This document shows, in pieces, positions 1 to 64,000 of a DNA stretch of 64,000 bases. Position numbers and translations under genes: made by a program. The DNA comes from Actinomycetota bacterium (GTDB lineage: Bacteria > Actinomycetota > Acidimicrobiia > Acidimicrobiales > Ilumatobacteraceae), in the NCBI GenBank assembly GCA_037141855.1, contig JBAXBR010000003.1, forward strand, positions 8,707 through 72,706. The letters run 5' to 3'. The first letter of the stretch is position 1; every line of letters begins with the position of its first letter. The notes under the pieces are model-generated. The model was not told the DNA's origin and made no database searches. It saw only the letters and a program-made list of their open reading frames with translations.

Positions 1-172
1 AGACGAAGCTGCGTGAACCGCACTTACGTTGCTGAACGAAATTACAGGTGCCACTAGTGCGACCACCATGAATAAACACAGTGCACGAGTGATGCGAACA
101 CGCAACGACTTTGCGTTTGAAAATATATGTTCAAAACTTTTCATGTGTTTTTTGCTCAGGTTCTTTTCGAAA

Positions 173-259
173 TTGACTTGGATAAAAATTGGATTGCATT
201 TGGATTTAGCAGGCAGTGAGTTTGACGACTTTTGGTTCAGAATTGGATTTTGATAATCC
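173..259 (+). promoter_or_regulatory. Array of helically phased TTGGAT direct repeats in the AT-rich region upstream of the 350..3005 operon (candidate operator)
   Basis: TTGGAT starts at 178, 189 and 200 (exact 11-bp spacing). TTGGTT at 232 and TTGGAT at 243 are again 11 bp apart. The region is AT-rich and has no credible ORF. Confidence 0.4.
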
Positions 260-349
260 TCAACTTGTGGCAACTATCCCTCAAACAAAATAGAAACATC
301 AGACAAAACATCTGTAGGTCAATGAATTGGCACTTGTAGCCTTCGAAAC

Positions 350-865
350 ATGACTACACCACATCTCACGAATCGATTTGCAATTGATGAGTCTTCTCGA
401 TCGGTTTATCGCACTGTGCTAAGCGCGTTGGCTTTGAGTTTGTTGTTTTGTGCAACGTTGATCGCACGTGGATGGCAACCAATGGGGAATAGTGCCACTC
501 AAGTACGTTCGGCAATCGCGCCGAACATGCCTGTGAGCAGTCAAATTGAAGATCAGTTTGGAGTTCGCTTCTTAGGAGTGGATATCACTGCAGGAGGCGG
601 CATGCTGCAACTGCGCTACCAAGTGCTTGATAGCGCGAAGACCGAGGCATTGCATGACGCACAAACAGCACCGTTTGTGGTTGATAGTGCAGGTCACAAA
701 TTTGCTGACCCTGGAATCGTGGGGCACAGTCACATAGGCAAAACCAAAGAAGCAGGTACTACCGATTACATTCTCTTGGCAAATGCTCAAGGTGGCGTGA
801 AGTCAGGGATGTTTGTGACTATCCAAGTTGGAACATTCACACTCACACAGGTTCCAGTTCGATGA
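350..865 (+). CDS. Hypothetical membrane-anchored protein, first gene of a three-gene operon with CopCD
   Basis: 171-aa ORF with one N-terminal hydrophobic helix (VLSALALSLLFCATLIA). Its stop overlaps the next start (ATGA at 862-865). I recognise no family motif. Confidence 0.55.
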   Translation: MTTPHLTNRFAIDESSRSVYRTVLSALALSLLFCATLIARGWQPMGNSATQVRSAIAPNMPVSSQIEDQFGVRFLGVDITAGGGMLQLRYQVLDSAKTEALHDAQTAPFVVDSAGHKFADPGIVGHSHIGKTKEAGTTDYILLANAQGGVKSGMFVTIQVGTFTLTQVPVR

Positions 866-1266
866 AGAAATTTATTATTGCCGCATTTGCACTTTTGCTT
901 GCCGGTTGTGGAAGTTGTAGCACTACCTGCAAAGAAGGAATTACGTTTTATGTTGCCGAAGTTGCAGGCTCACTAGCTAGGGGCACTTCGCAAGAACTGA
1001 AAGTCTGTTTTGACGGTTCGTGCAAGACAATCGTTGTTTCGCGCAACAACGTAGGCGGTTCAATATTTGTGCCTTTTGGCGGAGTCGCTGGTAGCGGAAA
1101 TCACCACGTGACAGTCGATGGAACAACTGCAATTCATGGCGATTACAAAGGCAAGATCGAGAGTTACAAGCAGGTTCTCGATAACGGCTGTGGCACGTGC
1201 CGATTGGCGACCATCAAGATCGCTGCCGACGGATCGCTTACCCCGGCAGTTTCAGCACAGGGATGA
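862..1266 (+). CDS. Cys-rich lipoprotein of unknown function
   Basis: Signal peptide plus lipobox (MKKFIIAAFALLLAGC). The mature part has eight Cys, including CGSCSTTC and CGTC. Coupled by ATGA overlaps to both neighbours. Confidence 0.65.
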   Translation: MKKFIIAAFALLLAGCGSCSTTCKEGITFYVAEVAGSLARGTSQELKVCFDGSCKTIVVSRNNVGGSIFVPFGGVAGSGNHHVTVDGTTAIHGDYKGKIESYKQVLDNGCGTCRLATIKIAADGSLTPAVSAQG

Positions 1267-3005
1267 TTCGATGGTGGCGCTCCTGCGTCGCACTATTCAT
1301 CGTTTTTTTAGCGCTGCCTGCCTCAGCTGCACTCGCACATGCGGCCTTTTTGGGTGCAAGCATTTCTGATGGTTCTGTTATTTCGCAGGCTCCAGAAACT
1401 GTTGAGTTGGCCTTTGATGAAAAGGTTCTAGAGAGTGCGAGTTCCGTAAGTTTGGTCTATGTCGGAGAGGGTCGGAATGAATCTCTTCGCGTCTCAACTC
1501 AGAATTCTGGAACTGTTCTCATTGCTCGACTTCCCGTTCTTGCGAAAGGACAGTACCTACTGAGATTCATTGCGGTTGACCCCGCAGACTTGCATAAAAC
1601 CGTTGGATCAGTTTCCTTTGGTGTTGGCATTACCGCTCCGGTTTCTCATGCCTCTGAACAAATCACCAGCTCATGGTGGACCGCACTGGTCAGAGCAGTT
1701 TCGGATGTGCTGGTGTTCGCGATTATCGGTATGACAGTTATTTCATTTCAAGTAGTAAAGAAACGTAAATCATTCGTTGATCAGATAGTTAATTGGATCA
1801 TTCCAGCAGCATCTCTACTGTCGGTTGTTTGGGTTGCTCTGGTCGTTCTCGATGTTGCAAGCGTTGGGCTGGCAAACATCAATTTTGTCGCAGTGATGTT
1901 TACAAGCGATCCCGGGCGCAGAGCGGTCATTGGCATCCCGCTCGCGTATTGCTTTATCACGCTGGCGAAACAGCTTCGACGTTCGGTTGTAGATGAAGCT
2001 TCTATTTATCTTGCACGCATACTGGTCGGATTAGGAGTCTTACTCGCAGTTATTACCTCGATGGGCGGACACACTTCAGTGGGTGGAAATGTATTTGTCG
2101 GTCTGTTCATCCACAGCATTCATATGTATTCACTGGGTGCTTGGGTTGGCGTGCTCGGTGTGGCGTGGGTAATCGTCCAGAAGAATCACGAGGAGCGCTG
2201 GCTTTGGTTCGAAGCATCACGTGGGTTTCTTTGGTCTGCACCAACGGGAGTGATCACAGGAATCCTTCTCAGCGGTCGGGTTGCGGTCACGGTGACTTCA
2301 CTGTTGTCAACAAACTACGGAGTTCGCATCTTGGGGAAAGTCATCATCACGCTGTTGATGCTGTGCGGTGGTTACATGGCAGGAAGAAACATCCGAAAGA
2401 GTCGTAGGCCTGGATTCATTCTCGGAGAATTGGCTGCAGGTCTTGTAGCTATAGGTATCGCAGCAACGTTGGCTACGAGTGCTCCAGCTATAGGCCAACA
2501 ATTCGAGCCACTTGCTGCTGCTCAACCACAGGTCCTGGTGGGGAATTCACTTGATCTCACCGTCAATGCAAGTTTGGTTCCAGCGCAAACGGGACCAAAT
2601 ATTTTGCAAGTTCGCATCTTAAACACTCGAAAACCATCCCCGGGAGTGGTGCAAAACATTCTGGTCACTCTGTACTCGGGAGACGGAACCGCATTTGCAC
2701 AGCGCACTTCAAAAGCTGATGGTGGTGTTATTGAATGGAATGACATCAAGATCTCGACTCCAGGTGATGTGAGAATTCGAGTAGATGTTGAAAGACCCGA
2801 TTCACCGGTTCCTCCGTTTGCATCAAATTTCAATGTGTTGTCGCCACCCGTTGCAAGACACGAGACAGTGGTGTCAGATCGAAAATTGAAACCGATCAGC
2901 CAGTTTATTGCGCTGCTGATATTTGTTTGTGTGATGTGCATCGCGGGATGGGGTGCTGTTCGAAGCAAGATTCACAGAGCAAAATCCGCTTCCGACAATC
3001 GCTGA
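1263..3005 (+). CDS. Copper resistance CopC-CopD fusion protein (YcnJ-like)
   Basis: Signal peptide, then a CopC-type N-terminus ([31 protein letters not shown]), then a multi-TM CopD-like core, a C-terminal soluble beta-rich domain and a final TM helix. Start trimmed to ATG 1263, which overlaps the upstream stop (ggATGA). Confidence 0.85.
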
Positions 3006-3717
3006 GTTCGCAGTTATGAAAATGGCTAGTTGGCGACTGGCAGTAGTCGCATTCTCCAATTACTGCTGCTGACGGGCTGAATTCCAGATTTAGACGTGCA
3101 TCGAACACGTATAACGAACCTTCCCACAGACCTCTGTCGCGGTATTCCTCGCCGTAGCGAACGATGCCACCTTCAATTTGGTAGATCTCTTTAAATCCAC
3201 GGTTTTTCATGATGAGTGACAACACTTCACAGCGGATTCCGCCGGTGCAGTAAGTGATGATGGGTTTGTCCTTTATGTGGTCGTATCTACCACTCTCTAA
3301 CTCAGCTATGAAATCACGAGTTGATTCGGTTTGTGGAACGATTGCGTCGCGGAATTTTCCAATCTTTGCTTCGAATGCATTGCGACCATCGAAGAAGACA
3401 ACATCCTTGCGGGAGGCAACAAGCTCGTTCACCTCTTTGGGTTGTAGATGAATGCCACCACCGACGACACCATTCTCATCGACAACGATTTCGTCGGGAA
3501 CCCCAAATGTCACAATCTCGTTTCGCACCTTGACGAGCAAGTCGGGGAAGTCGTCTTTACCACCATTGGACCATTTGAATTCCATGGCCTTAAAGGCTGG
3601 GTAACTGCGCGTTACTCGGATGTATTTCTTTACCTTGTCAATAGGTCCGCCAACTGTGCCATTGATGCCGTGCTTGGAAATGAGAATACGCCCGTGCAAA
3701 CCAAGTCCTTCACACAA
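2905..3717 (-). CDS. trhO: Rhodanese-domain tRNA uridine(34) hydroxylase TrhO (UPF0176/YceA family); the true start is probably upstream of 3717
   Basis: [20 protein letters not shown], the rhodanese loop YCTGGIRCE and a C-terminal Cys cluster. The frame stays open to 3807 and encodes the conserved ...[25 protein letters not shown] before the TTG at 3717, with no ATG/GTG/TTG in that segment. Confidence 0.8.
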
Positions 3718-3835
3718 TGCACGCTGCCAAAGTCGTATGGCATCAGGGTCGCCAATTGGCGTGAACTTGTAATACAGGAGAATTTTAGAGGTACTTATGT
3801 GATTAGTTTATACGCTGTTTATATGGCGATTTGTT

Positions 3836-4330
3836 ATGAATGACTTCATGATCCGCCCCATGCGCGAATCGGACATGCAATTAGTTTGGGCAATCAATCA
3901 GGAGAACATTCCCGCTGTAGGTGAGGAAACGATTGAAGTGCTCTCTGGACTTTTATCAATGTCGAATATTTCCCTCGTCGCAGAAGCTGACGGATCGGTT
4001 GTTGCTTTTTGTATGGTCCTTGGGCCTGGAACAGAATATCGAAGTCCGAATTATCTGTATTTTTGCGAACGTTTTGATGATTTCATCTATTTAGATCGTG
4101 TTGCGGTCACGAGCAAATTCCAGGGGCAGGGAATAGGTGCTGAGTTATATCAAGAAGTTGAAAAGCTGGCGAACGCCGAAATTTTTGCACTCGAAGTCAA
4201 CACCAAACCAAGAAACGAAGGATCGTTGCGGTTCCATACCCGCGAAGGATTCACACAAATAGATGAAGTTGAAACTCGCCCAGGGAAAATGGTGGGTTTT
4301 ATGATCAAGCGATTGAAAGAGCAGGAATGA
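3836..4330 (+). CDS. GNAT family N-acetyltransferase
   Basis: Motif A, RVAVTSKFQGQGIGAELY, in a 164-aa protein. Confidence 0.85.
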   Translation: MNDFMIRPMRESDMQLVWAINQENIPAVGEETIEVLSGLLSMSNISLVAEADGSVVAFCMVLGPGTEYRSPNYLYFCERFDDFIYLDRVAVTSKFQGQGIGAELYQEVEKLANAEIFALEVNTKPRNEGSLRFHTREGFTQIDEVETRPGKMVGFMIKRLKEQE

Positions 4331-4333
4331 CGC

Positions 4334-5089
4334 ATGCAAAATGTTGCTGTTATCACTGGTGCCGCACAAGGAATTGGTCGCCGAACCGCTCAGGTACTGA
4401 ATGAACAGGGCTGGAGTTTGTTGTTGCTCGACCTTCAACCCGTAGATACATCCGAATACACCTCGGCATTGGCGCTATCAGGGGACATTTCCGAAGAGGA
4501 TTTCGTTGAAGATGCGGCAAAGAAATGTATGGATAAGTTCGGTCGCGTTGATGCGCTAGTGAACAATGCCGGCATTTCCTGTATTAGTTCCGCGCTCGAT
4601 ACCACTGCCGATCTATATCGCAAAGTTATCGATGTGAATTTGGTTGCGCCATTTTTGTTAGCAAAGGCATTCGGAAGATTGATGATCGCCAATGGTTCTG
4701 GTTCGGTAGTCAACGTCGCATCAGTTGCCGGCATGCAAGGAGTAGCCGATCGCTCTGCATACAACGCGAGCAAGCATGGTTTGATTGGTCTCACACGCAC
4801 TCTTGCAGTCGAATGGGGAGCGAAAGGTGTTCGAGTGAACGCTGTGTGTCCAGGTTGGGTAAAGACCGAAATGGACCACAAGGATCAAGCGGGTGGAAGC
4901 TACAGCGACGCCGACATTATGGACCACGTTCCAATGGGTCGGTTTGCCAAGCCAGACGACATTGCTCAGGCAATCGCATTCCTTTGTGATTCCTCGAAGT
5001 CTGGGTTTATTAATGGTGTTTCGCTACCGGTAGATGGTGGTTGGACCGCAGACGGCTCGTGGCAGTCACTTCGTCTGAAGCACCGTTAG
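4334..5089 (+). CDS. SDR family oxidoreductase
   Basis: VITGAAQGIGRR cofactor motif, NNAG, and the YNASKHG catalytic motif. Confidence 0.9.
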   Translation: MQNVAVITGAAQGIGRRTAQVLNEQGWSLLLLDLQPVDTSEYTSALALSGDISEEDFVEDAAKKCMDKFGRVDALVNNAGISCISSALDTTADLYRKVIDVNLVAPFLLAKAFGRLMIANGSGSVVNVASVAGMQGVADRSAYNASKHGLIGLTRTLAVEWGAKGVRVNAVCPGWVKTEMDHKDQAGGSYSDADIMDHVPMGRFAKPDDIAQAIAFLCDSSKSGFINGVSLPVDGGWTADGSWQSLRLKHR

Positions 5090-5119
5090 CACTAGGTTGT
5101 AAGTGTCAAAGGAGCCATC

Positions 5120-5221
5120 ATGGCAAACAAAGAACAGAATAAGAACAGCAACCAGAAAAAAGAAGCGAAGATGACGCTGAAAGAAAAGCGCGCGAAGAAG
5201 GCTGAAAAGAAGAAGTCTTAA
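5120..5221 (+). CDS. Small (33-aa) Lys-rich protein, absent from the ORF track
   Basis: AAGGAG at 5109-5114 lies 5 nt before ATG 5120. Product: MANKEQNKNSNQKKEAKMTLKEKRAKKAEKKKS. Its TAA overlaps the stop of the convergent methyltransferase within TTAA (5218-5221). Confidence 0.4.
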   Translation: MANKEQNKNSNQKKEAKMTLKEKRAKKAEKKKS

Positions 5222-5886
5222 AGCTTTTTAAAAATTACGACGCGAGCTTTGTCGCCGAAGTGCTTACTGCCTTCGGCGTAGATGTCGACTTCCACGTACT
5301 GCGGCTTAGTAATAGTTTTTGCATTGACCGCTTCAGTAATTGCTGACGCAAAATCGTTATCTTCCCAGTGTTGTTGATTGACCCCTGCGACGATTGTTGC
5401 GCCGGAACGGCAGACAGTGATCGCATCAATGAGTTCGTATGCGCCAAGGTGCCCGATGGTGAATGCACCCGCGCTTACAAAAAAGTCAAAGTAGTTAGCC
5501 GCAAAGTAAATGGTGTCAGTGAGGTCTGCTTCGTGGAGGTCTTCGTACACATTGGTGCCGTCTTCGCGTAATTTGGAACCCGCTACCGCGAGCATCTCAG
5601 GCGAGATGTCTACGCCTTCGATCACGCAATTCGGTCGTATCTTTGCGACCTCTTCTCCCACAGCTCCAGTTCCACAACCAATATCGATAACAGAGAACGT
5701 TCGATCAGCTGGCATGTGCTTGGCGAGAACTTCGGCAATTTTGGCAGGGTAGACGTACTGATGTTCTTCAATGAAGGTCTTGTCGTACGTTGGCGCCCAT
5801 TGTGCATACAGCTCGCGGCTGTCATCGGGGGTCATGAGGTTGTAAGCGTCAGAAAGGGTGATCTGTTTCTTTGATTTTTCGGCCAC
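5218..5886 (-). CDS. Class I SAM-dependent methyltransferase
   Basis: Motif I, VIDIGCGTGAVG, in a 222-aa protein. Confidence 0.85.
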   Translation of the reverse strand: MAEKSKKQITLSDAYNLMTPDDSRELYAQWAPTYDKTFIEEHQYVYPAKIAEVLAKHMPADRTFSVIDIGCGTGAVGEEVAKIRPNCVIEGVDISPEMLAVAGSKLREDGTNVYEDLHEADLTDTIYFAANYFDFFVSAGAFTIGHLGAYELIDAITVCRSGATIVAGVNQQHWEDNDFASAITEAVNAKTITKPQYVEVDIYAEGSKHFGDKARVVIFKKL

Positions 5887-5932
5887 GCGATTATTGTAAC
5901 TCCAGGCGTTTCACGCGAGCCGGGGGGTCGTA

Positions 5933-7468
5933 ATGAAAGTTCCATTAACTGTCGTAGATCACCTGCGTCGTGCAGAACAGGTGTACGGCCATCGCATTGC
6001 GTTCATCGACGAGCCCGATCAGCCTGCACAATCCTGGGGTACGCAGACCTACGCAGAAATGGCAAGACGGGCACGCGCACAAGCTGCAGCCTTAGACAAA
6101 TTGGGCGTTGCCCAAGGTGCCCGGGTTGCAGTAGTCAGTCAGAATTCGGCTCGGCTACTCACCAGTTTCTTTGGAGTGAGTGCTTACGGGCGCATTCTTG
6201 CTCCAATAAATTTTCGGCTTTCAGCGGAAGAAGTTGGCTACATCGTTGAGCATTGTGGCGCTGAAGTGCTGATTGTCGACCCTGAGCTTGAAGATTCGCT
6301 CAAAAATGTTTCTGCCAAACATCGTTTCGTCATCGGAGCGGAAAGTGATGAATTGTTGTACGACTATTCCGCAGAGCCACGGTCGTGGACGCCAGACGAA
6401 GATGCAACTGCGACGATCAACTACACCAGTGGTACTACTGCAAGGCCTAAAGGTGTCCAATTGACCCACCGCAATATTTGGTTGAACGCAGCAACGTTTG
6501 GTTGGCACATGGGAGTCAATGATCGCGACGTCTACCTGCATACTCTTCCCCAATTTCATTGCAATGGTTGGGGCATGGTGTACGCGGTTACCGCGATGGG
6601 TGGAACTCATGTTGTGCTTCGCAAAGTTGATGGAGCGGAAATACTTCGTCGTGTGGATCAACACGGAGTCACCTTGTTGTGCGGTGCTCCTGCTGTAGCA
6701 AATGCGATCATTGATGCTGCACATCAATTCGATTCTGGAGTTCCCGGCCGAGGAACCGTTCGTATGGTGGTTGCAGGTGCTCCGCCACCGTCTAAGACCA
6801 TTGAGCGTGTGGAGGTTGAGCTCGGTTGGCAGTTCAATCAGATCTACGGCCTAACCGAAACATCGCCGGTGCTCACCATTAATCGCCCATGTGCAGAAAC
6901 AGATGCATTAACTGTCGCGCAACGGTCTGTGGTGTTAAGTGCTGCAGGCGCGCCAACCTTGGGAACGGAAATTACAACTGACAGTTCTGGCGAAGTACTT
7001 GCCCGAAGCAATGTGGTGATGGACGGGTATTGGAATCAGCCAGAAGAGACTGGTAAAGCAATCGTGGATGGCTTCTTTCATACCGGAGACGGAGGAAGTG
7101 TCGGAGGCAGTCATGTTTTGACGATCAGCGATCGCAAAAAAGATGTCATCATCTCCGGTGGAGAGAATGTCAGTTCGATTGAGGTGGAAGATGCATTGTT
7201 TTCACATCCCGATGTCACCGAAGTTGCTGTCATTGGCATTCCAGATGAGAAATGGGGCGAATTAGTGATGGGTCTCGTAGTGAAGACTCCAGATTCAACG
7301 CTTTCGGAAGAAGAATTGATTGCTTACTGCCGAACCAAAATCGCTGCATATAAATGCCCCAAGAAGGTGGAGTTCAGGCTTGAGCTTTCACGAACAGCCA
7401 CAGGAAAATTACAGAAGTTCAAACTCCGTGCTCCATATTGGGACGGCTACACAAAGCAGGTGAATTGA
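5933..7468 (+). CDS. Acyl-CoA synthetase / AMP-dependent ligase
   Basis: AMP-binding motifs YTSGTTARPKGV, YGLTE, GDGG and the C-terminal ...GKLQKFKLR. Confidence 0.9.
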   Translation: MKVPLTVVDHLRRAEQVYGHRIAFIDEPDQPAQSWGTQTYAEMARRARAQAAALDKLGVAQGARVAVVSQNSARLLTSFFGVSAYGRILAPINFRLSAEEVGYIVEHCGAEVLIVDPELEDSLKNVSAKHRFVIGAESDELLYDYSAEPRSWTPDEDATATINYTSGTTARPKGVQLTHRNIWLNAATFGWHMGVNDRDVYLHTLPQFHCNGWGMVYAVTAMGGTHVVLRKVDGAEILRRVDQHGVTLLCGAPAVANAIIDAAHQFDSGVPGRGTVRMVVAGAPPPSKTIERVEVELGWQFNQIYGLTETSPVLTINRPCAETDALTVAQRSVVLSAAGAPTLGTEITTDSSGEVLARSNVVMDGYWNQPEETGKAIVDGFFHTGDGGSVGGSHVLTISDRKKDVIISGGENVSSIEVEDALFSHPDVTEVAVIGIPDEKWGELVMGLVVKTPDSTLSEEELIAYCRTKIAAYKCPKKVEFRLELSRTATGKLQKFKLRAPYWDGYTKQVN

Positions 7469-8343
7469 TGTTGAGTGACAAAGTAATTGACAATGCGGTT
7501 GAGCAATTCCATGAAGAGGGATATGCAATTGTTCGTGAGTTTCTACCGGAGAATGAATTGGTGGAGTTGCAAAGAAAGACTGGTGAGCTACGCGAAATTG
7601 CGCTGGAGCATCCAGTGACCTATCGCCATGGAAATTTGACGTACGAAATTCTTCCCGAAGAGCATTTCGGCAAGCGTTATGTCATTCAGGCATATTGGTT
7701 TGCATGGGCAGATGCGTATTTTGACCGCTTTCGAAGTAACCCGCGCTATCTGCAATTGCTTGAACCATTGATTGGACGAAACATCAAACAAGTAACGCAA
7801 CAAATTCATTGGAAACCGCCTGGAGCTCGGCTTACGGGATATCGATTCCATCAAGATCTGCGTTTCCGTGAAAGCAGAGAGGCGTACCAAGACGTAGTCC
7901 GTGACACCGTGACGATGGGATTAGCAATTGATCGAGCAACTGCTGAAAATGGATGCCTAAAAATTGTTCCACGTAGTCACACGATGGGTTATCTCGGTTT
8001 ATCCGACAACGGAGATGGTCAGATCATGAAAGGTCTCACTCAGAACGATGAACTTATTCAGGTGGGCATTCAACCATCACAGGTGATCGATGTTGTGCTC
8101 GAGCCGGGTGACCTCGCGGTGTGGGGGCTCATGACCGTTCATGGTTCATTGCCGAACGAATCCGTTAAGGAAAGAGCTTTCGCCATTTCGAGCTACGTAC
8201 GTGGCGAAACGTCGCAGCGCGGAGAATGGGCATTCAAAGATGGAAAGCCACAAATGCTCGGGGAAACACCACAGTTGTGCAAGAACGAAAAGCTCTTTCA
8301 TAACCTGGAGCCCCATTACGACGCGACCAAATGGTTTCTCTGA
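7468..8343 (+). CDS. Phytanoyl-CoA dioxygenase (PhyH) family Fe(II)/2-oxoglutarate oxygenase
   Basis: H-x-D (YRFHQDL) and the distal His (TVHGSLPN). Start trimmed to ATG 7468, which shares 1 nt with the upstream TGA. Confidence 0.85.
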   Translation: MLSDKVIDNAVEQFHEEGYAIVREFLPENELVELQRKTGELREIALEHPVTYRHGNLTYEILPEEHFGKRYVIQAYWFAWADAYFDRFRSNPRYLQLLEPLIGRNIKQVTQQIHWKPPGARLTGYRFHQDLRFRESREAYQDVVRDTVTMGLAIDRATAENGCLKIVPRSHTMGYLGLSDNGDGQIMKGLTQNDELIQVGIQPSQVIDVVLEPGDLAVWGLMTVHGSLPNESVKERAFAISSYVRGETSQRGEWAFKDGKPQMLGETPQLCKNEKLFHNLEPHYDATKWFL

Positions 8344-8357
8344 ACTAACCTGCGCTC

Positions 8358-9134
8358 ATGATTCCTCACACGCTGCTTAATTCGGTATTGGTCATTATCG
8401 CCAGCATGGTGGTGATGTGGGTCATCAGCCTGATCAAGAAGAATGCCTCAATTGTTGACATCTTTTGGGGACTTGGCTTCGTCATTGTCGGATGGGCGAG
8501 TGCCATTAAGGCGGATCACGTATCTGCCTTGGGCAAAGTTGTTCTCGCGCTTGTCACACTGTGGGGGTTGCGTCTCTCAACGTATTTGTATTTACGCAAC
8601 CACGGCAAGCCTGAAGATTTCCGATACGTATCAATGCGCAAGCATTACGGAGCGCGTTTTCCGATTATTAGTTTGTTCACAGTGTTCTTGTTGCAAGGCG
8701 CAATCATGATGATCGTGTCGCTTCCTGTGCAGATTGCATTGTCAGATGCAAACGCATCGGTTTCGGTTTTGAGCTACATCGGTATTGGGTTGTTCGTAGT
8801 TGGAATTTTCTTTGAAGCTGTAGGCGACTGGCAACTTGCGCAATTCAAACGGGATGCTCAGAACGCCGGTCAAGTGATGCAGACAGGCTTATGGAAGTTC
8901 ACGCGTCACCCAAACTATTTTGGCGATACCTGCGTGTGGTGGGGCATCGGCATCGTCGCGCTTGGTGCAAGTTTCGGCTGGTGTGGGCTATTTGGAAGTT
9001 TGCTCATGAACTTCTTCCTCGTGCGAGTTTCAGGGGTTCCGATGCTCGAGCGTTCGATGACCAAGCGTCGCCCAGGGTATGACGAGTACAAGCGTCGAAC
9101 CAGCAGTTTCTTTCCGCGTCCTCCGAAAAAGTAG
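8358..9134 (+). CDS. DUF1295 / steroid 5-alpha-reductase-like membrane protein
   Basis: Multi-TM protein with the GLWKFTRHPNYFGD motif typical of this family. Confidence 0.8.
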   Translation: MIPHTLLNSVLVIIASMVVMWVISLIKKNASIVDIFWGLGFVIVGWASAIKADHVSALGKVVLALVTLWGLRLSTYLYLRNHGKPEDFRYVSMRKHYGARFPIISLFTVFLLQGAIMMIVSLPVQIALSDANASVSVLSYIGIGLFVVGIFFEAVGDWQLAQFKRDAQNAGQVMQTGLWKFTRHPNYFGDTCVWWGIGIVALGASFGWCGLFGSLLMNFFLVRVSGVPMLERSMTKRRPGYDEYKRRTSSFFPRPPKK

Positions 9135-9137
9135 CGA

Positions 9138-11456
9138 CTAACGCGGGCTTCGGCCGCGAAGTTTTGCCCACTCACCGAATTGGGTGAGTGAAGCAACTGT
9201 TGCACCCATTGACTCTGGCGCGACCGGATGACTAATGAGGTAACCCTGCGCCTTTGCACAACGCAATTCTGCGAGAGTCTGCAACTGCCGAACATTTTCA
9301 ACGCCTTCGGCAACCATGTCGAGTCCGAGCGAATCACCCATGGCAATAATGGTTCGTACGAGTGAGCGTGCGCCCAAGTCGTCTGCAACACCGTTGACGA
9401 AAGAGCGATCAATTTTCAATCGTTGAATCGGAAATTTTTGCAGTAGAGAAAGCGACGAGTAGCCAGTGCCGAAGTCATCAATAGCTACGCGAACACCTAG
9501 AGCGCAAAGTTTGGTGAGAGCGTCGAGTGCTTGTTCAGGTTGCGCAATCATGACGCCTTCAGTTACTTCGAGCCATAACTGATCTGGCGCGATGTGCGAT
9601 CGAAGCAATGCCTCGTGGACTACGGGAACGAAATTAGGGTCGTGCAATTGACGAGGGCTCACGTTTACTGACATCGTTGCTTCTCGGCTGCAGATTCCTT
9701 CGTTGATCCAGCCACGCAAATGGGTGAGTGCTTCGAGCAGAGCCCAGGCCCCGATGGGAACGATGGTTCCTGTCTCTTCTGCGATGGGAATGAACTCAGC
9801 AGGTGAAATAATGCTTCCGTCATCGCGTGTCCAGCGCATGAGCGCTTCAAAGCCGACAACATCGCCAAGCTCGATATCGACAATTGGCTGGTGAACAAGA
9901 CGCAATTCTCTGCGTTCGAGCGCGCGGTAGAGAGCCGTTTCTATAGCCAATCGCTGAGTGACACGTTCAAGCATTGACTCGTCAAAAATTGCGACGCAGT
10001 TGCGGCCGGCGTCTTTGGCTCGGTACATCGCAGTATCGGCATGACGGAGTAGATCGTCTGCTGTCGCAGAAATATTTCTTTGGTACGTTGCCACGCCAAT
10101 ACTCGTAGATACAAAAACATCGCCTTGACGCAACGAGAGTGGTTCGTTAAAACTGGCGAGAATATTGTCGGCAACAATCATTGCATCACTAGATCCGCGC
10201 GTACCGGGGTCCAAAATGACAAATTCATCTCCAGAGATACGTCCAACAATGCATCGCTCGGGTAACGCATTGTGTAGTCGTTGAGCAACAGCGATGAGCA
10301 CGTTGTCGCCTGCCTGATGGCCAAGAGAATCGTTAATGTTTTTGAAGCGGTCAACGTCGATGAACAGAACTGAAGGATGACGTTTGTCGTCCTCCGCAAA
10401 TTCGAGTGCGTCATTAACGTGGGACAGCATCAGGCTGCGGTTGGGTAGCCCGGTTAATGCATCGGTCTGAGCCGAATGAATCAGTGAGCGCTGCGTTGTA
10501 GCGTTTGCACGTACAGCGTGAATAACGCGCGCGGTAACAGCAACGGAGAGCACGAATACCGATATCGCACGGACTACACGGTCGGTTTGGTCAACGGCTT
10601 CAGTGAGCGCAAGAACAACCACGGGAATTGTGAGAGCTGCAGTGGTGACAATAAGTCGACCGAGTAGTGGACGTTGCGCGCGCACAGCTCCATGTTCGGT
10701 GATGGTTGAAATGCTGTGATGCACAAAAGCTGCCGAACAAAGGAACAGACAAAGAACGTATGAAGCATTGATGTATTGATTTGCAATGACGACTCTTCCT
10801 GAGTCATTAGCAGCGAAGAGAAAGTCACCTAACAGCGTGAATGTGATGGCACCTGCGATTAGCCATACCGCAGGTGTACGTGCCGCATCTCCAAACAACA
10901 GCGTTGCTAGGGAGAAAAGAACCACTGCGCTAATTGCGAGTGTCGCGCCTTGGATCGCAGTCACTGCAACGGACGATGTGCTCGCGTCAAATGTCGGCTG
11001 AAGGAACACCACCCAAATGAGGAACCATGCACCCAATGCGACGATGAGGCCGTCTCCGAGCACGCTTAGCGGGTCGTTACCAATTCGGCGACGAATGATG
11101 AGGAGCAGTCCTCCAGCCAACGTGATTTGCACAATCAAAAAAAGTGATTCGGGTATGGCCTGCAGGTTTGCGTCGGAGAACCGGTTGTCCAATATCTGAG
11201 CAGCCGTCGAAGCAATTGCGATAATGAACAGCGCTGGCCACAAGACGCGATCAGGTTTATTGAACTTCGCTGAGACTGCAAGAAAAACCATCACCTGAAT
11301 GGTTGCGGTCAGATACGCGATCTCGCTGAAGTGCTGTGAGTTACTTGTCGCCACCGCGATAGACAAGGCAATGCCGACGCCGGTTAAGCCCCAAGAAAGG
11401 CGTGAAATAGGCGCAGAATTCACTTGGCAAACGGTACAGCATCCCTTTTCGTGCAC
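9138..11456 (-). CDS. Membrane-bound GGDEF-EAL (c-di-GMP turnover) protein
   Basis: N-terminal polytopic region of roughly 300 aa. GGDEF domain with an SGDEF variant (GRISGDEFVIL). EAL domain with EALMRW, DDFGTGYSSL, KIDRSF and EGVE. Confidence 0.9.
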   Translation of the reverse strand: MHEKGCCTVCQVNSAPISRLSWGLTGVGIALSIAVATSNSQHFSEIAYLTATIQVMVFLAVSAKFNKPDRVLWPALFIIAIASTAAQILDNRFSDANLQAIPESLFLIVQITLAGGLLLIIRRRIGNDPLSVLGDGLIVALGAWFLIWVVFLQPTFDASTSSVAVTAIQGATLAISAVVLFSLATLLFGDAARTPAVWLIAGAITFTLLGDFLFAANDSGRVVIANQYINASYVLCLFLCSAAFVHHSISTITEHGAVRAQRPLLGRLIVTTAALTIPVVVLALTEAVDQTDRVVRAISVFVLSVAVTARVIHAVRANATTQRSLIHSAQTDALTGLPNRSLMLSHVNDALEFAEDDKRHPSVLFIDVDRFKNINDSLGHQAGDNVLIAVAQRLHNALPERCIVGRISGDEFVILDPGTRGSSDAMIVADNILASFNEPLSLRQGDVFVSTSIGVATYQRNISATADDLLRHADTAMYRAKDAGRNCVAIFDESMLERVTQRLAIETALYRALERRELRLVHQPIVDIELGDVVGFEALMRWTRDDGSIISPAEFIPIAEETGTIVPIGAWALLEALTHLRGWINEGICSREATMSVNVSPRQLHDPNFVPVVHEALLRSHIAPDQLWLEVTEGVMIAQPEQALDALTKLCALGVRVAIDDFGTGYSSLSLLQKFPIQRLKIDRSFVNGVADDLGARSLVRTIIAMGDSLGLDMVAEGVENVRQLQTLAELRCAKAQGYLISHPVAPESMGATVASLTQFGEWAKLRGRSPR

Positions 11457-11530
11457 GGAGGATGGGATACCTTTGAACCAGGGCGGAGAACCCTAAGCCG
11501 CGTAAGCGGTCTGTTTGGAGTTCCCGAGAA

Positions 11531-12139
11531 ATGTTCGTTACCCGCCACTCTCCAGTCACCGATGCGGTGCTCAAGGATCAGTTGTGGACGCTGTATGCAC
11601 GCGCTTATGCGCGCACGGCAGAAAATGAAGTTACTCACGAAATGCTTGATCGGATTGAATTCAATGATCAGCTCACCGATGCAACGAATCGCGCTTGGGT
11701 GGTATGGGAAGACAACATGCCAGTTGCAATGACCATGATTGCAACCGACGTACGTCGCACTCGCTGGTTAAGTGAGCACTATTTCAAAAAGAATTATCCG
11801 CAGCAGTTTGCGACAAATCGAGTGCATTACGTGGTTTGGGCTGTAGTCGATCCCTCGTATGTGACTAAGGGCGTCAGCATGTTTATGGCGAGGCAGGCTA
11901 TGGCTGTGGAAGCGCGCGAAGGCTCGCTGTTGGTGTTCGATATGCCGGAGTCAAATCAGCCAAATGAAGTTGGTGGAGCTGCTGAACTGATGTATCGCAT
12001 GGCGCGCCAAGTGGGAGGAGCTCGATTGGTGCCTCTCACGGTCCAGAGGTATTACGCACTTGATTTTGCACCATCGTCGGTTGACGATCAGGTGACAGGC
12101 GAACAAGCGCCGAGTTCGCTTACAGATTCAGTTCATTAG
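11531..12139 (+). CDS. Hypothetical protein, possibly with an acyltransferase-like fold
   Basis: 202-aa ORF with coding-like composition. It shows only a weak GNAT-like segment (VVDPSYVTKGVSMFMARQAM). Confidence 0.5.
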   Translation: MFVTRHSPVTDAVLKDQLWTLYARAYARTAENEVTHEMLDRIEFNDQLTDATNRAWVVWEDNMPVAMTMIATDVRRTRWLSEHYFKKNYPQQFATNRVHYVVWAVVDPSYVTKGVSMFMARQAMAVEAREGSLLVFDMPESNQPNEVGGAAELMYRMARQVGGARLVPLTVQRYYALDFAPSSVDDQVTGEQAPSSLTDSVH

Positions 12140-12169
12140 CCAGTAAACCCCGCTAGATTTGGGGTCAAT

Positions 12170-13114
12170 ATGGCAGTCACGTTTGTTGTGCCCGGAGCAC
12201 ATCTGATGAGCGGACTTCTCGGCGAGCGCGATGAGCACCTGCGGTTTATTGAAGGTGAATTTGGGGACGTCGCAATCCGGGTTCGCGGTAATGAGGTGTC
12301 AATTTCTGGCCCGCAATCCGATGTTGTTTCTCGGCTGTTCGAAGAACTGACCGCATTACTGCAGCGAGGTGAATCTTTAAATCGCTCCGTATTGTCTCGT
12401 TCCATAGTCATGGTTCAAGCAAATGAAAAGCCAAGCCAGATTCTGACTGAAGATATTTTGCGCACAAGCAGCGGAAAAAATGTACGTGCCAAAACTTCTG
12501 GCCAGCGTAAATATGTCGAAGCGATACGAGAGAATGTCATCACGTTTGGGATCGGCCCAGCAGGAACCGGAAAGAGTTGGTTGGCTGTTGCCATGGCAGT
12601 GCTAGCGCTGAATACGAAACAAGTGCAGCGGATTATTTTGACAAGACCAGCGGTTGAAGCGGGAGAGCGTCTTGGGTTTTTGCCAGGAGATCTCACGGCA
12701 AAAATCGATCCGTATCTTCGCCCGCTTTACGACGCACTGCATGACATGGTTGGTGCTGAAACAGCCAAGATTTATTTAGAAAAACAAGTTGTTGAAGTTG
12801 CACCACTTGCGTTCATGCGCGGTCGCACCTTGAATAACAGTTTCGTCATTTTGGATGAAGCGCAAAACACCACACCAGAGCAAATGAAGATGTTTCTCAC
12901 GCGCATAGGGTTTGGTTCGAAAGTGGTAGTCACAGGTGACACAACTCAGGTGGACGTGCCAGACGGTCGAAGCGGATTGCTCGGTGTTGAACGCGTGCTC
13001 ACGGGAATCAAAGATTTAACGTTTGTACACCTGGATGCAACGGATGTGGTCCGCCACCGCATCGTTGCCGACATTGTTGCGGCATACGAAAGACAAACGC
13101 CAAACTATGGCTGA
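12170..13114 (+). CDS. phoH: PhoH family ATPase
   Basis: Walker A GPAGTGKSWLA, ILDEAQN, and the phoH-ybeY-corC neighbourhood. Confidence 0.92.
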   Translation: MAVTFVVPGAHLMSGLLGERDEHLRFIEGEFGDVAIRVRGNEVSISGPQSDVVSRLFEELTALLQRGESLNRSVLSRSIVMVQANEKPSQILTEDILRTSSGKNVRAKTSGQRKYVEAIRENVITFGIGPAGTGKSWLAVAMAVLALNTKQVQRIILTRPAVEAGERLGFLPGDLTAKIDPYLRPLYDALHDMVGAETAKIYLEKQVVEVAPLAFMRGRTLNNSFVILDEAQNTTPEQMKMFLTRIGFGSKVVVTGDTTQVDVPDGRSGLLGVERVLTGIKDLTFVHLDATDVVRHRIVADIVAAYERQTPNYG

Positions 13115-13709
13115 ATCGCGACCGGGACAGTCCAAGCCGCGTCGTGTAGGTGGTGATGGTGATCCAGAAGTCTTCATGGCGGACGAACAGCAAGATCTTG
13201 AAATAGATCTGGCTCGATGGCAGAACTTGGCGCTCGAGGTACTGCGAGCTGAAGGTATCAAGGGTTCAACAGAAATGACTGTGATGTTCATTGACGCATC
13301 CACCATGACTGAGTTGAACGCTCAGTACATGGGAAAGTCGTATGCAACTGATGTGCTGTCATTTCCGCTGGATGCAGTTGAAGCTACGCGGACGCCAGGG
13401 CCGGGTGCAATGTCAAAGACACCAGAGCCTTCGCCATTAGATATCTCAGATCTACCGCTGTTGCTCGGTGATGTGGTGATTTGTCCGAGTGTTGCTGTTG
13501 CACAAGCGCCTCGTCACGCTGGAACGATCGACGATGAGATTGCTCTGCTTCTTGTGCATGGAATTCTGCATGTACTTGGAAATGATCACGACAATCCTGA
13601 AGCAGAAGCAGCTATGCACGCATTAGAAAGAAAACACCTGGAAGCCTTTCATTGGAGAGATAGTGCTCCAACAAACTTTCGACATATTCAGGAGACAGAC
13701 GAACAATGA
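13107..13709 (+). CDS. ybeY: rRNA maturation endoribonuclease YbeY
   Basis: Zinc motif HGILHVLGNDH. Start taken at ATG 13107, which overlaps the phoH stop; ATG 13176 is an alternative. Confidence 0.85.
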   Translation: MAESRPGQSKPRRVGGDGDPEVFMADEQQDLEIDLARWQNLALEVLRAEGIKGSTEMTVMFIDASTMTELNAQYMGKSYATDVLSFPLDAVEATRTPGPGAMSKTPEPSPLDISDLPLLLGDVVICPSVAVAQAPRHAGTIDDEIALLLVHGILHVLGNDHDNPEAEAAMHALERKHLEAFHWRDSAPTNFRHIQETDEQ

Positions 13710-14986
13710 TGTTTGCCGCCACACCAACATCGATTGATTACTGGATGCTTTCCGGAATTGGCATCATTCTTGTGCTCATGATCTTTTTGTCCTTGGCAGA
13801 AATGAGCCTTTCTCAACTGACGAAGCCACGGGCAGCTGCACTAGCTGAAAAGGGTGCAAAGTCGGGCAAAGCACTGGTGAGACTTGCCGCAGAACCAACC
13901 ATGTGGGTGAACCCGTTATTGCTCACGGTGAATGTGTGTCAAACCGTGCAAGCAACGTTAATGGGAATAGTTTCGGGCAGATTATTCGGTCCAGCTGGAG
14001 TTGCTGTAGGTGTCGTTATCAACGTGATGCTGTTTTTCGTGCTCGCAGAAGCAGTGCCAAAAACATACGCTCTACTCAATCCTGTTCGTGGTGCAACTGC
14101 AACAGCCCGCCCAATTTCCATACTCGTGAGGTTTTGGCCACTTCGACTGACTTCCACGGCGCTGATCAAACTCACGAACGTCATCGTGAAGGGCGAGGGA
14201 TTGAAGCAAGGCCCATTCATTGGCGAGCAAGAGTTTTTGGGAATTGTTGAGGCCGCTGCTCAGGAAAGTGTGATCGAGCATGAAGAACGAGAATTGATCG
14301 AATCAATTATTGAATTTGGTGACACAGTGGTGCGCGAGATTATGGTCCCTCGACCAGATGCAATGTTCATTGATAGTGATCTCACCGTTTCGCAGGCACT
14401 CGACAAAGTTGTTGAAGATGGTTTTAGTCGACTTCCGGTATTGCGCAAAGACGATGACGACGTGGACGATGTGGTTGGCATCGTGTATGTAAAAGACCTT
14501 GTTATCGCCGAGCGCAAAGGCGATGGTTCGTTGCCAATTACCAGTCTTATTCGTGAAGTTGAAGTAGTGCCTGAAAACAAATTAGTAGCAGATCTGATGC
14601 GCAGTATGCAGGCGAAAAAGTTCCATATGGTGATGGTTGCTGATGAATACGGAATCATTGTTGGTTTGGCAACACTTGAAGATTGTTTGGAAGAACTCGT
14701 TGGTGAAATCGTTGACGAGCACGACGATGAAGACCTTTCATTGCAAACTCTGGCCAATGGTGACTACTTGGTGGTCGGGGCCATGCCCATATCGCGACTA
14801 AATGACGAGCTTGAGTTAAAAGTTCCTGAATCTGAATACGACACAATCGGTGGTTTCATCTTCGGAATGCTGGGCCATGTTCCCGTTCAGGGAGAGTCCG
14901 TCGTATACGACGGATGGCAAATTAGCGCAGAGACGCTCGACGGTCGCCGAATTCAGCAAGTACGCATCAGCGCCATAACGCCTTAG
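13706..14986 (+). CDS. CNNM/DUF21-CBS-CorC_HlyC family membrane protein
   Basis: N-terminal TM (DUF21) region, a CBS pair, and a C-terminal transporter-associated domain. ATGA overlap with ybeY. Confidence 0.9.
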   Translation: MMFAATPTSIDYWMLSGIGIILVLMIFLSLAEMSLSQLTKPRAAALAEKGAKSGKALVRLAAEPTMWVNPLLLTVNVCQTVQATLMGIVSGRLFGPAGVAVGVVINVMLFFVLAEAVPKTYALLNPVRGATATARPISILVRFWPLRLTSTALIKLTNVIVKGEGLKQGPFIGEQEFLGIVEAAAQESVIEHEERELIESIIEFGDTVVREIMVPRPDAMFIDSDLTVSQALDKVVEDGFSRLPVLRKDDDDVDDVVGIVYVKDLVIAERKGDGSLPITSLIREVEVVPENKLVADLMRSMQAKKFHMVMVADEYGIIVGLATLEDCLEELVGEIVDEHDDEDLSLQTLANGDYLVVGAMPISRLNDELELKVPESEYDTIGGFIFGMLGHVPVQGESVVYDGWQISAETLDGRRIQQVRISAITP

Positions 14987-15011
14987 CGCCGTAACGACTA
15001 TCGTCGGGCGA

Positions 15012-15761
15012 ATGGACATATCGCTCAAAGGAAAAGTTGCCCTCATAACTGGAGGGTCGCGGGGAATTGGCTTAGCCATTGCCAAGTCGTATGCAGATTC
15101 TGGTGCGCAAGTGATGCTCACGTCGAGAAAGGAAGATTCGCTGCGTGAAGCAGTTTCTTTCGTAGGAGGAGGCGCCTCGTACCTTGCGGGTAACGCTGGT
15201 GATACAGATTTCGCTCAGAAGTGCGTGAGCATGACCCTTGAGCAGTTCGGAAAGATTGATATTTTCGTCAACAACGCTGCAACTAATCCGTATGCAGGAC
15301 CAACTCTGGGTGTGAGCGAAGCGCAGTTCGACAAGACATTTCAAGTCAACCTTCGTGGTCCGTTGTTCTGGTGTTCACAGGTATGGGCACAGCACATGAA
15401 GGACAATCCAGGAGTCATCATCAATATTGCATCTGTTGGAGGTCTTCGCGCGGAAGGAAACCTTGGTGTCTACAACTTGACCAAAGCAGCTCTTATTCAC
15501 CTCACCAGACAATTGGCAGGTGAGCTTGGGCTTACGCGTGTGGTTGGTATCGCGCCAGGTTTGGTGAAAACTGACTTTGCTCAGATGCTGGTGGACAACT
15601 ATGGCGATTCACTTGCGAAGCGATTACCGCGCAAGCGCCTCGGAGAACCTCAAGACATCGCGAACCTTGCAACGTTCTTGGCATCAGATGCTGCCAGTTG
15701 GATTACGGGTGAAACCTATGTAATTGATGGTGGTGCGGGAGTTGCTTCAGGCGCAATGTAG
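15012..15761 (+). CDS. SDR family oxidoreductase
   Basis: ITGGSRGIGLA, NNAA and YNLTKAA motifs. Confidence 0.9.
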   Translation: MDISLKGKVALITGGSRGIGLAIAKSYADSGAQVMLTSRKEDSLREAVSFVGGGASYLAGNAGDTDFAQKCVSMTLEQFGKIDIFVNNAATNPYAGPTLGVSEAQFDKTFQVNLRGPLFWCSQVWAQHMKDNPGVIINIASVGGLRAEGNLGVYNLTKAALIHLTRQLAGELGLTRVVGIAPGLVKTDFAQMLVDNYGDSLAKRLPRKRLGEPQDIANLATFLASDAASWITGETYVIDGGAGVASGAM

Positions 15762-17062
15762 TTGCGAACTTCTCTAAAGAGTTGAGGTCCGCCGATTGCT
15801 AAGGCGAGCAAGCCAAAAATTGCGGCAACAAGGAATGGCATTCGTAGGTTGGTGGAATATGCAATTTGTCCTCCGATGAGTGCACCAATGCCGATCGAGC
15901 CTGTCCCTATGAATCGATAGACGCTGTTGACTCGACCAAACAACTCTGAAGGGATTATTCGCTGTCTGAGCGAAACTGTGACGACATTCCAGGTTGTTCC
16001 TGCGAGGCCCATAAGCGAAGCGGCAATTGCCACGGCCCATACGTAAGGCATGAAGTAATAGATAATTCCAACGGAACCAAATACAAAATATGAGTACACA
16101 ATGGATTGCGCGATACCGAGACGCTTAGCGATCTTGTCGCCTAACAATCCACCAAGAATCGAACCGATTGCGGTGAGTGCGAGCAAAAATCCGTAAGCAC
16201 GACCGGTGACTCCAAGTTCAATAGCTGCGTATTTCACGAAAATGGCATCGCCAAACATGGTGGTCATATTGGTAATGCCAAGCATGATGGCAAGAGTGCG
16301 AATGAGTTTGTTGCTCCATAGCCAGCGGAGGCCTTCCAAGAGATCGGCCTTGAAACTCTTGCCGGATTGCTGAACAGCGATCTCCGGCTTCTTACTCGAT
16401 GGAATGCGGATGCTTGCGACCAGTAGTGCTGCTAATGCGAACGAAGCAGCATCGACACCAAAGGGGACACCCACCGCGACAACGAAAGCCCAAGCCCCAA
16501 GCGGCAATCCGATGAAGGTATTGGTGATGAGCTCAAGACTTGAGAGGCGTCCGTTTGCTTTTTCGAGAAGGTGGTCAGGAACAATCTGAGGCAAAAATGC
16601 TTGTGCCGACATGTCGAAGATAACTTCACAACAACCGACTCCAATAAGTATCGCCATGAATGTCCAGATGGAGAGTGATCCAGTAGCTGCAGAAAAGGCT
16701 ATGAGTCCAAAAAGAGCGGCACGAATCATGTTTGCAACAACCATCATTTTTCGACGGTCAAATCGATCGATGTAGACGCCTGCAGGTAACGAGAGAACAA
16801 GCCATGGAATCATGGAACAGAAGCTGACACCCGCAATGAGTCGTTCGTCATTGGTAAGTGAAAGAGTCAGTAATGGTGCCGCAGCATGAACCATGCCGTC
16901 GCCAATATTGGAAATGCCGCTCGCGACAAACTGACGCCAATAATTCCCTGGAAGGCGTTGATCGGTGTTTGCTATGACAATTTCCTCAATGCTTGAGCGT
17001 CCACTTTGCCAAGAGATGTCATTGGAATTTGTTCGACGATGCGGACTTCTGATGGAGCGCAA
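15716..17062 (-). CDS. MFS transporter
   Basis: About 12 predicted TM segments and an MFS-type N-terminus (FVASGISNIGDGM). The start is uncertain because the ORF overlaps the menE 3' end by 91 nt. The 3' end overlaps the convergent SDR gene by 46 nt. Confidence 0.8.
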   Translation of the reverse strand: MRSIRSPHRRTNSNDISWQSGRSSIEEIVIANTDQRLPGNYWRQFVASGISNIGDGMVHAAAPLLTLSLTNDERLIAGVSFCSMIPWLVLSLPAGVYIDRFDRRKMMVVANMIRAALFGLIAFSAATGSLSIWTFMAILIGVGCCEVIFDMSAQAFLPQIVPDHLLEKANGRLSSLELITNTFIGLPLGAWAFVVAVGVPFGVDAASFALAALLVASIRIPSSKKPEIAVQQSGKSFKADLLEGLRWLWSNKLIRTLAIMLGITNMTTMFGDAIFVKYAAIELGVTGRAYGFLLALTAIGSILGGLLGDKIAKRLGIAQSIVYSYFVFGSVGIIYYFMPYVWAVAIAASLMGLAGTTWNVVTVSLRQRIIPSELFGRVNSVYRFIGTGSIGIGALIGGQIAYSTNLRMPFLVAAIFGLLALAIGGPQLFREVRNYIAPEATPAPPSIT

Positions 17063-18117
17063 AATGAAGGCAACTGTTCCTTCACATGCAGACGGACTTC
17101 CTCAAGGGTTGGCACGATGTTGCGAGAGGCCACAATCCACGCAACAACTCGTTGTCCCCATTCCGGATCGTCAACTCCGCGTACGACAATTTGCTCAATT
17201 CCCGGAAGGGTAGAAACGATTTTCTCCACAACACTGGGCCATACATTCTCGCCCCCAGTGATGATCAAGTCATCTAGGCGCCCGAACACCCTGAGCATTC
17301 CGTCTTGGTACTGACCGTTGTCTCCAGTTGCGTACCAATCACTCGCAGAATGCTGCGAGTTGGTGCCCCGGTATGTGCGAAATAGTGAAGGAGATCGCAA
17401 TTCGATGCGATCGTTGTCAATTCGAATGTTCACTCCATCAAGTGGTCGTCCGTTGTATGCAATGCCGCCAAATGTTTCAGTCATTCCGTATGTGGTGGTG
17501 ACATTAGGGGGCAGTTCTGCAGGTGCCGCAGCTCCGCCTAGCAGAATCGTGTGGAAGATGGAAGGGTCAATTCGCTGAAGTGCAGTTGGAACGAGTGAGG
17601 TGTGTGTCGCGCCATGCTTCACAGCTGCAATGACGTTGCTGGTCTCGAACGTCGGAAAAATTGTGATCGGATTGCCAAACAGAATTGAACGCGCGAGAAT
17701 GCTAAACCCAGCAACATGGGAAACTGGAAGGCATAACAGCCAATGCGTTGAAGTGTTGGTATCTAGTCGTGTTTGCGACATATCCAGTAACGAACGAATT
17801 GACTGATGTGTATGGACAACACCCTTAGGGCTGCCAGTCGAACCACTTGTTGCGATGACGAGAGCATCGTGTTCGTCAATTGGTTCAGAGTTAGAAAGCG
17901 TGGTGACGTTTCCGGTTGCGTCGATAACGGCTGATGGTGCGAAGTGCTGAATGAGCAAATGCTTTGCTGCTTGGGGAAGCCGCTGATCGATGGGGAACAC
18001 TGCATCGCCTGAATTCCAGGCGTCACGGACATGGCTGGCAAATTCAAGGCTCGCGGGCATGTCCAATGCAACAAGGCGTTTCACGGTCATCAGCGTAGGC
18101 GTTCGAAAGTGCGACAC
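16972..18117 (-). CDS. menE: o-Succinylbenzoate-CoA ligase
   Basis: Short adenylate-forming enzyme (ATSGSTGSPKGV, YGMTE) within the men cluster. Alternative start at ATG 18090. Confidence 0.85.
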   Translation of the reverse strand: MSHFRTPTLMTVKRLVALDMPASLEFASHVRDAWNSGDAVFPIDQRLPQAAKHLLIQHFAPSAVIDATGNVTTLSNSEPIDEHDALVIATSGSTGSPKGVVHTHQSIRSLLDMSQTRLDTNTSTHWLLCLPVSHVAGFSILARSILFGNPITIFPTFETSNVIAAVKHGATHTSLVPTALQRIDPSIFHTILLGGAAAPAELPPNVTTTYGMTETFGGIAYNGRPLDGVNIRIDNDRIELRSPSLFRTYRGTNSQHSASDWYATGDNGQYQDGMLRVFGRLDDLIITGGENVWPSVVEKIVSTLPGIEQIVVRGVDDPEWGQRVVAWIVASRNIVPTLEEVRLHVKEQLPSFCAPSEVRIVEQIPMTSLGKVDAQALRKLS

Positions 18118-18124
18118 TGGAGAG

Positions 18125-19012
18125 ATGCAAAAACAACCAAGTGGTCTTCAGTTGTGGATATTAGGCGCGCGCCCTCGAACGTTGCCGGCAGCGTTCGTTC
18201 CCGTGTTCGTTGCTTTCGGTCGTGCGCTATCCCAAGAGGTCACTCATGCAAAATTGTGGTGGTGCGGCTTGTTTGCTCTCATCGTCAGCGTGTCATTGCA
18301 GGTGGGTGTCAATTACGCAAATGATTATTCGGATGGAATCAAAGGCACGGACAAAGAACGTGTAGGTCCGCTCAGGCTCGTCGGTTCGGGTTTGGTTCCT
18401 GCAAAGACGGTGAAAACTGCCGCATTCATAGCCTTCGGAGTCGCGGCCGTGTTCGGCTTGTTGATTTCGATTGCCACTTCATTGTGGCTTGTTCCACTTG
18501 GAGCTTTATGCATAGCTGCAGGTTGGTTGTATACGGGTGGACCAAAGCCATACGGATACATGGGTTTTGGCGAGTTGTTCGTCTTCGTCTTTTTTGGGCT
18601 AGTTGCAACGTGTGGTTCGGTGTATGCGATCACGCAGAAGATTGATGCCGAGACGGTTCTCGCTTCGTGCGTAGTCGGTCTTCTCGCGTGTGCATTGTTA
18701 GTAGTGAACAACTTGCGCGACATTCCTGGGGACACCATTGCAAATAAGTTGACACTCGCAGTGCGCATGGGTGACGCGATGACGAGGAAGTTGTATTACG
18801 CAATGTTCCTTTACGTATTGCTGTTGATCGTGCTCATTGGAACCAGCGATCGGTCAGTATTAATCGCCTTGGTTGGTCTGGCAGCTGCTTATCCGGCACT
18901 GAAGTCGGTGCGGTCTGGAGCCCTAGGCAGAGATCTCATTCCAGTTCTTGGCGCTACAGGTAAGGCCCAACTAGCCATTGGTCTTTTACTAGCGGTAGGT
19001 CTGGCTATCTAG
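18125..19012 (+). CDS. menA: 1,4-dihydroxy-2-naphthoate polyprenyltransferase
   Basis: UbiA-family polytopic protein (NYANDYSDGIKGTD, VNNLRDIPGD). Start trimmed to ATG 18125 (MQKQPSGLQLWILGARPRTLP). Confidence 0.85.
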   Translation: MQKQPSGLQLWILGARPRTLPAAFVPVFVAFGRALSQEVTHAKLWWCGLFALIVSVSLQVGVNYANDYSDGIKGTDKERVGPLRLVGSGLVPAKTVKTAAFIAFGVAAVFGLLISIATSLWLVPLGALCIAAGWLYTGGPKPYGYMGFGELFVFVFFGLVATCGSVYAITQKIDAETVLASCVVGLLACALLVVNNLRDIPGDTIANKLTLAVRMGDAMTRKLYYAMFLYVLLLIVLIGTSDRSVLIALVGLAAAYPALKSVRSGALGRDLIPVLGATGKAQLAIGLLLAVGLAI

Positions 19013-19744
19013 CCATTTGCTGACAATTTGGCCAAATTTTTCAGGTTGGTCGAGGTGCGCATTGTGGCCGGCATTCTGAATAATGCTGAGCGTGGAATGT
19101 GGAATGAGTTGGCTCATGCGCTCTGCGATTGCGGTAAATTTTTCGTCTGCAGATCCTGCAATGAGCAGAACGGGGATTTCGATATCACGAAGTTCTGACC
19201 ACAGAGATTCTTGCTGACCGGTGCCGCATGTACGCAGACTGTTGGCAAGTGACGCTGGAGAATTAGTGCGTCGGTCGCGTATTTCTTCTGGACTAAACAC
19301 CGATTTCGCAAACAGCGGTTGACGTGTCCATTCATCGATGAATGCTGGTGTCCCAATGGATTCAATGTGCGATGCAAGAACTGCATCGGCTTCAATTCGG
19401 GATTCTCTCTCGGACGTATCTTCAATGCCAGGTGTTCCACTCACCAGTACGAGGCCGGTCATTGCACGCGGATGCTCAAGCACTGCATGAAGAGCCATGC
19501 GAGCGCCCATGCTGTAACCGACGAGAACCATGCCAAAAGCAATGTCGGCAATCGCTTCACCGGCTTCCGGCAAGGAGAGCGAGATGCCTTGAGATGCTCC
19601 GTGATCAGGAGCGTCGATGAATGTGCTGGTGATGTCGGTAATAAATTTGGAGGCAGCAATCCAAGATTTACCCGTTTGTGTAAAGCCATGCACGAAACAG
19701 ACATTGCAGGATCCATTTCCTGTCGATTCGTAATGCAGGTTCAT
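18989..19744 (-). CDS. menH: Alpha/beta hydrolase, probable SHCHC synthase
   Basis: Nucleophile elbow GYSMGA and alpha/beta-hydrolase length. The assignment rests on its position in the men cluster. Confidence 0.65.
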   Translation of the reverse strand: MNLHYESTGNGSCNVCFVHGFTQTGKSWIAASKFITDITSTFIDAPDHGASQGISLSLPEAGEAIADIAFGMVLVGYSMGARMALHAVLEHPRAMTGLVLVSGTPGIEDTSERESRIEADAVLASHIESIGTPAFIDEWTRQPLFAKSVFSPEEIRDRRTNSPASLANSLRTCGTGQQESLWSELRDIEIPVLLIAGSADEKFTAIAERMSQLIPHSTLSIIQNAGHNAHLDQPEKFGQIVSKWLDSQTYR

Positions 19745-20391
19745 GCGCGCTCGAGCATTCGTTCAATGATGCGTTCAAACATTTCAATATCTTGTGCACC
19801 AGGAACTGACCACTGACCATCAATAATGAATGTTGGAACGGCGGTCACTCCATATTCCGAGGCCTCATCAATTTCTGCTTGCACTTCACTGGCTAGGGAG
19901 TCGCTCAGGAGAAACGCATATGCATCGTTTCGATCGATGCCAGCAGATTGCGCGCAGTCGGCTAATACTTCGATGTCGCCAATGTTTTTGCCATCGGTGA
20001 AGTAGGCATCCATAATTAATTCCTTGAGAACAATTTGTACGGCAGCGCCATATCCTCTGAGTGCAAATGCCAACAGGCGATGTGCAAGGAACGTGTTAGC
20101 GCGCACCGCAATGTCCATATTGAATGTGATGTTGTCTTGTGCGGCAACAGAGGTGACATGCGCAAGAATCTCTGTAGCTCGCTCTGGTCCACCAAACTTT
20201 TTGGCATAGGCGTCTTTTGATGGACTAGGTGAATCGGCTGGGGCGGTTGGGTCAAGCTGGAACGGTCGGAACGTGTAATCCACTTGAACGTCGACCCCGC
20301 GCTCCCGTAGGCGCGAAATGGCAGTCTCAAAACGCCTTTTTCCGATAAAACACCATGGACAAATGACGTCGGAGAAGATTTCTATGCGCAT
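19741..20391 (-). CDS. DsbA/FrnE-like (HCCA isomerase-like) thiol oxidoreductase
   Basis: MRIEIFSDVICPWCFIGKRR, with a CPWC active site at the N-terminus. Start trimmed to ATG 20391. ATGA overlap with menH. Confidence 0.8.
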   Translation of the reverse strand: MRIEIFSDVICPWCFIGKRRFETAISRLRERGVDVQVDYTFRPFQLDPTAPADSPSPSKDAYAKKFGGPERATEILAHVTSVAAQDNITFNMDIAVRANTFLAHRLLAFALRGYGAAVQIVLKELIMDAYFTDGKNIGDIEVLADCAQSAGIDRNDAYAFLLSDSLASEVQAEIDEASEYGVTAVPTFIIDGQWSVPGAQDIEMFERIIERMLERA

Positions 20392-20410
20392 AGATGCCAC
20401 GATAGAGGGG

Positions 20411-22114
20411 ATGGCCACTACTCCTGCAACTACAGCAACTTTTTGTGCCACGCTCGTGGACGAATGGGTGCGCCTTGGAGTGGCGCATGCGGTTGTTTCT
20501 CCGGGATCGCGAAGCACGCCTATGGCGGTCGCACTGGCCGAAAATTCAAAGATCTCGTTACACGTGTTTCACGATGAGCGCTCAGCATCATTTGCAGCGC
20601 TCGGAATTGGACTGCAGTCCGCATTACCTGCGGTGTTGCTCTGCACTTCGGGAACGGCTGCTGCGCAATTTTATGCTGCAGTAATCGAAGCGAATTATGC
20701 GCACGTCCCGTTACTCGTCTGCACTGCGGACAGACCACCAGAATTGCAAGGGGTTGGTGCTCCACAAACCATCAATCAGACCAACTTGTACGGATCTTTC
20801 GTTCGAAAATTCATTGATGCTGGGATGGCAGACGACACAAAGTCGTCAAAGTGGAGAGCCATCGCTCGCGATGCTTTTGCGACAACCGTTGGAGTGAATC
20901 GTGGTCCCTGTCATGTGAACCTGCCATTTCGAGAACCTCTTGTTGGAATCGCAGAGACACTTCCTGCGGTAGACAGTCATTCACCGGTTCGTGTGAGCGC
21001 CGACGTTGCCACTGCATCTGAGCGCAAGAAACTCTCCTTGGCGATTCGGGTCGAACAGGGACTCATCATTGTTGGCAACGGAGTTGAGCAGCCGCGATTT
21101 ATTCTCGAACTCGCGGCGAAATTGAATTGGCCAGTTGTTGCTGATCCGAGAAGTAATTGCCGCGTTACTCCGCAAAGCAGTTATGGCGCAGTAGTAGTGA
21201 GTTGCGCTGATGTGATGTTGAGGCATCAGCCAACTGCAGAGTCGCTCACACCAAGTGTGGTCCTACGCATTGGTGATCCCCCAGTAAGCAAAGTTGTAAA
21301 TCAATGGCTTGCACGGAGTGGCGCAGAACAAATTGCCGTCACCCAGCAACCATCTCTCATTGACCCCGACAAAGTGGTGACTACACACATCGTTGGTTCA
21401 ATCACTGAGCTATTCATGGAAATGTCACGAGGTGCCGAGACAAAACCTGCCACCGATTGGGTGAGTAAATGGAGCAACTCAGAACGCTTAGCCAGAGCAG
21501 CTCTCGATGCAAAGTTTTCTGACCAAGTGGAGCTGACCGAGCCATCGTGCGTGGTTGCGGTCAGTGAATCTGTCGCTGAAGGCTCAAACTTGGTGATGTC
21601 ATCTTCCATGCCCGTTCGTGATCTGGAATGGTTCGCTCCCGCGCGAGATGGAATTCACGTATTCAGCAATCGTGGTGTAAACGGTATTGATGGGGTCGTA
21701 TCAACCGCAGTAGGTATCGCATTGTCGTCAAAAACTCCTACCGCATTAGTAATTGGCGACATCGCCCTGTTACACGACAATAATGGGCTTCTCAATTTGA
21801 TCCGGAGAGACGTACAACTCAAAATTGTTGTCATTGATAACGAGGGAGGCGGAATATTTTCCTTTCTTCCGCAGGCCGAAGCTTTGAATGGTGCACAATT
21901 TGAGCAGTTATTCGGAACTCCTCACAGCGTTGATTTCGAGTCCTTGGCAAAGGCGCACGGGTTGCCGTTCACGTGGGTAAAGAGTGCTGAATCTTTACGC
22001 CTAGAAATAGGAAAGCCTGGTGTTTCGATCGTCGGTGTTCGAACCGATCGACACCGCAATGTTGAGGACCATAACGTTCTTTATGCTGCGGTCGCGGCTG
22101 CATTATCGAACTAG
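20411..22114 (+). CDS. menD: SEPHCHC synthase (2-succinyl-5-enolpyruvyl-6-hydroxy-3-cyclohexene-1-carboxylate synthase)
   Basis: ThDP-enzyme N-terminus (GVAHAVVSPGSRSTP) and a ThDP-binding region (GDIALLHDNNGL...IDNEGGGIF). Start trimmed to ATG 20411. Confidence 0.9.
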   Translation: MATTPATTATFCATLVDEWVRLGVAHAVVSPGSRSTPMAVALAENSKISLHVFHDERSASFAALGIGLQSALPAVLLCTSGTAAAQFYAAVIEANYAHVPLLVCTADRPPELQGVGAPQTINQTNLYGSFVRKFIDAGMADDTKSSKWRAIARDAFATTVGVNRGPCHVNLPFREPLVGIAETLPAVDSHSPVRVSADVATASERKKLSLAIRVEQGLIIVGNGVEQPRFILELAAKLNWPVVADPRSNCRVTPQSSYGAVVVSCADVMLRHQPTAESLTPSVVLRIGDPPVSKVVNQWLARSGAEQIAVTQQPSLIDPDKVVTTHIVGSITELFMEMSRGAETKPATDWVSKWSNSERLARAALDAKFSDQVELTEPSCVVAVSESVAEGSNLVMSSSMPVRDLEWFAPARDGIHVFSNRGVNGIDGVVSTAVGIALSSKTPTALVIGDIALLHDNNGLLNLIRRDVQLKIVVIDNEGGGIFSFLPQAEALNGAQFEQLFGTPHSVDFESLAKAHGLPFTWVKSAESLRLEIGKPGVSIVGVRTDRHRNVEDHNVLYAAVAAALSN

Positions 22115-22118
22115 CGAG

Positions 22119-23312
22119 TTATGGTCGAGTGATTGCCGCGAGCATCGCTTGAAGCTTTGCCTGAGTTTCAGCAAGTTCGTCAAGAGGCTCACTGTCGGCA
22201 ACGATTCCTCCGCCAGCAAATAGGCGAGCCTGAGTGCGCGATTCGTTGAATTGTGCACAACGAATGGCAACTGCAAAGACACCGTTTCCGCGTTTGTCGA
22301 ACCAACCAATCGCTCCACCGTATTTGTCTCTACTCATGCCTTCATAGCGAGCAATGAGTTGCAATGCTTTGTCGCGAGGAAACCCTCCAAGTGCCGGGGT
22401 CGGCGAAAGCGAGAGAGCAGCATCAAGAACATGGATCCGCGGTTCAGAAAGTTTGCCAACCAGACGAGTTCCGAGATGTTGAACATTTGCTACTTGCACG
22501 ACAGTTGGCTCAGCTTCCCAGTCCAAATAGGAACAATGCGGTAACAGAGTGTCGTGCACCATGTCGATAACAACGCGATGTTCAATTTGGTTTTTGTCGC
22601 TCTCCATGAGTTGTTTGGCCAATAGAGAGTCCTTTGTTAGGTCTCCAGTTCGCGGAGTTGTTCCGGCAAGGGGGTGGCTGGTGATTTCATCGTCATGAAT
22701 GGCTACAAGCAGTTCAGGGGATGCCCCCACAAACCCATCAAAAGAAAAACGGTAGCTCGTTCCAAAAGTTCCTCTGAGCTTGTGTAGCAAAATATGAACA
22801 TCAATAGGCAAATCTGATTCGACATAAACATCGCGAGCAATAACAGCCTTGGTGAGTTCGCCGTTGCGCACCGAAGTTCGCGCTGCTTCCACTGCTGCTA
22901 AATAGGTTTCTACGGCGACACCGTCGCGAGTCCGAAACTCGGCATTACTCGGTATAGGCGGTGCATTCGTTAGCGCCGGAATCGGTGCGTCATCAATAAT
23001 CGTCACCCAGGTTTCGCCCTCACGTGTTTTGCAAAATGTCACCGCTGGAAGGACGAAGTCTGCATCGAGTGTTGTGTCAAACGGGATCGATCCGAACATG
23101 ATTGGGCCAACACCGATGGGAACGGAAACAGGGGAACAATCAATAGCTTCCAGCACGTTTCGGGCATCACGAGCCGTGGTTCGAGCACTGATGCCGTGTC
23201 CGGCGAAACCAATGCCATCTCGTACAAAAAGATATCCTGTTGCTCCAGCGATGTCATTGAGATCGACGTCAACTGAAGAAATCTGTGAAAGTGGGAAAGA
23301 CGTTGCCCTCAT
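22119..23312 (-). CDS. menF: Isochorismate synthase
   Basis: Chorismate-binding C-terminal motifs (HPLAGT, PTPALGG, YGGAIGW, GGGIVADS) within the men cluster. Confidence 0.85.
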   Translation of the reverse strand: MRATSFPLSQISSVDVDLNDIAGATGYLFVRDGIGFAGHGISARTTARDARNVLEAIDCSPVSVPIGVGPIMFGSIPFDTTLDADFVLPAVTFCKTREGETWVTIIDDAPIPALTNAPPIPSNAEFRTRDGVAVETYLAAVEAARTSVRNGELTKAVIARDVYVESDLPIDVHILLHKLRGTFGTSYRFSFDGFVGASPELLVAIHDDEITSHPLAGTTPRTGDLTKDSLLAKQLMESDKNQIEHRVVIDMVHDTLLPHCSYLDWEAEPTVVQVANVQHLGTRLVGKLSEPRIHVLDAALSLSPTPALGGFPRDKALQLIARYEGMSRDKYGGAIGWFDKRGNGVFAVAIRCAQFNESRTQARLFAGGGIVADSEPLDELAETQAKLQAMLAAITRP

Positions 23313-23321
23313 TGCGCTCGA

Positions 23322-24035
23322 CTACCGCTTTGTTGCGTGCATTAACTGTGTGAGTCCACCAGAAAGTTGTTCATGTCGTACATGTTCGAATCCGGCACGC
23401 TGCAACATATTGACAAGTTGCTCTGGTGCTGGTAGATACGCCACGCTCTTCGGCAAGTAGTTGTATGCGGCTCGGTTTGAAAGCAGACCGCCAATGCGCG
23501 GGACAACCTTTCCGAAATACACGCTGTTTCCCCATCGAATGATCGGATTAGTCGGAGTGCTCACATCGAGCAGCGCAATGCGTCCGCCAGGCTTGATGAC
23601 CCGAGAAATTTCGTTAAAAAAAACATTGAGATCAACCAAGTTGCGCAATGCGAAACCGCACGTAACTCCATCAACTGAATGCGGAGCGATGGGTAGGCGA
23701 AGAATGTCGGCCTGCACGCGGGGTGCGTTGCTGTGATCAGCGGCAAGCATGCCAAATGACATATCGAACGAAAGCGGGTGCAAGCCTGCTTTACGAAGGT
23801 TGATGCAGAGGTCTCCCGTGCCGCTTGCCAGATCAAGTACTCGTGCGCCCTGAGCTAGCGCAAGCTTGCGAACAGCGATCTTCCGCCAACGTGTATCGAG
23901 CCTGAAAGTCATGATTCTGTTGACAAGGTCGTAACGCGGAGCAATCGCATCAAACATGTTCTGTACGACTTTCGCCTTGGCGTCTCCCTGCGGAAGTTCC
24001 GCCGTGTCCCAAGCCACTTTGTCAGAATTGCTCAC
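23322..24035 (-). CDS. menG: Demethylmenaquinone methyltransferase
   Basis: UbiE/MenG signature VQNMFDAIAPRYDLVNRIMTF plus SAM motif VLDLASGTGD. Confidence 0.9.
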   Translation of the reverse strand: MSNSDKVAWDTAELPQGDAKAKVVQNMFDAIAPRYDLVNRIMTFRLDTRWRKIAVRKLALAQGARVLDLASGTGDLCINLRKAGLHPLSFDMSFGMLAADHSNAPRVQADILRLPIAPHSVDGVTCGFALRNLVDLNVFFNEISRVIKPGGRIALLDVSTPTNPIIRWGNSVYFGKVVPRIGGLLSNRAAYNYLPKSVAYLPAPEQLVNMLQRAGFEHVRHEQLSGGLTQLMHATKR

Positions 24036-24115
24036 CTCGTCAGGTTACGACACTCTCGGCAATACTTGATGGTTGACCTCGCTACTTTGTAGGCAGGGAA
24101 AGGTTTAGGGGACCG

Positions 24116-25336
24116 ATGATCGATTTCACGTTTACGCCAGAGATTGAAGCAGTGCGTTTGAAGGTTCGCGCATTCATGGACGAACAGGTTCGGCCGCAAT
24201 GGGATGCGATCGATCAAAATGATCGTGCTCAAGTAGTAAAGGCAATTGTGGGCTTGCGCAAGTTGGCACGCGAAGACTGGAACCTTTGGCTCCCGCATAT
24301 GCCGGCAGAGTGGGGCGGCATGGGTCTTGGTCCAACAGCGATGGCCGCAGTTTCGGCTGAAGCTGCCAAGGTCAGTATCGGACCATACGTGTTGAATGCC
24401 CAAGCGCCCGATGAAGGGAACCAACACACACTCCTGCATTGGGGAACACCCGAACAGAAAGAGAAATATCTTCGACCATTATGTGAAGGTCGTATGCGCT
24501 CATGCTTCGCTATGACCGAACCCGAGGTTGCCGGTAGCGATCCGACGTTGATTAAGACTTTTGCTTACAAAGATGGTGACGAATGGGTGATCAACGGCCA
24601 CAAGTGGTTTATTTCTGGTGCGCGTGGCGCTCAATTTGCCTTACTAGTGGCCCGCACTGAAGAAGATCCTGATTTGCCTCAAGCCGCAAACTCCTGTTTC
24701 ATCGTGGACATTCCAAGTGAGGGCTGGAACATCGTTCGCGATGTTGAAACGATGTCCGGTGGGCATAACCATTGTGAAATTGAAATCAAGGATTTACGTG
24801 TACCGAATTCAAACATGCTCGGTGGTCGAGGACAAGGTCATTTGCTAGGTCAATATCGCCTCGGGCCTGCCCGACTCGCTCACTGCATGCGATGGATTGC
24901 CCAAGCTGAAATGGCTCTGGACATGATGGTGGCTCGTTCACTCGAGCGATATTCGCACGGTTCGCTTCTTGCAGAGAAGCAAGGAATTCAGTGGCTCATT
25001 GCAGATTCAGCAATGGAGATGTATCAGGGCAAATTGATGATTCTGCACGCTGCGTACAAGATTGAACACGGCATGGATTTCACCAGTGAAGTGAGCATGA
25101 CCAAGCACTTTGTTGCAAACAGCTTGTGGAGAATCATTGATCGCGCTATCCAGGTGCACGGTGCGCTCGGTTACAGCACTGACACGCCGCTAGCAGGAAT
25201 GTTGCAGCAAGCTCGCTGGAGTAGGTTCGCAGATGGCGCCGATGAGATTCATCAAATGCGCATAGCGCAACGAACTATTGCGGCCTATAAAGATTTTGGA
25301 ACAACGAAGAAAGCAACAGGAGACCTTCCATTATGA
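24116..25336 (+). CDS. Acyl-CoA dehydrogenase family protein
   Basis: CFAMTEPEVAGSD and QVHGALGYS motifs in a 406-aa protein. Confidence 0.9.
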   Translation: MIDFTFTPEIEAVRLKVRAFMDEQVRPQWDAIDQNDRAQVVKAIVGLRKLAREDWNLWLPHMPAEWGGMGLGPTAMAAVSAEAAKVSIGPYVLNAQAPDEGNQHTLLHWGTPEQKEKYLRPLCEGRMRSCFAMTEPEVAGSDPTLIKTFAYKDGDEWVINGHKWFISGARGAQFALLVARTEEDPDLPQAANSCFIVDIPSEGWNIVRDVETMSGGHNHCEIEIKDLRVPNSNMLGGRGQGHLLGQYRLGPARLAHCMRWIAQAEMALDMMVARSLERYSHGSLLAEKQGIQWLIADSAMEMYQGKLMILHAAYKIEHGMDFTSEVSMTKHFVANSLWRIIDRAIQVHGALGYSTDTPLAGMLQQARWSRFADGADEIHQMRIAQRTIAAYKDFGTTKKATGDLPL

Positions 25337-26298
25337 GCAAGCAAGACATCACGTTCGGCGTATTCATGCCCCAGGGCTGGAAAATGGAATTAGTTGGCAT
25401 TCCTAGTGCTACCGACAAGTGGAAAGCTGCGGTAGACATTGCTGTTACGGCCGAACAACTCGGTTTCGACTCGATATGGGTGTACGACCACTTCCATAAC
25501 GTTCCGCGTCCTGCACACGAGACGGTGTTTGAGTGTTGGACGGTCATGGCTGCTATCAGCCAACTCACGTCACGAATTCGCCTAGGACAAATGGTCGGTT
25601 GCAACTTGTACCGACCACCTGCTTTGCTTGCGAAGATCACCAGCACACTTGACGTCATTTCGGGCGGACGCTTGGACTGGGGTATCGGGGCAGGCTGGTA
25701 CGAAAACGAATGTCGTGGATATGGATATGAATTTCCGGTTCCGAAAGACCGCATAGCCATGCTTCGCGAGTGTGTAGAGATCGTGAAGATGATGTGGTCG
25801 CAAGAAGAAACGACATACGACGGCAAGTACTACCAGCTCGTTCGCGCAAATTGTGATCCGAAACCGCTGCAGTCTCCTCGTCCTCCTATTTGGATCGGTG
25901 GTGGAGGAGAGCAACTCACTTTGCGAGTTGTAGCTCAGCACGCTGATTATTCAAACTTTGGCGGCACAGCCGAGGAATTCTCGCGCAAGGTAGAAATCTT
26001 GAAGGGCCACTGCTTGAAGGTGGGACGTGATGAAACTGAAATCAAAAAGACGACATCAGGCGAGATCCTGATTCGCGATACTGAAAAGGAGCTTCGCGAA
26101 TTCCAAATCGCGAGTGGCCGCGGAGACCAGTTCGAGCAGTGGAGCAATGCAAACTTTATTGGAACACCCGATCAAGTTGCTGAGCGAATTGCAGAATTCG
26201 TAAAACGTGGGTGCAGCGGATTCATCCCTTGGTGTGTTGATTACCCAGATAAGCAAACCCTTACAGAGTTTGCAAAAATTATGAAGACGTACCGCTAA
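25333..26298 (+). CDS. Luciferase-like (LLM class) oxidoreductase, probably F420-dependent
   Basis: TIM-barrel LLM pattern (FGVFMPQGW, FDSIWVYDHF, GWYENE, RPPIWIGGGGE). ATGA overlap with the acyl-CoA dehydrogenase gene. Confidence 0.8.
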   Translation: MSKQDITFGVFMPQGWKMELVGIPSATDKWKAAVDIAVTAEQLGFDSIWVYDHFHNVPRPAHETVFECWTVMAAISQLTSRIRLGQMVGCNLYRPPALLAKITSTLDVISGGRLDWGIGAGWYENECRGYGYEFPVPKDRIAMLRECVEIVKMMWSQEETTYDGKYYQLVRANCDPKPLQSPRPPIWIGGGGEQLTLRVVAQHADYSNFGGTAEEFSRKVEILKGHCLKVGRDETEIKKTTSGEILIRDTEKELREFQIASGRGDQFEQWSNANFIGTPDQVAERIAEFVKRGCSGFIPWCVDYPDKQTLTEFAKIMKTYR

Positions 26299-26302
26299 CT
26301 AG

Positions 26303-26758
26303 TTAGTAGTAGTGACGGAAAATAATTTCTGCAACACATGAAGGTTTGGTAGCGCCTTCGCATTCAAATGTCGTTTCCAGGACTACTTGTGCACCACCTG
26401 CAATCTCAGTTGCCTCCAGAAGCTTGATCCCTGCACGAAGCTTTGCTCCAACTGGAACAGGAGCCATAAAGCGAACTTTGTTGGTTCCGTAGTTGACGCC
26501 CATCTTGACGCCTTCCACTTTCCAAATTTGGCCGATCAATACCGGGGCTAATGAAAGAGTGAGATAACCGTGCGCAATTGTTTGACCAAATGGACCTGTC
26601 TTTGCGCGTTCGGTGTCCAAGTGAATCCACTGATGGTCTCCGGTTGCGTCAGCGAAAAGTTGTACCTGTTCTTGGGTGACGGTGATGTACTCGCTGTATC
26701 CGAGATGCTGGCCAACATGAGCCATGAGGTCTGCTTGATCTTTGATGATTGTTGCCAT
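26303..26758 (-). CDS. MaoC-like (R)-specific enoyl-CoA hydratase/dehydratase
   Basis: Hot-dog motif FADATGDHQWIHLD...FGQTIAHG. Start trimmed to ATG 26758 (MATIIKDQ). Confidence 0.85.
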   Translation of the reverse strand: MATIIKDQADLMAHVGQHLGYSEYITVTQEQVQLFADATGDHQWIHLDTERAKTGPFGQTIAHGYLTLSLAPVLIGQIWKVEGVKMGVNYGTNKVRFMAPVPVGAKLRAGIKLLEATEIAGGAQVVLETTFECEGATKPSCVAEIIFRHYY

Positions 26759-26807
26759 GTATTCAGTGTGGCAGAAAAGTCGCCAGATGGCGAACTCGGA
26801 GGTTGGC

Positions 26808-27206
26808 CTAGTGGAACCAGACCTTTTGGTGTGCGCGACTTTGGGTATGCAGAAGTAGTGCACAAAGGGCAATGTCGAAAGCTGCATTAAGGAATGAATG
26901 CGCAATCAACGAGTGAAAGACAATGAGGTTCGACAAGAAGGGCGAGAAAGCGGCGACTAGTGACAGTTTGTATCCAAATTTCAGATCGTTGGCCATCAAC
27001 AAACCACCCATTGCATGTGCCGCAACCACAACAAGTCCGTAGACAGGTCCCAATGTGTAGGCACGACGGATGTATCCGAGTTCCATTTGCCCGTCCATGA
27101 AATTTGCCAAGGCAAAAAAACCATTCATGTACAGCAACCAGGTTGCTATTTGCAACGTCTGTGGCTGCATTCGATCAAACCATTTCTTCCAGTTGATGTT
27201 TTGCAC
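26808..27206 (-). CDS. Hypothetical small membrane protein
   Basis: 132 aa with about four hydrophobic segments and no recognised family. Confidence 0.5.
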   Translation of the reverse strand: MQNINWKKWFDRMQPQTLQIATWLLYMNGFFALANFMDGQMELGYIRRAYTLGPVYGLVVVAAHAMGGLLMANDLKFGYKLSLVAAFSPFLSNLIVFHSLIAHSFLNAAFDIALCALLLHTQSRAHQKVWFH

Positions 27207-27237
27207 CGTTTCATTCTTGCAGAACTAGCCTGTAGAT

Positions 27238-28077
27238 ATGCGTTCAGGCTTTGTATCACTTGTTGGACGCCCAAATGTTGGAAAGTCAACGTTGGTGAAT
27301 GCACTTTGCGGCGAAAAAATAAGCATTGTTTCAGACAAGCCGCAAACTACTCGCACTCGAATTCGTGGAGTGGTCACCAAGGACGACTATCAAATCATCT
27401 TCGTCGATACGCCAGGCCTGCACAAGGCTGTGAGTGCCTTAGGCGAACGCGTGAATGCAACCGCGCTTGAATCGACTAAAGACGTCGATGTCGTGTGCCT
27501 GGTTATTGATGTCACGCAGCCTTTTGGTTCAGGTGATCAATGGGTTGCTAGCCACATAGACATGTCGAAGGCGATTGTCATTTTGAACAAGATCGACCGC
27601 GCCTCACCTCAGCAAATTTTGAAGCAGTTAACAAAGTTGAGCCAACTAGGCGCCTCCGAATATTTTCCCGTTAGCGCACAGAGCGGAGCAGGAGTTGCAG
27701 AGCTTGCTCAACATTTGGGAACTCTGTTGCCAGAGGGCGAGCAGTTGTATCCAACGGAGATGACTACTGAAACATCGCCGGGAGAATGGGTCGCAGAATT
27801 GGTCCGTGAGCAATTGCTGGCTCTCACCTTTGACGAATTGCCGTATTCGATTGCCACACGAGTGACCGAATGGGAAGATGACAAAGTTCGATGTGAGATT
27901 GTTGTTGAACGCGACAGCCAAAAGGGAATGGTGATCGGAAAGGGTGGATCGCTACTCAAAGAAGTTGGAACCGCGGTTCGCAAACAGTTGCCGAAAGGTA
28001 CGTATCTCGAGCTGGCAGTAGTCGTTGACAAAAATTGGCAACAACGACCGGAGCGAGTCGAACGTCTCGGTTACTAG
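27238..28077 (+). CDS. era: GTPase Era
   Basis: G1 GRPNVGKST, G3 DTPG, NKID, and a C-terminal KH domain (VIGKGGSLLKEVG). Confidence 0.93.
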   Translation: MRSGFVSLVGRPNVGKSTLVNALCGEKISIVSDKPQTTRTRIRGVVTKDDYQIIFVDTPGLHKAVSALGERVNATALESTKDVDVVCLVIDVTQPFGSGDQWVASHIDMSKAIVILNKIDRASPQQILKQLTKLSQLGASEYFPVSAQSGAGVAELAQHLGTLLPEGEQLYPTEMTTETSPGEWVAELVREQLLALTFDELPYSIATRVTEWEDDKVRCEIVVERDSQKGMVIGKGGSLLKEVGTAVRKQLPKGTYLELAVVVDKNWQQRPERVERLGY

Positions 28078-28686
28078 CTATTTCGTAATCAGCATTTTGT
28101 AGTCGTCAAACGTCACTGGTAGTCCTGCTCCAGCAATATCGCCGCGACCACGAGGCACACCAATTGGTTTACCGCCAACACTAAATGTGACTTGCCCAAT
28201 TCCTGGTTGACTCGTAAGTGTGAGCACAATTTGAGCAATTGCCAATCGTTGATCGTTTGCTTTTATTGAATCGAGATAGCCATGCTTCGAATTGACGTTC
28301 GCAACTCCGCCATCGACAACGATCGTCGCCGAAAAACCGGAAGGAAGAAGTGTCTTCATTTTGGAGTGTGCAGGGTCAGGTAAACCAGCTACGAGTGCCG
28401 CGAAAACGCTCTGTGGGCTGGTAGGACTAGGAATTTCGAGTCGTATTCGCACGAGGGAGGAGTTATTGACAAAAAACAGAGAGGCCTTCTCGTACGCCGT
28501 GCCAGCAATTGTTGTTTGAACTGCGATGGATGTAGTGGTGGTTGGGGCCGATGATTCTGGAGAGTTCAGCCCGAAAGGAATGTCTCGTGGGTTTACCTCT
28601 TTTACTGTTCCGGAGTTGGGAACAGCGCATGAAGCGAGCGCAACGCAAGCAGGCAGTAACCAACACGTCTTGAACAGTCGAATCAT
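28078..28686 (-). CDS. GerMN-domain lipoprotein, a short LpqB-like partner of MtrB
   Basis: Lipobox LASC. GerMN-like core (LFFVNNSSLVRIRLEIP...VFAALVAGLP...VVDGGVANVN...IAQIVLTLT). ATGA overlap with the upstream kinase gene. Only 202 aa. Confidence 0.7.
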   Translation of the reverse strand: MIRLFKTCWLLPACVALASCAVPNSGTVKEVNPRDIPFGLNSPESSAPTTTTSIAVQTTIAGTAYEKASLFFVNNSSLVRIRLEIPSPTSPQSVFAALVAGLPDPAHSKMKTLLPSGFSATIVVDGGVANVNSKHGYLDSIKANDQRLAIAQIVLTLTSQPGIGQVTFSVGGKPIGVPRGRGDIAGAGLPVTFDDYKMLITK

Positions 28687-30104
28687 GCTTCGCTCAAATT
28701 CTTCGGAAAGGAGATGACAAAACTAGATCCGCCCTCATGTGATTGCTCAACATGTACTGAGCCGTGCAGTGCGTGAGCGTGTTCGCTCACAATTGCCAAT
28801 CCGAGTCCACTGCCTTTGCCATTTCGGGATGCGGTGCCGCGAGCGAATCGGTCGAAAATGTGCAGTTGTTCGCTGATCGCTACGCCAGGACCGGCATCGT
28901 GAACTGCAAGTGTGAATGCTTCACCATCGCTCGTCAAGGTAACCCGTGTTGCTCCGTTGGCATGGTCTCGTGCGTTTTCTAACAGATTGACAAGAATTCG
29001 CTCAATTCGACGACGATCGAGTCTTGTTTCATCGTCGGCTTGCATCTCGCCATCTGACGATTGCACCGTGCTGATGAACGGAATTTCGCCAAAGCCATAT
29101 CTGTGCATAATTCGGCCGATGAGGTCATTGAGCTGAATATTTTCGATCTCGTGTTCGGCAGCATGCGCATCGAGTCGCGAAAGTTCCAAAAGATCAATAA
29201 CGGTTCGATCGAATCGCTCGATTTGTTTCTTCATGATGTCAATTGCTTGCTGATTGCGTTCTGTAAATTCTGATCGTCTCGAAACGAGAACATCTGCTGC
29301 TGCAGACAACGCGGTTACTGGAGAACGCAATTCGTGACTGACATCACTTGCAAAACGCTGTTCACGTTCAATTCTCTGCTGTACCGCGTTAGCCATCTCG
29401 TTAAACGAAGCAACTAGACGTTCGAGATCGGAATCTTCTTCGTGTGCCAAGCGTGTGTCGAGGCCGCCAGTGGCGATTTTGTTTGCTGCAAGCGCGACAC
29501 GGGTGAGTGGTTGAAGCACGTTTTTGCTCATGGAGAAACCAAGCACGCCAGCAGCGAAAGTAATGAGCACCACTCCAATGAGCAACGTCAGTTGAATAGT
29601 TCGCAAAGTGTTTTGTACATCGGTTACGGGAAATGCCTCAAAGTAGTGAAGACCGACGGAAGGAATGGCTACTCCGATTGCCTCGTAAGGTCGATTTTCA
29701 AATTCAAAACGTTGACGACCGGTTTTATTACTCAGGGTCAAATTGAGTAGTTCGGTTGGCAAATTCGATTGTGTGAATCGCAGTGGTTCTTGGGCGTAAA
29801 ACAACGCCGTTTTGCCGGGACCAGCATCAATCTGGATAACTGCGTACCCACCCTGTTCGGTGCGTATTTGTGTGACTAATTCCGCAACGTTGCTGGCATC
29901 AGTTTCAACAACGTTTCGCATTAGTTGAGCGTTATTGAATGCTTGGCGTTGAGCAACCTCTGAACGTTGACCAAGTAGATATGAACGGGTGCTGGCATAC
30001 GTCACGACGCTGAGGGCGATTGCTGCAGCCAGTGCTGCGAGGCCGAAGAACAACACCATCCGCTGTTTCAGCCCAAACTTTGGGGGGAAGGACAACCGAC
30101 TCAT
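28683..30104 (-). CDS. mtrB: Sensor histidine kinase, MtrB-like
   Basis: Two TM segments flanking an extracytoplasmic loop, a HAMP region, H-box SHELRSPVTAL, N-box LLENARDH, and G-boxes DAGPGV and GSGLGLAIV. Confidence 0.88.
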   Translation of the reverse strand: MSRLSFPPKFGLKQRMVLFFGLAALAAAIALSVVTYASTRSYLLGQRSEVAQRQAFNNAQLMRNVVETDASNVAELVTQIRTEQGGYAVIQIDAGPGKTALFYAQEPLRFTQSNLPTELLNLTLSNKTGRQRFEFENRPYEAIGVAIPSVGLHYFEAFPVTDVQNTLRTIQLTLLIGVVLITFAAGVLGFSMSKNVLQPLTRVALAANKIATGGLDTRLAHEEDSDLERLVASFNEMANAVQQRIEREQRFASDVSHELRSPVTALSAAADVLVSRRSEFTERNQQAIDIMKKQIERFDRTVIDLLELSRLDAHAAEHEIENIQLNDLIGRIMHRYGFGEIPFISTVQSSDGEMQADDETRLDRRRIERILVNLLENARDHANGATRVTLTSDGEAFTLAVHDAGPGVAISEQLHIFDRFARGTASRNGKGSGLGLAIVSEHAHALHGSVHVEQSHEGGSSFVISFPKNLSEA

Positions 30105-30133
30105 GAATACAGCATGGCAGTTGCGGAGTGAAA

Positions 30134-30176
30134 AAACCGGCGGGGCTCAAGGGGGAGCATGAACACCCGCCGGTTT
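30134..30176 (-). terminator. Terminator-like inverted repeat between the divergent mtrB and mtrA starts
   Basis: AAACCGGCGGG (30134-30144) pairs with CCCGCCGGTTT (30166-30176). The loop contains an inner GCTC/GAGC pair. On the minus strand the stem is followed by a run of six T; on the plus strand by TTTGTT. Confidence 0.35.
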
Positions 30177-30270
30177 GTTATGGAAATTCTGCACCCTCAA
30201 CATGACGAATGTTGATGAATTGTGTGCGTTTTCTGTAACATTTCACCGAATTCAGGCAGACTGCTATCCG

Positions 30271-30960
30271 ATGTTTACGTTGTTGTTCATTGAAGATGAT
30301 GAAGCCATTCGAACTGCACTTCGCCTTGTGCTCGAAGACGAGGGTTACGAAGTGGCCGAAGCGGGTAACGGTGAAACGGGAATCAAAATGTTTGCCGAAT
30401 TAGACCCCGATCTGGTGTTACTGGATTTACGTTTGCCAGACATTTCCGGTTTCGAAGTGTGCAGGGCAATTCGTCGAACGAGCATCACCCCAGTCATCAT
30501 GGTGACCGCACAAACTGACACTAATGATCTAGTGAATGGGTTTGATGCAGGGGCAGATGATTACGTAACAAAGCCTGTAGTGCCAAAGGAACTCTCGGCG
30601 CGCATACGCGCTGCGTTACGCAGAACACAAACAATTGAAACTTCACCAGCGAACGCGAAATCGTTGCGCAAAATCGGCGACATTGAAATCGATCGCGAAA
30701 TGAGCGTTGTACGTAAGAACGGCAATGAGATAGCGCTTACGAAAACTGAGTTTCGATTGCTCGTTGAATTCGCTGATCATCCAGGGATGGTGTTGTCGAG
30801 AGACCAGTTACTTGAGCGGGTGTGGGGATACGAATATCTCGGTGACTCACGACTTGTTGATGCCCACGTTCGAAGGCTGCGAGTGAAAGTCGAAACTCAA
30901 CCAGAAGAGCCGACGATGATCGTGACGGTTCGGGGCATGGGGTACCGACTGATTAGCTAG
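30271..30960 (+). CDS. mtrA: OmpR-family response regulator, MtrA-like
   Basis: REC domain (FIEDDE, LLDLRLPD, TAQTD, KP) plus a winged helix (LTKTEFRLL, RLVDAHVRRLRVKVE, TVRGMGY). Start trimmed to ATG 30271. Confidence 0.9.
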   Translation: MFTLLFIEDDEAIRTALRLVLEDEGYEVAEAGNGETGIKMFAELDPDLVLLDLRLPDISGFEVCRAIRRTSITPVIMVTAQTDTNDLVNGFDAGADDYVTKPVVPKELSARIRAALRRTQTIETSPANAKSLRKIGDIEIDREMSVVRKNGNEIALTKTEFRLLVEFADHPGMVLSRDQLLERVWGYEYLGDSRLVDAHVRRLRVKVETQPEEPTMIVTVRGMGYRLIS

Positions 30961-30964
30961 GCCA

Positions 30965-32881
30965 TTAGATGGACCTAAGAAATTGCACTACTTCAGAAAA
31001 ATCGATAGTCCGTTTCATTGGCGGCAGTGTTGATACAAGTTTCTTTCCATAACCCTTCGTTGCAAGACGTGGGTCAAGGATGGCAACGACTCCTGTGTCT
31101 TTGCGCGAGCGGATCAATCGACCAGCGGCCTGTGCTAACTGTGTTGCAGCGAGTGGAATGTCAATTTCATTGAACGACGTACTACCGATTTCTTCGCGTC
31201 GTGCACTGAGCAAAGGATCATCTGGTCGAGGAAACGGAATTTTGTCAATAACAACGAGACTGAGTGTTTGGCCAGGAACATCAACACCTTGGAAGAATCC
31301 TGCAGTTGCAAACAGGCAGGCAGAATCTTCAGCAGCAAACGCGTCAACAAGGGCCATTTTTGGCAGGTCGTCCTGACGCCAGATTTTAAATTTTAGTCGT
31401 TGTGCCATTTCATCGGCTGCGGCGTGCATGGCGCGATATGTGGTGAACAGTGCAAGGGTGCGACCGTGGGCGGCGTTGATGAGTTTCTCAAGTTCGTCAT
31501 GAACGGCGTCATCTCTGCGGGATTCATTCGGCAAAGGAAGATGTTTCGCGCAATACAGAAGCGCTGAGTTTTCGTAATCAAATGGGCTGCCGACGTCGAT
31601 TGCATTCACCTCGTCGTCCTCGAGTCCGATACGCGAAGGCATTGCTAGGGGAATAGTGGCGCTCGTAAGGATTGCGGTTCGTTTTGACCAGACGCCTCCA
31701 CGCAGCGATGGACCAACATTGAGGGGTGCGAGTTCAAGGACAGGCCGTTCCTTGGTGCCACTCACGAAGGCAACAGTTCGTGATCCAGCGGTGAGAGATC
31801 CATCGATCACGTCGATCATTCGACCGCTTAAAGTTTGACCCCGAAGGATTCGCTGTTTGGCAGTTTCATCGCTACTAGAGATTGATTTCAACCCCGATAT
31901 TGCCTCATCGATTTTGAGACGCAAACGAGCAAGTACGTCTTGGATGTCATCAGGCAGAGGCAGAGGAACGCGTTTATCGACATCACCAGCAATACATCCA
32001 CCAAATTCAGTGGCCAATTGTTGAAGGGAACCAGTTAACCCGTCATCTCTTACGATTGCGCGCAGTGCGCCGATTACGTGTTGGATGCTTCCTGGGCTAA
32101 TTGACATGCTGACTGAAGCACTCATCACGTCTTCAAGTTGGTGAGCTTCATCGAATATGACCACATCATGTTCGGGAAGCAATGCACCGTCGGTAGCGAC
32201 ATCCAGACCGTAGATGTGAGTATTCACCACAATCACGTCGGCGACCGCGGCGAAATCGCGAGCGCGCTCCGCAAAGCATGTGTCTCCGGCAGGGCATCTA
32301 CTCGCACCAGGGCATTCGTCGCTGCCAATGCTGACATGGCGCCATGCGGCATCGCGAGGGCTCCACGACAAATCACCAGCATCACCAGTTGAGGTGGTTT
32401 CAGACCATGTCACAAGCTTGTCGATATCTGACTTCACCTGAATGCTGAAATCTTGCAAATCAAGCTTGTGCTGTTTTGGCTCGCGAATTTCGGCGATGCG
32501 TTGCGCGCAGAGGTAATTGTTGCGACCCTTCAGAACTGCCCAGGTGATTTCGCGCCCGATGATTGGAGCAAGCGCAGACGACAACACAGGAAGATCGTGC
32601 TTAGCAAGTTGATCCTGCAATGCCTTTGTATACGTCGAAACCACGATTCGTTTTCCCGATGCAATTGCAGGAACGAGATAGCCAAGCGTCTTTCCCGTTC
32701 CAGTACCAGCTTGAACGATGAGGTGGCGACCTTGTTCGATCGCGTCGGCAATCGCATTTGCCATGGTTACTTGTCCTGAACGCGACTCCACATTTGGGAG
32801 CGTGTCAACGACTGCCTGCAAGAGGACTTCGACGTCAACTTCGTTGTTCGGTTTACCTGACATGCACCAACTTGAGTGCAT
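30965..32881 (-). CDS. dinG: DinG/XPD-family ATP-dependent DNA helicase with an Fe-S domain
   Basis: Walker A AGTGTGKT, DEAH box (FDEAHQLE), and a Cys cluster (LCAQ, DECPGASRCPAGDTC). Alternative start at ATG 32863. Confidence 0.85.
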   Translation of the reverse strand: MHSSWCMSGKPNNEVDVEVLLQAVVDTLPNVESRSGQVTMANAIADAIEQGRHLIVQAGTGTGKTLGYLVPAIASGKRIVVSTYTKALQDQLAKHDLPVLSSALAPIIGREITWAVLKGRNNYLCAQRIAEIREPKQHKLDLQDFSIQVKSDIDKLVTWSETTSTGDAGDLSWSPRDAAWRHVSIGSDECPGASRCPAGDTCFAERARDFAAVADVIVVNTHIYGLDVATDGALLPEHDVVIFDEAHQLEDVMSASVSMSISPGSIQHVIGALRAIVRDDGLTGSLQQLATEFGGCIAGDVDKRVPLPLPDDIQDVLARLRLKIDEAISGLKSISSSDETAKQRILRGQTLSGRMIDVIDGSLTAGSRTVAFVSGTKERPVLELAPLNVGPSLRGGVWSKRTAILTSATIPLAMPSRIGLEDDEVNAIDVGSPFDYENSALLYCAKHLPLPNESRRDDAVHDELEKLINAAHGRTLALFTTYRAMHAAADEMAQRLKFKIWRQDDLPKMALVDAFAAEDSACLFATAGFFQGVDVPGQTLSLVVIDKIPFPRPDDPLLSARREEIGSTSFNEIDIPLAATQLAQAAGRLIRSRKDTGVVAILDPRLATKGYGKKLVSTLPPMKRTIDFSEVVQFLRSI

Positions 32882-33587
32882 TGGTTATCTCTTGCGCGTC
32901 GAAATCTGGCCAGGTTCGTTCGGTGAAGTACACCTTGGCGCCCATGATTTGCCACAGTAAGAAATTTGAAATTCTCGATTCACCAGAAGTTCGAACTACA
33001 ACATCTACTGGAGGTAGTTCTGGCGCGTACAAGTTCTGAGATATGTCTTGAGACGAAACATCGTGCGATGTTTGGTTCTGCGAATGTGCGCGCTGTGCTG
33101 CACGGAGGAGTTCGGCGCGACTGCCATAATCGAAAGCGACGGTGAGCACCATGCCTGTGTTGTGTGCCGTATCTTCTATGGCTTGCAGAATTGCTCGCTG
33201 AATAAATGCTGGAGTTTTGGATCCAGGCTCATCGAACGGACGACCAATCCATTGGATCCGAACATTATTGGCATTCAGCTCTTCGATTCTCCCAAACAGA
33301 CGCTTGTGGAGAGAAAGAATGTGTTTAACCTCGGCTGGAGGACGTACCCAATTTTCCGTTGAAAACCCGAAAACGGTCAACCAGCCAACATTGTTCTTGG
33401 CGCAGATACGCACTACCTCGGCCAAATTTTCTTCTCCGGCAGTATGTCCAGCGGTTCGTGGGAGGCCACGACGTTTAGCCCATCGTCCGTTGCCGTCCAT
33501 GATGCAAGCGATATGCACAGGAGAGTCGCTGGTTGCCAAGTCCATGGCGAACACCTTACTGATGTGAGCCCTGAAGTCGTGCGACAA
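32853..33587 (-). CDS. uppS: cis-Prenyltransferase (undecaprenyl-diphosphate synthase family), catalytic-type paralog lacking the C-terminal RxG
   Basis: IMDGNGRWA, FGFSTENWVRP and RTSGESRISNFLLWQ. The protein ends ...ALKLVHVR-stop. Alternative start at ATG 33545, preceded by AAGGTG. Confidence 0.9.
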   Translation of the reverse strand: MSHDFRAHISKVFAMDLATSDSPVHIACIMDGNGRWAKRRGLPRTAGHTAGEENLAEVVRICAKNNVGWLTVFGFSTENWVRPPAEVKHILSLHKRLFGRIEELNANNVRIQWIGRPFDEPGSKTPAFIQRAILQAIEDTAHNTGMVLTVAFDYGSRAELLRAAQRAHSQNQTSHDVSSQDISQNLYAPELPPVDVVVRTSGESRISNFLLWQIMGAKVYFTERTWPDFDAQEITNALKLVHVR

Positions 33588-33594
33588 TGGTGAC

Positions 33595-34164
33595 GTGGCT
33601 AACGGATCATCATTACGACATGTGCTCGTAGTTGGTGGATCGCTGGAGCAATGGAATTCAATGTCTGAGTTGGACTGGTCTCAGTACATTTCAACCTTGC
33701 AAACCTCGGTAGAACAGGTTGATGCGCAATGGCTTTCGATTTATCCGTATTCTGGTACAAGTTTTAGCGAAGACGTCAGTGAGTTAACACAAAAGATTTC
33801 GCTTGCCTGCGGTGCAGTTGTTGAAGATGACAAGTTGATGCTTCGCGGTTCAACCTCGGTAGTGATCGATGTATGCGCAGATGGACAGCAACGATTTACG
33901 CGTGCAGTTAACGGTCTGCCGCATAACAAGATTTCGGAAAAGAACCTGGCGACCGCGATTTTGCACCCAGCGTCGAGCGAACCAGACCTTGTTGTTATTT
34001 TTGGAGACCCCACGCAGTTGCCACCTTCACTCGTTTGGGAACTCGCATACAGCGAGCTGGTGTACCTGAATACACAGTGGCCACATTGCAACGGTGAAGA
34101 TATTGATTTGGCGATTAATGACTTCCAACGCAGAGACCGTCGATTCGGCGGTGTGGATTCATGA
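33595..34164 (+). CDS. Degenerate UPPS-like protein that has lost the catalytic motifs but keeps the C-terminal RRFGG
   Basis: Aligns end to end with the neighbouring UppS: RHVLVVGGSLEQW vs VHIACIMDGNGRW, and PDLVVIFGDPTQLPPSLVWELAYSELVYLNTQWP...RRDRRFGGV vs VDVVVRTSGESRISNFLLWQ.... GTG start. ATGA overlap with recO. Confidence 0.7.
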   Translation: MANGSSLRHVLVVGGSLEQWNSMSELDWSQYISTLQTSVEQVDAQWLSIYPYSGTSFSEDVSELTQKISLACGAVVEDDKLMLRGSTSVVIDVCADGQQRFTRAVNGLPHNKISEKNLATAILHPASSEPDLVVIFGDPTQLPPSLVWELAYSELVYLNTQWPHCNGEDIDLAINDFQRRDRRFGGVDS

Positions 34165-34880
34165 CGCTCTATCGCGATAAAGGCATTGTGTTGAGAAGTT
34201 ACAAGCTCGGGGAATCTGATCGCATAGTGGTGATGATGACTGAACACCACGGAAAAATTCGGGCAGTGGCTAAAGGTATTCGTAAAACAAAATCGAAGAT
34301 TGGCGCTCGACTCGAACCTATGAGTCATGTAGACGTTCTGCTGTATAAAGGAAGAGAACTCGACACCGTGTCGCAGGTGGAGTTGATCGATTCGTCGGCA
34401 CGATTACACAACAACCTCGACAAGTTGACGCAAGGAATGTCAATGCTGGAGGCAGTTGATCAAATTGCGGAAGACAGAGAATCTTCGCCGCACCTGTATC
34501 GAATGCTGCAAGGCGCATTAAATGCGTTAATGGAGCAGGAATCACCGGTGATGCTTGCTGCCTTTTACTGGAAGTTGTTGGCTGCTGAAGGTGTGAGTCC
34601 ACAGGTGCAGTCGTGTGTTGGGTGCGGTTCGTTAACCGACTTGGTGGCGTTCGATATTTTCCAGGGCGGTGTTCAGTGTCGGTCTTGTCGGACTGGTATC
34701 AGTATTTCTCAACCAGCAATTGATTTATTGCAGCAGGTGTTGGGAGGGCAACTCAATGTTGCACTTGTGCAGCCCGAATCTCCAGCAAGCTACGAAATAT
34801 CGCAACTCGCAACTCAAGCGATGGAATATCACACCGAACGGCGATTGAGATCGGTAGCAATGTTCAGTCCCCGTCACTAG
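34161..34880 (+). CDS. recO: DNA repair protein RecO
   Basis: N-terminus MTLYRDKGIVLRSYKLGESDRIV and zinc-finger cysteines (CVGCGS...CRSC). Confidence 0.9.
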   Translation: MTLYRDKGIVLRSYKLGESDRIVVMMTEHHGKIRAVAKGIRKTKSKIGARLEPMSHVDVLLYKGRELDTVSQVELIDSSARLHNNLDKLTQGMSMLEAVDQIAEDRESSPHLYRMLQGALNALMEQESPVMLAAFYWKLLAAEGVSPQVQSCVGCGSLTDLVAFDIFQGGVQCRSCRTGISISQPAIDLLQQVLGGQLNVALVQPESPASYEISQLATQAMEYHTERRLRSVAMFSPRH

Positions 34881-34900
34881 TCGGGTTGTAGTCTGTACGT

Positions 34901-36208
34901 ATGCCAGCGAGCGATTTAGAGCAAATAGTCAACCTCTGCAAGCGGCGCGGCTTTGTATATCCAAGCGCTGAAATCTATGGCGGGTTCCGTTCCTCGTATG
35001 ACTATGGTCCGCTTGGATCCCTCATGCTGCGCAATGTGAAGGATGCGTGGGTGCGCAGCATGGTGCAACAGCGAGACGATGTCGTTCTGATTGATGCAGC
35101 AATTCTTGGACCCCCGCAGGTTTTCGAGGCAAGCGGACACCTCGCTAATTTCAGTGATCCGCTCGTCGATTGCACGGTATGTAAAAAGCGGTTCCGCGAA
35201 GATCAGCTGGACGCACGCGACTGTCCTCAGAAAATGAAGGGATGTGCGTTTACTGAAGCTCGCGCATTCAACTTGATGTTCCAGACACATGCCGGCCCAG
35301 TCGAGGGCGAAGGTGCAACGGTCTATATGCGTCCTGAAACTGCACAAGGAATGTTTGTGAACTTCGCAAACGTGTTGCAGACTTCGCGTAAAAAACCGCC
35401 ATTTGGCATCGCTCAGGTTGGGAAAAGTTTCCGAAACGAAATTACTCCTGGAAACTTTATTTTTCGAACTCGTGAATTCGAACAAATGGAAATGGAATTC
35501 TTCGTTCCACCAGCAGATAGTGCGAAGTGGTACGAGTACTGGTGCGAGACGCGCATGCAGTGGTATATCGATTTGGGAATTCCAGCAGACATGTTGCGTT
35601 TGCGTGCGCACGATGCCGACGAACTTTCTCATTATTCGAGTGGTACGAGTGACATTGAATTCAAGTTTCCGTGGGGTTGGGGAGAGCTTGAGGGAATTGC
35701 ACAACGCACGAATTTCGACCTCAATCGGCATGCCGAGTTTTCGAAACAGAAGCTTGATTATTTTGATCAAGCAACGAATGAGCGGTATGTGCCATATGTA
35801 GTGGAACCTGCAGCTGGAGCTAACCGCACCATGGCTGCATTCTTGCTTGCCGCATACGACGAGGACATCGTGAACGACGAACCACGTACCGTTCTCCGTT
35901 TGCACCCTCGATTGGCTCCATACCAGGTGGCCATTTTGCCGCTGTCGAAAAAGGACACCCTCACACCGTTGGCCGATCAAATTTTCTCGCGGTTGAGTAA
36001 ACGCTATTACTGCGATTACGACGAAACCCAAGCAATCGGACGGAGGTATCGTCGCCAAGACGAAATCGGCACTCCGTACTGCATCACGGTCGATTTTGAT
36101 TCTCTAGAAGATGGTCAAGTGACCATTCGGGAACGCGATACGACACAGCAAGAACGAGTTTCCATCGACCAACTCGAACAGATTCTCAGTGAAAAATTAG
36201 GGTTCTAA
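34901..36208 (+). CDS. glyQS: Glycine--tRNA ligase (dimeric class II type)
   Basis: LCKRRGFVYPSAEIYGG, FRNEITPGNFIFRTREFEQMEMEFF and YVPYVVEPAAGANR. Confidence 0.93.
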   Translation: MPASDLEQIVNLCKRRGFVYPSAEIYGGFRSSYDYGPLGSLMLRNVKDAWVRSMVQQRDDVVLIDAAILGPPQVFEASGHLANFSDPLVDCTVCKKRFREDQLDARDCPQKMKGCAFTEARAFNLMFQTHAGPVEGEGATVYMRPETAQGMFVNFANVLQTSRKKPPFGIAQVGKSFRNEITPGNFIFRTREFEQMEMEFFVPPADSAKWYEYWCETRMQWYIDLGIPADMLRLRAHDADELSHYSSGTSDIEFKFPWGWGELEGIAQRTNFDLNRHAEFSKQKLDYFDQATNERYVPYVVEPAAGANRTMAAFLLAAYDEDIVNDEPRTVLRLHPRLAPYQVAILPLSKKDTLTPLADQIFSRLSKRYYCDYDETQAIGRRYRRQDEIGTPYCITVDFDSLEDGQVTIRERDTTQQERVSIDQLEQILSEKLGF

Positions 36209-36219
36209 CAGGAGGAATC

Positions 36220-36525
36220 ATGAGCAAAGTAGCAGTAGCAGTGAAGTTGCGAATTAAGGCCGGTCAGCGTGATGCATTTACCGAGGCGGTGAAGCCAGGG
36301 TTAGTTACCGCGCAAGGCGAGTCTGGAACACAAACGTATATTTTTCATCACGATGCGCTAGACGCCGATGTGGTGTGGTTCTACGAGATGTACGCCGATC
36401 AAGATGCATTTCAGGCTCACATGGGGAGTGATGCATTCAAAGCGTTCTCTAAGTCGCTTGGAGAATTTATCGATGGCGCACCAGAATTCAATATGTTGAC
36501 GCCGATTGGCGGCAAGGGACTCTAA
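36220..36525 (+). CDS. Antibiotic biosynthesis monooxygenase (ABM) domain protein
   Basis: 101-aa ferredoxin-like protein with ...FYEMYADQDAFQAHMGSDAFKAF. Confidence 0.8.
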   Translation: MSKVAVAVKLRIKAGQRDAFTEAVKPGLVTAQGESGTQTYIFHHDALDADVVWFYEMYADQDAFQAHMGSDAFKAFSKSLGEFIDGAPEFNMLTPIGGKGL

Positions 36526-36528
36526 GCC

Positions 36529-37305
36529 TTGTACCTCGACAAGATCATCCAGAGCCATCGCGAAGATGCTTCGCGCGAGCAGAGAAATCTGGATGATCTA
36601 GTTGAATTAGCACGATCAGGTTCGGCGGCTCGAGGTTTTGGCGATCGGCTCGTTCAGGACTCCCGCGAACACCTTTGTGTGATTGCCGAAATTAAGCGTA
36701 AGTCACCATCCAAAGGTGTATTGAAAGTCGACCTCAATGCCGCAACTATTGCCGCGCAATACGAGCAAGGTGGTGCATCATGCCTGTCAGTGTTGACTGA
36801 TGAGCAGTTCTTCGGCGGTTCAGTTGACGACCTGCAGCGCGCTCGCGCGAACACAGCGCTTCCGGTAATTCGGAAAGATTTTACAGTTTCAGAATTCGAT
36901 GTAGTTGATGCCCGGCTTATGGGCGCAGATTGTGTGTTGTTGATCGCTGCGGCATTGGACGACAGCGAACTTTCACGATTTTTCGATCTAGCGACACACA
37001 TAGGTCTAGATGTTTTGATTGAAACGCATGACGAGCACGAGTTGGAATGTGCTCTCAATGTTGGAGCACATATCGTCGGCGTTAATCAGCGAGATCTCAT
37101 CACATTCGAGGTCGACCACGCACGAGCCGAACGGATGGCTTCGCTCATTCCACCGACGGTAGTTCGTGTTGCAGAGTCCGGGGTAAGAAATGCACAAGAC
37201 GCTCGTCGGTTGCGAGATGCCGGCTATGACGCGGTTCTGGTTGGGGAGTCAATTGTTACTGCATCTGATCCTGCAGCTGCCGTTCGTGATTTGATGGTGA
37301 TCTAG
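36529..37305 (+). CDS. trpC: Indole-3-glycerol-phosphate synthase
   Basis: IAEIKRKSPSKG, LSVLTDEQFFGGS, IRKDF and GVNQRDL. TTG start. Confidence 0.9.
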   Translation: MYLDKIIQSHREDASREQRNLDDLVELARSGSAARGFGDRLVQDSREHLCVIAEIKRKSPSKGVLKVDLNAATIAAQYEQGGASCLSVLTDEQFFGGSVDDLQRARANTALPVIRKDFTVSEFDVVDARLMGADCVLLIAAALDDSELSRFFDLATHIGLDVLIETHDEHELECALNVGAHIVGVNQRDLITFEVDHARAERMASLIPPTVVRVAESGVRNAQDARRLRDAGYDAVLVGESIVTASDPAAAVRDLMVI

Positions 37306-37307
37306 TT

Positions 37308-37916
37308 ATGTTCATCAAGATTTGCGGAATCACCAATGAGCAAGACGCACTGCTCGCAGTGGCACTGGGCGCAGACGCGTTGGGCTTTGTGTTTGCTCCT
37401 AGTCCACGACAAATTTCTCCCGCACTCGCGCGTGAAATAGTCAAACGTCTACCGCCTGAAACCGTGACAGTCGGAGTGTTTCGTAATGAAACACCGGCGC
37501 GAGTAGTGGAGATTGTCAATGAGGCTCGGCTTCAAGGCGCCCAATTGCATGGTCACGAGACACCTGCGATGACAGCAGAAGTTGCAACGAATGTGCGATT
37601 TGTTATTAAGGCTGTCGTCGCCGGTTCGCCAGACGCAGCGCATGCAAACACGTTTGCTTCCGACGCGATTCTCGTTGATGGACTACACCCGGGATCGGGA
37701 ATGGCCTACGACTGGGAACTGCTGCAAGATATTCCTACCGATATTCGTTTGATGCTTTCTGGCGGTCTCACTCCAGACAATGTCGCTTCCGGAATTTTAC
37801 AAGTGCACCCCTGGGGGGTAGATGTAAGTAGCGGTGTGGAAAAATCGCCTGGTCAAAAGGATGCCGTAAAAATGCGTCACTTCATGACAAATGCGCGAGA
37901 TGCTGTGCTCGGCTAG
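37308..37916 (+). CDS. trpF: Phosphoribosylanthranilate isomerase
   Basis: MFIKICGIT, GADALGFVF, LHG, SGGL and GVDVSSGVE. Confidence 0.9.
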   Translation: MFIKICGITNEQDALLAVALGADALGFVFAPSPRQISPALAREIVKRLPPETVTVGVFRNETPARVVEIVNEARLQGAQLHGHETPAMTAEVATNVRFVIKAVVAGSPDAAHANTFASDAILVDGLHPGSGMAYDWELLQDIPTDIRLMLSGGLTPDNVASGILQVHPWGVDVSSGVEKSPGQKDAVKMRHFMTNARDAVLG

Positions 37917-37950
37917 GTAGCTACGCCATTTACGCAAGTACATTAGAAGC

Positions 37951-39102
37951 ATGTTGACAAAGCCTGGCGCAGATGGTCGATTTGGTGAATTTGGTGGTCG
38001 GTTCGTTCCTGAAACGCTCGTTCCAGCATGTCAAGAGCTTGAGGCTGCCTTCGACGAAGCGTGGAATGACTCTGCGTTTAGAACAGAATTAAACGATCTT
38101 CTACGGGACTACGCAGGTCGTCCGTCAATATTGACGGAATGCCACAACCTCGGACGCAAACTTGGCATTCGCCTGATTTTGAAGCGTGAAGATTTAAACC
38201 ATACGGGCTCGCACAAGATCAACAGTGTGTTGGGTCAGGCGCTGTTGGCAAAACGGATGGGTAAGAAGCGAATCGTTGCAGAGACTGGAGCCGGTCAACA
38301 CGGTGTCGCTTCAGCAACAGCAGCGGCCCTGTTAGGACTGGATTGCAAGGTGTACATGGGCGAGGTTGACGTTGAGCGTCAGGCACTCAACGTGTTCAGA
38401 ATGCGTCTGCTGGGAGCCGAAGTAGTACCCGCAAAATCGGGCAGTCGAACATTGAAAGATGCTGTGAACGAAGCAATGCGCGACTGGGTTGCAACTGTTG
38501 AGCACACCTATTACGCAATTGGTTCTGTAATGGGGCCACATCCGTATCCGTTCATGGTTCGACAATTTCAGAGCGTGATCGGTGCTGAGGCGTATGCACA
38601 GTGTCGCGAACTGTTTGGCACTGATCCCGATGTCGTTGCTGCATGCGTTGGTGGCGGATCCAATGCGATTGGTATTTTTTCGGGTTTCGTAGACACTCAC
38701 GCGCGATTGATAGGTGTTGAACCTGCCGGTGGCGCAGCAGTTGGTCGAGGTGTTCCGGGCGTTGTGCATGGTATGCGTAGCTATTTGATGCAAGACGAAT
38801 ACGGCCAAGTGCAGGAAGCACAGTCGATCAGCGCCGGTCTCGACTATCCAGGTGTAGGGCCGGAACATTCCTATTTGGCATCCATCGGTCGCGCAGAATA
38901 TCCGAGCGTTACCGATGCGGAAGTGATTGAGGGATTCCAGCTGCTAGCAAAGTCCGAAGGAATCATTCCTGCGCTTGAATGCGCGCACGTAGTGGCATGG
39001 ATCTCTCGCGAGGCCCCAAAGATGCAAGGCAAGACCGTGCTCATGAACCTGTCAGGAAGAGGCGATAAAGACGTCGCTCAGATGATGGATGTTTTGGGTT
39101 AA
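37951..39102 (+). CDS. trpB: Tryptophan synthase beta chain
   Basis: [33 protein letters not shown] and GGGSNAIG. Confidence 0.95.
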
Positions 39103-39105
39103 TCG

Positions 39106-39903
39106 ATGGTCATCGCACATAGCGGAAAACTTGAACTCCATTTACGGGAGCGTCGCGAGGTGGGTCGCAAATTGTTGGTTCCGTACATCACGGGTGGTTA
39201 CTTAGGTTGGACCGATGCAGTTCGGGCTGCTGCAGCAAACGGCGCTGATGCGATCGAAATCGGTATTCCATTTTCTGACCCGGTCATGGATGGTCCGATG
39301 ATCCAGCTCGCATCTGAGCAGGCTCTTGAACGCGGGGCGACACCGCTTTCCATCTTGCAGGAATTGCGAACAATTGATATCGACATTCCAATTGCGGTGA
39401 TGTGTTACTACAACACGGTGCATTCTGCAGGCAACGAACGCTTTGCTCATTCGTTGGCTGACGCTGGTGTGTGTGCAGCAATTGTTCCCGATCTTCCGCT
39501 TGAAGAAGCGACAGATTGGTGCATTGCAGCTGACAAAGCCGGAATCGAAACTGTCATGCTTGCTGCGCCAACTGCACCAGAAGAACGCCTACCGCGAATT
39601 TTGCAACGATGCAATGGTTTCGTTTACGCAGTAGGCCTGCTTGGAGTTACTGGTGAACGAGACGAACTTGCAAGCACAGCAACAAAATTGGCTGCACGAT
39701 TAAAGGCGCTCACTGATGTTCCAGTGTTGATTGGCGTCGGAGTATCGAACGCGCAGCAAGCGGTCGAAGCGACAGCTGTGGCTGATGGGGTGGTAATGGG
39801 TGCTTCTGTCATGCGTCGACTGGTTGAGCATGATGCCGATGCAGTTGGGGAGTACGTCGGAGAAGTGCGCAAGGCGCTCGATCTATCTAGCGGATTGAAG
39901 TAG
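39106..39903 (+). CDS. trpA: Tryptophan synthase alpha chain
   Basis: LVPYITGG, EIGIPFSDPVMDGPMIQ, YAVGLLGVTG and GVGVS. Confidence 0.93.
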   Translation: MVIAHSGKLELHLRERREVGRKLLVPYITGGYLGWTDAVRAAAANGADAIEIGIPFSDPVMDGPMIQLASEQALERGATPLSILQELRTIDIDIPIAVMCYYNTVHSAGNERFAHSLADAGVCAAIVPDLPLEEATDWCIAADKAGIETVMLAAPTAPEERLPRILQRCNGFVYAVGLLGVTGERDELASTATKLAARLKALTDVPVLIGVGVSNAQQAVEATAVADGVVMGASVMRRLVEHDADAVGEYVGEVRKALDLSSGLK

Positions 39904-39912
39904 TTTCATCTC

Positions 39913-40365
39913 ATGTTGAAAGAAGGGTCGATCGCTCCGGCTATTGAATTGCTCGATCAGAACGGCAAGAAACTGACACTGAAGAAATATGCAAAACGTA
40001 AGGTGCTGGTGTATTTCTACCCAAAGGCAGACACGCCTGGTTGCACGGAACAGTCTTGTGGTCTGCGAGATATTGCTGATCAAATCGGTCGTACGGTAGT
40101 TATCGGCATCAGCCCGGATCTTCCCGCAAAGCAATTGAAATTTGATGAAAAATACGAACTTGGTTTTCCTCTGCTTTCAGATGCTGAAAATAAGGTTGCC
40201 AAGGCATACAAAGTGTGGAAGAAGAAGTCCATGTACGGACGCGAATACATGGGTATTGAGCGGTCGGCTTTCCTCATTGGTGCTGATGGCACGATTCTGA
40301 AAGCGTGGTACAAGATTTCTCCGAAAGATACTCCGGTGAAATTGCTGGAAGCATTGGGCAAGTAA
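39913..40365 (+). CDS. bcp: Thiol peroxidase Bcp (peroxiredoxin)
   Basis: YFYPKADTPGCTEQ active-site motif in a 150-aa protein. Confidence 0.9.
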   Translation: MLKEGSIAPAIELLDQNGKKLTLKKYAKRKVLVYFYPKADTPGCTEQSCGLRDIADQIGRTVVIGISPDLPAKQLKFDEKYELGFPLLSDAENKVAKAYKVWKKKSMYGREYMGIERSAFLIGADGTILKAWYKISPKDTPVKLLEALGK

Positions 40366-40790
40366 TGGCATTTCCGAAGCCAACCGAACTTATTGCCCAT
40401 CGTGAGCCATTTATTTTCGTGGACGAAATTACTGAACTAACTCCGGGAATATCCGCATCAACCATTTGGAAATTGACGGGTAATGAATGGTTTTTCGCTG
40501 GGCACTTTCCAAGTCGACCAACTTTGCCTGGTGTCCTGATGTGTGAAGCGATCGCTCAAACAGGCGCGCTTGCCATTGTGAGTGATCCGAAGTTTTTCGG
40601 AAAACTGCCGCTCTTTGGAGGTCTCGACGGCGCACGTTTTCGACGTCAGGTGCTGCCAGGAGACACGCTCGAAATTTCAGCCAGCATCGGACGGATGTCG
40701 GCACGAGCAGGCAAGGGATCAGGAGTCGCAAAAGTGAACGGAGAGATCGCCTGTGAATGCGAGCTGCTGTTCGTCGTTGTTGACGCGTGA
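40365..40790 (+). CDS. fabZ: 3-Hydroxyacyl-ACP dehydratase FabZ
   Basis: HREPFIFVDEI and FFAGHFPSRPTLPGVLMCEAIAQTG. Start trimmed to ATG 40365 (TAATG overlap with bcp). Confidence 0.88.
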   Translation: MAFPKPTELIAHREPFIFVDEITELTPGISASTIWKLTGNEWFFAGHFPSRPTLPGVLMCEAIAQTGALAIVSDPKFFGKLPLFGGLDGARFRRQVLPGDTLEISASIGRMSARAGKGSGVAKVNGEIACECELLFVVVDA

Positions 40791-40791
40791 T

Positions 40792-41976
40792 TTATTTGTA
40801 AGGCGAAATAATCACGGAACCGTTGTGGCCGCCGAAACCAAAGTTGTTTGAAATGGTTGGTCCTGGCTCCCATGGACGGGCAGACCCAGTAACAACGTCA
40901 ATGTTCATGTCTTCACTTATTGAATGCGTACCAGCGGTAGGTGGAATCAACTTCTTTTCCATGCTGAGCAAAACTGCAGCGGCTTCCAATGCCCCTGCAG
41001 CACCGAGAGGGTGCCCAGTTACGCCTTTGATCGATACAACTGGAACGGTGCTCTTACCAAAGACTCTCTCAATAGCTTGAGCCTCAGCTGCGTCATTGAG
41101 CGGCGTGCTGGTGCCGTGAGCGTTGATTTGTTTGATGTCGCCTGCCTGCAAACCGGCGTCATCGAGCGCCAATTGCATACAACGAGAAGCTCCAACGCCT
41201 CCAGGCGACGGAGCAGTGATGTGGTGAGCATCTGCGTTGCTCGCAGCACCAACTATTTCAGCGATGATGGTCGCACCACGCTCGAGCGCAAGGTCTAAGC
41301 GTTCGAGAACAAATACTGCCGCGCCTTCGCCCATGATGAAACCATCACGAGTCGCATCGAATGGTTTGCTCACCAATGTGCTGGAGAGAGCGGTCATGTT
41401 GCTGAATCCCGCTAGCGCAGTAATAGTCGCAGCGCTTTCCGCTCCTCCCGTTACTACCGCTTCACAGCGACCCCAGGCAATAAGCCTTGCTGCGTTACCA
41501 ATGGCGTGTGTTCCAGCAGCGCATGCCGTGCAAATTGTTTCAGCCGGACCTTGGAATCCATAGCGCATGGATATCGCGGCTCCAGATGCGTTTGACATCA
41601 TCATGGGGACAAGGAATGGTGAAACTCGACGTTCGCCTTTTTCAACGCGAGTGACCACGTTTTCTTCCAGAGTACGCAAGCCACCGATGCCGGTTCCGAA
41701 AATGGTCCCTATGCGCGTGTGGTCGTACGGCAATTCGCCAGACTGAGCCAATGCTTCACCAGCGGCGGCTAGAGCAAACTGTTCGCAGCGGTCCGAGCGA
41801 CGTGCATCTTTCGGGTTGTCAAAGTATGGAAGCGGATCCCAATTTTCGATTTCGATCGATTTCGCTCCGGCGAAGCCAGGTCCTAATAGGCCTGCCCAAA
41901 AAGCTTCTTTGCCGATGCCGCATGGAGCAACCACTCCGTAACCGATGATGGCAACGCGATGTCCTGCTCCTTGCAT
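40792..41976 (-). CDS. fabF: Beta-ketoacyl-ACP synthase II
   Basis: Active-site Cys (TACAAG), HGTSTP and GHPLGAAG. Confidence 0.93.
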   Translation of the reverse strand: MQGAGHRVAIIGYGVVAPCGIGKEAFWAGLLGPGFAGAKSIEIENWDPLPYFDNPKDARRSDRCEQFALAAAGEALAQSGELPYDHTRIGTIFGTGIGGLRTLEENVVTRVEKGERRVSPFLVPMMMSNASGAAISMRYGFQGPAETICTACAAGTHAIGNAARLIAWGRCEAVVTGGAESAATITALAGFSNMTALSSTLVSKPFDATRDGFIMGEGAAVFVLERLDLALERGATIIAEIVGAASNADAHHITAPSPGGVGASRCMQLALDDAGLQAGDIKQINAHGTSTPLNDAAEAQAIERVFGKSTVPVVSIKGVTGHPLGAAGALEAAAVLLSMEKKLIPPTAGTHSISEDMNIDVVTGSARPWEPGPTISNNFGFGGHNGSVIISPYK

Positions 41977-41997
41977 GCGAAGCGCGACCTGGGGGAC

Positions 41998-42237
41998 TTA
42001 CTTGACTTTTGAAGTGACGAGCGCGAAGGCTTTGCCGACCGTGTCAACACCCTCGAGGTCGGATTCAGGAACTTCAATACCGAATTCTTCTTCAAGTGCC
42101 ATGACCAATTCAACCAAATCGAGGCTGTCTGCATCGAGGTCATCTCCGAAACTTGCCTCAAGTGTGATCTTTGAAGCATCTACTGACAACACATCAACTG
42201 CGCACTTCGTAAAACGTACAAACAGGTCTTCGCTCAT
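41998..42237 (-). CDS. acpP: Acyl carrier protein
   Basis: 79 aa with the LDADSLDLVELVMALEEEFG phosphopantetheine site. Confidence 0.93.
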   Translation of the reverse strand: MSEDLFVRFTKCAVDVLSVDASKITLEASFGDDLDADSLDLVELVMALEEEFGIEVPESDLEGVDTVGKAFALVTSKVK

Positions 42238-42296
42238 GATTATCTCCTTGGGATTCGTTGCGCAAACAGAGTACTACGCGGTGAACGTGAAACGGT

Positions 42297-43019
42297 TTAA
42301 TGACCCATGCCGAGCCCGCCATCAACGGGAATTACGGCGCCCGTGATGTATGCGGCAGCAGGGCTTGCGAGAAATGTCACAACTGCAGCTATTTCGTCCA
42401 CAGTTCCAGTGCGACCGAGCGGTACGGCCGACGCGAGTTCTTCGAGACGTTTTTCGCCCAGCGCTGCAGTCATGTCAGTGTCGATCGGGCCAGGAGCAAC
42501 CACGTTGACTGTGATTGATCGAGAACCCAATTCACGTGCAAGAGATCGGGCAAGACCGACTAGACCTGCTTTGCTCGCCGAATAATTTGCCTGACCTGCA
42601 GATCCGAGCAACGCGACAACACTTGACATCAAAATAATTCGACCAGAACGAGCGCGAAGCATTCCTTGGGTTGCACGCTTACACACTCGATACGCAGCTG
42701 TGAGGTTGGCATCAATTACCGATGCGAAGTCATCTTCACCCATACGCAAGAGGAGTCCGTCGCGCGTGATGCCAGCATTCGATACGAGCACTTGCACCGG
42801 ACCGAACTTTTCTTCGATTGCTTTAAATGCGTTATCGACGTCTTCTGCTTTCGTCACATCACACTTCACAGCAAAAAATTCCCCTGGTGGCGGTGAAGAG
42901 TTATAAGTGACAGCAACATGATCACCAAGTGCCGCGAAATGTTGTGCGCAGGCAAGTCCGATTCCACGAGATCCGCCGGTGATGAGAACAACTCGTGGCG
43001 ATGCCGATTCAACTGTCAT
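42297..43019 (-). CDS. fabG: 3-Oxoacyl-ACP reductase
   Basis: ITGGSRGIG, NAG and YSASKAG, within the fab operon. Confidence 0.9.
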   Translation of the reverse strand: MTVESASPRVVLITGGSRGIGLACAQHFAALGDHVAVTYNSSPPPGEFFAVKCDVTKAEDVDNAFKAIEEKFGPVQVLVSNAGITRDGLLLRMGEDDFASVIDANLTAAYRVCKRATQGMLRARSGRIILMSSVVALLGSAGQANYSASKAGLVGLARSLARELGSRSITVNVVAPGPIDTDMTAALGEKRLEELASAVPLGRTGTVDEIAAVVTFLASPAAAYITGAVIPVDGGLGMGH

Positions 43020-43993
43020 GCTCGAAGTCCCTTTCCATTCCAGCGGATGACTGCACTTGCAGCTGTCATGCCGGCACCAAAACCAACTACTAATACCAAG
43101 TCACCCTCGCGCAAAGTTCGACCGCTCATCGGTCCGCCATTCGCAGCATCGAACAGAGCTAATGGAATTGATGCAGACGAAGTGTTCCCGGTTTCATGCA
43201 ACACCGTGCTTGTGCGCTCCATAGGGATTCCGAGCCTGTCGCATGCAGCGCTAATGATTCGTGTGTTCGCCTGGTGGGGGACAATGAGCGCGATGTCGTC
43301 AGCTGTCACACCTGCAACTTGCATTGATTTTTGAGCGGAATCAACCATGATGCGCACTGCGCGTCGAAACACTTCTTTGCCGTCCATATGAATGTTGCCG
43401 CCAATTTCGGCATACAACAGGTCCTCGGCAGATCCATCAGCATCTAAATCCCAGCCGAGCAACTCGCTTGGACCATGAGTTGCTTCGATAACGGCTGCAC
43501 CTGACCCATCAGCAAACAGGATTGCCGTATTGCGATCAGTCCAGTCTGTAATGCGCGACAAAGTATCAGTACCAATGAGGAGCACTTTTTTCGATCCCAT
43601 CGCGATCAGTCCATGAGCGACAACTAATCCGTAAACAAAACCTGAACATGCGGCATTGATGTCGAATGCTCCGCATTTCAAGCCAAGCAAGTTTTGTACT
43701 GTGGCCGAAGTGGCTGGCACTTGACGATCAGGAGTCGTTGTCGACAGTACTAATGCATCTATTTGATCGGGTAAAACCCCAGCCATCTCCATGGCAATCC
43801 GCCCGCTTTCTACAGAAAGGTCAGCGGTTGACCCTCCAATGTGGCGCCGATGAATTCCCGTACGTTCGCGGATCCATTCGTCAGTGGTATCCATGGTCTT
43901 TGACAGGTCTTCATTCGTCACAATTTTCGACGGAAGGGCAGTGCCCCACCCAGTGATAACGCCACCAATGGCGTGTTGAGGAATGATTGGCAT
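43016..43993 (-). CDS. fabH: Beta-ketoacyl-ACP synthase III
   Basis: NAACSGF, HQAN and GNTSSAS. ATGA overlap with fabG. Confidence 0.93.
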   Translation of the reverse strand: MPIIPQHAIGGVITGWGTALPSKIVTNEDLSKTMDTTDEWIRERTGIHRRHIGGSTADLSVESGRIAMEMAGVLPDQIDALVLSTTTPDRQVPATSATVQNLLGLKCGAFDINAACSGFVYGLVVAHGLIAMGSKKVLLIGTDTLSRITDWTDRNTAILFADGSGAAVIEATHGPSELLGWDLDADGSAEDLLYAEIGGNIHMDGKEVFRRAVRIMVDSAQKSMQVAGVTADDIALIVPHQANTRIISAACDRLGIPMERTSTVLHETGNTSSASIPLALFDAANGGPMSGRTLREGDLVLVVGFGAGMTAASAVIRWNGKGLRA

Positions 43994-44004
43994 GCCGTTA
44001 AACC

Positions 44005-45192
44005 TTAGTGAGTTCGTAGCCAGGCAATTGGCTGGTGAGCAGTAACGCGTTCGCCGTCAACAGCAATGAAGTTTTGTAACACTCCTGAAAACGGTGAACG
44101 AACCTCAGCGTCTCCGACATGACCAATGATCTGACCAACTTCAATTCTGGAGTTATTCGAAATTGTTGAGATGTTTTGGAATAGACCGGCAGCAGGTGAA
44201 ACAACCATGCGCTCAACTGCAAAGAGATGTTCGCCTTCGTGAACGGAGCCTGGAGGCAGAGTTGCCGTTGGTTGAAGCGCACCGATCCACTCGATCAATT
44301 TGTCGAGATCGTCGGGTGTTGCAACGCTGATTGATTTGGATCCCTCCAGCGTTCGCTTTGCCATTCCGGTGAGCACTCCACCTGGTCCGAGTTCGATAAA
44401 TCCGACTATCCCGGCTTCGGCCATGGTGAGTAGACAGTGTTTCCAGCGCACGGGAGAGGAGAGTTGGGCAGAGAGCAACGTTGACCATTCTTCGCCGCTG
44501 TCATGGGCCCGTGCATCGACATTGCTCACGACGGGCACTTCAATGTTGCGAGGTTTGGCGAGAGCAATTGCCTCACGCAGGCGTTCACGTGCGCTCGACA
44601 TGTACGGCGTATGAAAGGCGCCTGATACCGGAAGAGCCATAATTCGTTTCGCTCCGAGAGCTTTAGCTTGTTCGCTTGCTTTCGCAACACCTTCGACTGA
44701 ACCTGCGATCACAATTTGACCAGGCGCATTGAAGTTTGCGACCCATACATCACTGTCTGCAAGCCGGCAAGCCGTTTCTACTTCGTCATCATCAAGACCA
44801 AGTACTGCAGCCATAGTTCCGGGAGATTCCGAACCGGCATCGTGCATTGCATCTGCTCTCGCAACAACAAGGCGAATACCTTCGTCGAATCCGAGCGCTC
44901 CAGTTGCAGCAAGAGCGGTGTACTCACCAAGGCTGTGACCGGCACACAAACTTGGTTCAATGCCGAGCCGCTCCACAGCATCGAGCACCATGAGTGATGA
45001 AACGAATGTCGTGAGTTGAGCGTTGCGCGTGTCCTTCAGTTCCTCGGCGTCTGCTTCGAGGAGGAGCCTGCCAACATCGCGGCCCGAAATGTCGGACGCT
45101 TCAGCAACCAGTTCCCAGCTGTCATGGCCAACCCAGGGCTGGCCCATGCCGGGGCGCTGTGATCCTTGACCTGGAAAGGTGAACGCAAGCAT
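44005..45192 (-). CDS. fabD: Malonyl-CoA:ACP transacylase fused to a C-terminal lysine-free biotinyl/lipoyl-like domain
   Basis: FPGQGSQ, GHSLGEY and SGAFHTP, followed by an extra domain of roughly 85-100 aa (VVSPAAGLF...EVGQIIGHVGDAEVRSPFSGVLQNFIAVDGERV). Start taken at ATG 45192 (MLAFTFPGQGSQ). GTG 45246 is the longest ORF, but it would abut the tRNA. Confidence 0.88.
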   Translation of the reverse strand: MLAFTFPGQGSQRPGMGQPWVGHDSWELVAEASDISGRDVGRLLLEADAEELKDTRNAQLTTFVSSLMVLDAVERLGIEPSLCAGHSLGEYTALAATGALGFDEGIRLVVARADAMHDAGSESPGTMAAVLGLDDDEVETACRLADSDVWVANFNAPGQIVIAGSVEGVAKASEQAKALGAKRIMALPVSGAFHTPYMSSARERLREAIALAKPRNIEVPVVSNVDARAHDSGEEWSTLLSAQLSSPVRWKHCLLTMAEAGIVGFIELGPGGVLTGMAKRTLEGSKSISVATPDDLDKLIEWIGALQPTATLPPGSVHEGEHLFAVERMVVSPAAGLFQNISTISNNSRIEVGQIIGHVGDAEVRSPFSGVLQNFIAVDGERVTAHQPIAWLRTH

Positions 45193-45250
45193 GTCGGGGT
45201 CAAGCGTAGAACTTCCAAGGGCTCGGTACGCTGTTTCCCACTTCACTCAA

Positions 45251-45336
45251 GCCCGAGTGGCGGAACGGCAGACGCGACGGACTCAAAATCCGTTATTCGA
45301 AAGGGTGTGTGGGTTCAACTCCCACCTCGGGCACCA
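45251..45336 (+). tRNA. tRNA-Leu (anticodon CAA), type II with a long variable arm and an encoded CCA
   Basis: Acceptor GCCCGAG/CTCGGGC. Anticodon stem ACGGA/TCCGT with loop CTCAAAA. T arm GTGGG-TTCAACT-CCCAC. Discriminator A plus CCA at 45333-45336. Confidence 0.93.
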
Positions 45337-45338
45337 AC

Positions 45339-45665
45339 ATGGACACTCCTACACTCGCTGATGTGAACATTCGCGGTGTTGCCCAGAGGATCATTGAAAA
45401 GCGGCTTCGCCGAAATTCAGAGAATTTGAAGCAACTACAGATCGAACTCACCGTGCTAGACGAGCAGCTTGCTGCATTGAGTGATGATGCAAATGATAAA
45501 GAAATGCGAAGTTTGGTTTCTGAAACGCCACTGGCCTTGCATGAATTTCGAGAAGCGCAAAAACATGTGGACGCGTTGCAGGATCAACGCAATTTTCTCG
45601 TTCTCGCAATCGCTGAGCAGAAGCAAAACCAAGACGACTTGTTAGACAAATTGGGGAGCAACTGA
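45339..45665 (+). CDS. Hypothetical coiled-coil protein upstream of pdtaR
   Basis: 108 aa rich in heptad-like Leu/Gln/Glu segments (NLKQLQIELTVLDEQLAALSDD..., HVDALQDQRNFLVLAIAEQKQNQDDLL). ATG lies 2 nt after the tRNA CCA. TGATG overlap with the next gene. Confidence 0.5.
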   Translation: MDTPTLADVNIRGVAQRIIEKRLRRNSENLKQLQIELTVLDEQLAALSDDANDKEMRSLVSETPLALHEFREAQKHVDALQDQRNFLVLAIAEQKQNQDDLLDKLGSN

Positions 45666-46252
45666 TGACAAATCAAATTCGAATTGTCGTTGCAGAAGAT
45701 GAAGCAATCATTCGATTGGACTTAGTCGAAACTTTGCAAGAAGAGGGGTACAACGTCGTTGCTGACACCGGACGTGGTGACACGGCGATTGATCTCGTGC
45801 GCGAACACAAACCTGACGTCGCAATTTTCGATATCAAAATGCCTGGTCTCGATGGCCTTGCTGCAGCGCGAGTGGTGTCGGCAGAAAAAATTTGCCCGGT
45901 TGTCATGCTGACCGCCTTTAGCCAGCGGGAAGTCATCGAGCAAGCACGCGATGCTGGCGCATTGGCTTACCTTGTCAAACCGTTTCAGAAAACCGATTTG
46001 GTCCCTGCCATCGAACTAGCAATCGGACGGTTTACCGAAATGAAGTTGCTCAGTGGTGAACGCGATGCGCTCGATGAGCAACTGCAACTTCGCAAAGTGC
46101 TCGACCGCGCAAAGGGAGTGCTCATCGATTCGTTCTCCATGACCGAGCAGGCAGCCTTTGATTTCATTCAAAAAGGAGCCATGTCGACGCGCTCCAGAAT
46201 GAAAGATGTCGCACAACGAGTGATTGACGGCGACCTCACACCTAATTCGTGA
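45665..46252 (+). CDS. pdtaR: ANTAR-domain response regulator, PdtaR-like
   Basis: REC domain (IVVAEDEAIIRLDL, AIFDIKMPGLDG, KP) plus ANTAR (LQLRKVLDRAKGVLIDSFSMTEQAAFDFIQKGAMSTRSRMKDVAQRVI). The pdtaR-polA-rpsA-coaE-uvrB order matches mycobacteria. Confidence 0.88.
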   Translation: MTNQIRIVVAEDEAIIRLDLVETLQEEGYNVVADTGRGDTAIDLVREHKPDVAIFDIKMPGLDGLAAARVVSAEKICPVVMLTAFSQREVIEQARDAGALAYLVKPFQKTDLVPAIELAIGRFTEMKLLSGERDALDEQLQLRKVLDRAKGVLIDSFSMTEQAAFDFIQKGAMSTRSRMKDVAQRVIDGDLTPNS

Positions 46253-46265
46253 TATTCATAACGCT

Positions 46266-48956
46266 ATGAAATTGATGGCGCTTGATGGCAACTCGTTGGC
46301 CTACCGCGCATTCTTCGCGTTGCCAACGGATATGGCTACGGCAAGTGGCCAAGTAACGAATTCGGTGTACGGCTTTTGCACCATGTTGAACACCTTGGTG
46401 AAGGACCATAAACCAGACGGCGTCATAGTGGTGTTCGATAGGCGAGAGAAGACATTCAGGCATGAGGCTGTGCCGGAATATAAAGCGCAGCGTGAGCAGC
46501 AGCCAGACATTTTGTATCAGCAGCTCGACATCATCAAAGAACTACTGGTGTCGTTCGGAATTGCTGTAATCGACGCGGCCGGCTTTGAAGGCGACGATCT
46601 GATTGCAACCATCGCTACTCAGGCAGAAGCGCAAGGTGCGGAGTTGATAGTGGTGACGGGAGATCGAGACAGTTATCAACTGGTTAAAGACCCACTGATT
46701 CGTGTTCTGTATAACAAGCGAGGTGTCAGCGACTATGCGTTGTATGACGAGGCAGGAATATTCGAGCGCACAGGCGTAACCCCAAGTCAATATCCCGACT
46801 ACGCGGCTTTACGTGGCGATCCAAGTGACAACTTGGAAGGTGTGCCCGGAGTTGGAGAGAAGACTGCGGCAAGGCTCATCAATCAATACGGATCACTCGA
46901 TTCAATATTCGACGCTGCAGATGCGCAAACGCCGAAGTTGAAGGAATCGCTACATGCAAGCCGTGAGCGGGTTACGCGAAACGCAAAGATCATGGTGCTG
47001 AGGCGCGATGCACCTCTCGGAATCAATGTGTTGGAGTCTGTACCAAAACCGAACGTTGCAGCGTTGCAAAAATGGTTTGAGACGTTGGAATTCAAATCGA
47101 TGCTCGCCCGAACCAAGGACGCATTCTCGCGTTTCATTGCTGATGTTCCCGAACAGGCAACTGAACAACTGTTTGATCAAACCTCTGCTGCTATCGAAGT
47201 TGCGACAACGTTTGCGAAGAATTCGGCCGAAGCGTTTTCTGCGCTCGATACTGCCGATGGTGACTACGGCATTGTTTTTGCTGCTGGTTGGCTGAATGAA
47301 GACCATCGAGCGCTTGATGGCATTGCCGTAGTGGTTGACCAAATTCAAAATGAAGTTATGTGGATTCCAGCGCACATTGCCGAGGACAAAGCCGTGCTGG
47401 CCCGATTCTCCAAGACTGCTTGTATTTCGGGTCACCATGTAAAGCCAATGTTGCGATGGTTTTTGGATCGCAATGTCGACATTCCAAAGATTGGCTTTGA
47501 CACAGCTATTGCCGCCTACTTGCTTGAACCGGCGCAATCGAAATTGGAAGCGCACGAAGTCCTAGCTCGTTACACCGATGATCGCATTGGCGCACGTTTA
47601 GATAACTTGACTGACGATGGTCAGTTGAGCTTCGATGCCCAGGTGTCCAATGCTTCAGCAGATGCATCAAACATCGCTGTAGCGGTGGCGCGCGTGATAC
47701 CTGCACTTGCTAAAGAGATTGGGGCGCAAGGTGTTGGTGAATTGTTCAACGACGTAGAGCTTCCGCTTATTCGAGTACTGGCAAAGATGGAGCACGTAGG
47801 AGTACTCGTAGACAAGAAGCAGCTGACCTCGATTAACGAGCATCTGGTGCGAGAGACGAAACGATTGACGGTGATTCTGCACGAATTGGCTGGAAAATCC
47901 TTCAATCTCAATTCGCCTACACAGCTTCGCCAGATCTTGTACGAGGAGAAGAAGCTCTCTCCAGGCAAGAAGACAAAAACTGGCTTCAGCACCGATGCTG
48001 CGACGCTGGAAAAAATTAGAGATCAGTGGCCTGAATTTATTGATCAACTGTTGGAATACAGAGAGTTTGAGAAACTGCGAGGAACTTACGGCCAAGGGTT
48101 GCTTGATGCCGTTCAAGCAGACGGTCGCATTCATGCAACGTTCAATCAAACCGTTGCTCGTACGGGAAGGTTAAGTAGCGACGCTCCAAACCTGCACAAC
48201 ATTCCCATTCGGTCTGAAGAAGGAAAGGTATTCCGAACAGCATTCGTGCCGCGCGAAGGTTGTGTGTTCATGGTTGCGGACTATAACCAAATTGAACTTC
48301 GTTGCATTGCTCACCTGGCTGACGATCCTGGACTCATTGATGCGTTTACTCGCGGAATTGATATTCACAGCGCTACAGCGGCTCGGGTATTCGGTGTTGA
48401 TGCCTCGGAAGTCACTTCCGACATGCGCTCGCAAGCGAAGATGATTTCGTACGGTCTTGCATACGGAATGGAAGCTTTCGGTCTGAGTCAGCGGCTTGGA
48501 GTTGGAGTTGGCGAAGCGAGCGAAATTCTTGATGCATATTTCGCTGCATTCCCAAATGTGAAGCAGTACATGGACGACACCATTGAGGAAGCCCGCGCGA
48601 AGGGGTACACCGAAACGCTGTTTGGTCGACGTCGACAAATTCCAGAACTGAATAATCCAAACTTTCGTATTCGTCAAGCAGGTGAGCGCCAAGCAATGAA
48701 CGCTGGAATTCAGGGACTTGCTGCAGATATTTTCAAGATTGCACTCGTTCGTATCGACGCGGCAATTGCAAAAGCGAAATTGCAGAGCGCGGTCATCTTG
48801 CAAGTGCACGACGAAGTAATTGTGGAATGTCCAGTAGCGGAGCGTGACAAGGTGAACGAGATCGTGCTCCACGAGATGAAGAATGCTGCAACTTTGAAAG
48901 TTCCACTTGAAGTGAATGCTGCTTGGGGAGATAGTTGGGCGTCGGCTAAGGCGTAA
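46266..48956 (+). CDS. polA: DNA polymerase I
   Basis: 5' nuclease N-terminus (LMALDGNSLAYRAFFALP, TGDRDSYQL) and pol motifs (DYNQIELR, RSQAKMISYGLAYG, QVHDE). Start trimmed to ATG 46266. Confidence 0.95.
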   Translation: MKLMALDGNSLAYRAFFALPTDMATASGQVTNSVYGFCTMLNTLVKDHKPDGVIVVFDRREKTFRHEAVPEYKAQREQQPDILYQQLDIIKELLVSFGIAVIDAAGFEGDDLIATIATQAEAQGAELIVVTGDRDSYQLVKDPLIRVLYNKRGVSDYALYDEAGIFERTGVTPSQYPDYAALRGDPSDNLEGVPGVGEKTAARLINQYGSLDSIFDAADAQTPKLKESLHASRERVTRNAKIMVLRRDAPLGINVLESVPKPNVAALQKWFETLEFKSMLARTKDAFSRFIADVPEQATEQLFDQTSAAIEVATTFAKNSAEAFSALDTADGDYGIVFAAGWLNEDHRALDGIAVVVDQIQNEVMWIPAHIAEDKAVLARFSKTACISGHHVKPMLRWFLDRNVDIPKIGFDTAIAAYLLEPAQSKLEAHEVLARYTDDRIGARLDNLTDDGQLSFDAQVSNASADASNIAVAVARVIPALAKEIGAQGVGELFNDVELPLIRVLAKMEHVGVLVDKKQLTSINEHLVRETKRLTVILHELAGKSFNLNSPTQLRQILYEEKKLSPGKKTKTGFSTDAATLEKIRDQWPEFIDQLLEYREFEKLRGTYGQGLLDAVQADGRIHATFNQTVARTGRLSSDAPNLHNIPIRSEEGKVFRTAFVPREGCVFMVADYNQIELRCIAHLADDPGLIDAFTRGIDIHSATAARVFGVDASEVTSDMRSQAKMISYGLAYGMEAFGLSQRLGVGVGEASEILDAYFAAFPNVKQYMDDTIEEARAKGYTETLFGRRRQIPELNNPNFRIRQAGERQAMNAGIQGLAADIFKIALVRIDAAIAKAKLQSAVILQVHDEVIVECPVAERDKVNEIVLHEMKNAATLKVPLEVNAAWGDSWASAKA

Positions 48957-48960
48957 TGAC

Positions 48961-49698
48961 ATGACTGGTCGCGAACATTGGTTTGAAGATTTAGCCAGTC
49001 ACATGAAGGCCACATATTTGAGGTATGCATTCACCAAAGGAACAGTGCAGGAAGTCGACTTCATTCTTGAAACAACTGGCGCAGCAAATGGAAGTTCATT
49101 TATTGATGTTGGTTGCGGACCAGGGCGTCACAGCCTCGAACTTGCGCGCAGAGGAATGCAAGTTCAAGGAATCGACGTAAGCAAAGACTTCATCGACATC
49201 GCAAGTCGTCATGCGTCGGAGGAATTTCTGACTAGCGCGAAATTTATGCGGCTTGATGCGCGCTCATTGCAGGATGAGACTTCACTTCATTCACAATTCG
49301 ATTTCGCAATTTGCTTATGTCAGGGTGCTTTTGGTCTGATGGTTGACGATCGGCAAGATGTCGACATTTTGACTGGAATTCGAAAGTGCTTGAAACCCAG
49401 CGGTGTCATTGTGTTGTCGGCCTTCAATGCGTACTTTTCGGTTAAACATCATGATGGCGCAGATTTTGACGCCATGAGTGGTGTCAGTCACGAAACGACA
49501 GAAATTCGCAATGACCAAGGAGAAGTCAAAAGCGTTGATTTATGGACGGGTTGCTATACGCCAAGGGAATTGCGTCTTGTGTTCGACCTGGCAGGGTTTG
49601 ACATCTTGAGTATCTCCAGTGTTGAGCCAGGGCAGTTTTCCTCTGCAGAATGCAGCACCGAATTGCCTGAATTCCTGGTCATCGCCAAGTCCAGGTAG
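48961..49698 (+). CDS. Class I SAM-dependent methyltransferase
   Basis: FIDVGCGPGRHSLELA motif I. Start trimmed to ATG 48961. Confidence 0.8.
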   Translation: MTGREHWFEDLASHMKATYLRYAFTKGTVQEVDFILETTGAANGSSFIDVGCGPGRHSLELARRGMQVQGIDVSKDFIDIASRHASEEFLTSAKFMRLDARSLQDETSLHSQFDFAICLCQGAFGLMVDDRQDVDILTGIRKCLKPSGVIVLSAFNAYFSVKHHDGADFDAMSGVSHETTEIRNDQGEVKSVDLWTGCYTPRELRLVFDLAGFDILSISSVEPGQFSSAECSTELPEFLVIAKSR

Positions 49699-49791
49699 GG
49701 CAGTCGCTGATAGCGTGATTCCCCTGTCCTACCGCCGGTAGGGCCTCTCGCAAGAGGGACCATCTCTCCTATCCACCGAAAGTACGTACCA

Positions 49792-51120
49792 ATGTCTGAT
49801 CTACAAACCATGCAATCCCCACCAATGGGAACCTTCGACTCAGAAGGAAATTACACACCGCGCAAAATTACTGAGCGTGACCTTTCGCAGTCATTTGCTG
49901 ACGCGATTAGCGGAACTCTTGTTGAACTCAAAGACGGACAACTTGTTACAGGAACTGTTGTACGCATCACCCGTGACGAAGTACTCGTCGAAATCGGTTA
50001 CAAAACCGAAGGCGTCATCCTTGCCCGCGAATTGTCAATTCGTAACGACATTGATCCAAACGAGATTGTGAAGTTGGGCGAGAAGATCGAAACACTCGTT
50101 CTTACCCTTGAAGACAAAGAAGGCCGTTTGTTGCTTTCGAAGAAGCGTGCGCAATACGAGCGCGCTTGGGGCGACATTGAAAAAGTTAAGGCAGCCGATG
50201 GAACCGTTGAAGGTTTGGTCATCGAAGTTGTTAAGGGTGGACTCATCGTGGACATCGGTCTTCGCGGATTCCTTCCTGCATCACTTGTTGAGTTGCGTCG
50301 CGTACGTGACTTGGCTCCGTACATCGGCCAGCGAATCACTGCAAAGATTCTTGAACTCGACCGCAATCGCAACAACGTTGTGCTTTCACGTCGTACATTG
50401 CTCGAGCAGAATCAGCGTGGAGCTCGTGACGAGTTTTTGACTCATCTCAAGGTTGGTGAAGTGCGTACAGGTCGCATTTCGAGTGTGGTTGCATTCGGTG
50501 CATTCGTTGACTTGGGCGGCATGGATGGACTCATCCACGTTTCCGAGTTGTCGTGGAAGCATGTTGACAACCCAACAGCAGTGGTCAATATTGGCGACGA
50601 AGTGACGGTAAAAGTTCTTGAAGTTGACATGGACCGTGAGCGCATCAGCCTCTCATTGAAGGCAACTCAGCAAGATCCTTGGCAAGAATTTGCTAATGGT
50701 CACCAGGTTGGTCAATTGGTCTACGGCCGTGTTACCAAGTTGGTTCCATTTGGTGGATTCGTACAGGTTGGAGACGGAATTGAAGGCCTCGTGCACATTT
50801 CCGAAATGTCTGCACACCATGTTGAAGCACCAGAGCAAGTTGTCACACCGGGCGAAGAGTTGTGGGTCAAGATCATCGATCTCGATCTCGCACGTCGTCG
50901 CATCAGCTTGTCAATTAAGCAAGCTGCTGAAGGTGGAGAACTCGCCGAGGAATATCGCGGTCAATTCCAAGTTGACGATCAGGGCAACTGGGTTGGCGGC
51001 GATGACAGTGCACGCGAAGCAGCATGGTCAGAGTATTTCGACACCGCAGCAACATCTGAAGCACCAGCAGAAGCTGCTGCTGAAGTTCCTGCCGTAGAAC
51101 CAGAAGCACCAAGCGCTTAG
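49792..51120 (+). CDS. rpsA: 30S ribosomal protein S1
   Basis: Four S1 repeats (e.g. GTVVRITRDEVLVEIG, GLVIEVVKGGLIVDIG, GRISSVVAFGAFVDLG, GRVTKLVPFGGFVQVG) and an acidic Ala/Glu tail. Confidence 0.95.
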   Translation: MSDLQTMQSPPMGTFDSEGNYTPRKITERDLSQSFADAISGTLVELKDGQLVTGTVVRITRDEVLVEIGYKTEGVILARELSIRNDIDPNEIVKLGEKIETLVLTLEDKEGRLLLSKKRAQYERAWGDIEKVKAADGTVEGLVIEVVKGGLIVDIGLRGFLPASLVELRRVRDLAPYIGQRITAKILELDRNRNNVVLSRRTLLEQNQRGARDEFLTHLKVGEVRTGRISSVVAFGAFVDLGGMDGLIHVSELSWKHVDNPTAVVNIGDEVTVKVLEVDMDRERISLSLKATQQDPWQEFANGHQVGQLVYGRVTKLVPFGGFVQVGDGIEGLVHISEMSAHHVEAPEQVVTPGEELWVKIIDLDLARRRISLSIKQAAEGGELAEEYRGQFQVDDQGNWVGGDDSAREAAWSEYFDTAATSEAPAEAAAEVPAVEPEAPSA

Positions 51121-51129
51121 TTTTCTGTA

Positions 51130-51157
51130 GTTGCGCTCGTCAGGGGGCGAGCGCAAC
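51130..51157 (+). terminator. Perfect 10-bp GC-rich hairpin between rpsA and coaE (terminator or attenuator without a U-tract)
   Basis: GTTGCGCTCG (51130-51139), loop TCAGGGGG, then CGAGCGCAAC (51148-51157). It starts 10 nt after the rpsA stop. Confidence 0.45.
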
Positions 51158-51178
51158 TCAGATGTTCATCGGAGACAT

Positions 51179-51811
51179 ATGAAATTGATTGGGCTAACAG
51201 GCGCAATTGGATCAGGTAAGTCTTCGGTATCTTCGCTGTTCGCGCGCAAAGGTGCGGTCATCATTGACGGCGATGGTATTGCAAGGCATCTGCAACAAAA
51301 GGGCTCTGCAACATTGCAGAAGATGGTTGATGAATTTGGTGACATCTTGCTGGGATCCGGTGAACTCGATCGCGCAAAGGTTGCGCAGCTGGTATTCGGC
51401 GATGCTGAAATGCTGAAGCGGCTGAACGCAATCATGCACCCAGCGATTGGAGAAGAAATTCTTCGTCAGATCGAAATGAACATGGCCACAGAGAATGTTG
51501 TCGTTTTGGACATGCCGCTACTCGTTGAAAATCCTCGTGAAGGAATGTCAGGACTGGTCGTTGTCGATGTAGACCCAGAAATAGCAATCTCACGACTTGT
51601 TCAGTTTCGGAACATGAACGAAGACGACGCGCGACGTCGAATGGCAAGTCAGGCAAGCCGCGAAGACAGATTGAAAGTTGCTGATCGCGTTATTGATAAC
51701 AGTGGCAGTCCTGAAGCACTTGGCCCACTAGTAGAAGATGTGTGGGATTGGTTTGCAACCTTGCCGAATGCGCAAGCAGGCGCTGGCTCGCTTGCACAAA
51801 AGAGCAAATAG
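51179..51811 (+). CDS. coaE: Dephospho-CoA kinase
   Basis: [18 protein letters not shown]-loop. GGAGA lies upstream of ATG 51179. Confidence 0.9.
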
Positions 51812-53841
51812 TGACCGTTGACAATCAGCGCTTTCAGGTTGTATCGGATTACCAACCGGCAGGTGATCAACCAAAAGCAATTGCTCAGTTGTCGGCGGCT
51901 ATCGAGCGTGGAGATAGGTTCCAAACCCTGCTTGGCATTACCGGGTCGGGAAAATCGGCAACCGTTGCGTGGACTATTGAACAGGTGCAGAGGCCGACGC
52001 TGATCCTTGCTCCGAACAAGAGCCTTGCCGCGCAGTTAGCGCAAGAAATGAAAGAGTTCTTCCCAAAGAACCGCGTTGAGTATTTCGTCAGCTATTACGA
52101 CTATTACCAACCTGAGGCGTACATCGCATCTAGCGACACCTTTATTGAAAAGGATTCTTCGGTCAACGATGAAATTGATCGACTGCGTCATTCGGCAACT
52201 GCAGCGTTGCTCACACGACGCGACACCATTGTTGTTGCATCAGTGAGTTGCATCTACGGAATGGGAAACCCGGAGGAATACCGCGGCAACCTGTTGGAGC
52301 TACATGTTGGTGTTGATTACGACCAAAGAAGCTTGCTGCGTCGACTGGTAGACCTGCAATACGATCGCAACGACATGACACTCGGACGTGGCAACTTTCG
52401 CGTTCGTGGAGACACTATTGAAGTGCAGCCGGCTTATGACGAAACAGTTACTCGTATCGAGATGTTTGGTGACACCGTTGAAAGAATTACCATCGTTGAC
52501 GCTTTGACCGGTGAAACAGTGAACGACATGAGCGAGGTATTGATCTTTCCTGCTACTCACTATGTTGCTGGAGATGAGCGCATGCGCAAGGCTGTAGTTG
52601 GAATCGAACACGAATTGCAGGTTCGCCTCAAGCAGTTCGAAACAGAAGGAAAATTGCTAGAGGCTCAGCGTCTCAGAATGCGCACGCAATACGACTTAGA
52701 AATGATTGCGGAAGTCGGTTTCTGTAACGGCATTGAGAACTACTCCATGCACATTGACGGTCGTTCTCCTGGCGAACCGCCCTTTACCTTGCTTGACTAT
52801 TTTCCCGACGACTATTTGCTGGTTGTCGATGAAAGCCACGTGACTATTCCACAGTTGCACGGCCAGTTCGCTGGTGATCGAAGTCGCAAGGCAACGCTTA
52901 TTGAACATGGCTTCCGGTTGCCTTCTGCCGCTGATAACCGTCCGTTGCAATTTGAGGAAGCGATGCAAAGGATTAATCAATGCATCTTTCTTTCAGCAAC
53001 GCCAGCAAAGTTTGAGATTGCAACGAGTCAGCAAGTTGTAGAGCAGATCGTTAGGCCAACGGGCTTGGTTGATCCCGAAGTAGTTGTGAAGCCTACAAAG
53101 GGTCAAATCGACGACATCATCGAGATGGTCAACGGCAGGGTTGAAGTTGGCGATCGAGTCCTGATTACAACACTGACCAAGAAGATGGCCGAAGACTTAA
53201 GCGAATATCTGCTCGAACAAGGGCTAAAAGTTCGCTATTTGCATTCAAACATTGACACGATTCAGAGAATCGAAATTCTTCGCGCGTTGCGACTTGGCGA
53301 GTTCGACGTCCTCGTAGGAATCAACTTGCTCCGTGAAGGCCTTGACCTTCCTGAAGTTTCGCTGGTGGCAATTTTGGATGCTGACAAAGAAGGGTTCCTG
53401 CGTAGCGAAACCTCTCTCATTCAGATGATTGGACGTGCTGCTCGAAACGTGAATGGGCAGGTGGTGATGTATGCAGATAAGCGCACCCCATCAATGGATC
53501 GAGCCATAGGAGAAACACAGCGCCGTCGCGAAAGGCAAATTGCATACAACAAAGAACACGGCATCAATCCGCAGACGATTCGTAAAGCTGTTGGAGATAT
53601 TTTGTCGGTGTTACGACCTTCTGAAGGTTCGTTGTCCACGGCTAAGAGCGGACGACGTGACCGCGAACGCGAAAAGGTCGTGAACGAATTGCGCTCGCTG
53701 CCGCAGCAGGAACTTGGTCGACTCATCCAGACTCTTGAGGAAGAAATGAATCTGGCGGCTTCAGAATTGAAATTCGAATATGCGGCGCGTTTGCGCGACG
53801 AAATGAAGGATTTGCGACGTGAACTACGCGACGCGAAGTAG
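51811..53841 (+). CDS. uvrB: Excinuclease ABC subunit B
   Basis: [29 protein letters not shown] and the C-terminal UVR motif ([11 protein letters not shown]). GTG start at 51811 shares 1 nt with the coaE TAG. Confidence 0.95.
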
Positions 53842-53862
53842 CCAGTAAGTAGTCTGCTTGCC

Positions 53863-56745
53863 ATGCCTCCAGCGAAAAAGAAGCCTGTGTACTCAGCTGG
53901 TGTTATTTCTGTCCGTGGCGCTCGCGAACACAACCTAAAGAACATCAACGTTGAAGTTCCGCGCGACAAACTCATTGCACTTACAGGACTCTCGGGAAGC
54001 GGAAAAAGCAGCCTGGCATTCGACACCATCTATGCAGAGGGGCAACGCAGATACGTTGAGTCGCTCAGTGCCTATGCGCGTCAATTTCTTGGCCAAATGG
54101 ATAAACCCGACGTTGATGTGATCGAGGGTTTATCGCCGGCTATTTCCATCGATCAAAAGACAGCGTCGAAGAATCCACGTTCAACCGTTGGAACAATCAC
54201 CGAGATCTATGACTACTTGCGATTGTTGTGGGCTCGAATCGGTATCCAACATTGCCCGAAGGATGGCATTGCGCTGCAGCGTCAAACGCCTCAGCAAATT
54301 GTGGACCGAATTTTGGAGTTGCCGACTGGAACTCGATTCCAGGTGTTGGCCCCAGTTGTTCGTGGACGCAAAGGCGAGTACGAGAACTTGCTCGGTGAAC
54401 TCCTTGCGCAGGGCTACACCCGCGCTCGAATCGATGAGCAAGTTGTCGATATCTCTGAGTTTTTGAAGAAGGGCGACAAACTCGCACGCTACGAAAACCA
54501 CAGCATCGACATTGTCGTCGACCGCCTCGTTCAGAAAGCTGGCATTAATCGACGATTGACTGACAGCCTCGAAACCGCTTTGAAACTTGCAGATGGTGTT
54601 GCGGGCATCGAAATTATGAGTGGAAAGACTGATGAGCAAGGTGAAGTCATTACGTTCAGCCAGCACATGGCATGTCCGAAGTGCAGTGCGAGTTTTGACG
54701 AACTTGCTCCCCGAAACTTTTCGTTTAACTCACCCTTTGGTGCTTGTGAAACCTGCTTGGGGTTGGGAACTCGTTACGAAGTTGAAGAGGAACTGGTAGT
54801 CCCGGATCCGGAGTTGTCCATTCTGCAAGGAGCGATAGCTCCATGGCGTTCAGCCCATACGCAGTATTTCCAGCGAATGCTCGAAGCTGTTGCAGAAGAA
54901 CACTCGATCCCACTGAACGTGAAATGGGAAAAGCTTTCCGACAAGAACAAGAACATCATCATGCACGGAGCGGGTGAAGCACTGATGGTGAAGTACAAGA
55001 ATCGATACGGTCGATCGCGCGAATACAGCACTTCGTATGAGGGTGTAGTCCCGTGGATTAAACGGCGACACGAAAGTGCGGAAGGTGATTACTCGCGCGA
55101 ACAATTTGAGAGTTATATGCGCGAGGCTCCTTGCAAAGCTTGCAAAGGGCAACGATTAAAGCCGGCTTCCCTTGCTGTAAAAGTGAATGGTAAGAGTCTG
55201 AGCGAAATATGTGATTTGTCAATTGGCAAGTCGGCGGAATTTCTTAAGGGACTGAAACTTGGTGATCGCGACAAGATGATTGCTGAGCGCATTACCAAAG
55301 AGATCAATTCCCGTCTTGGATTCTTGCTCTCTGTAGGCCTTGACTACCTCACGTTGTCTCGTGCCGCTGCAACACTGGCCGGTGGTGAAGCGCAACGAAT
55401 TCGTTTGGCCAGTCAAATTGGTTCAGGACTTGTTGGAACTCTGTATGTTCTTGACGAACCGAGTATTGGTTTGCACCAACGCGATAATCATCGTCTGATT
55501 GAAACACTGATTCGTCTACGTGATCTGGGAAACACGGTGATGGTTGTGGAACACGATGAAGACACCATTCGCGCTGCCGACTGGATCGTAGACATTGGCC
55601 CTGGAGCGGGTGAACACGGTGGCGAGGTGGTGTACAGCGGCGAAGTATCTGGTATCGAAAAGGTGGCCAAGTCGATCACTGGTCAATATCTCAGTGGTAA
55701 ACGCTTTGTGCCAGTGCCTGCTGAACGACGAGCGCCACAAAAAGGCTGGCTCACCATTCGTGGTGCTCGTGAGCACAACTTGCAAAACCTCACCGCAAAG
55801 ATTCCATTGGGTTTATTTGTTGCAGTAACCGGTGTTTCGGGAAGCGGAAAGAGCACGTTAATTCGCGACATCTTGTTGCCGTCGCTGATGCAGAAGATTT
55901 ACAAATCCAAAGATGCCCCAGGTAAGCACACGGCTGTTGACGGTGTTCAACACCTAGACAAAGTCATTGATATGGACCAATCACCGATTGGTCGAACTCC
56001 GCGTTCAAACCCCGCCACGTACACCGGAGTTTTTGACGACATTCGCAAATTGTTCGCTGGAACACCAGAAGCAAAGGTTCGTGGTTATCAACCTGGACGA
56101 TTTAGTTTCAACGTACCTGGCGGTAGATGTGAGGCCTGTTCAGGCGACGGAACAATCAAGATCGAAATGGTGTTTTTGCCAGATGTGTACGTGCCATGCG
56201 ATGTATGCAAGGGCGAACGATACAACCGCGACACGCTCGACATCTTGTTCAAGGGGAAGAACATTTCCCAGATTCTCGATATGCCAATTTCGGAAGCGGT
56301 TGATTTCTTCTCAAACCAACCACGTATTGGTCGACACATGCAGACACTGTTGGATGTTGGTTTGGGCTATGTGCGTCTGGGGCAGTCAGCGCCAACGCTT
56401 TCGGGAGGCGAAGCACAGCGAGTGAAGCTCGCAGCCGAACTAGCAAAGCGCAGCACCGGTAAAACGATTTACCTTCTAGATGAACCGACGACTGGTTTGC
56501 ACTTTGAGGATGTTCGACGATTACTTACCGTTCTTGCTCGACTCGTTGAGACGGGAAATACGGTTTTGGTCATTGAGCACAACTTGGACGTCATCAAGAC
56601 CGCGGACTGGATTATTGACATGGGCCCAGAAGGCGGTGACGGCGGAGGACGAATTATTGCTGAGGGAACTCCGGAAGAAGTGGCCAAAGTAAAAGGAAGC
56701 TACACCGGCAAATTCCTTGGTCCGCTGTTGAAAAAGAAGCCGTAG
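53863..56745 (+). CDS. uvrA: Excinuclease ABC subunit A
   Basis: Two ABC modules ([12 protein letters not shown] and [10 protein letters not shown]; LSGGEAQR twice), zinc-finger cysteines (CPKC...CETC, CEAC...CDVC). Confidence 0.96.
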
Positions 56746-56748
56746 GCA

Positions 56749-58608
56749 GTGCAACGGCCGTCGATACCCATCCCCGATACGCCGGGTTCGTATCAATTCA
56801 AGGACGAACAGGGCGGCGTTATCTATGTTGGCAAAGCAGTAAACCTTCGATCTCGCGTTGGTAGTTATTTCGCCGATCCTCACACGCTCCATCCGCGCAC
56901 AGCAAAGATGATGTCAGTTGCCACAAGTGTGGAGTGGATTGAGGTTCGCAATGAAGTCGAAGCTCTGATTCTTGAATACAACCTGATTAAGGAGCACCGA
57001 CCGCGATTCAATATTCGCCTGCGCGATGATAAGAGCTATCCATTTCTCGCAATTACGCTTGATGAAGAGTGGCCACGAGCAATGGTGATGCGTGGCAGAC
57101 GACGAAAGGGTACGAAGTATTTCGGACCGTACGTCAATGCCTGGGTCATTCGAGACACGCTGGAACTCGTGCTGCGAACGTTCCCGGTGCGCACATGTTC
57201 TAACGGTGTCTTCAAGCAACACAATCGTCTTGGTCGTCCGTGTTTGCTGTTCCATATTGAAAAGTGCAGCGGCCCATGTGTTGGCAATGTAGAAGCCCAG
57301 CAGTATTCAAAATATGTGCACGACCTTCAGCGGTTTTTGAACGGCGATTCAGACGAAATCGTGAACAAAATCGAATTGGAAATGAAGGAAGCGTCAAAGA
57401 TCCAAGATTTTGAACGAGCAGCAGTGTTCAGAGATCGACTCACGCACATCAACAAGGCGCTTGAACGACAGCAAATGGTCGGAGATCAATCAGAGAACAT
57501 TGATGTCATCGGAGTTGCTGATGATGAATTTGAAGCTTCCGTACAAGTATTTTATGTACGGCGAGGACGAGTGATGGGTCGTAACGGATTCATTCTCGAC
57601 AAAGTCGAAGATGTGAGCTCAGGTCAATTGATGGACAGAATCCTCGAAAGCATTTACGGGGATGCGCCACCACTTGGCGTTCCAAAGGAAGTTCTGGTGT
57701 CTCAAGCTCCAGAAAGTCTGTTGGCGATGGAGGAATGGTTAGAGAAAGAACGTGGAACCAAAGTTGAAATTCGAGTTCCATCTCGTGGAGACAAACGGGA
57801 ATTGCTTGCGACTGTCGTAAAAAATGCAACAGATGAGTTTGCTCGACATCGAATGAAACGCGCGTCCGATCACAACAGTCGCAGTCGGGCCCTTACAGAA
57901 TTGCAGGATTTGCTGAATTTGCCAGAAGCTCCGTTGCGCATTGAGTGTTACGACATGGCGCACCTGCAGGGAACTGACTATGTGGGGAGCATGGTGGTGC
58001 TTGAAGACGGTCTTCCGGTTAAACGCGAGTATCGCAAATTCAAGATTAAGGATGTTCCAGGAAATGATGATTACGCCGCGATGAAAGAAGTTCTCACTCG
58101 AAGACTGTCTGCATATATCGCGGAACGTGATATGACAGTTGAACAAAGAGGCGATCGTCCTGGAAAGTTTGCCTATCCGCCGCAATTGATTCTTGTTGAC
58201 GGTGGGAAAGGTCAACTCGGTGTGGCAATTGAAGTGATTAGTGAACTTGGTTTAGAGCATGAGATCCCTGTTGCGTCATTGGCTAAACGTCTTGAAGAGG
58301 TGTTTGTCCCGAATAAGGCAGATGCGGTAGATGTGCCTCGCGGAAGTGATGCATTATTCATTTTGCAAGTGATTCGCGACGAAGCTCACCGTTTTGCTAA
58401 CTCATTTCATCGCGAATTGCGCGGAAAGCGGATGACAAAGGGCGCTTTAGATGGAGTAGCCGGACTGGGTGAGGCGCGCAAGAAAAGGCTCATTGCTCAC
58501 TTCGGCAGTGTTGCAGCTGTAAAAAAGGCATCGCTCGATAACTTGTTGACACTTGGCTGGCTACCAGAACCAGTCGCACGCGAAGTCTTCAAACACATAC
58601 ACGGGTAG
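56749..58608 (+). CDS. uvrC: Excinuclease ABC subunit C
   Basis: GIY-YIG (GSYQFKDEQGGVIYVGKA), UVR domain (FERAAVFRDRL), endonuclease V-like region and a C-terminal HhH. Confidence 0.95.
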   Translation: MQRPSIPIPDTPGSYQFKDEQGGVIYVGKAVNLRSRVGSYFADPHTLHPRTAKMMSVATSVEWIEVRNEVEALILEYNLIKEHRPRFNIRLRDDKSYPFLAITLDEEWPRAMVMRGRRRKGTKYFGPYVNAWVIRDTLELVLRTFPVRTCSNGVFKQHNRLGRPCLLFHIEKCSGPCVGNVEAQQYSKYVHDLQRFLNGDSDEIVNKIELEMKEASKIQDFERAAVFRDRLTHINKALERQQMVGDQSENIDVIGVADDEFEASVQVFYVRRGRVMGRNGFILDKVEDVSSGQLMDRILESIYGDAPPLGVPKEVLVSQAPESLLAMEEWLEKERGTKVEIRVPSRGDKRELLATVVKNATDEFARHRMKRASDHNSRSRALTELQDLLNLPEAPLRIECYDMAHLQGTDYVGSMVVLEDGLPVKREYRKFKIKDVPGNDDYAAMKEVLTRRLSAYIAERDMTVEQRGDRPGKFAYPPQLILVDGGKGQLGVAIEVISELGLEHEIPVASLAKRLEEVFVPNKADAVDVPRGSDALFILQVIRDEAHRFANSFHRELRGKRMTKGALDGVAGLGEARKKRLIAHFGSVAAVKKASLDNLLTLGWLPEPVAREVFKHIHG

Positions 58609-58617
58609 CCTTTTCAC

Positions 58618-59469
58618 GTGGCCGATATTCTGCTCATCGTTGGTCTATCCGGCGCTGGTCGGTCCCAAGCTGCAGATGATCTTGAAGATCTCGGTTGGTT
58701 CGTCGTAGACAATATGCCGATCACCCTTGTGGACAAGGTGGTTGAGCTTGCTGAAAATGGGGCAGAAGATTTACAACTTGCACTCGTGCTCGGTACTCCA
58801 TCCAATCAAACAAACGCAATCGACGTAGTTGCGAATTTGCGCGAAGCTGGACATCGCGTTCGTATTTTGTATCTAGATGCTTCGACCGCAGAGTTGGTGA
58901 AGCGTTACGGAACCACACGTCGCAAACATCCACTGAGTAGCGCTACAACCAGTGTTGAAGAAGCAATTCTTAAAGAACGTTCAATGCTCGAATTGGTTAA
59001 GGGTTCCGCAGACCTAGTAATCGATACGTCATCACTCAATGTGCATCAATTGAAGTCCCAGATTTATGATTTGTTTGCTCCTGTTGGCGGCAAAGATGTC
59101 ATGCAGTTGACGGTTGAATCGTTTGGTTACAAACATGGAATTCCATTGGACGTTGATCTTGTATTCGATGTCCGTTTTTTACCGAACCCACATTGGGACG
59201 AATCGCTTCGGCCATTGAGTGGGTTAGATCAACCGGTTTCAGATTTCGTTCTCCAACAACCGCTGGCACTCGAGTTCGTTGAGAAGATTGACGCGTTGTT
59301 CGGAATGCTGCTTCCTGCTTACCGAGCTGAGGGCAAGAGTTACTTGACCGTGGCTATCGGTTGCACGGGTGGTCGACACCGATCGGTTGCGATTGCTGAA
59401 GAGATTGGGCGAAAGTTCGTTCAATTAGGGCATCACCCGCGGGTAATTCACCGAGATATCGCCCGATAG
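58618..59469 (+). CDS. rapZ: RNase adapter / nucleotide-binding protein RapZ
   Basis: P-loop GLSGAGRS, DVRFLPNPHW and GCTGGRHRSV. GTG start. Confidence 0.9.
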   Translation: MADILLIVGLSGAGRSQAADDLEDLGWFVVDNMPITLVDKVVELAENGAEDLQLALVLGTPSNQTNAIDVVANLREAGHRVRILYLDASTAELVKRYGTTRRKHPLSSATTSVEEAILKERSMLELVKGSADLVIDTSSLNVHQLKSQIYDLFAPVGGKDVMQLTVESFGYKHGIPLDVDLVFDVRFLPNPHWDESLRPLSGLDQPVSDFVLQQPLALEFVEKIDALFGMLLPAYRAEGKSYLTVAIGCTGGRHRSVAIAEEIGRKFVQLGHHPRVIHRDIAR

Positions 59470-59495
59470 TCACGCGGTTGCTAATGTCTGCCTCT

Positions 59496-60509
59496 ATGGC
59501 AAACACTCCAATTCGCGTAGGTATCAATGGTTTTGGTCGCATAGGACGTAACTTCTTTCGTGCAGTGCAAGCAGCAAATGCGCCGATTGAAATTGTTGCG
59601 GTAAACGATCTTGGCAACATCAAGACGATGGCGCACTTGTTGAAGTACGACTCTGTACTTGGCATCTTGCCAAACGACATCAAGCCTGTTGACGACGGCA
59701 TCAGCATTGATGGCAAAGTTCTGAAAGTGCTCCAGCATCGCGACCCAAAGGATCTCCCATGGGCAGCCCTCGGGGTTGATGTTGTCATCGAATCCACTGG
59801 ATTCTTCACCGAGCGCGACAAGGCAGCGGCGCATTTAGAAGCCGGTGCTCCAATCGTGATTGTTTCGGCGCCTTCTGCAGGAGCCGATGCGACATTCGTT
59901 TTCGGTGTTAACCACCAAGACTTCGACCGCAGCAAGCACAAAGTTGTGTCCAACGCGAGCTGCACCACCAACTGCTTCGTGCCAATGGTGAAGGTGCTTG
60001 ATGATGCATTTGGTGTGGAAAAAGGATTGATGACAACTATTCACGCTTACACGGGTGATCAGCAATTGGTGGACGGTCCACACAGCGACTTGCGCCGTGC
60101 GCGTGGTGCAGCGATCAACATCACTCCGACAGGAACTGGTGCTGCCCGTGCAACAAGCCTGGTGCTCGAATCGATGAAGGGCAAGTTGGATGGAACTTCG
60201 TTGCGAGTTCCAGTTCCAACTGGTTCGATCACCGATTTCGTTGCAGTTCTGAAGTCGAGTCCATCAAAAGACGAGATCAATGCAGCCTTTAAAAAAGCCG
60301 CTGATGGTCCGTTGAAGGCAGTACTCGAATACACAGACGCCCCGATTGTGTCGAGTGACATCGTTACTAACCCACATTCATGTGTGTTCGACAGTGATCT
60401 CACTATGGCAATGGGCAACTTGGTAAAGGTTCTCGGCTGGTACGACAATGAGTGGGGCTATTCAAACCGGCTCGTTGATCTCACCAAGCACATTGGCTCA
60501 ACGAAGTAA
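59496..60509 (+). CDS. gap: Type I glyceraldehyde-3-phosphate dehydrogenase
   Basis: INGFGRIGRN, SNASCTTNC and WYDNEWGYS. Start taken at ATG 59496; ATG 59484 is also possible. Confidence 0.95.
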   Translation: MANTPIRVGINGFGRIGRNFFRAVQAANAPIEIVAVNDLGNIKTMAHLLKYDSVLGILPNDIKPVDDGISIDGKVLKVLQHRDPKDLPWAALGVDVVIESTGFFTERDKAAAHLEAGAPIVIVSAPSAGADATFVFGVNHQDFDRSKHKVVSNASCTTNCFVPMVKVLDDAFGVEKGLMTTIHAYTGDQQLVDGPHSDLRRARGAAINITPTGTGAARATSLVLESMKGKLDGTSLRVPVPTGSITDFVAVLKSSPSKDEINAAFKKAADGPLKAVLEYTDAPIVSSDIVTNPHSCVFDSDLTMAMGNLVKVLGWYDNEWGYSNRLVDLTKHIGSTK

Positions 60510-60519
60510 TTCGTTTTCT

Positions 60520-61635
60520 ATGACACGAGTTCCATCGTTAGAAGACCTTGGCGATGTCGCAGGTAAGCGCGTGCTAGTTCGTACCGATTTCAATGTGCCA
60601 ATGGAAGGCCCGGACAACACGCGGGTGATCACCGATGATTTTCGGATTCGCGCCGCCTTGCCAACCATTGAATATTTGACTAGTCGGGGAGCGCAGGTCG
60701 TTTGCGCCAGCCATCTTGGTCGACCTAAAGGAACTCCGAATGCGAAGTATTCAATGGCACCTGTGCGAGCTCGGCTTGCCGAATTAGCGCCGGGAGTCGA
60801 GTTGTTGGAGAACCTGAGGTTCAACCCGGGCGAAGAAGGCAACGATCCTGCTTTCGTTGCCGAATTAGTTCGTGGAATTGACATGTATGTCGATGATGCT
60901 TTTGGTGCGGCTCATCGATCGCACGCGTCAATTGTTGGACCGTCACTTACTTTGCCTTCGGCAGCTGGTCGATTGCTGCAGCGAGAAGTTGAAGTGCTTG
61001 GTGAGCTACGCGAGAAGCCGAAGCGCCCGTTTGTAGCCGTTTTAGGCGGTGCAAAGGTGAGCGACAAGATTGGCGTCATCGAAGCGCTCCAGCAACGTGT
61101 TGATGCCTTTGTCATTGGTGGCGGAATGTGCTTCACGTTCCTTGCAGCGCAGGGATATCCAGTTGGCGATTCGATATGTGAGCGTGACCAAATTGAGACG
61201 TGCAAGAAACTACTTTCGGGGTCTGTTCCGATTCATCTTCCCGAAGACATCAACGGACTTGATGCGCAAGGCGTGTATCAAACTTTTGGAATCCGTTTGC
61301 CAGATGGTGCTAAGGGTCTCGACATAGGGCCGGGAACAGCCGCTGCTTTTACCGACATCATCATGGATGCGCGATCGGTTTTCTGGAACGGACCGATGGG
61401 GATGTTTGAAGATGCACGTTTCGCCTCCGGAACGAAAACCGTTGCCCAAGCGGTTGCAGACACGAAGGCATTCACCGTTGTCGGAGGTGGTGATTCTGCT
61501 GCAGCACTTGCGCAATTCAAACTTGATGACGAAGTCGATCATGTATCTACAGGCGGCGGTGCGTCTCTCGAATTTTTAGAACTCGGAGACCTCCCTGGTC
61601 TCGCAGCATTGCGAGGAGCACCAAATGCCAGATAG
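60520..61635 (+). CDS. pgk: Phosphoglycerate kinase
   Basis: KRVLVRTDFNVP, SHLGRPKG, FWNGPMGMFE and STGGGASLEFLE. Start trimmed to ATG 60520. Confidence 0.95.
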   Translation: MTRVPSLEDLGDVAGKRVLVRTDFNVPMEGPDNTRVITDDFRIRAALPTIEYLTSRGAQVVCASHLGRPKGTPNAKYSMAPVRARLAELAPGVELLENLRFNPGEEGNDPAFVAELVRGIDMYVDDAFGAAHRSHASIVGPSLTLPSAAGRLLQREVEVLGELREKPKRPFVAVLGGAKVSDKIGVIEALQQRVDAFVIGGGMCFTFLAAQGYPVGDSICERDQIETCKKLLSGSVPIHLPEDINGLDAQGVYQTFGIRLPDGAKGLDIGPGTAAAFTDIIMDARSVFWNGPMGMFEDARFASGTKTVAQAVADTKAFTVVGGGDSAAALAQFKLDDEVDHVSTGGGASLEFLELGDLPGLAALRGAPNAR

Positions 61636-62413
61636 CACCATTTATCGCAAGCCACTGATCAGTGGCAATTGGAAAATGCATAACAATCACTTCGAGGCGA
61701 TTCAGAGTTTACAAAAGCTTGCATACCTTCTAACAAAGGATGATTTCAGCGCTGTAGATGTTTCGGTTCATCCTCCTTTTACCGATATTCGAAGTGTGCA
61801 GACACTGATCGATGCGGATGAAATGCGCATTCATCTTGGCGCACAAAATTGTCATTGGGAGGAAAAGGGAGCATTCACGGGAGAAGTGGCAGCTGCATTC
61901 CTTGCAAAACTGGGTGTGCAATACGTCATTGTCGGTCACAGTGAACGGCGTGAAATATTCGGGGAAACCGATGCCGATGTATCCAAGAAAATTACGACTG
62001 TACAAAAACTGAACATGTATCCAATTGTGTGTGTTGGCGAAACGCTTGAAGAACGTGAAGCCGGCAAGACCACGGAGAAAGTAATGAGTCAGGTTCGTGC
62101 GGCACTCGTGGGTCGTACGGTCGACCAGGTGTGCAACATGGTGATTGCCTACGAGCCAATCTGGGCCATTGGAACTGGCAGGACGGCAACTGCTGGAGAT
62201 GCGCAGGCCGTAATCGGTGCAATTCGTGCTCAGGTTTTGGAACTGTCGGGCGAAAAGGCTGCAAGCGCGGTCCGCCTGCAGTACGGCGGAAGTGTGAAAG
62301 CTTCCAACATTGCCGAAATCATGGCGCAGCCGGACATTGATGGAGCACTCGTTGGTGGGGCATCCCTTGACCCATCTGAGTTTGCTCGAATCGTGCAATA
62401 CAGGTCTCGATAG
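61625..62413 (+). CDS. tpiA: Triose-phosphate isomerase
   Basis: GNWKMH, VGHSERR, AYEPIWAIGTG and YGGS. Overlaps pgk by 11 nt. Confidence 0.95.
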   Translation: MPDSTIYRKPLISGNWKMHNNHFEAIQSLQKLAYLLTKDDFSAVDVSVHPPFTDIRSVQTLIDADEMRIHLGAQNCHWEEKGAFTGEVAAAFLAKLGVQYVIVGHSERREIFGETDADVSKKITTVQKLNMYPIVCVGETLEEREAGKTTEKVMSQVRAALVGRTVDQVCNMVIAYEPIWAIGTGRTATAGDAQAVIGAIRAQVLELSGEKAASAVRLQYGGSVKASNIAEIMAQPDIDGALVGGASLDPSEFARIVQYRSR

Positions 62414-62512
62414 CACCCCGCCCTTGGCGCTTGTAGCCTTGTGTCACATGTCGGGGCGCCTTGTCCCGACCCAATTGGGTTAAAACCCACCTAATCGACG
62501 GGGAGGTCGAGA

Positions 62513-64000
62513 GTGAAGAAAACCAACAAACTCGCTGGAGTTGTCGCTGGTTTCGCAACGTTGTCACTAATTGTGGCAGCTTGTGGAGGCAGTTCATCTA
62601 GCAGCAACGCAGGAGCTGCGTTCACAAGCCTCGATGCTTGTGCAACACGCACCTACGACTACACAGCACCAGCTTCAACCAGCAAGGGAATGACTGTCAC
62701 TTACGACATTTCACCTGCAGCTGTTTGGGAAGATGGATCACCAATCACCGTGGCTGACTTCAAGGCAACTTGGGACGCTTCGTTGAACACACCTGGTTCA
62801 TTGTCCACAACTGGTTATGACCAAGTGACTTCGGTTGAAGCAGGAACTAGCGATAAGCAAGTTGTTGCAACATTCAAGTCGGTTTACGCACCGTATAAGG
62901 GCTTGTTCTCGGGTCTCATCAAAGCTGCATCAGTAAAAAACACTGCTGACGTTTCCGGTGATTTCGCAGACATGATTCCTTTCTCGGGTCGTCCATACAA
63001 GATGCAGTCGTGGAGCAAAGATCAAATCGTTTATGTTCCTAACGACAAGTACTGGGGCACCGACAAAGCTGTAACTCCTAAGGTAGTTATGGTTCCTAAG
63101 GCTGACAGCGACACAGAAATTGCGTCGATCAAGGCCGGCGAAGTCGACTTCATCTACCCACAGTATTTCGGTGGAATTGAAGAAGCGATCAAGCAGGACA
63201 ACATCACCTCGAAGGTGGAATTCGGTGGCGACTACGAAGCGTTCTACTTCAACCAGAAGTGCGGTCCTTTCGCAGACGACAACTTCCGTGCTGCATTCTC
63301 AAAGTCAATTGACCGCGAAGCATTGTTCCAGCAGATCTACATCCCAATTGCACCGACCGGCAAGGTCTTGCAATGCGGTCCAATCACCCCTGGTGATTAT
63401 TGCGCAGGCGATGAGTTCGTGAACAGCTACGACGCCGAAGGCGCCGCAAAGTTGATGGAGAAAGCTGGATACAAGAAAGACGCCGATGGTTTCTGGGCGA
63501 AAGATGGCGTAGTGCCTGAAATTCGTTGGGTAATCAACACTGGCAACACACGCCGCGAGAACACCCAGGCTTACTTGATTCCATTGCTGGCAGCAGCAGG
63601 ATTCAAAGTAAAGGCTGACAACTGTGACGCAGCTTGCTACTTCCAGAAGCGTTTGCCAGCACTTGACTACGACATGGCGATGTACATCAGCACGGCTCCA
63701 CCAGATCCTGCTTACCTCACCTCGTCATTCGTATGTGACCAGATCCCAACCGATGCCAATAGCAACGTTGGACAGAACACCCAGGGTTGGTGCAATGCTG
63801 AAGCTTCAGACTTGCTCCACAATGCAGACGTTGAAGTTGACGGCGCAAAGCGCGCGGAAGACATCAAGGCTGCGTTGAAGTTGATGGCAAAAGACAGCGT
63901 GCTGTTGCCACTCTTCCAATTCCCTAAGGCCGGTTTCTGGCGCACAGACAAAGTTGGTGGACCTGTTGATGCTGAATTGAACAACTACCAGGCGTTCATT
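62513..64000 (+). CDS. ABC transporter substrate-binding lipoprotein (peptide/nickel family 5 type), 3'-partial at the window edge
   Basis: Not in the ORF track because no stop is reached. GGGAGG lies 6 nt before GTG 62513. Signal peptide and lipobox (LSLIVAACGG). The frame is uninterrupted to 64000, with SBP-like segments (WEDGSPITVADFKATWD, PYKMQSWSKDQIVYVPNDKYWG, KAGEVDFIY). Confidence 0.85.
   Translation, partial: MKKTNKLAGVVAGFATLSLIVAACGGSSSSSNAGAAFTSLDACATRTYDYTAPASTSKGMTVTYDISPAAVWEDGSPITVADFKATWDASLNTPGSLSTTGYDQVTSVEAGTSDKQVVATFKSVYAPYKGLFSGLIKAASVKNTADVSGDFADMIPFSGRPYKMQSWSKDQIVYVPNDKYWGTDKAVTPKVVMVPKADSDTEIASIKAGEVDFIYPQYFGGIEEAIKQDNITSKVEFGGDYEAFYFNQKCGPFADDNFRAAFSKSIDREALFQQIYIPIAPTGKVLQCGPITPGDYCAGDEFVNSYDAEGAAKLMEKAGYKKDADGFWAKDGVVPEIRWVINTGNTRRENTQAYLIPLLAAAGFKVKADNCDAACYFQKRLPALDYDMAMYISTAPPDPAYLTSSFVCDQIPTDANSNVGQNTQGWCNAEASDLLHNADVEVDGAKRAEDIKAALKLMAKDSVLLPLFQFPKAGFWRTDKVGGPVDAELNNYQAFI

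Follow-up and report, generated by a model that had tools for sequence, protein, structure and literature searches.

The locus examined here, from a freshwater actinobacterium of the family Ilumatobacteraceae, raises the question of why two cis-prenyltransferase genes, one deprived of the C-terminal RxG motif and the other of the catalytic residues, lie side by side on opposite strands, and whether their products make up a single enzyme. The initial annotation had suggested a heteromeric UPPS on the basis of this complementary motif loss, and those of its suggested computational checks that were carried out all favoured this view. Our analysis covered the whole 64-kb stretch of source DNA (the window) and about 12 kb of each related genome, the comparison set consisting of 80 related loci from Ilumatobacteraceae (acIV) genomes with 71 complete copies of the catalytic gene (gene A) and 75 of its neighbor (gene B). 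Sequence comparison makes it likely that A and B encode the two subunits of a candidate heterodimeric cis-prenyltransferase making a polyprenyl diphosphate lipid carrier, whose length is probably C50-C55.

Gene A is located on the minus strand at positions 32853 to 33587, where the longest open reading frame encodes 244 aa; translation more probably begins with the ATG at 33545, a conserved methionine (Met15) that would give a protein of 230 aa. The product matched Pfam PF01255 with an E value of 3.8e-67 and 226.5 bits (gathering score 27) along positions 1-209 of 219; as the match ends there, the last 10 or so profile positions, which hold the RxG, are absent from the protein. A score of 207.8 bits was obtained against TIGR00055, the uppS equivalog, thus passing the cutoff of 109.55, and the closest solved relative was 7CPN from Thermobifida fusca (E=1e-50). 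The RxG of a self-sufficient homodimeric enzyme was missing from every A orthologue, no [RN]xG occurring in the final 20 residues of any of the 71. Region I (IMDGNGRWA, 33477 to 33503, minus strand), where the catalytic Asp and the allylic-diphosphate P-loop are located, is invariant in these orthologues, all of which also retain D26, R30, R39, H43, S71, N74, R77, R194, E198, R200 and S202 (E. coli numbering). Gene A thus has the catalytic and substrate motifs and the tail-less end that the initial annotation had described, and its dN/dS value was 0.05.

In region V of gene A, RTSGESRISNFLLWQIMGAK (32934 to 32993, minus strand), the IPP-binding residues are intact and the usual Y-A/S-E is replaced by G-A-K, with position 211 occupied by G in 63 of the 71 orthologues and position 213 by K or R in 40. 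We infer the meaning of this change from its position in the interface linker; nothing usable on the role of E. coli Y211 and E213 was found in the literature. The protein terminates with ALKLVHVR followed by a TAA codon (32853-32855), and this 3' end overlaps the 5' end of a DinG/YoaA-like helicase gene over 32853 to 32881 on the minus strand, leaving no space for an RxG tail. A conserved substitute motif was not found in the A orthologues either, the sequence and length after the last helix being variable and the protein often ending directly at the helix.

Gene B, the proposed RxG-donating accessory subunit, is a catalytically dead cis-prenyltransferase paralogue of 189 aa encoded on the plus strand at positions 33595 to 34164. 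It matched PF01255 along profile positions 116-219 (E=3.7e-12, 46.7 bits), so that both proteins score above the gathering threshold of the cis-prenyltransferase superfamily; against TIGR00055 it reached 35 bits, under the equivalog cutoff, and it lacks the catalytic residues. The N-terminal motif reads HVLVVGGSLE, and comparison of the 75 orthologues returned the substitutions D26 to G, R30 to E or Q, R194 to I or V, and E198 and S202 to P, together with deletion of R39. The catalytic Asp was found in none of them, while RR[F/Y]G was present in all. The RxG motif (R183-F184-G185, 34141 to 34149, plus strand) lies within RRDRRFGGVDS, as previously read in this frame, and from the W-E motif to the RxG the protein aligns collinearly with E. 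coli UPPS, without gaps. The degenerate region V, IFGDPTQLPPSLVWELAYSELVYL (33997 to 34068, plus strand), keeps Y-S-E in the predicted betaE-betaF linker at the dimer interface; W148, E149, Y152 and E154 are invariant, and conservation along the protein peaks in the dimer-interface segment. About 35-45 residues were lost over the helix alpha-3 region, which shapes the product tunnel.

The fold and the selective regime of gene B were then assessed. The AF2 prediction showed a pLDDT of 91.2 with residues 181-189 forming a flexible, low-confidence tail, and the best 50 Foldseek matches of this model were all UPPS-type structures or models of the cis-prenyltransferase family, with TM values of 0.6-0.68. 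None of the 75 B genes assessed has a broken reading frame, and the dN/dS value of 0.10 (0.046 in the C-terminal half) indicates purifying selection. An alignment of B to UPPS along its whole length had been claimed, and this was borne out by the predicted structure and by the family profile, which aligned its positions 10-187 to residues 11-246 of E. coli UPPS (E=2e-24); single-sequence HMMs covered the C-terminal half only.

The same partition of motifs recurs in all 71 complete A genes and all 75 B genes from independent genomes, which excludes chance or assembly error as its source. The complementary loss was thus invariant across about 70 genomes, and the distance from the conserved core of A to that of B (median 143 nt) was below 250 nt in 62 of 69 loci. 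The representatives of ten clusters were all metagenome-assembled genomes, no cultured organism with gene B being found among them; this purely metagenomic origin of the members counts against the two-subunit reading. The gene order, with the helicase gene and A pointing one way and B and recO the other, is conserved among related loci and occurs also in a distant member. In the window, the helicase gene (30965 to 32881, minus strand; NF053712, E=1.4e-152) starts 29 nt inside the end of A, and such a brief overlap is usual among related loci. The gap of 7 nt first reported between A and B holds for the longest open reading frames; with the more probable start at 33545, the divergent spacer extends from 33546 to 33594, i.e. 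about 49 nt. A scan of 33300-33900 for consensus promoters and terminators showed nothing over background. The stop codon of B overlaps the start of recO (34161 to 34880, plus strand; RecO_N and RecO_C domains, TIGR00613 E=2e-43) by 4 nt, the ATGA at 34161-34164 noted in the initial annotation, and a 4-nt overlap (ATGA or GTGA) was observed in 54 related loci.

Solved structures show that the RxG tail reaches over the dimer interface and supplies the missing part of the partner's site, where its backbone amides bind the beta-phosphate of IPP, the Arg contacts a Mg2+-bound water and the Gly contacts Arg-85 of DHDDS, which in our own alignment corresponds to R77, a residue retained in A. Function was abolished by the G244A mutation in the UPPS of E. 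coli and by G238A in its Giardia counterpart, and for DHDDS the kcat of the homodimer is about 400 times lower than that of the heteromer. A would provide the only working active site of the pair, comprising the catalytic Asp and P-loop as well as the arginines that bind FPP and IPP, and would be unable to close it since it has no C-terminal RxG. B, in turn, is predicted to have a UPPS-like fold with a preserved dimerisation surface (the betaE-betaF linker and the flanking helices) and a destroyed pocket. Its own site lacks D26, R30, R39, R194, E198 and S202, yet R-R-F/Y-G-G is invariant, so the tail should be able to act only in trans. The flexible RRFGG tail of B would reach over the interface into the site of A, where its ligands would be the IPP beta-phosphate and the Mg2+-bound water. 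The formation of an A:B heterodimer, the donation of the tail in trans and the dependence of activity on B are what this model predicts; the conserved interface segment and the conserved adjacency of the genes lend the complex indirect support.

Two-component cis-prenyltransferases combine a catalytic subunit having the active-site residues and no RxG, as found in A, with an accessory subunit having the fold, no catalytic residues and a conserved C-terminal RxG, as found in B. In human DHDDS/NgBR (NUS1) and in yeast Rer2 or Srt1 with Nus1, the catalytic subunit likewise carries regions I-V without RxG, and the accessory subunit combines the cis-prenyltransferase fold and a dead pocket with a C-terminal RxG that completes the partner's site. 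When the catalytic subunits were aligned, both DHDDS and A (RTSGESRISNFLLWQIMGAKVYF) were devoid of RxG; among the accessory subunits, NgBR ends in RLGK and B shows EPDLVVIFGDPTQLPPSLVWELAYSELV followed by RFGG. In both systems R-T-S-G-E is replaced by a similar K/I-F-G-P/D, and the Glu of Y-x-E is kept in the accessory subunit only. The parallel with DHDDS/NgBR drawn in the initial annotation therefore holds residue by residue for the motif partition, but does not extend to kinship. The B profile matched NgBR with an E value of 1.6e-5 and Nus1 with 0.087, compared with 2e-24 for E. coli UPPS, and the single B sequence gave no NgBR or Nus1 match at E<=1. The conserved core of B, first strand included, begins at about residue 7-9 of 189 and thus leaves no room for the N-terminal membrane-binding region typical of NgBR/Nus1. 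Judged on these comparisons, B is an analogue of NgBR and not a relative beyond the family level. Unlike the eukaryotic system, B lacks an N-terminal membrane anchor and A the DHDDS-type C-terminal helix-turn-helix, a medium-chain product is expected instead of one of dolichol length, and the origin would be independent, inside Bacteria.

The archaeal two-component pairs (M. acetivorans MA3723/MA4402, M. mazei MM_0618/MM_1083 and A. fulgidus Af1219/Af0707) resemble A/B in being prokaryotic, in their C45-C55 glycosyl-carrier lipid and in joining an RxG-less subunit to an NgBR-like RxG-bearing one. By their description they are set apart as euryarchaeal, with accessory subunits grouping with NgBR/Nus1, whereas B derives from a bacterial recO-linked uppS. 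The homodimeric UPPS enzymes (E. coli IspU, M. tuberculosis Rv2361c, T. fusca 7CPN) have the same fold, together with the catalytic residues seen in A and the tail seen in B, and in these homodimers too the tail acts across the dimer interface; however, each of their chains performs both functions, whereas in A/B these are divided between two chains, so that a dimer would have a single active site.

The origin of the pair was investigated in related Acidimicrobiales, where a single complete UPPS (D26, RTSGE, RxG) occupies the same recO-linked locus and has the helicase as its own divergent neighbor. The recO neighborhood is thus the usual uppS site, as had been proposed, and the presence of the complete gene there in relatives indicates that the A+B pair replaced the housekeeping gene at this locus. 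Gene B carries the canonical Acidimicrobiales UPPS signature (WELAYSELVF, PDLVV), and the data show that it descends from the recO-linked uppS resident in this order, of which it is a degenerate form. In high-GC Acidimicrobiales, this recO locus holds a related degenerate type, B2. The position of A between dinG and B might have arisen from an inverted tandem duplication of the resident uppS, and this option was set aside because B and B2 share the Acidimicrobiales signature (PDPDLVV, LLWELAYSELVF), and A instead resembles other bacteria in having PPVD and LLWQ. In a neighbor-joining tree, computed without support values and subject to long-branch risk, A fell outside the canonical Acidimicrobiales UPPS clade. 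A second uppS of a different lineage was probably placed head-to-head beside the resident gene and took over catalysis, the resident copy then degenerating into B; on this reading the system arose inside Bacteria.

The pairing of A and B must be weighed against other explanations. A might be a self-sufficient homodimeric UPPS working without RxG, with B a pseudoenzyme serving a different purpose, e.g. in regulation, scaffolding or lipid binding. We regard this as unlikely, despite the full set of other catalytic residues in A and two further observations that count against A and B working as a pair. One is MM_0014 of M. mazei, like A a catalytic chain without RxG, which is active as a homomer with unusual chemistry (C- and O-prenylation); however, it closes its site with a conserved C-terminal substitute, TLGG, whereas the tail of A is unconserved and A has an RxG-bearing neighbor instead. 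The other is that B2 genes have no A-like gene within 10 kb, so the adjacency of A and B is not universal. A self-sufficient A would also leave unexplained the invariant RRFGG, at canonical spacing and under strong constraint, in the dead-pocket B, and it conflicts with the mutational data, since loss of RxG function abolishes or strongly cuts the activity of homomeric enzymes. We therefore maintain that A and B probably work as a pair. Within an A:B complex, B could act mainly as a regulator, tuning activity or chain length or serving as a poison subunit that limits carrier synthesis, and not as an obligatory activator. The strong conservation of the interface segment, the residues lost over the product-tunnel helix and the description of NgBR as an allosteric modulator besides RxG donor would all suit such a role, which we nevertheless consider very improbable: an inhibitory subunit does not need an invariant catalytic-type RxG, and an A:A dimer, without its own RxG source, would have little activity to down-regulate.

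It is also rather improbable that A/B constitutes an extra system for a different polyprenyl product, with a normal uppS elsewhere making the peptidoglycan carrier. Many actinobacteria have two cis-prenyltransferases, e.g. Rv1086 and Rv2361c, and genome coverage was partial (the window here and the short segment of each relative); against this, B bears the signature of the one complete uppS found in related Acidimicrobiales and sits at precisely its locus, indicating that the housekeeping gene itself is what degenerated, and no further PF01255-like open reading frame was detected in the window or in the fetched flanks. Finally, the idea that B is a pseudogene in decay, or that A ends early through a sequencing or assembly artefact, the latter a concern raised at the outset, is effectively refuted. 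B does fall under the UPPS equivalog cutoff and is called a hypothetical protein in databases; yet its frame is intact throughout, its dN/dS value is low and its fold is confidently predicted, and the end positions of A are identical in 71 independent assemblies.

A two-subunit arrangement is known in eukaryotes and some archaea, bacterial cis-prenyltransferases are described as homodimeric in reviews up to 2026, and one recent paper favours a euryarchaeal origin of the heteromeric form. Our literature searches brought up no heteromeric cis-prenyltransferase of bacterial origin, in agreement with the novelty first claimed for this locus. We lean towards the broader reading that bacteria independently evolved an obligate two-subunit cis-prenyltransferase, in convergence with DHDDS/NgBR. 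The housekeeping uppS would now be a pseudoenzyme lending its RxG tail to a tail-less copy, including a less degenerate form in other Acidimicrobiales, and the essential peptidoglycan lipid carrier would depend on two genes. If true, the split of catalytic site and RxG would be a recurrent evolutionary outcome of the fold, not a single event towards eukaryotes. The pair would also be a clean natural case of transition from homodimer to obligate heterodimer via complementary degeneration, with intermediates persisting in related genomes from the complete enzyme through the B2 type to B. Moreover, it would offer a small soluble heteromeric model, free of a membrane anchor, for how the tail works in trans, with a bearing on human NgBR R290H and DHDDS disease mutations. 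The annotation of both genes would need correction; in databases A is labelled as plain uppS and B as 'hypothetical' or 'UPPS family protein'. The acIV lineage that carries them is abundant in freshwater metagenomes.

The two cis-prenyltransferase genes lie between a DinG/YoaA-like helicase gene (30965-32881, minus strand) and recO (34161-34880, plus strand). Gene A, which encodes the chain carrying the catalytic residues without a C-terminal RxG, occupies 32853-33587 on the minus strand, and gene B, its catalytically dead paralogue with an RRFGG tail, occupies 33595-34164 on the plus strand. Both proteins matched the Pfam profile PF01255, A with an E-value of 3.8e-67 and B with 3.7e-12, which exceeds the gathering score; the alignment of A covers only profile positions 1-209 of 219 and that of B only positions 116-219. 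No further PF01255-like ORF was detected in the 64-kb window. Every motif quoted for the two genes in the initial annotation was found at its place, as was the ATGA through which the B stop overlaps the recO start. The 7-nt gap described between A and B holds for the longest ORFs and is lost with the more likely start of A, the ATG at 33545 encoding a conserved Met at residue 15, which leaves a spacer of about 49 nt. Neither start codon is certain, since gene callers assign the B homologues P0001-P0120 lengths of 196-220 aa, whereas the window allows no more than 189 aa, and the frames of A and B, taken from stop to stop, run over each other on opposite strands (33568-33680). The true divergent spacer is very short, and leaderless transcripts would fit such an arrangement.

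The TAA stop of A (32853-32855) falls within the helicase ORF, and the resulting overlap (32853-32881) of 29 nt shortens to 11 nt when the second Met is taken as the helicase start; short overlaps of this type are typical in related loci. recO flanks the pair at its opposite end, which leaves cell-wall lipid and DNA-repair genes tightly interleaved at this locus. The next ORF after recO (34901-36208, 435 aa) corresponds by position to the class II tRNA-synthetase gene of related loci, in which recO is followed by a glyS-like gene with tRNA-synt_2b and HGTP_anticodon domains.

A database search returned 826 relatives of B, every one of them from an environmental assembly, freshwater or other. 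In a collection of species-level genomes, relatives were present in 215, with records named Ilumatobacteraceae, acIV or Acidimicrobiia; the members of ten representative clusters that were looked up all came from metagenome-assembled genomes. The survey of related genomes for an RxG-less uppS beside the B paralogue, suggested in the initial annotation, showed that the pair recurs, with the gene order dinG<-A<-|->B->recO found among 80 fetched loci. The distance between the A and B cores has a median of 143 nt and is below 250 nt in 62 of 69 loci, and the 4-nt overlap of B with recO occurs in 54 loci. Even a very distant member (P0180, about 38% identity) displays the same arrangement, with an A gene again devoid of RxG. 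The A/B system is thus conserved and is not an accident of one assembly. In the remaining 7 of the 69 loci A and B are separated by 0.7-2.3 kb of extra DNA, one example being L016 (A at 3017-3802, B at about 6000-6561). Two chimeric database proteins, P0194 (a RecO N-terminus joined to a B-type C-terminus) and P0210 (a UPPS C-terminal half joined to a RecO C-terminus), probably reflect frameshifts or misassembly at the overlapping gene junction.

The motif partition was scored by alignment to E. coli UPPS, whose numbering is used here, on 71 complete A genes and 75 B genes, and the complementary motif loss noticed in the single pair proved absolute. All 71 A genes retain D26, G27, G29, R30, W31, R39, H43, F70, S71, E73, N74, W75, R77, R194, E198, R200, S202 and N203, and N28 is kept in 70 of them, while none contains [R/N]xG within its last 20 residues. 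Beyond the last helix the A tail varies in both sequence and length and thus contains no substitute motif. In B, the position of D26 is occupied by G in 75/75 genes, R30 by E/Q in 72/75 and E198 by P in 59/75; in all 75 genes R39 is deleted, R194 is replaced by I/V/L and S202 by P, and about 35-45 residues are missing from the helix alpha-3 region. W207, Y211, E213, R239 and the stretch R241-R242-F/Y243-G244 are kept in all 75.

Among closer genomes dN/dS was 0.05 for A and 0.10 for B, with values in B of 0.175 for the degenerate N-terminal part and 0.046 for the C-terminal part. The UPPS-type fold proposed for the 189-aa ORF was supported by both profile and structure comparison. The B family profile aligned to residues 11-246 of E. 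coli UPPS (E=2e-24), and an AlphaFold2 model of B built on a 42-sequence alignment (pLDDT 91.2, pTM 0.87) retrieved in its top 50 Foldseek matches against the PDB only cis-prenyltransferase-family (UPPS-type) entries, with TM values of 0.6-0.68 over 210-240 columns. The only stretch of the model in which pLDDT drops, to about 54, comprises residues 181-189 with the RRFGG, as would be expected for a tail ordered only in a complex. Two regions of B concentrate its invariant or near-invariant residues. One is the predicted betaE-betaF linker (G137, P143, W148, E149, L150, A151, Y152 and E154), an element named as part of the dimer interface in the paper on the human complex; the other is the tail (R180, R182 to G186). 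On this evidence the B gene encodes a functional protein.

Solved structures show the RxG tail of one chain reaching over the dimer interface into the active site of its partner. There the main-chain amides of x and of the Gly bind the IPP beta-phosphate, the Arg interacts with a Mg2+-bound water, and the Gly touches an Arg conserved in the catalytic chain; in the DHDDS subunit of the human DHDDS/NgBR heteromer this Arg is Arg-85, corresponding in our alignment to R77. The same transverse contact is present in homodimeric enzymes. Mutation of the Gly abolishes function in E. coli UPPS and in the Giardia enzyme, and the kcat of the DHDDS homodimer is about 400 times below that of DHDDS/NgBR. 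The cis-prenyltransferase fold can also do without RxG, as in the homomeric Methanosarcina mazei enzyme MM_0014. The RxG of B has canonical, ungapped spacing in the alignment and, since it is invariant and the pocket of B is gone, it could plausibly be used only in trans. A is the only nearby chain with a pocket and without a tail, and it retains R77 and every IPP-binding residue; the B tail would complete its active site across the dimer interface. A and B probably constitute a heteromeric cis-prenyltransferase.

The likeness to the DHDDS/NgBR division of labour pointed out earlier was borne out by the motif partition shared with the human subunits, whose sequences were verified against PDB chains. 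A, with RTSGESRISNFLLWQIMGAKVYF in the compared segment, lacks RxG, as does DHDDS; B, reading EPDLVVIFGDPTQLPPSLVWELAYSELV...DRRFGG, carries DRRFGG where NgBR carries EQRLGK. In the accessory chains of both systems R-T-S-G-E is replaced by K/I-F-G-P/D, and the Glu of Y-x-E is in each system retained only by the RxG-bearing chain. Descent of B from an NgBR-type protein was nevertheless rejected. A single B sequence matched neither NgBR nor Nus1 at E<=1, the B profile returned E-values of only 1.6e-5 for NgBR and 0.087 for Nus1 versus 2e-24 for E. coli UPPS, and B, unlike NgBR, has no membrane anchor. As B is not an NgBR relative by sequence and is unanchored, the resemblance is convergent.

Full-text literature, including reviews and primary papers dated 2017-2026, yielded no bacterial heteromeric cis-prenyltransferase, in agreement with the initial annotation; those on record belong to eukaryotes, Methanosarcina and Archaeoglobus only, and bacterial enzymes are described as homodimeric. 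For the archaeal pair MA3723/MA4402 a yeast rer2/srt1/nus1 triple deletion has served as the test strain. The mechanism of split catalytic and RxG subunits is already known. What would be new about the proposed heteromer is its occurrence in Bacteria, its independent origin and a soluble, minimal accessory subunit. Database entries label B as 'hypothetical protein' or 'undecaprenyl diphosphate synthase family protein'.

Representative and follow-up searches also revealed B2, a related and less degenerate dead UPPS of about 220-260 aa, reading HVAWVAGGS.RWA ... WEVAYSELVF ... RRDRRYGGL, in high-GC Acidimicrobiales (L082:359-1042, with 73% GC; L084:10001-10702; L088:10001-10792). No A-like or RxG-less catalytic gene was found within 10 kb of B2. 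Genomes with B2 include GCA_035547695.1 and the one represented by the soil-metagenome contig carrying L084. The follow-up search yielded 99 complete UPPS with D26, RTSGE and RxG, assigned to Acidimicrobiales or unclassified Actinomycetota where the source was named. The recO neighbourhood, regarded in the initial annotation as the usual uppS site, indeed holds a complete uppS in L086 and L087, arranged as dinG(-) | uppS(+) -> (small ORF) -> recO -> ... glyS. B2 occupies this uppS slot in its three loci; in Ilumatobacteraceae the slot is taken by B, with A between B and dinG. PDPDLVV...LLWELAYSELVF is a signature common to the complete enzymes, B2 and B; A has PPVD...LLWQ, as E. coli. A neighbour-joining tree, computed without support values and subject to long-branch risk, placed B and B2 beside the complete Acidimicrobiales enzymes and A outside this group. 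From gene context, which is decisive, together with the shared signature and the tree placement, we conclude that B is the degenerated resident housekeeping uppS, and that catalysis passed to A, a second copy from a different lineage which has lost its tail and which may be either an older paralogue or a transferred gene. B2 appears to be a transitional form on the way from the complete enzyme to B.

The small ORF between uppS or B2 and recO in these other Acidimicrobiales (L084:10699-10959; L086:8723-8998; L088:10789-11094; L082:1039-1401) encodes 86-120 aa, overlaps both neighbours by 4 nt and has no Pfam match. The L082 copy resembles a membrane segment with a low-complexity Ala/Glu/Asp repeat after it. 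The window is devoid of this ORF, and B overlaps recO directly.
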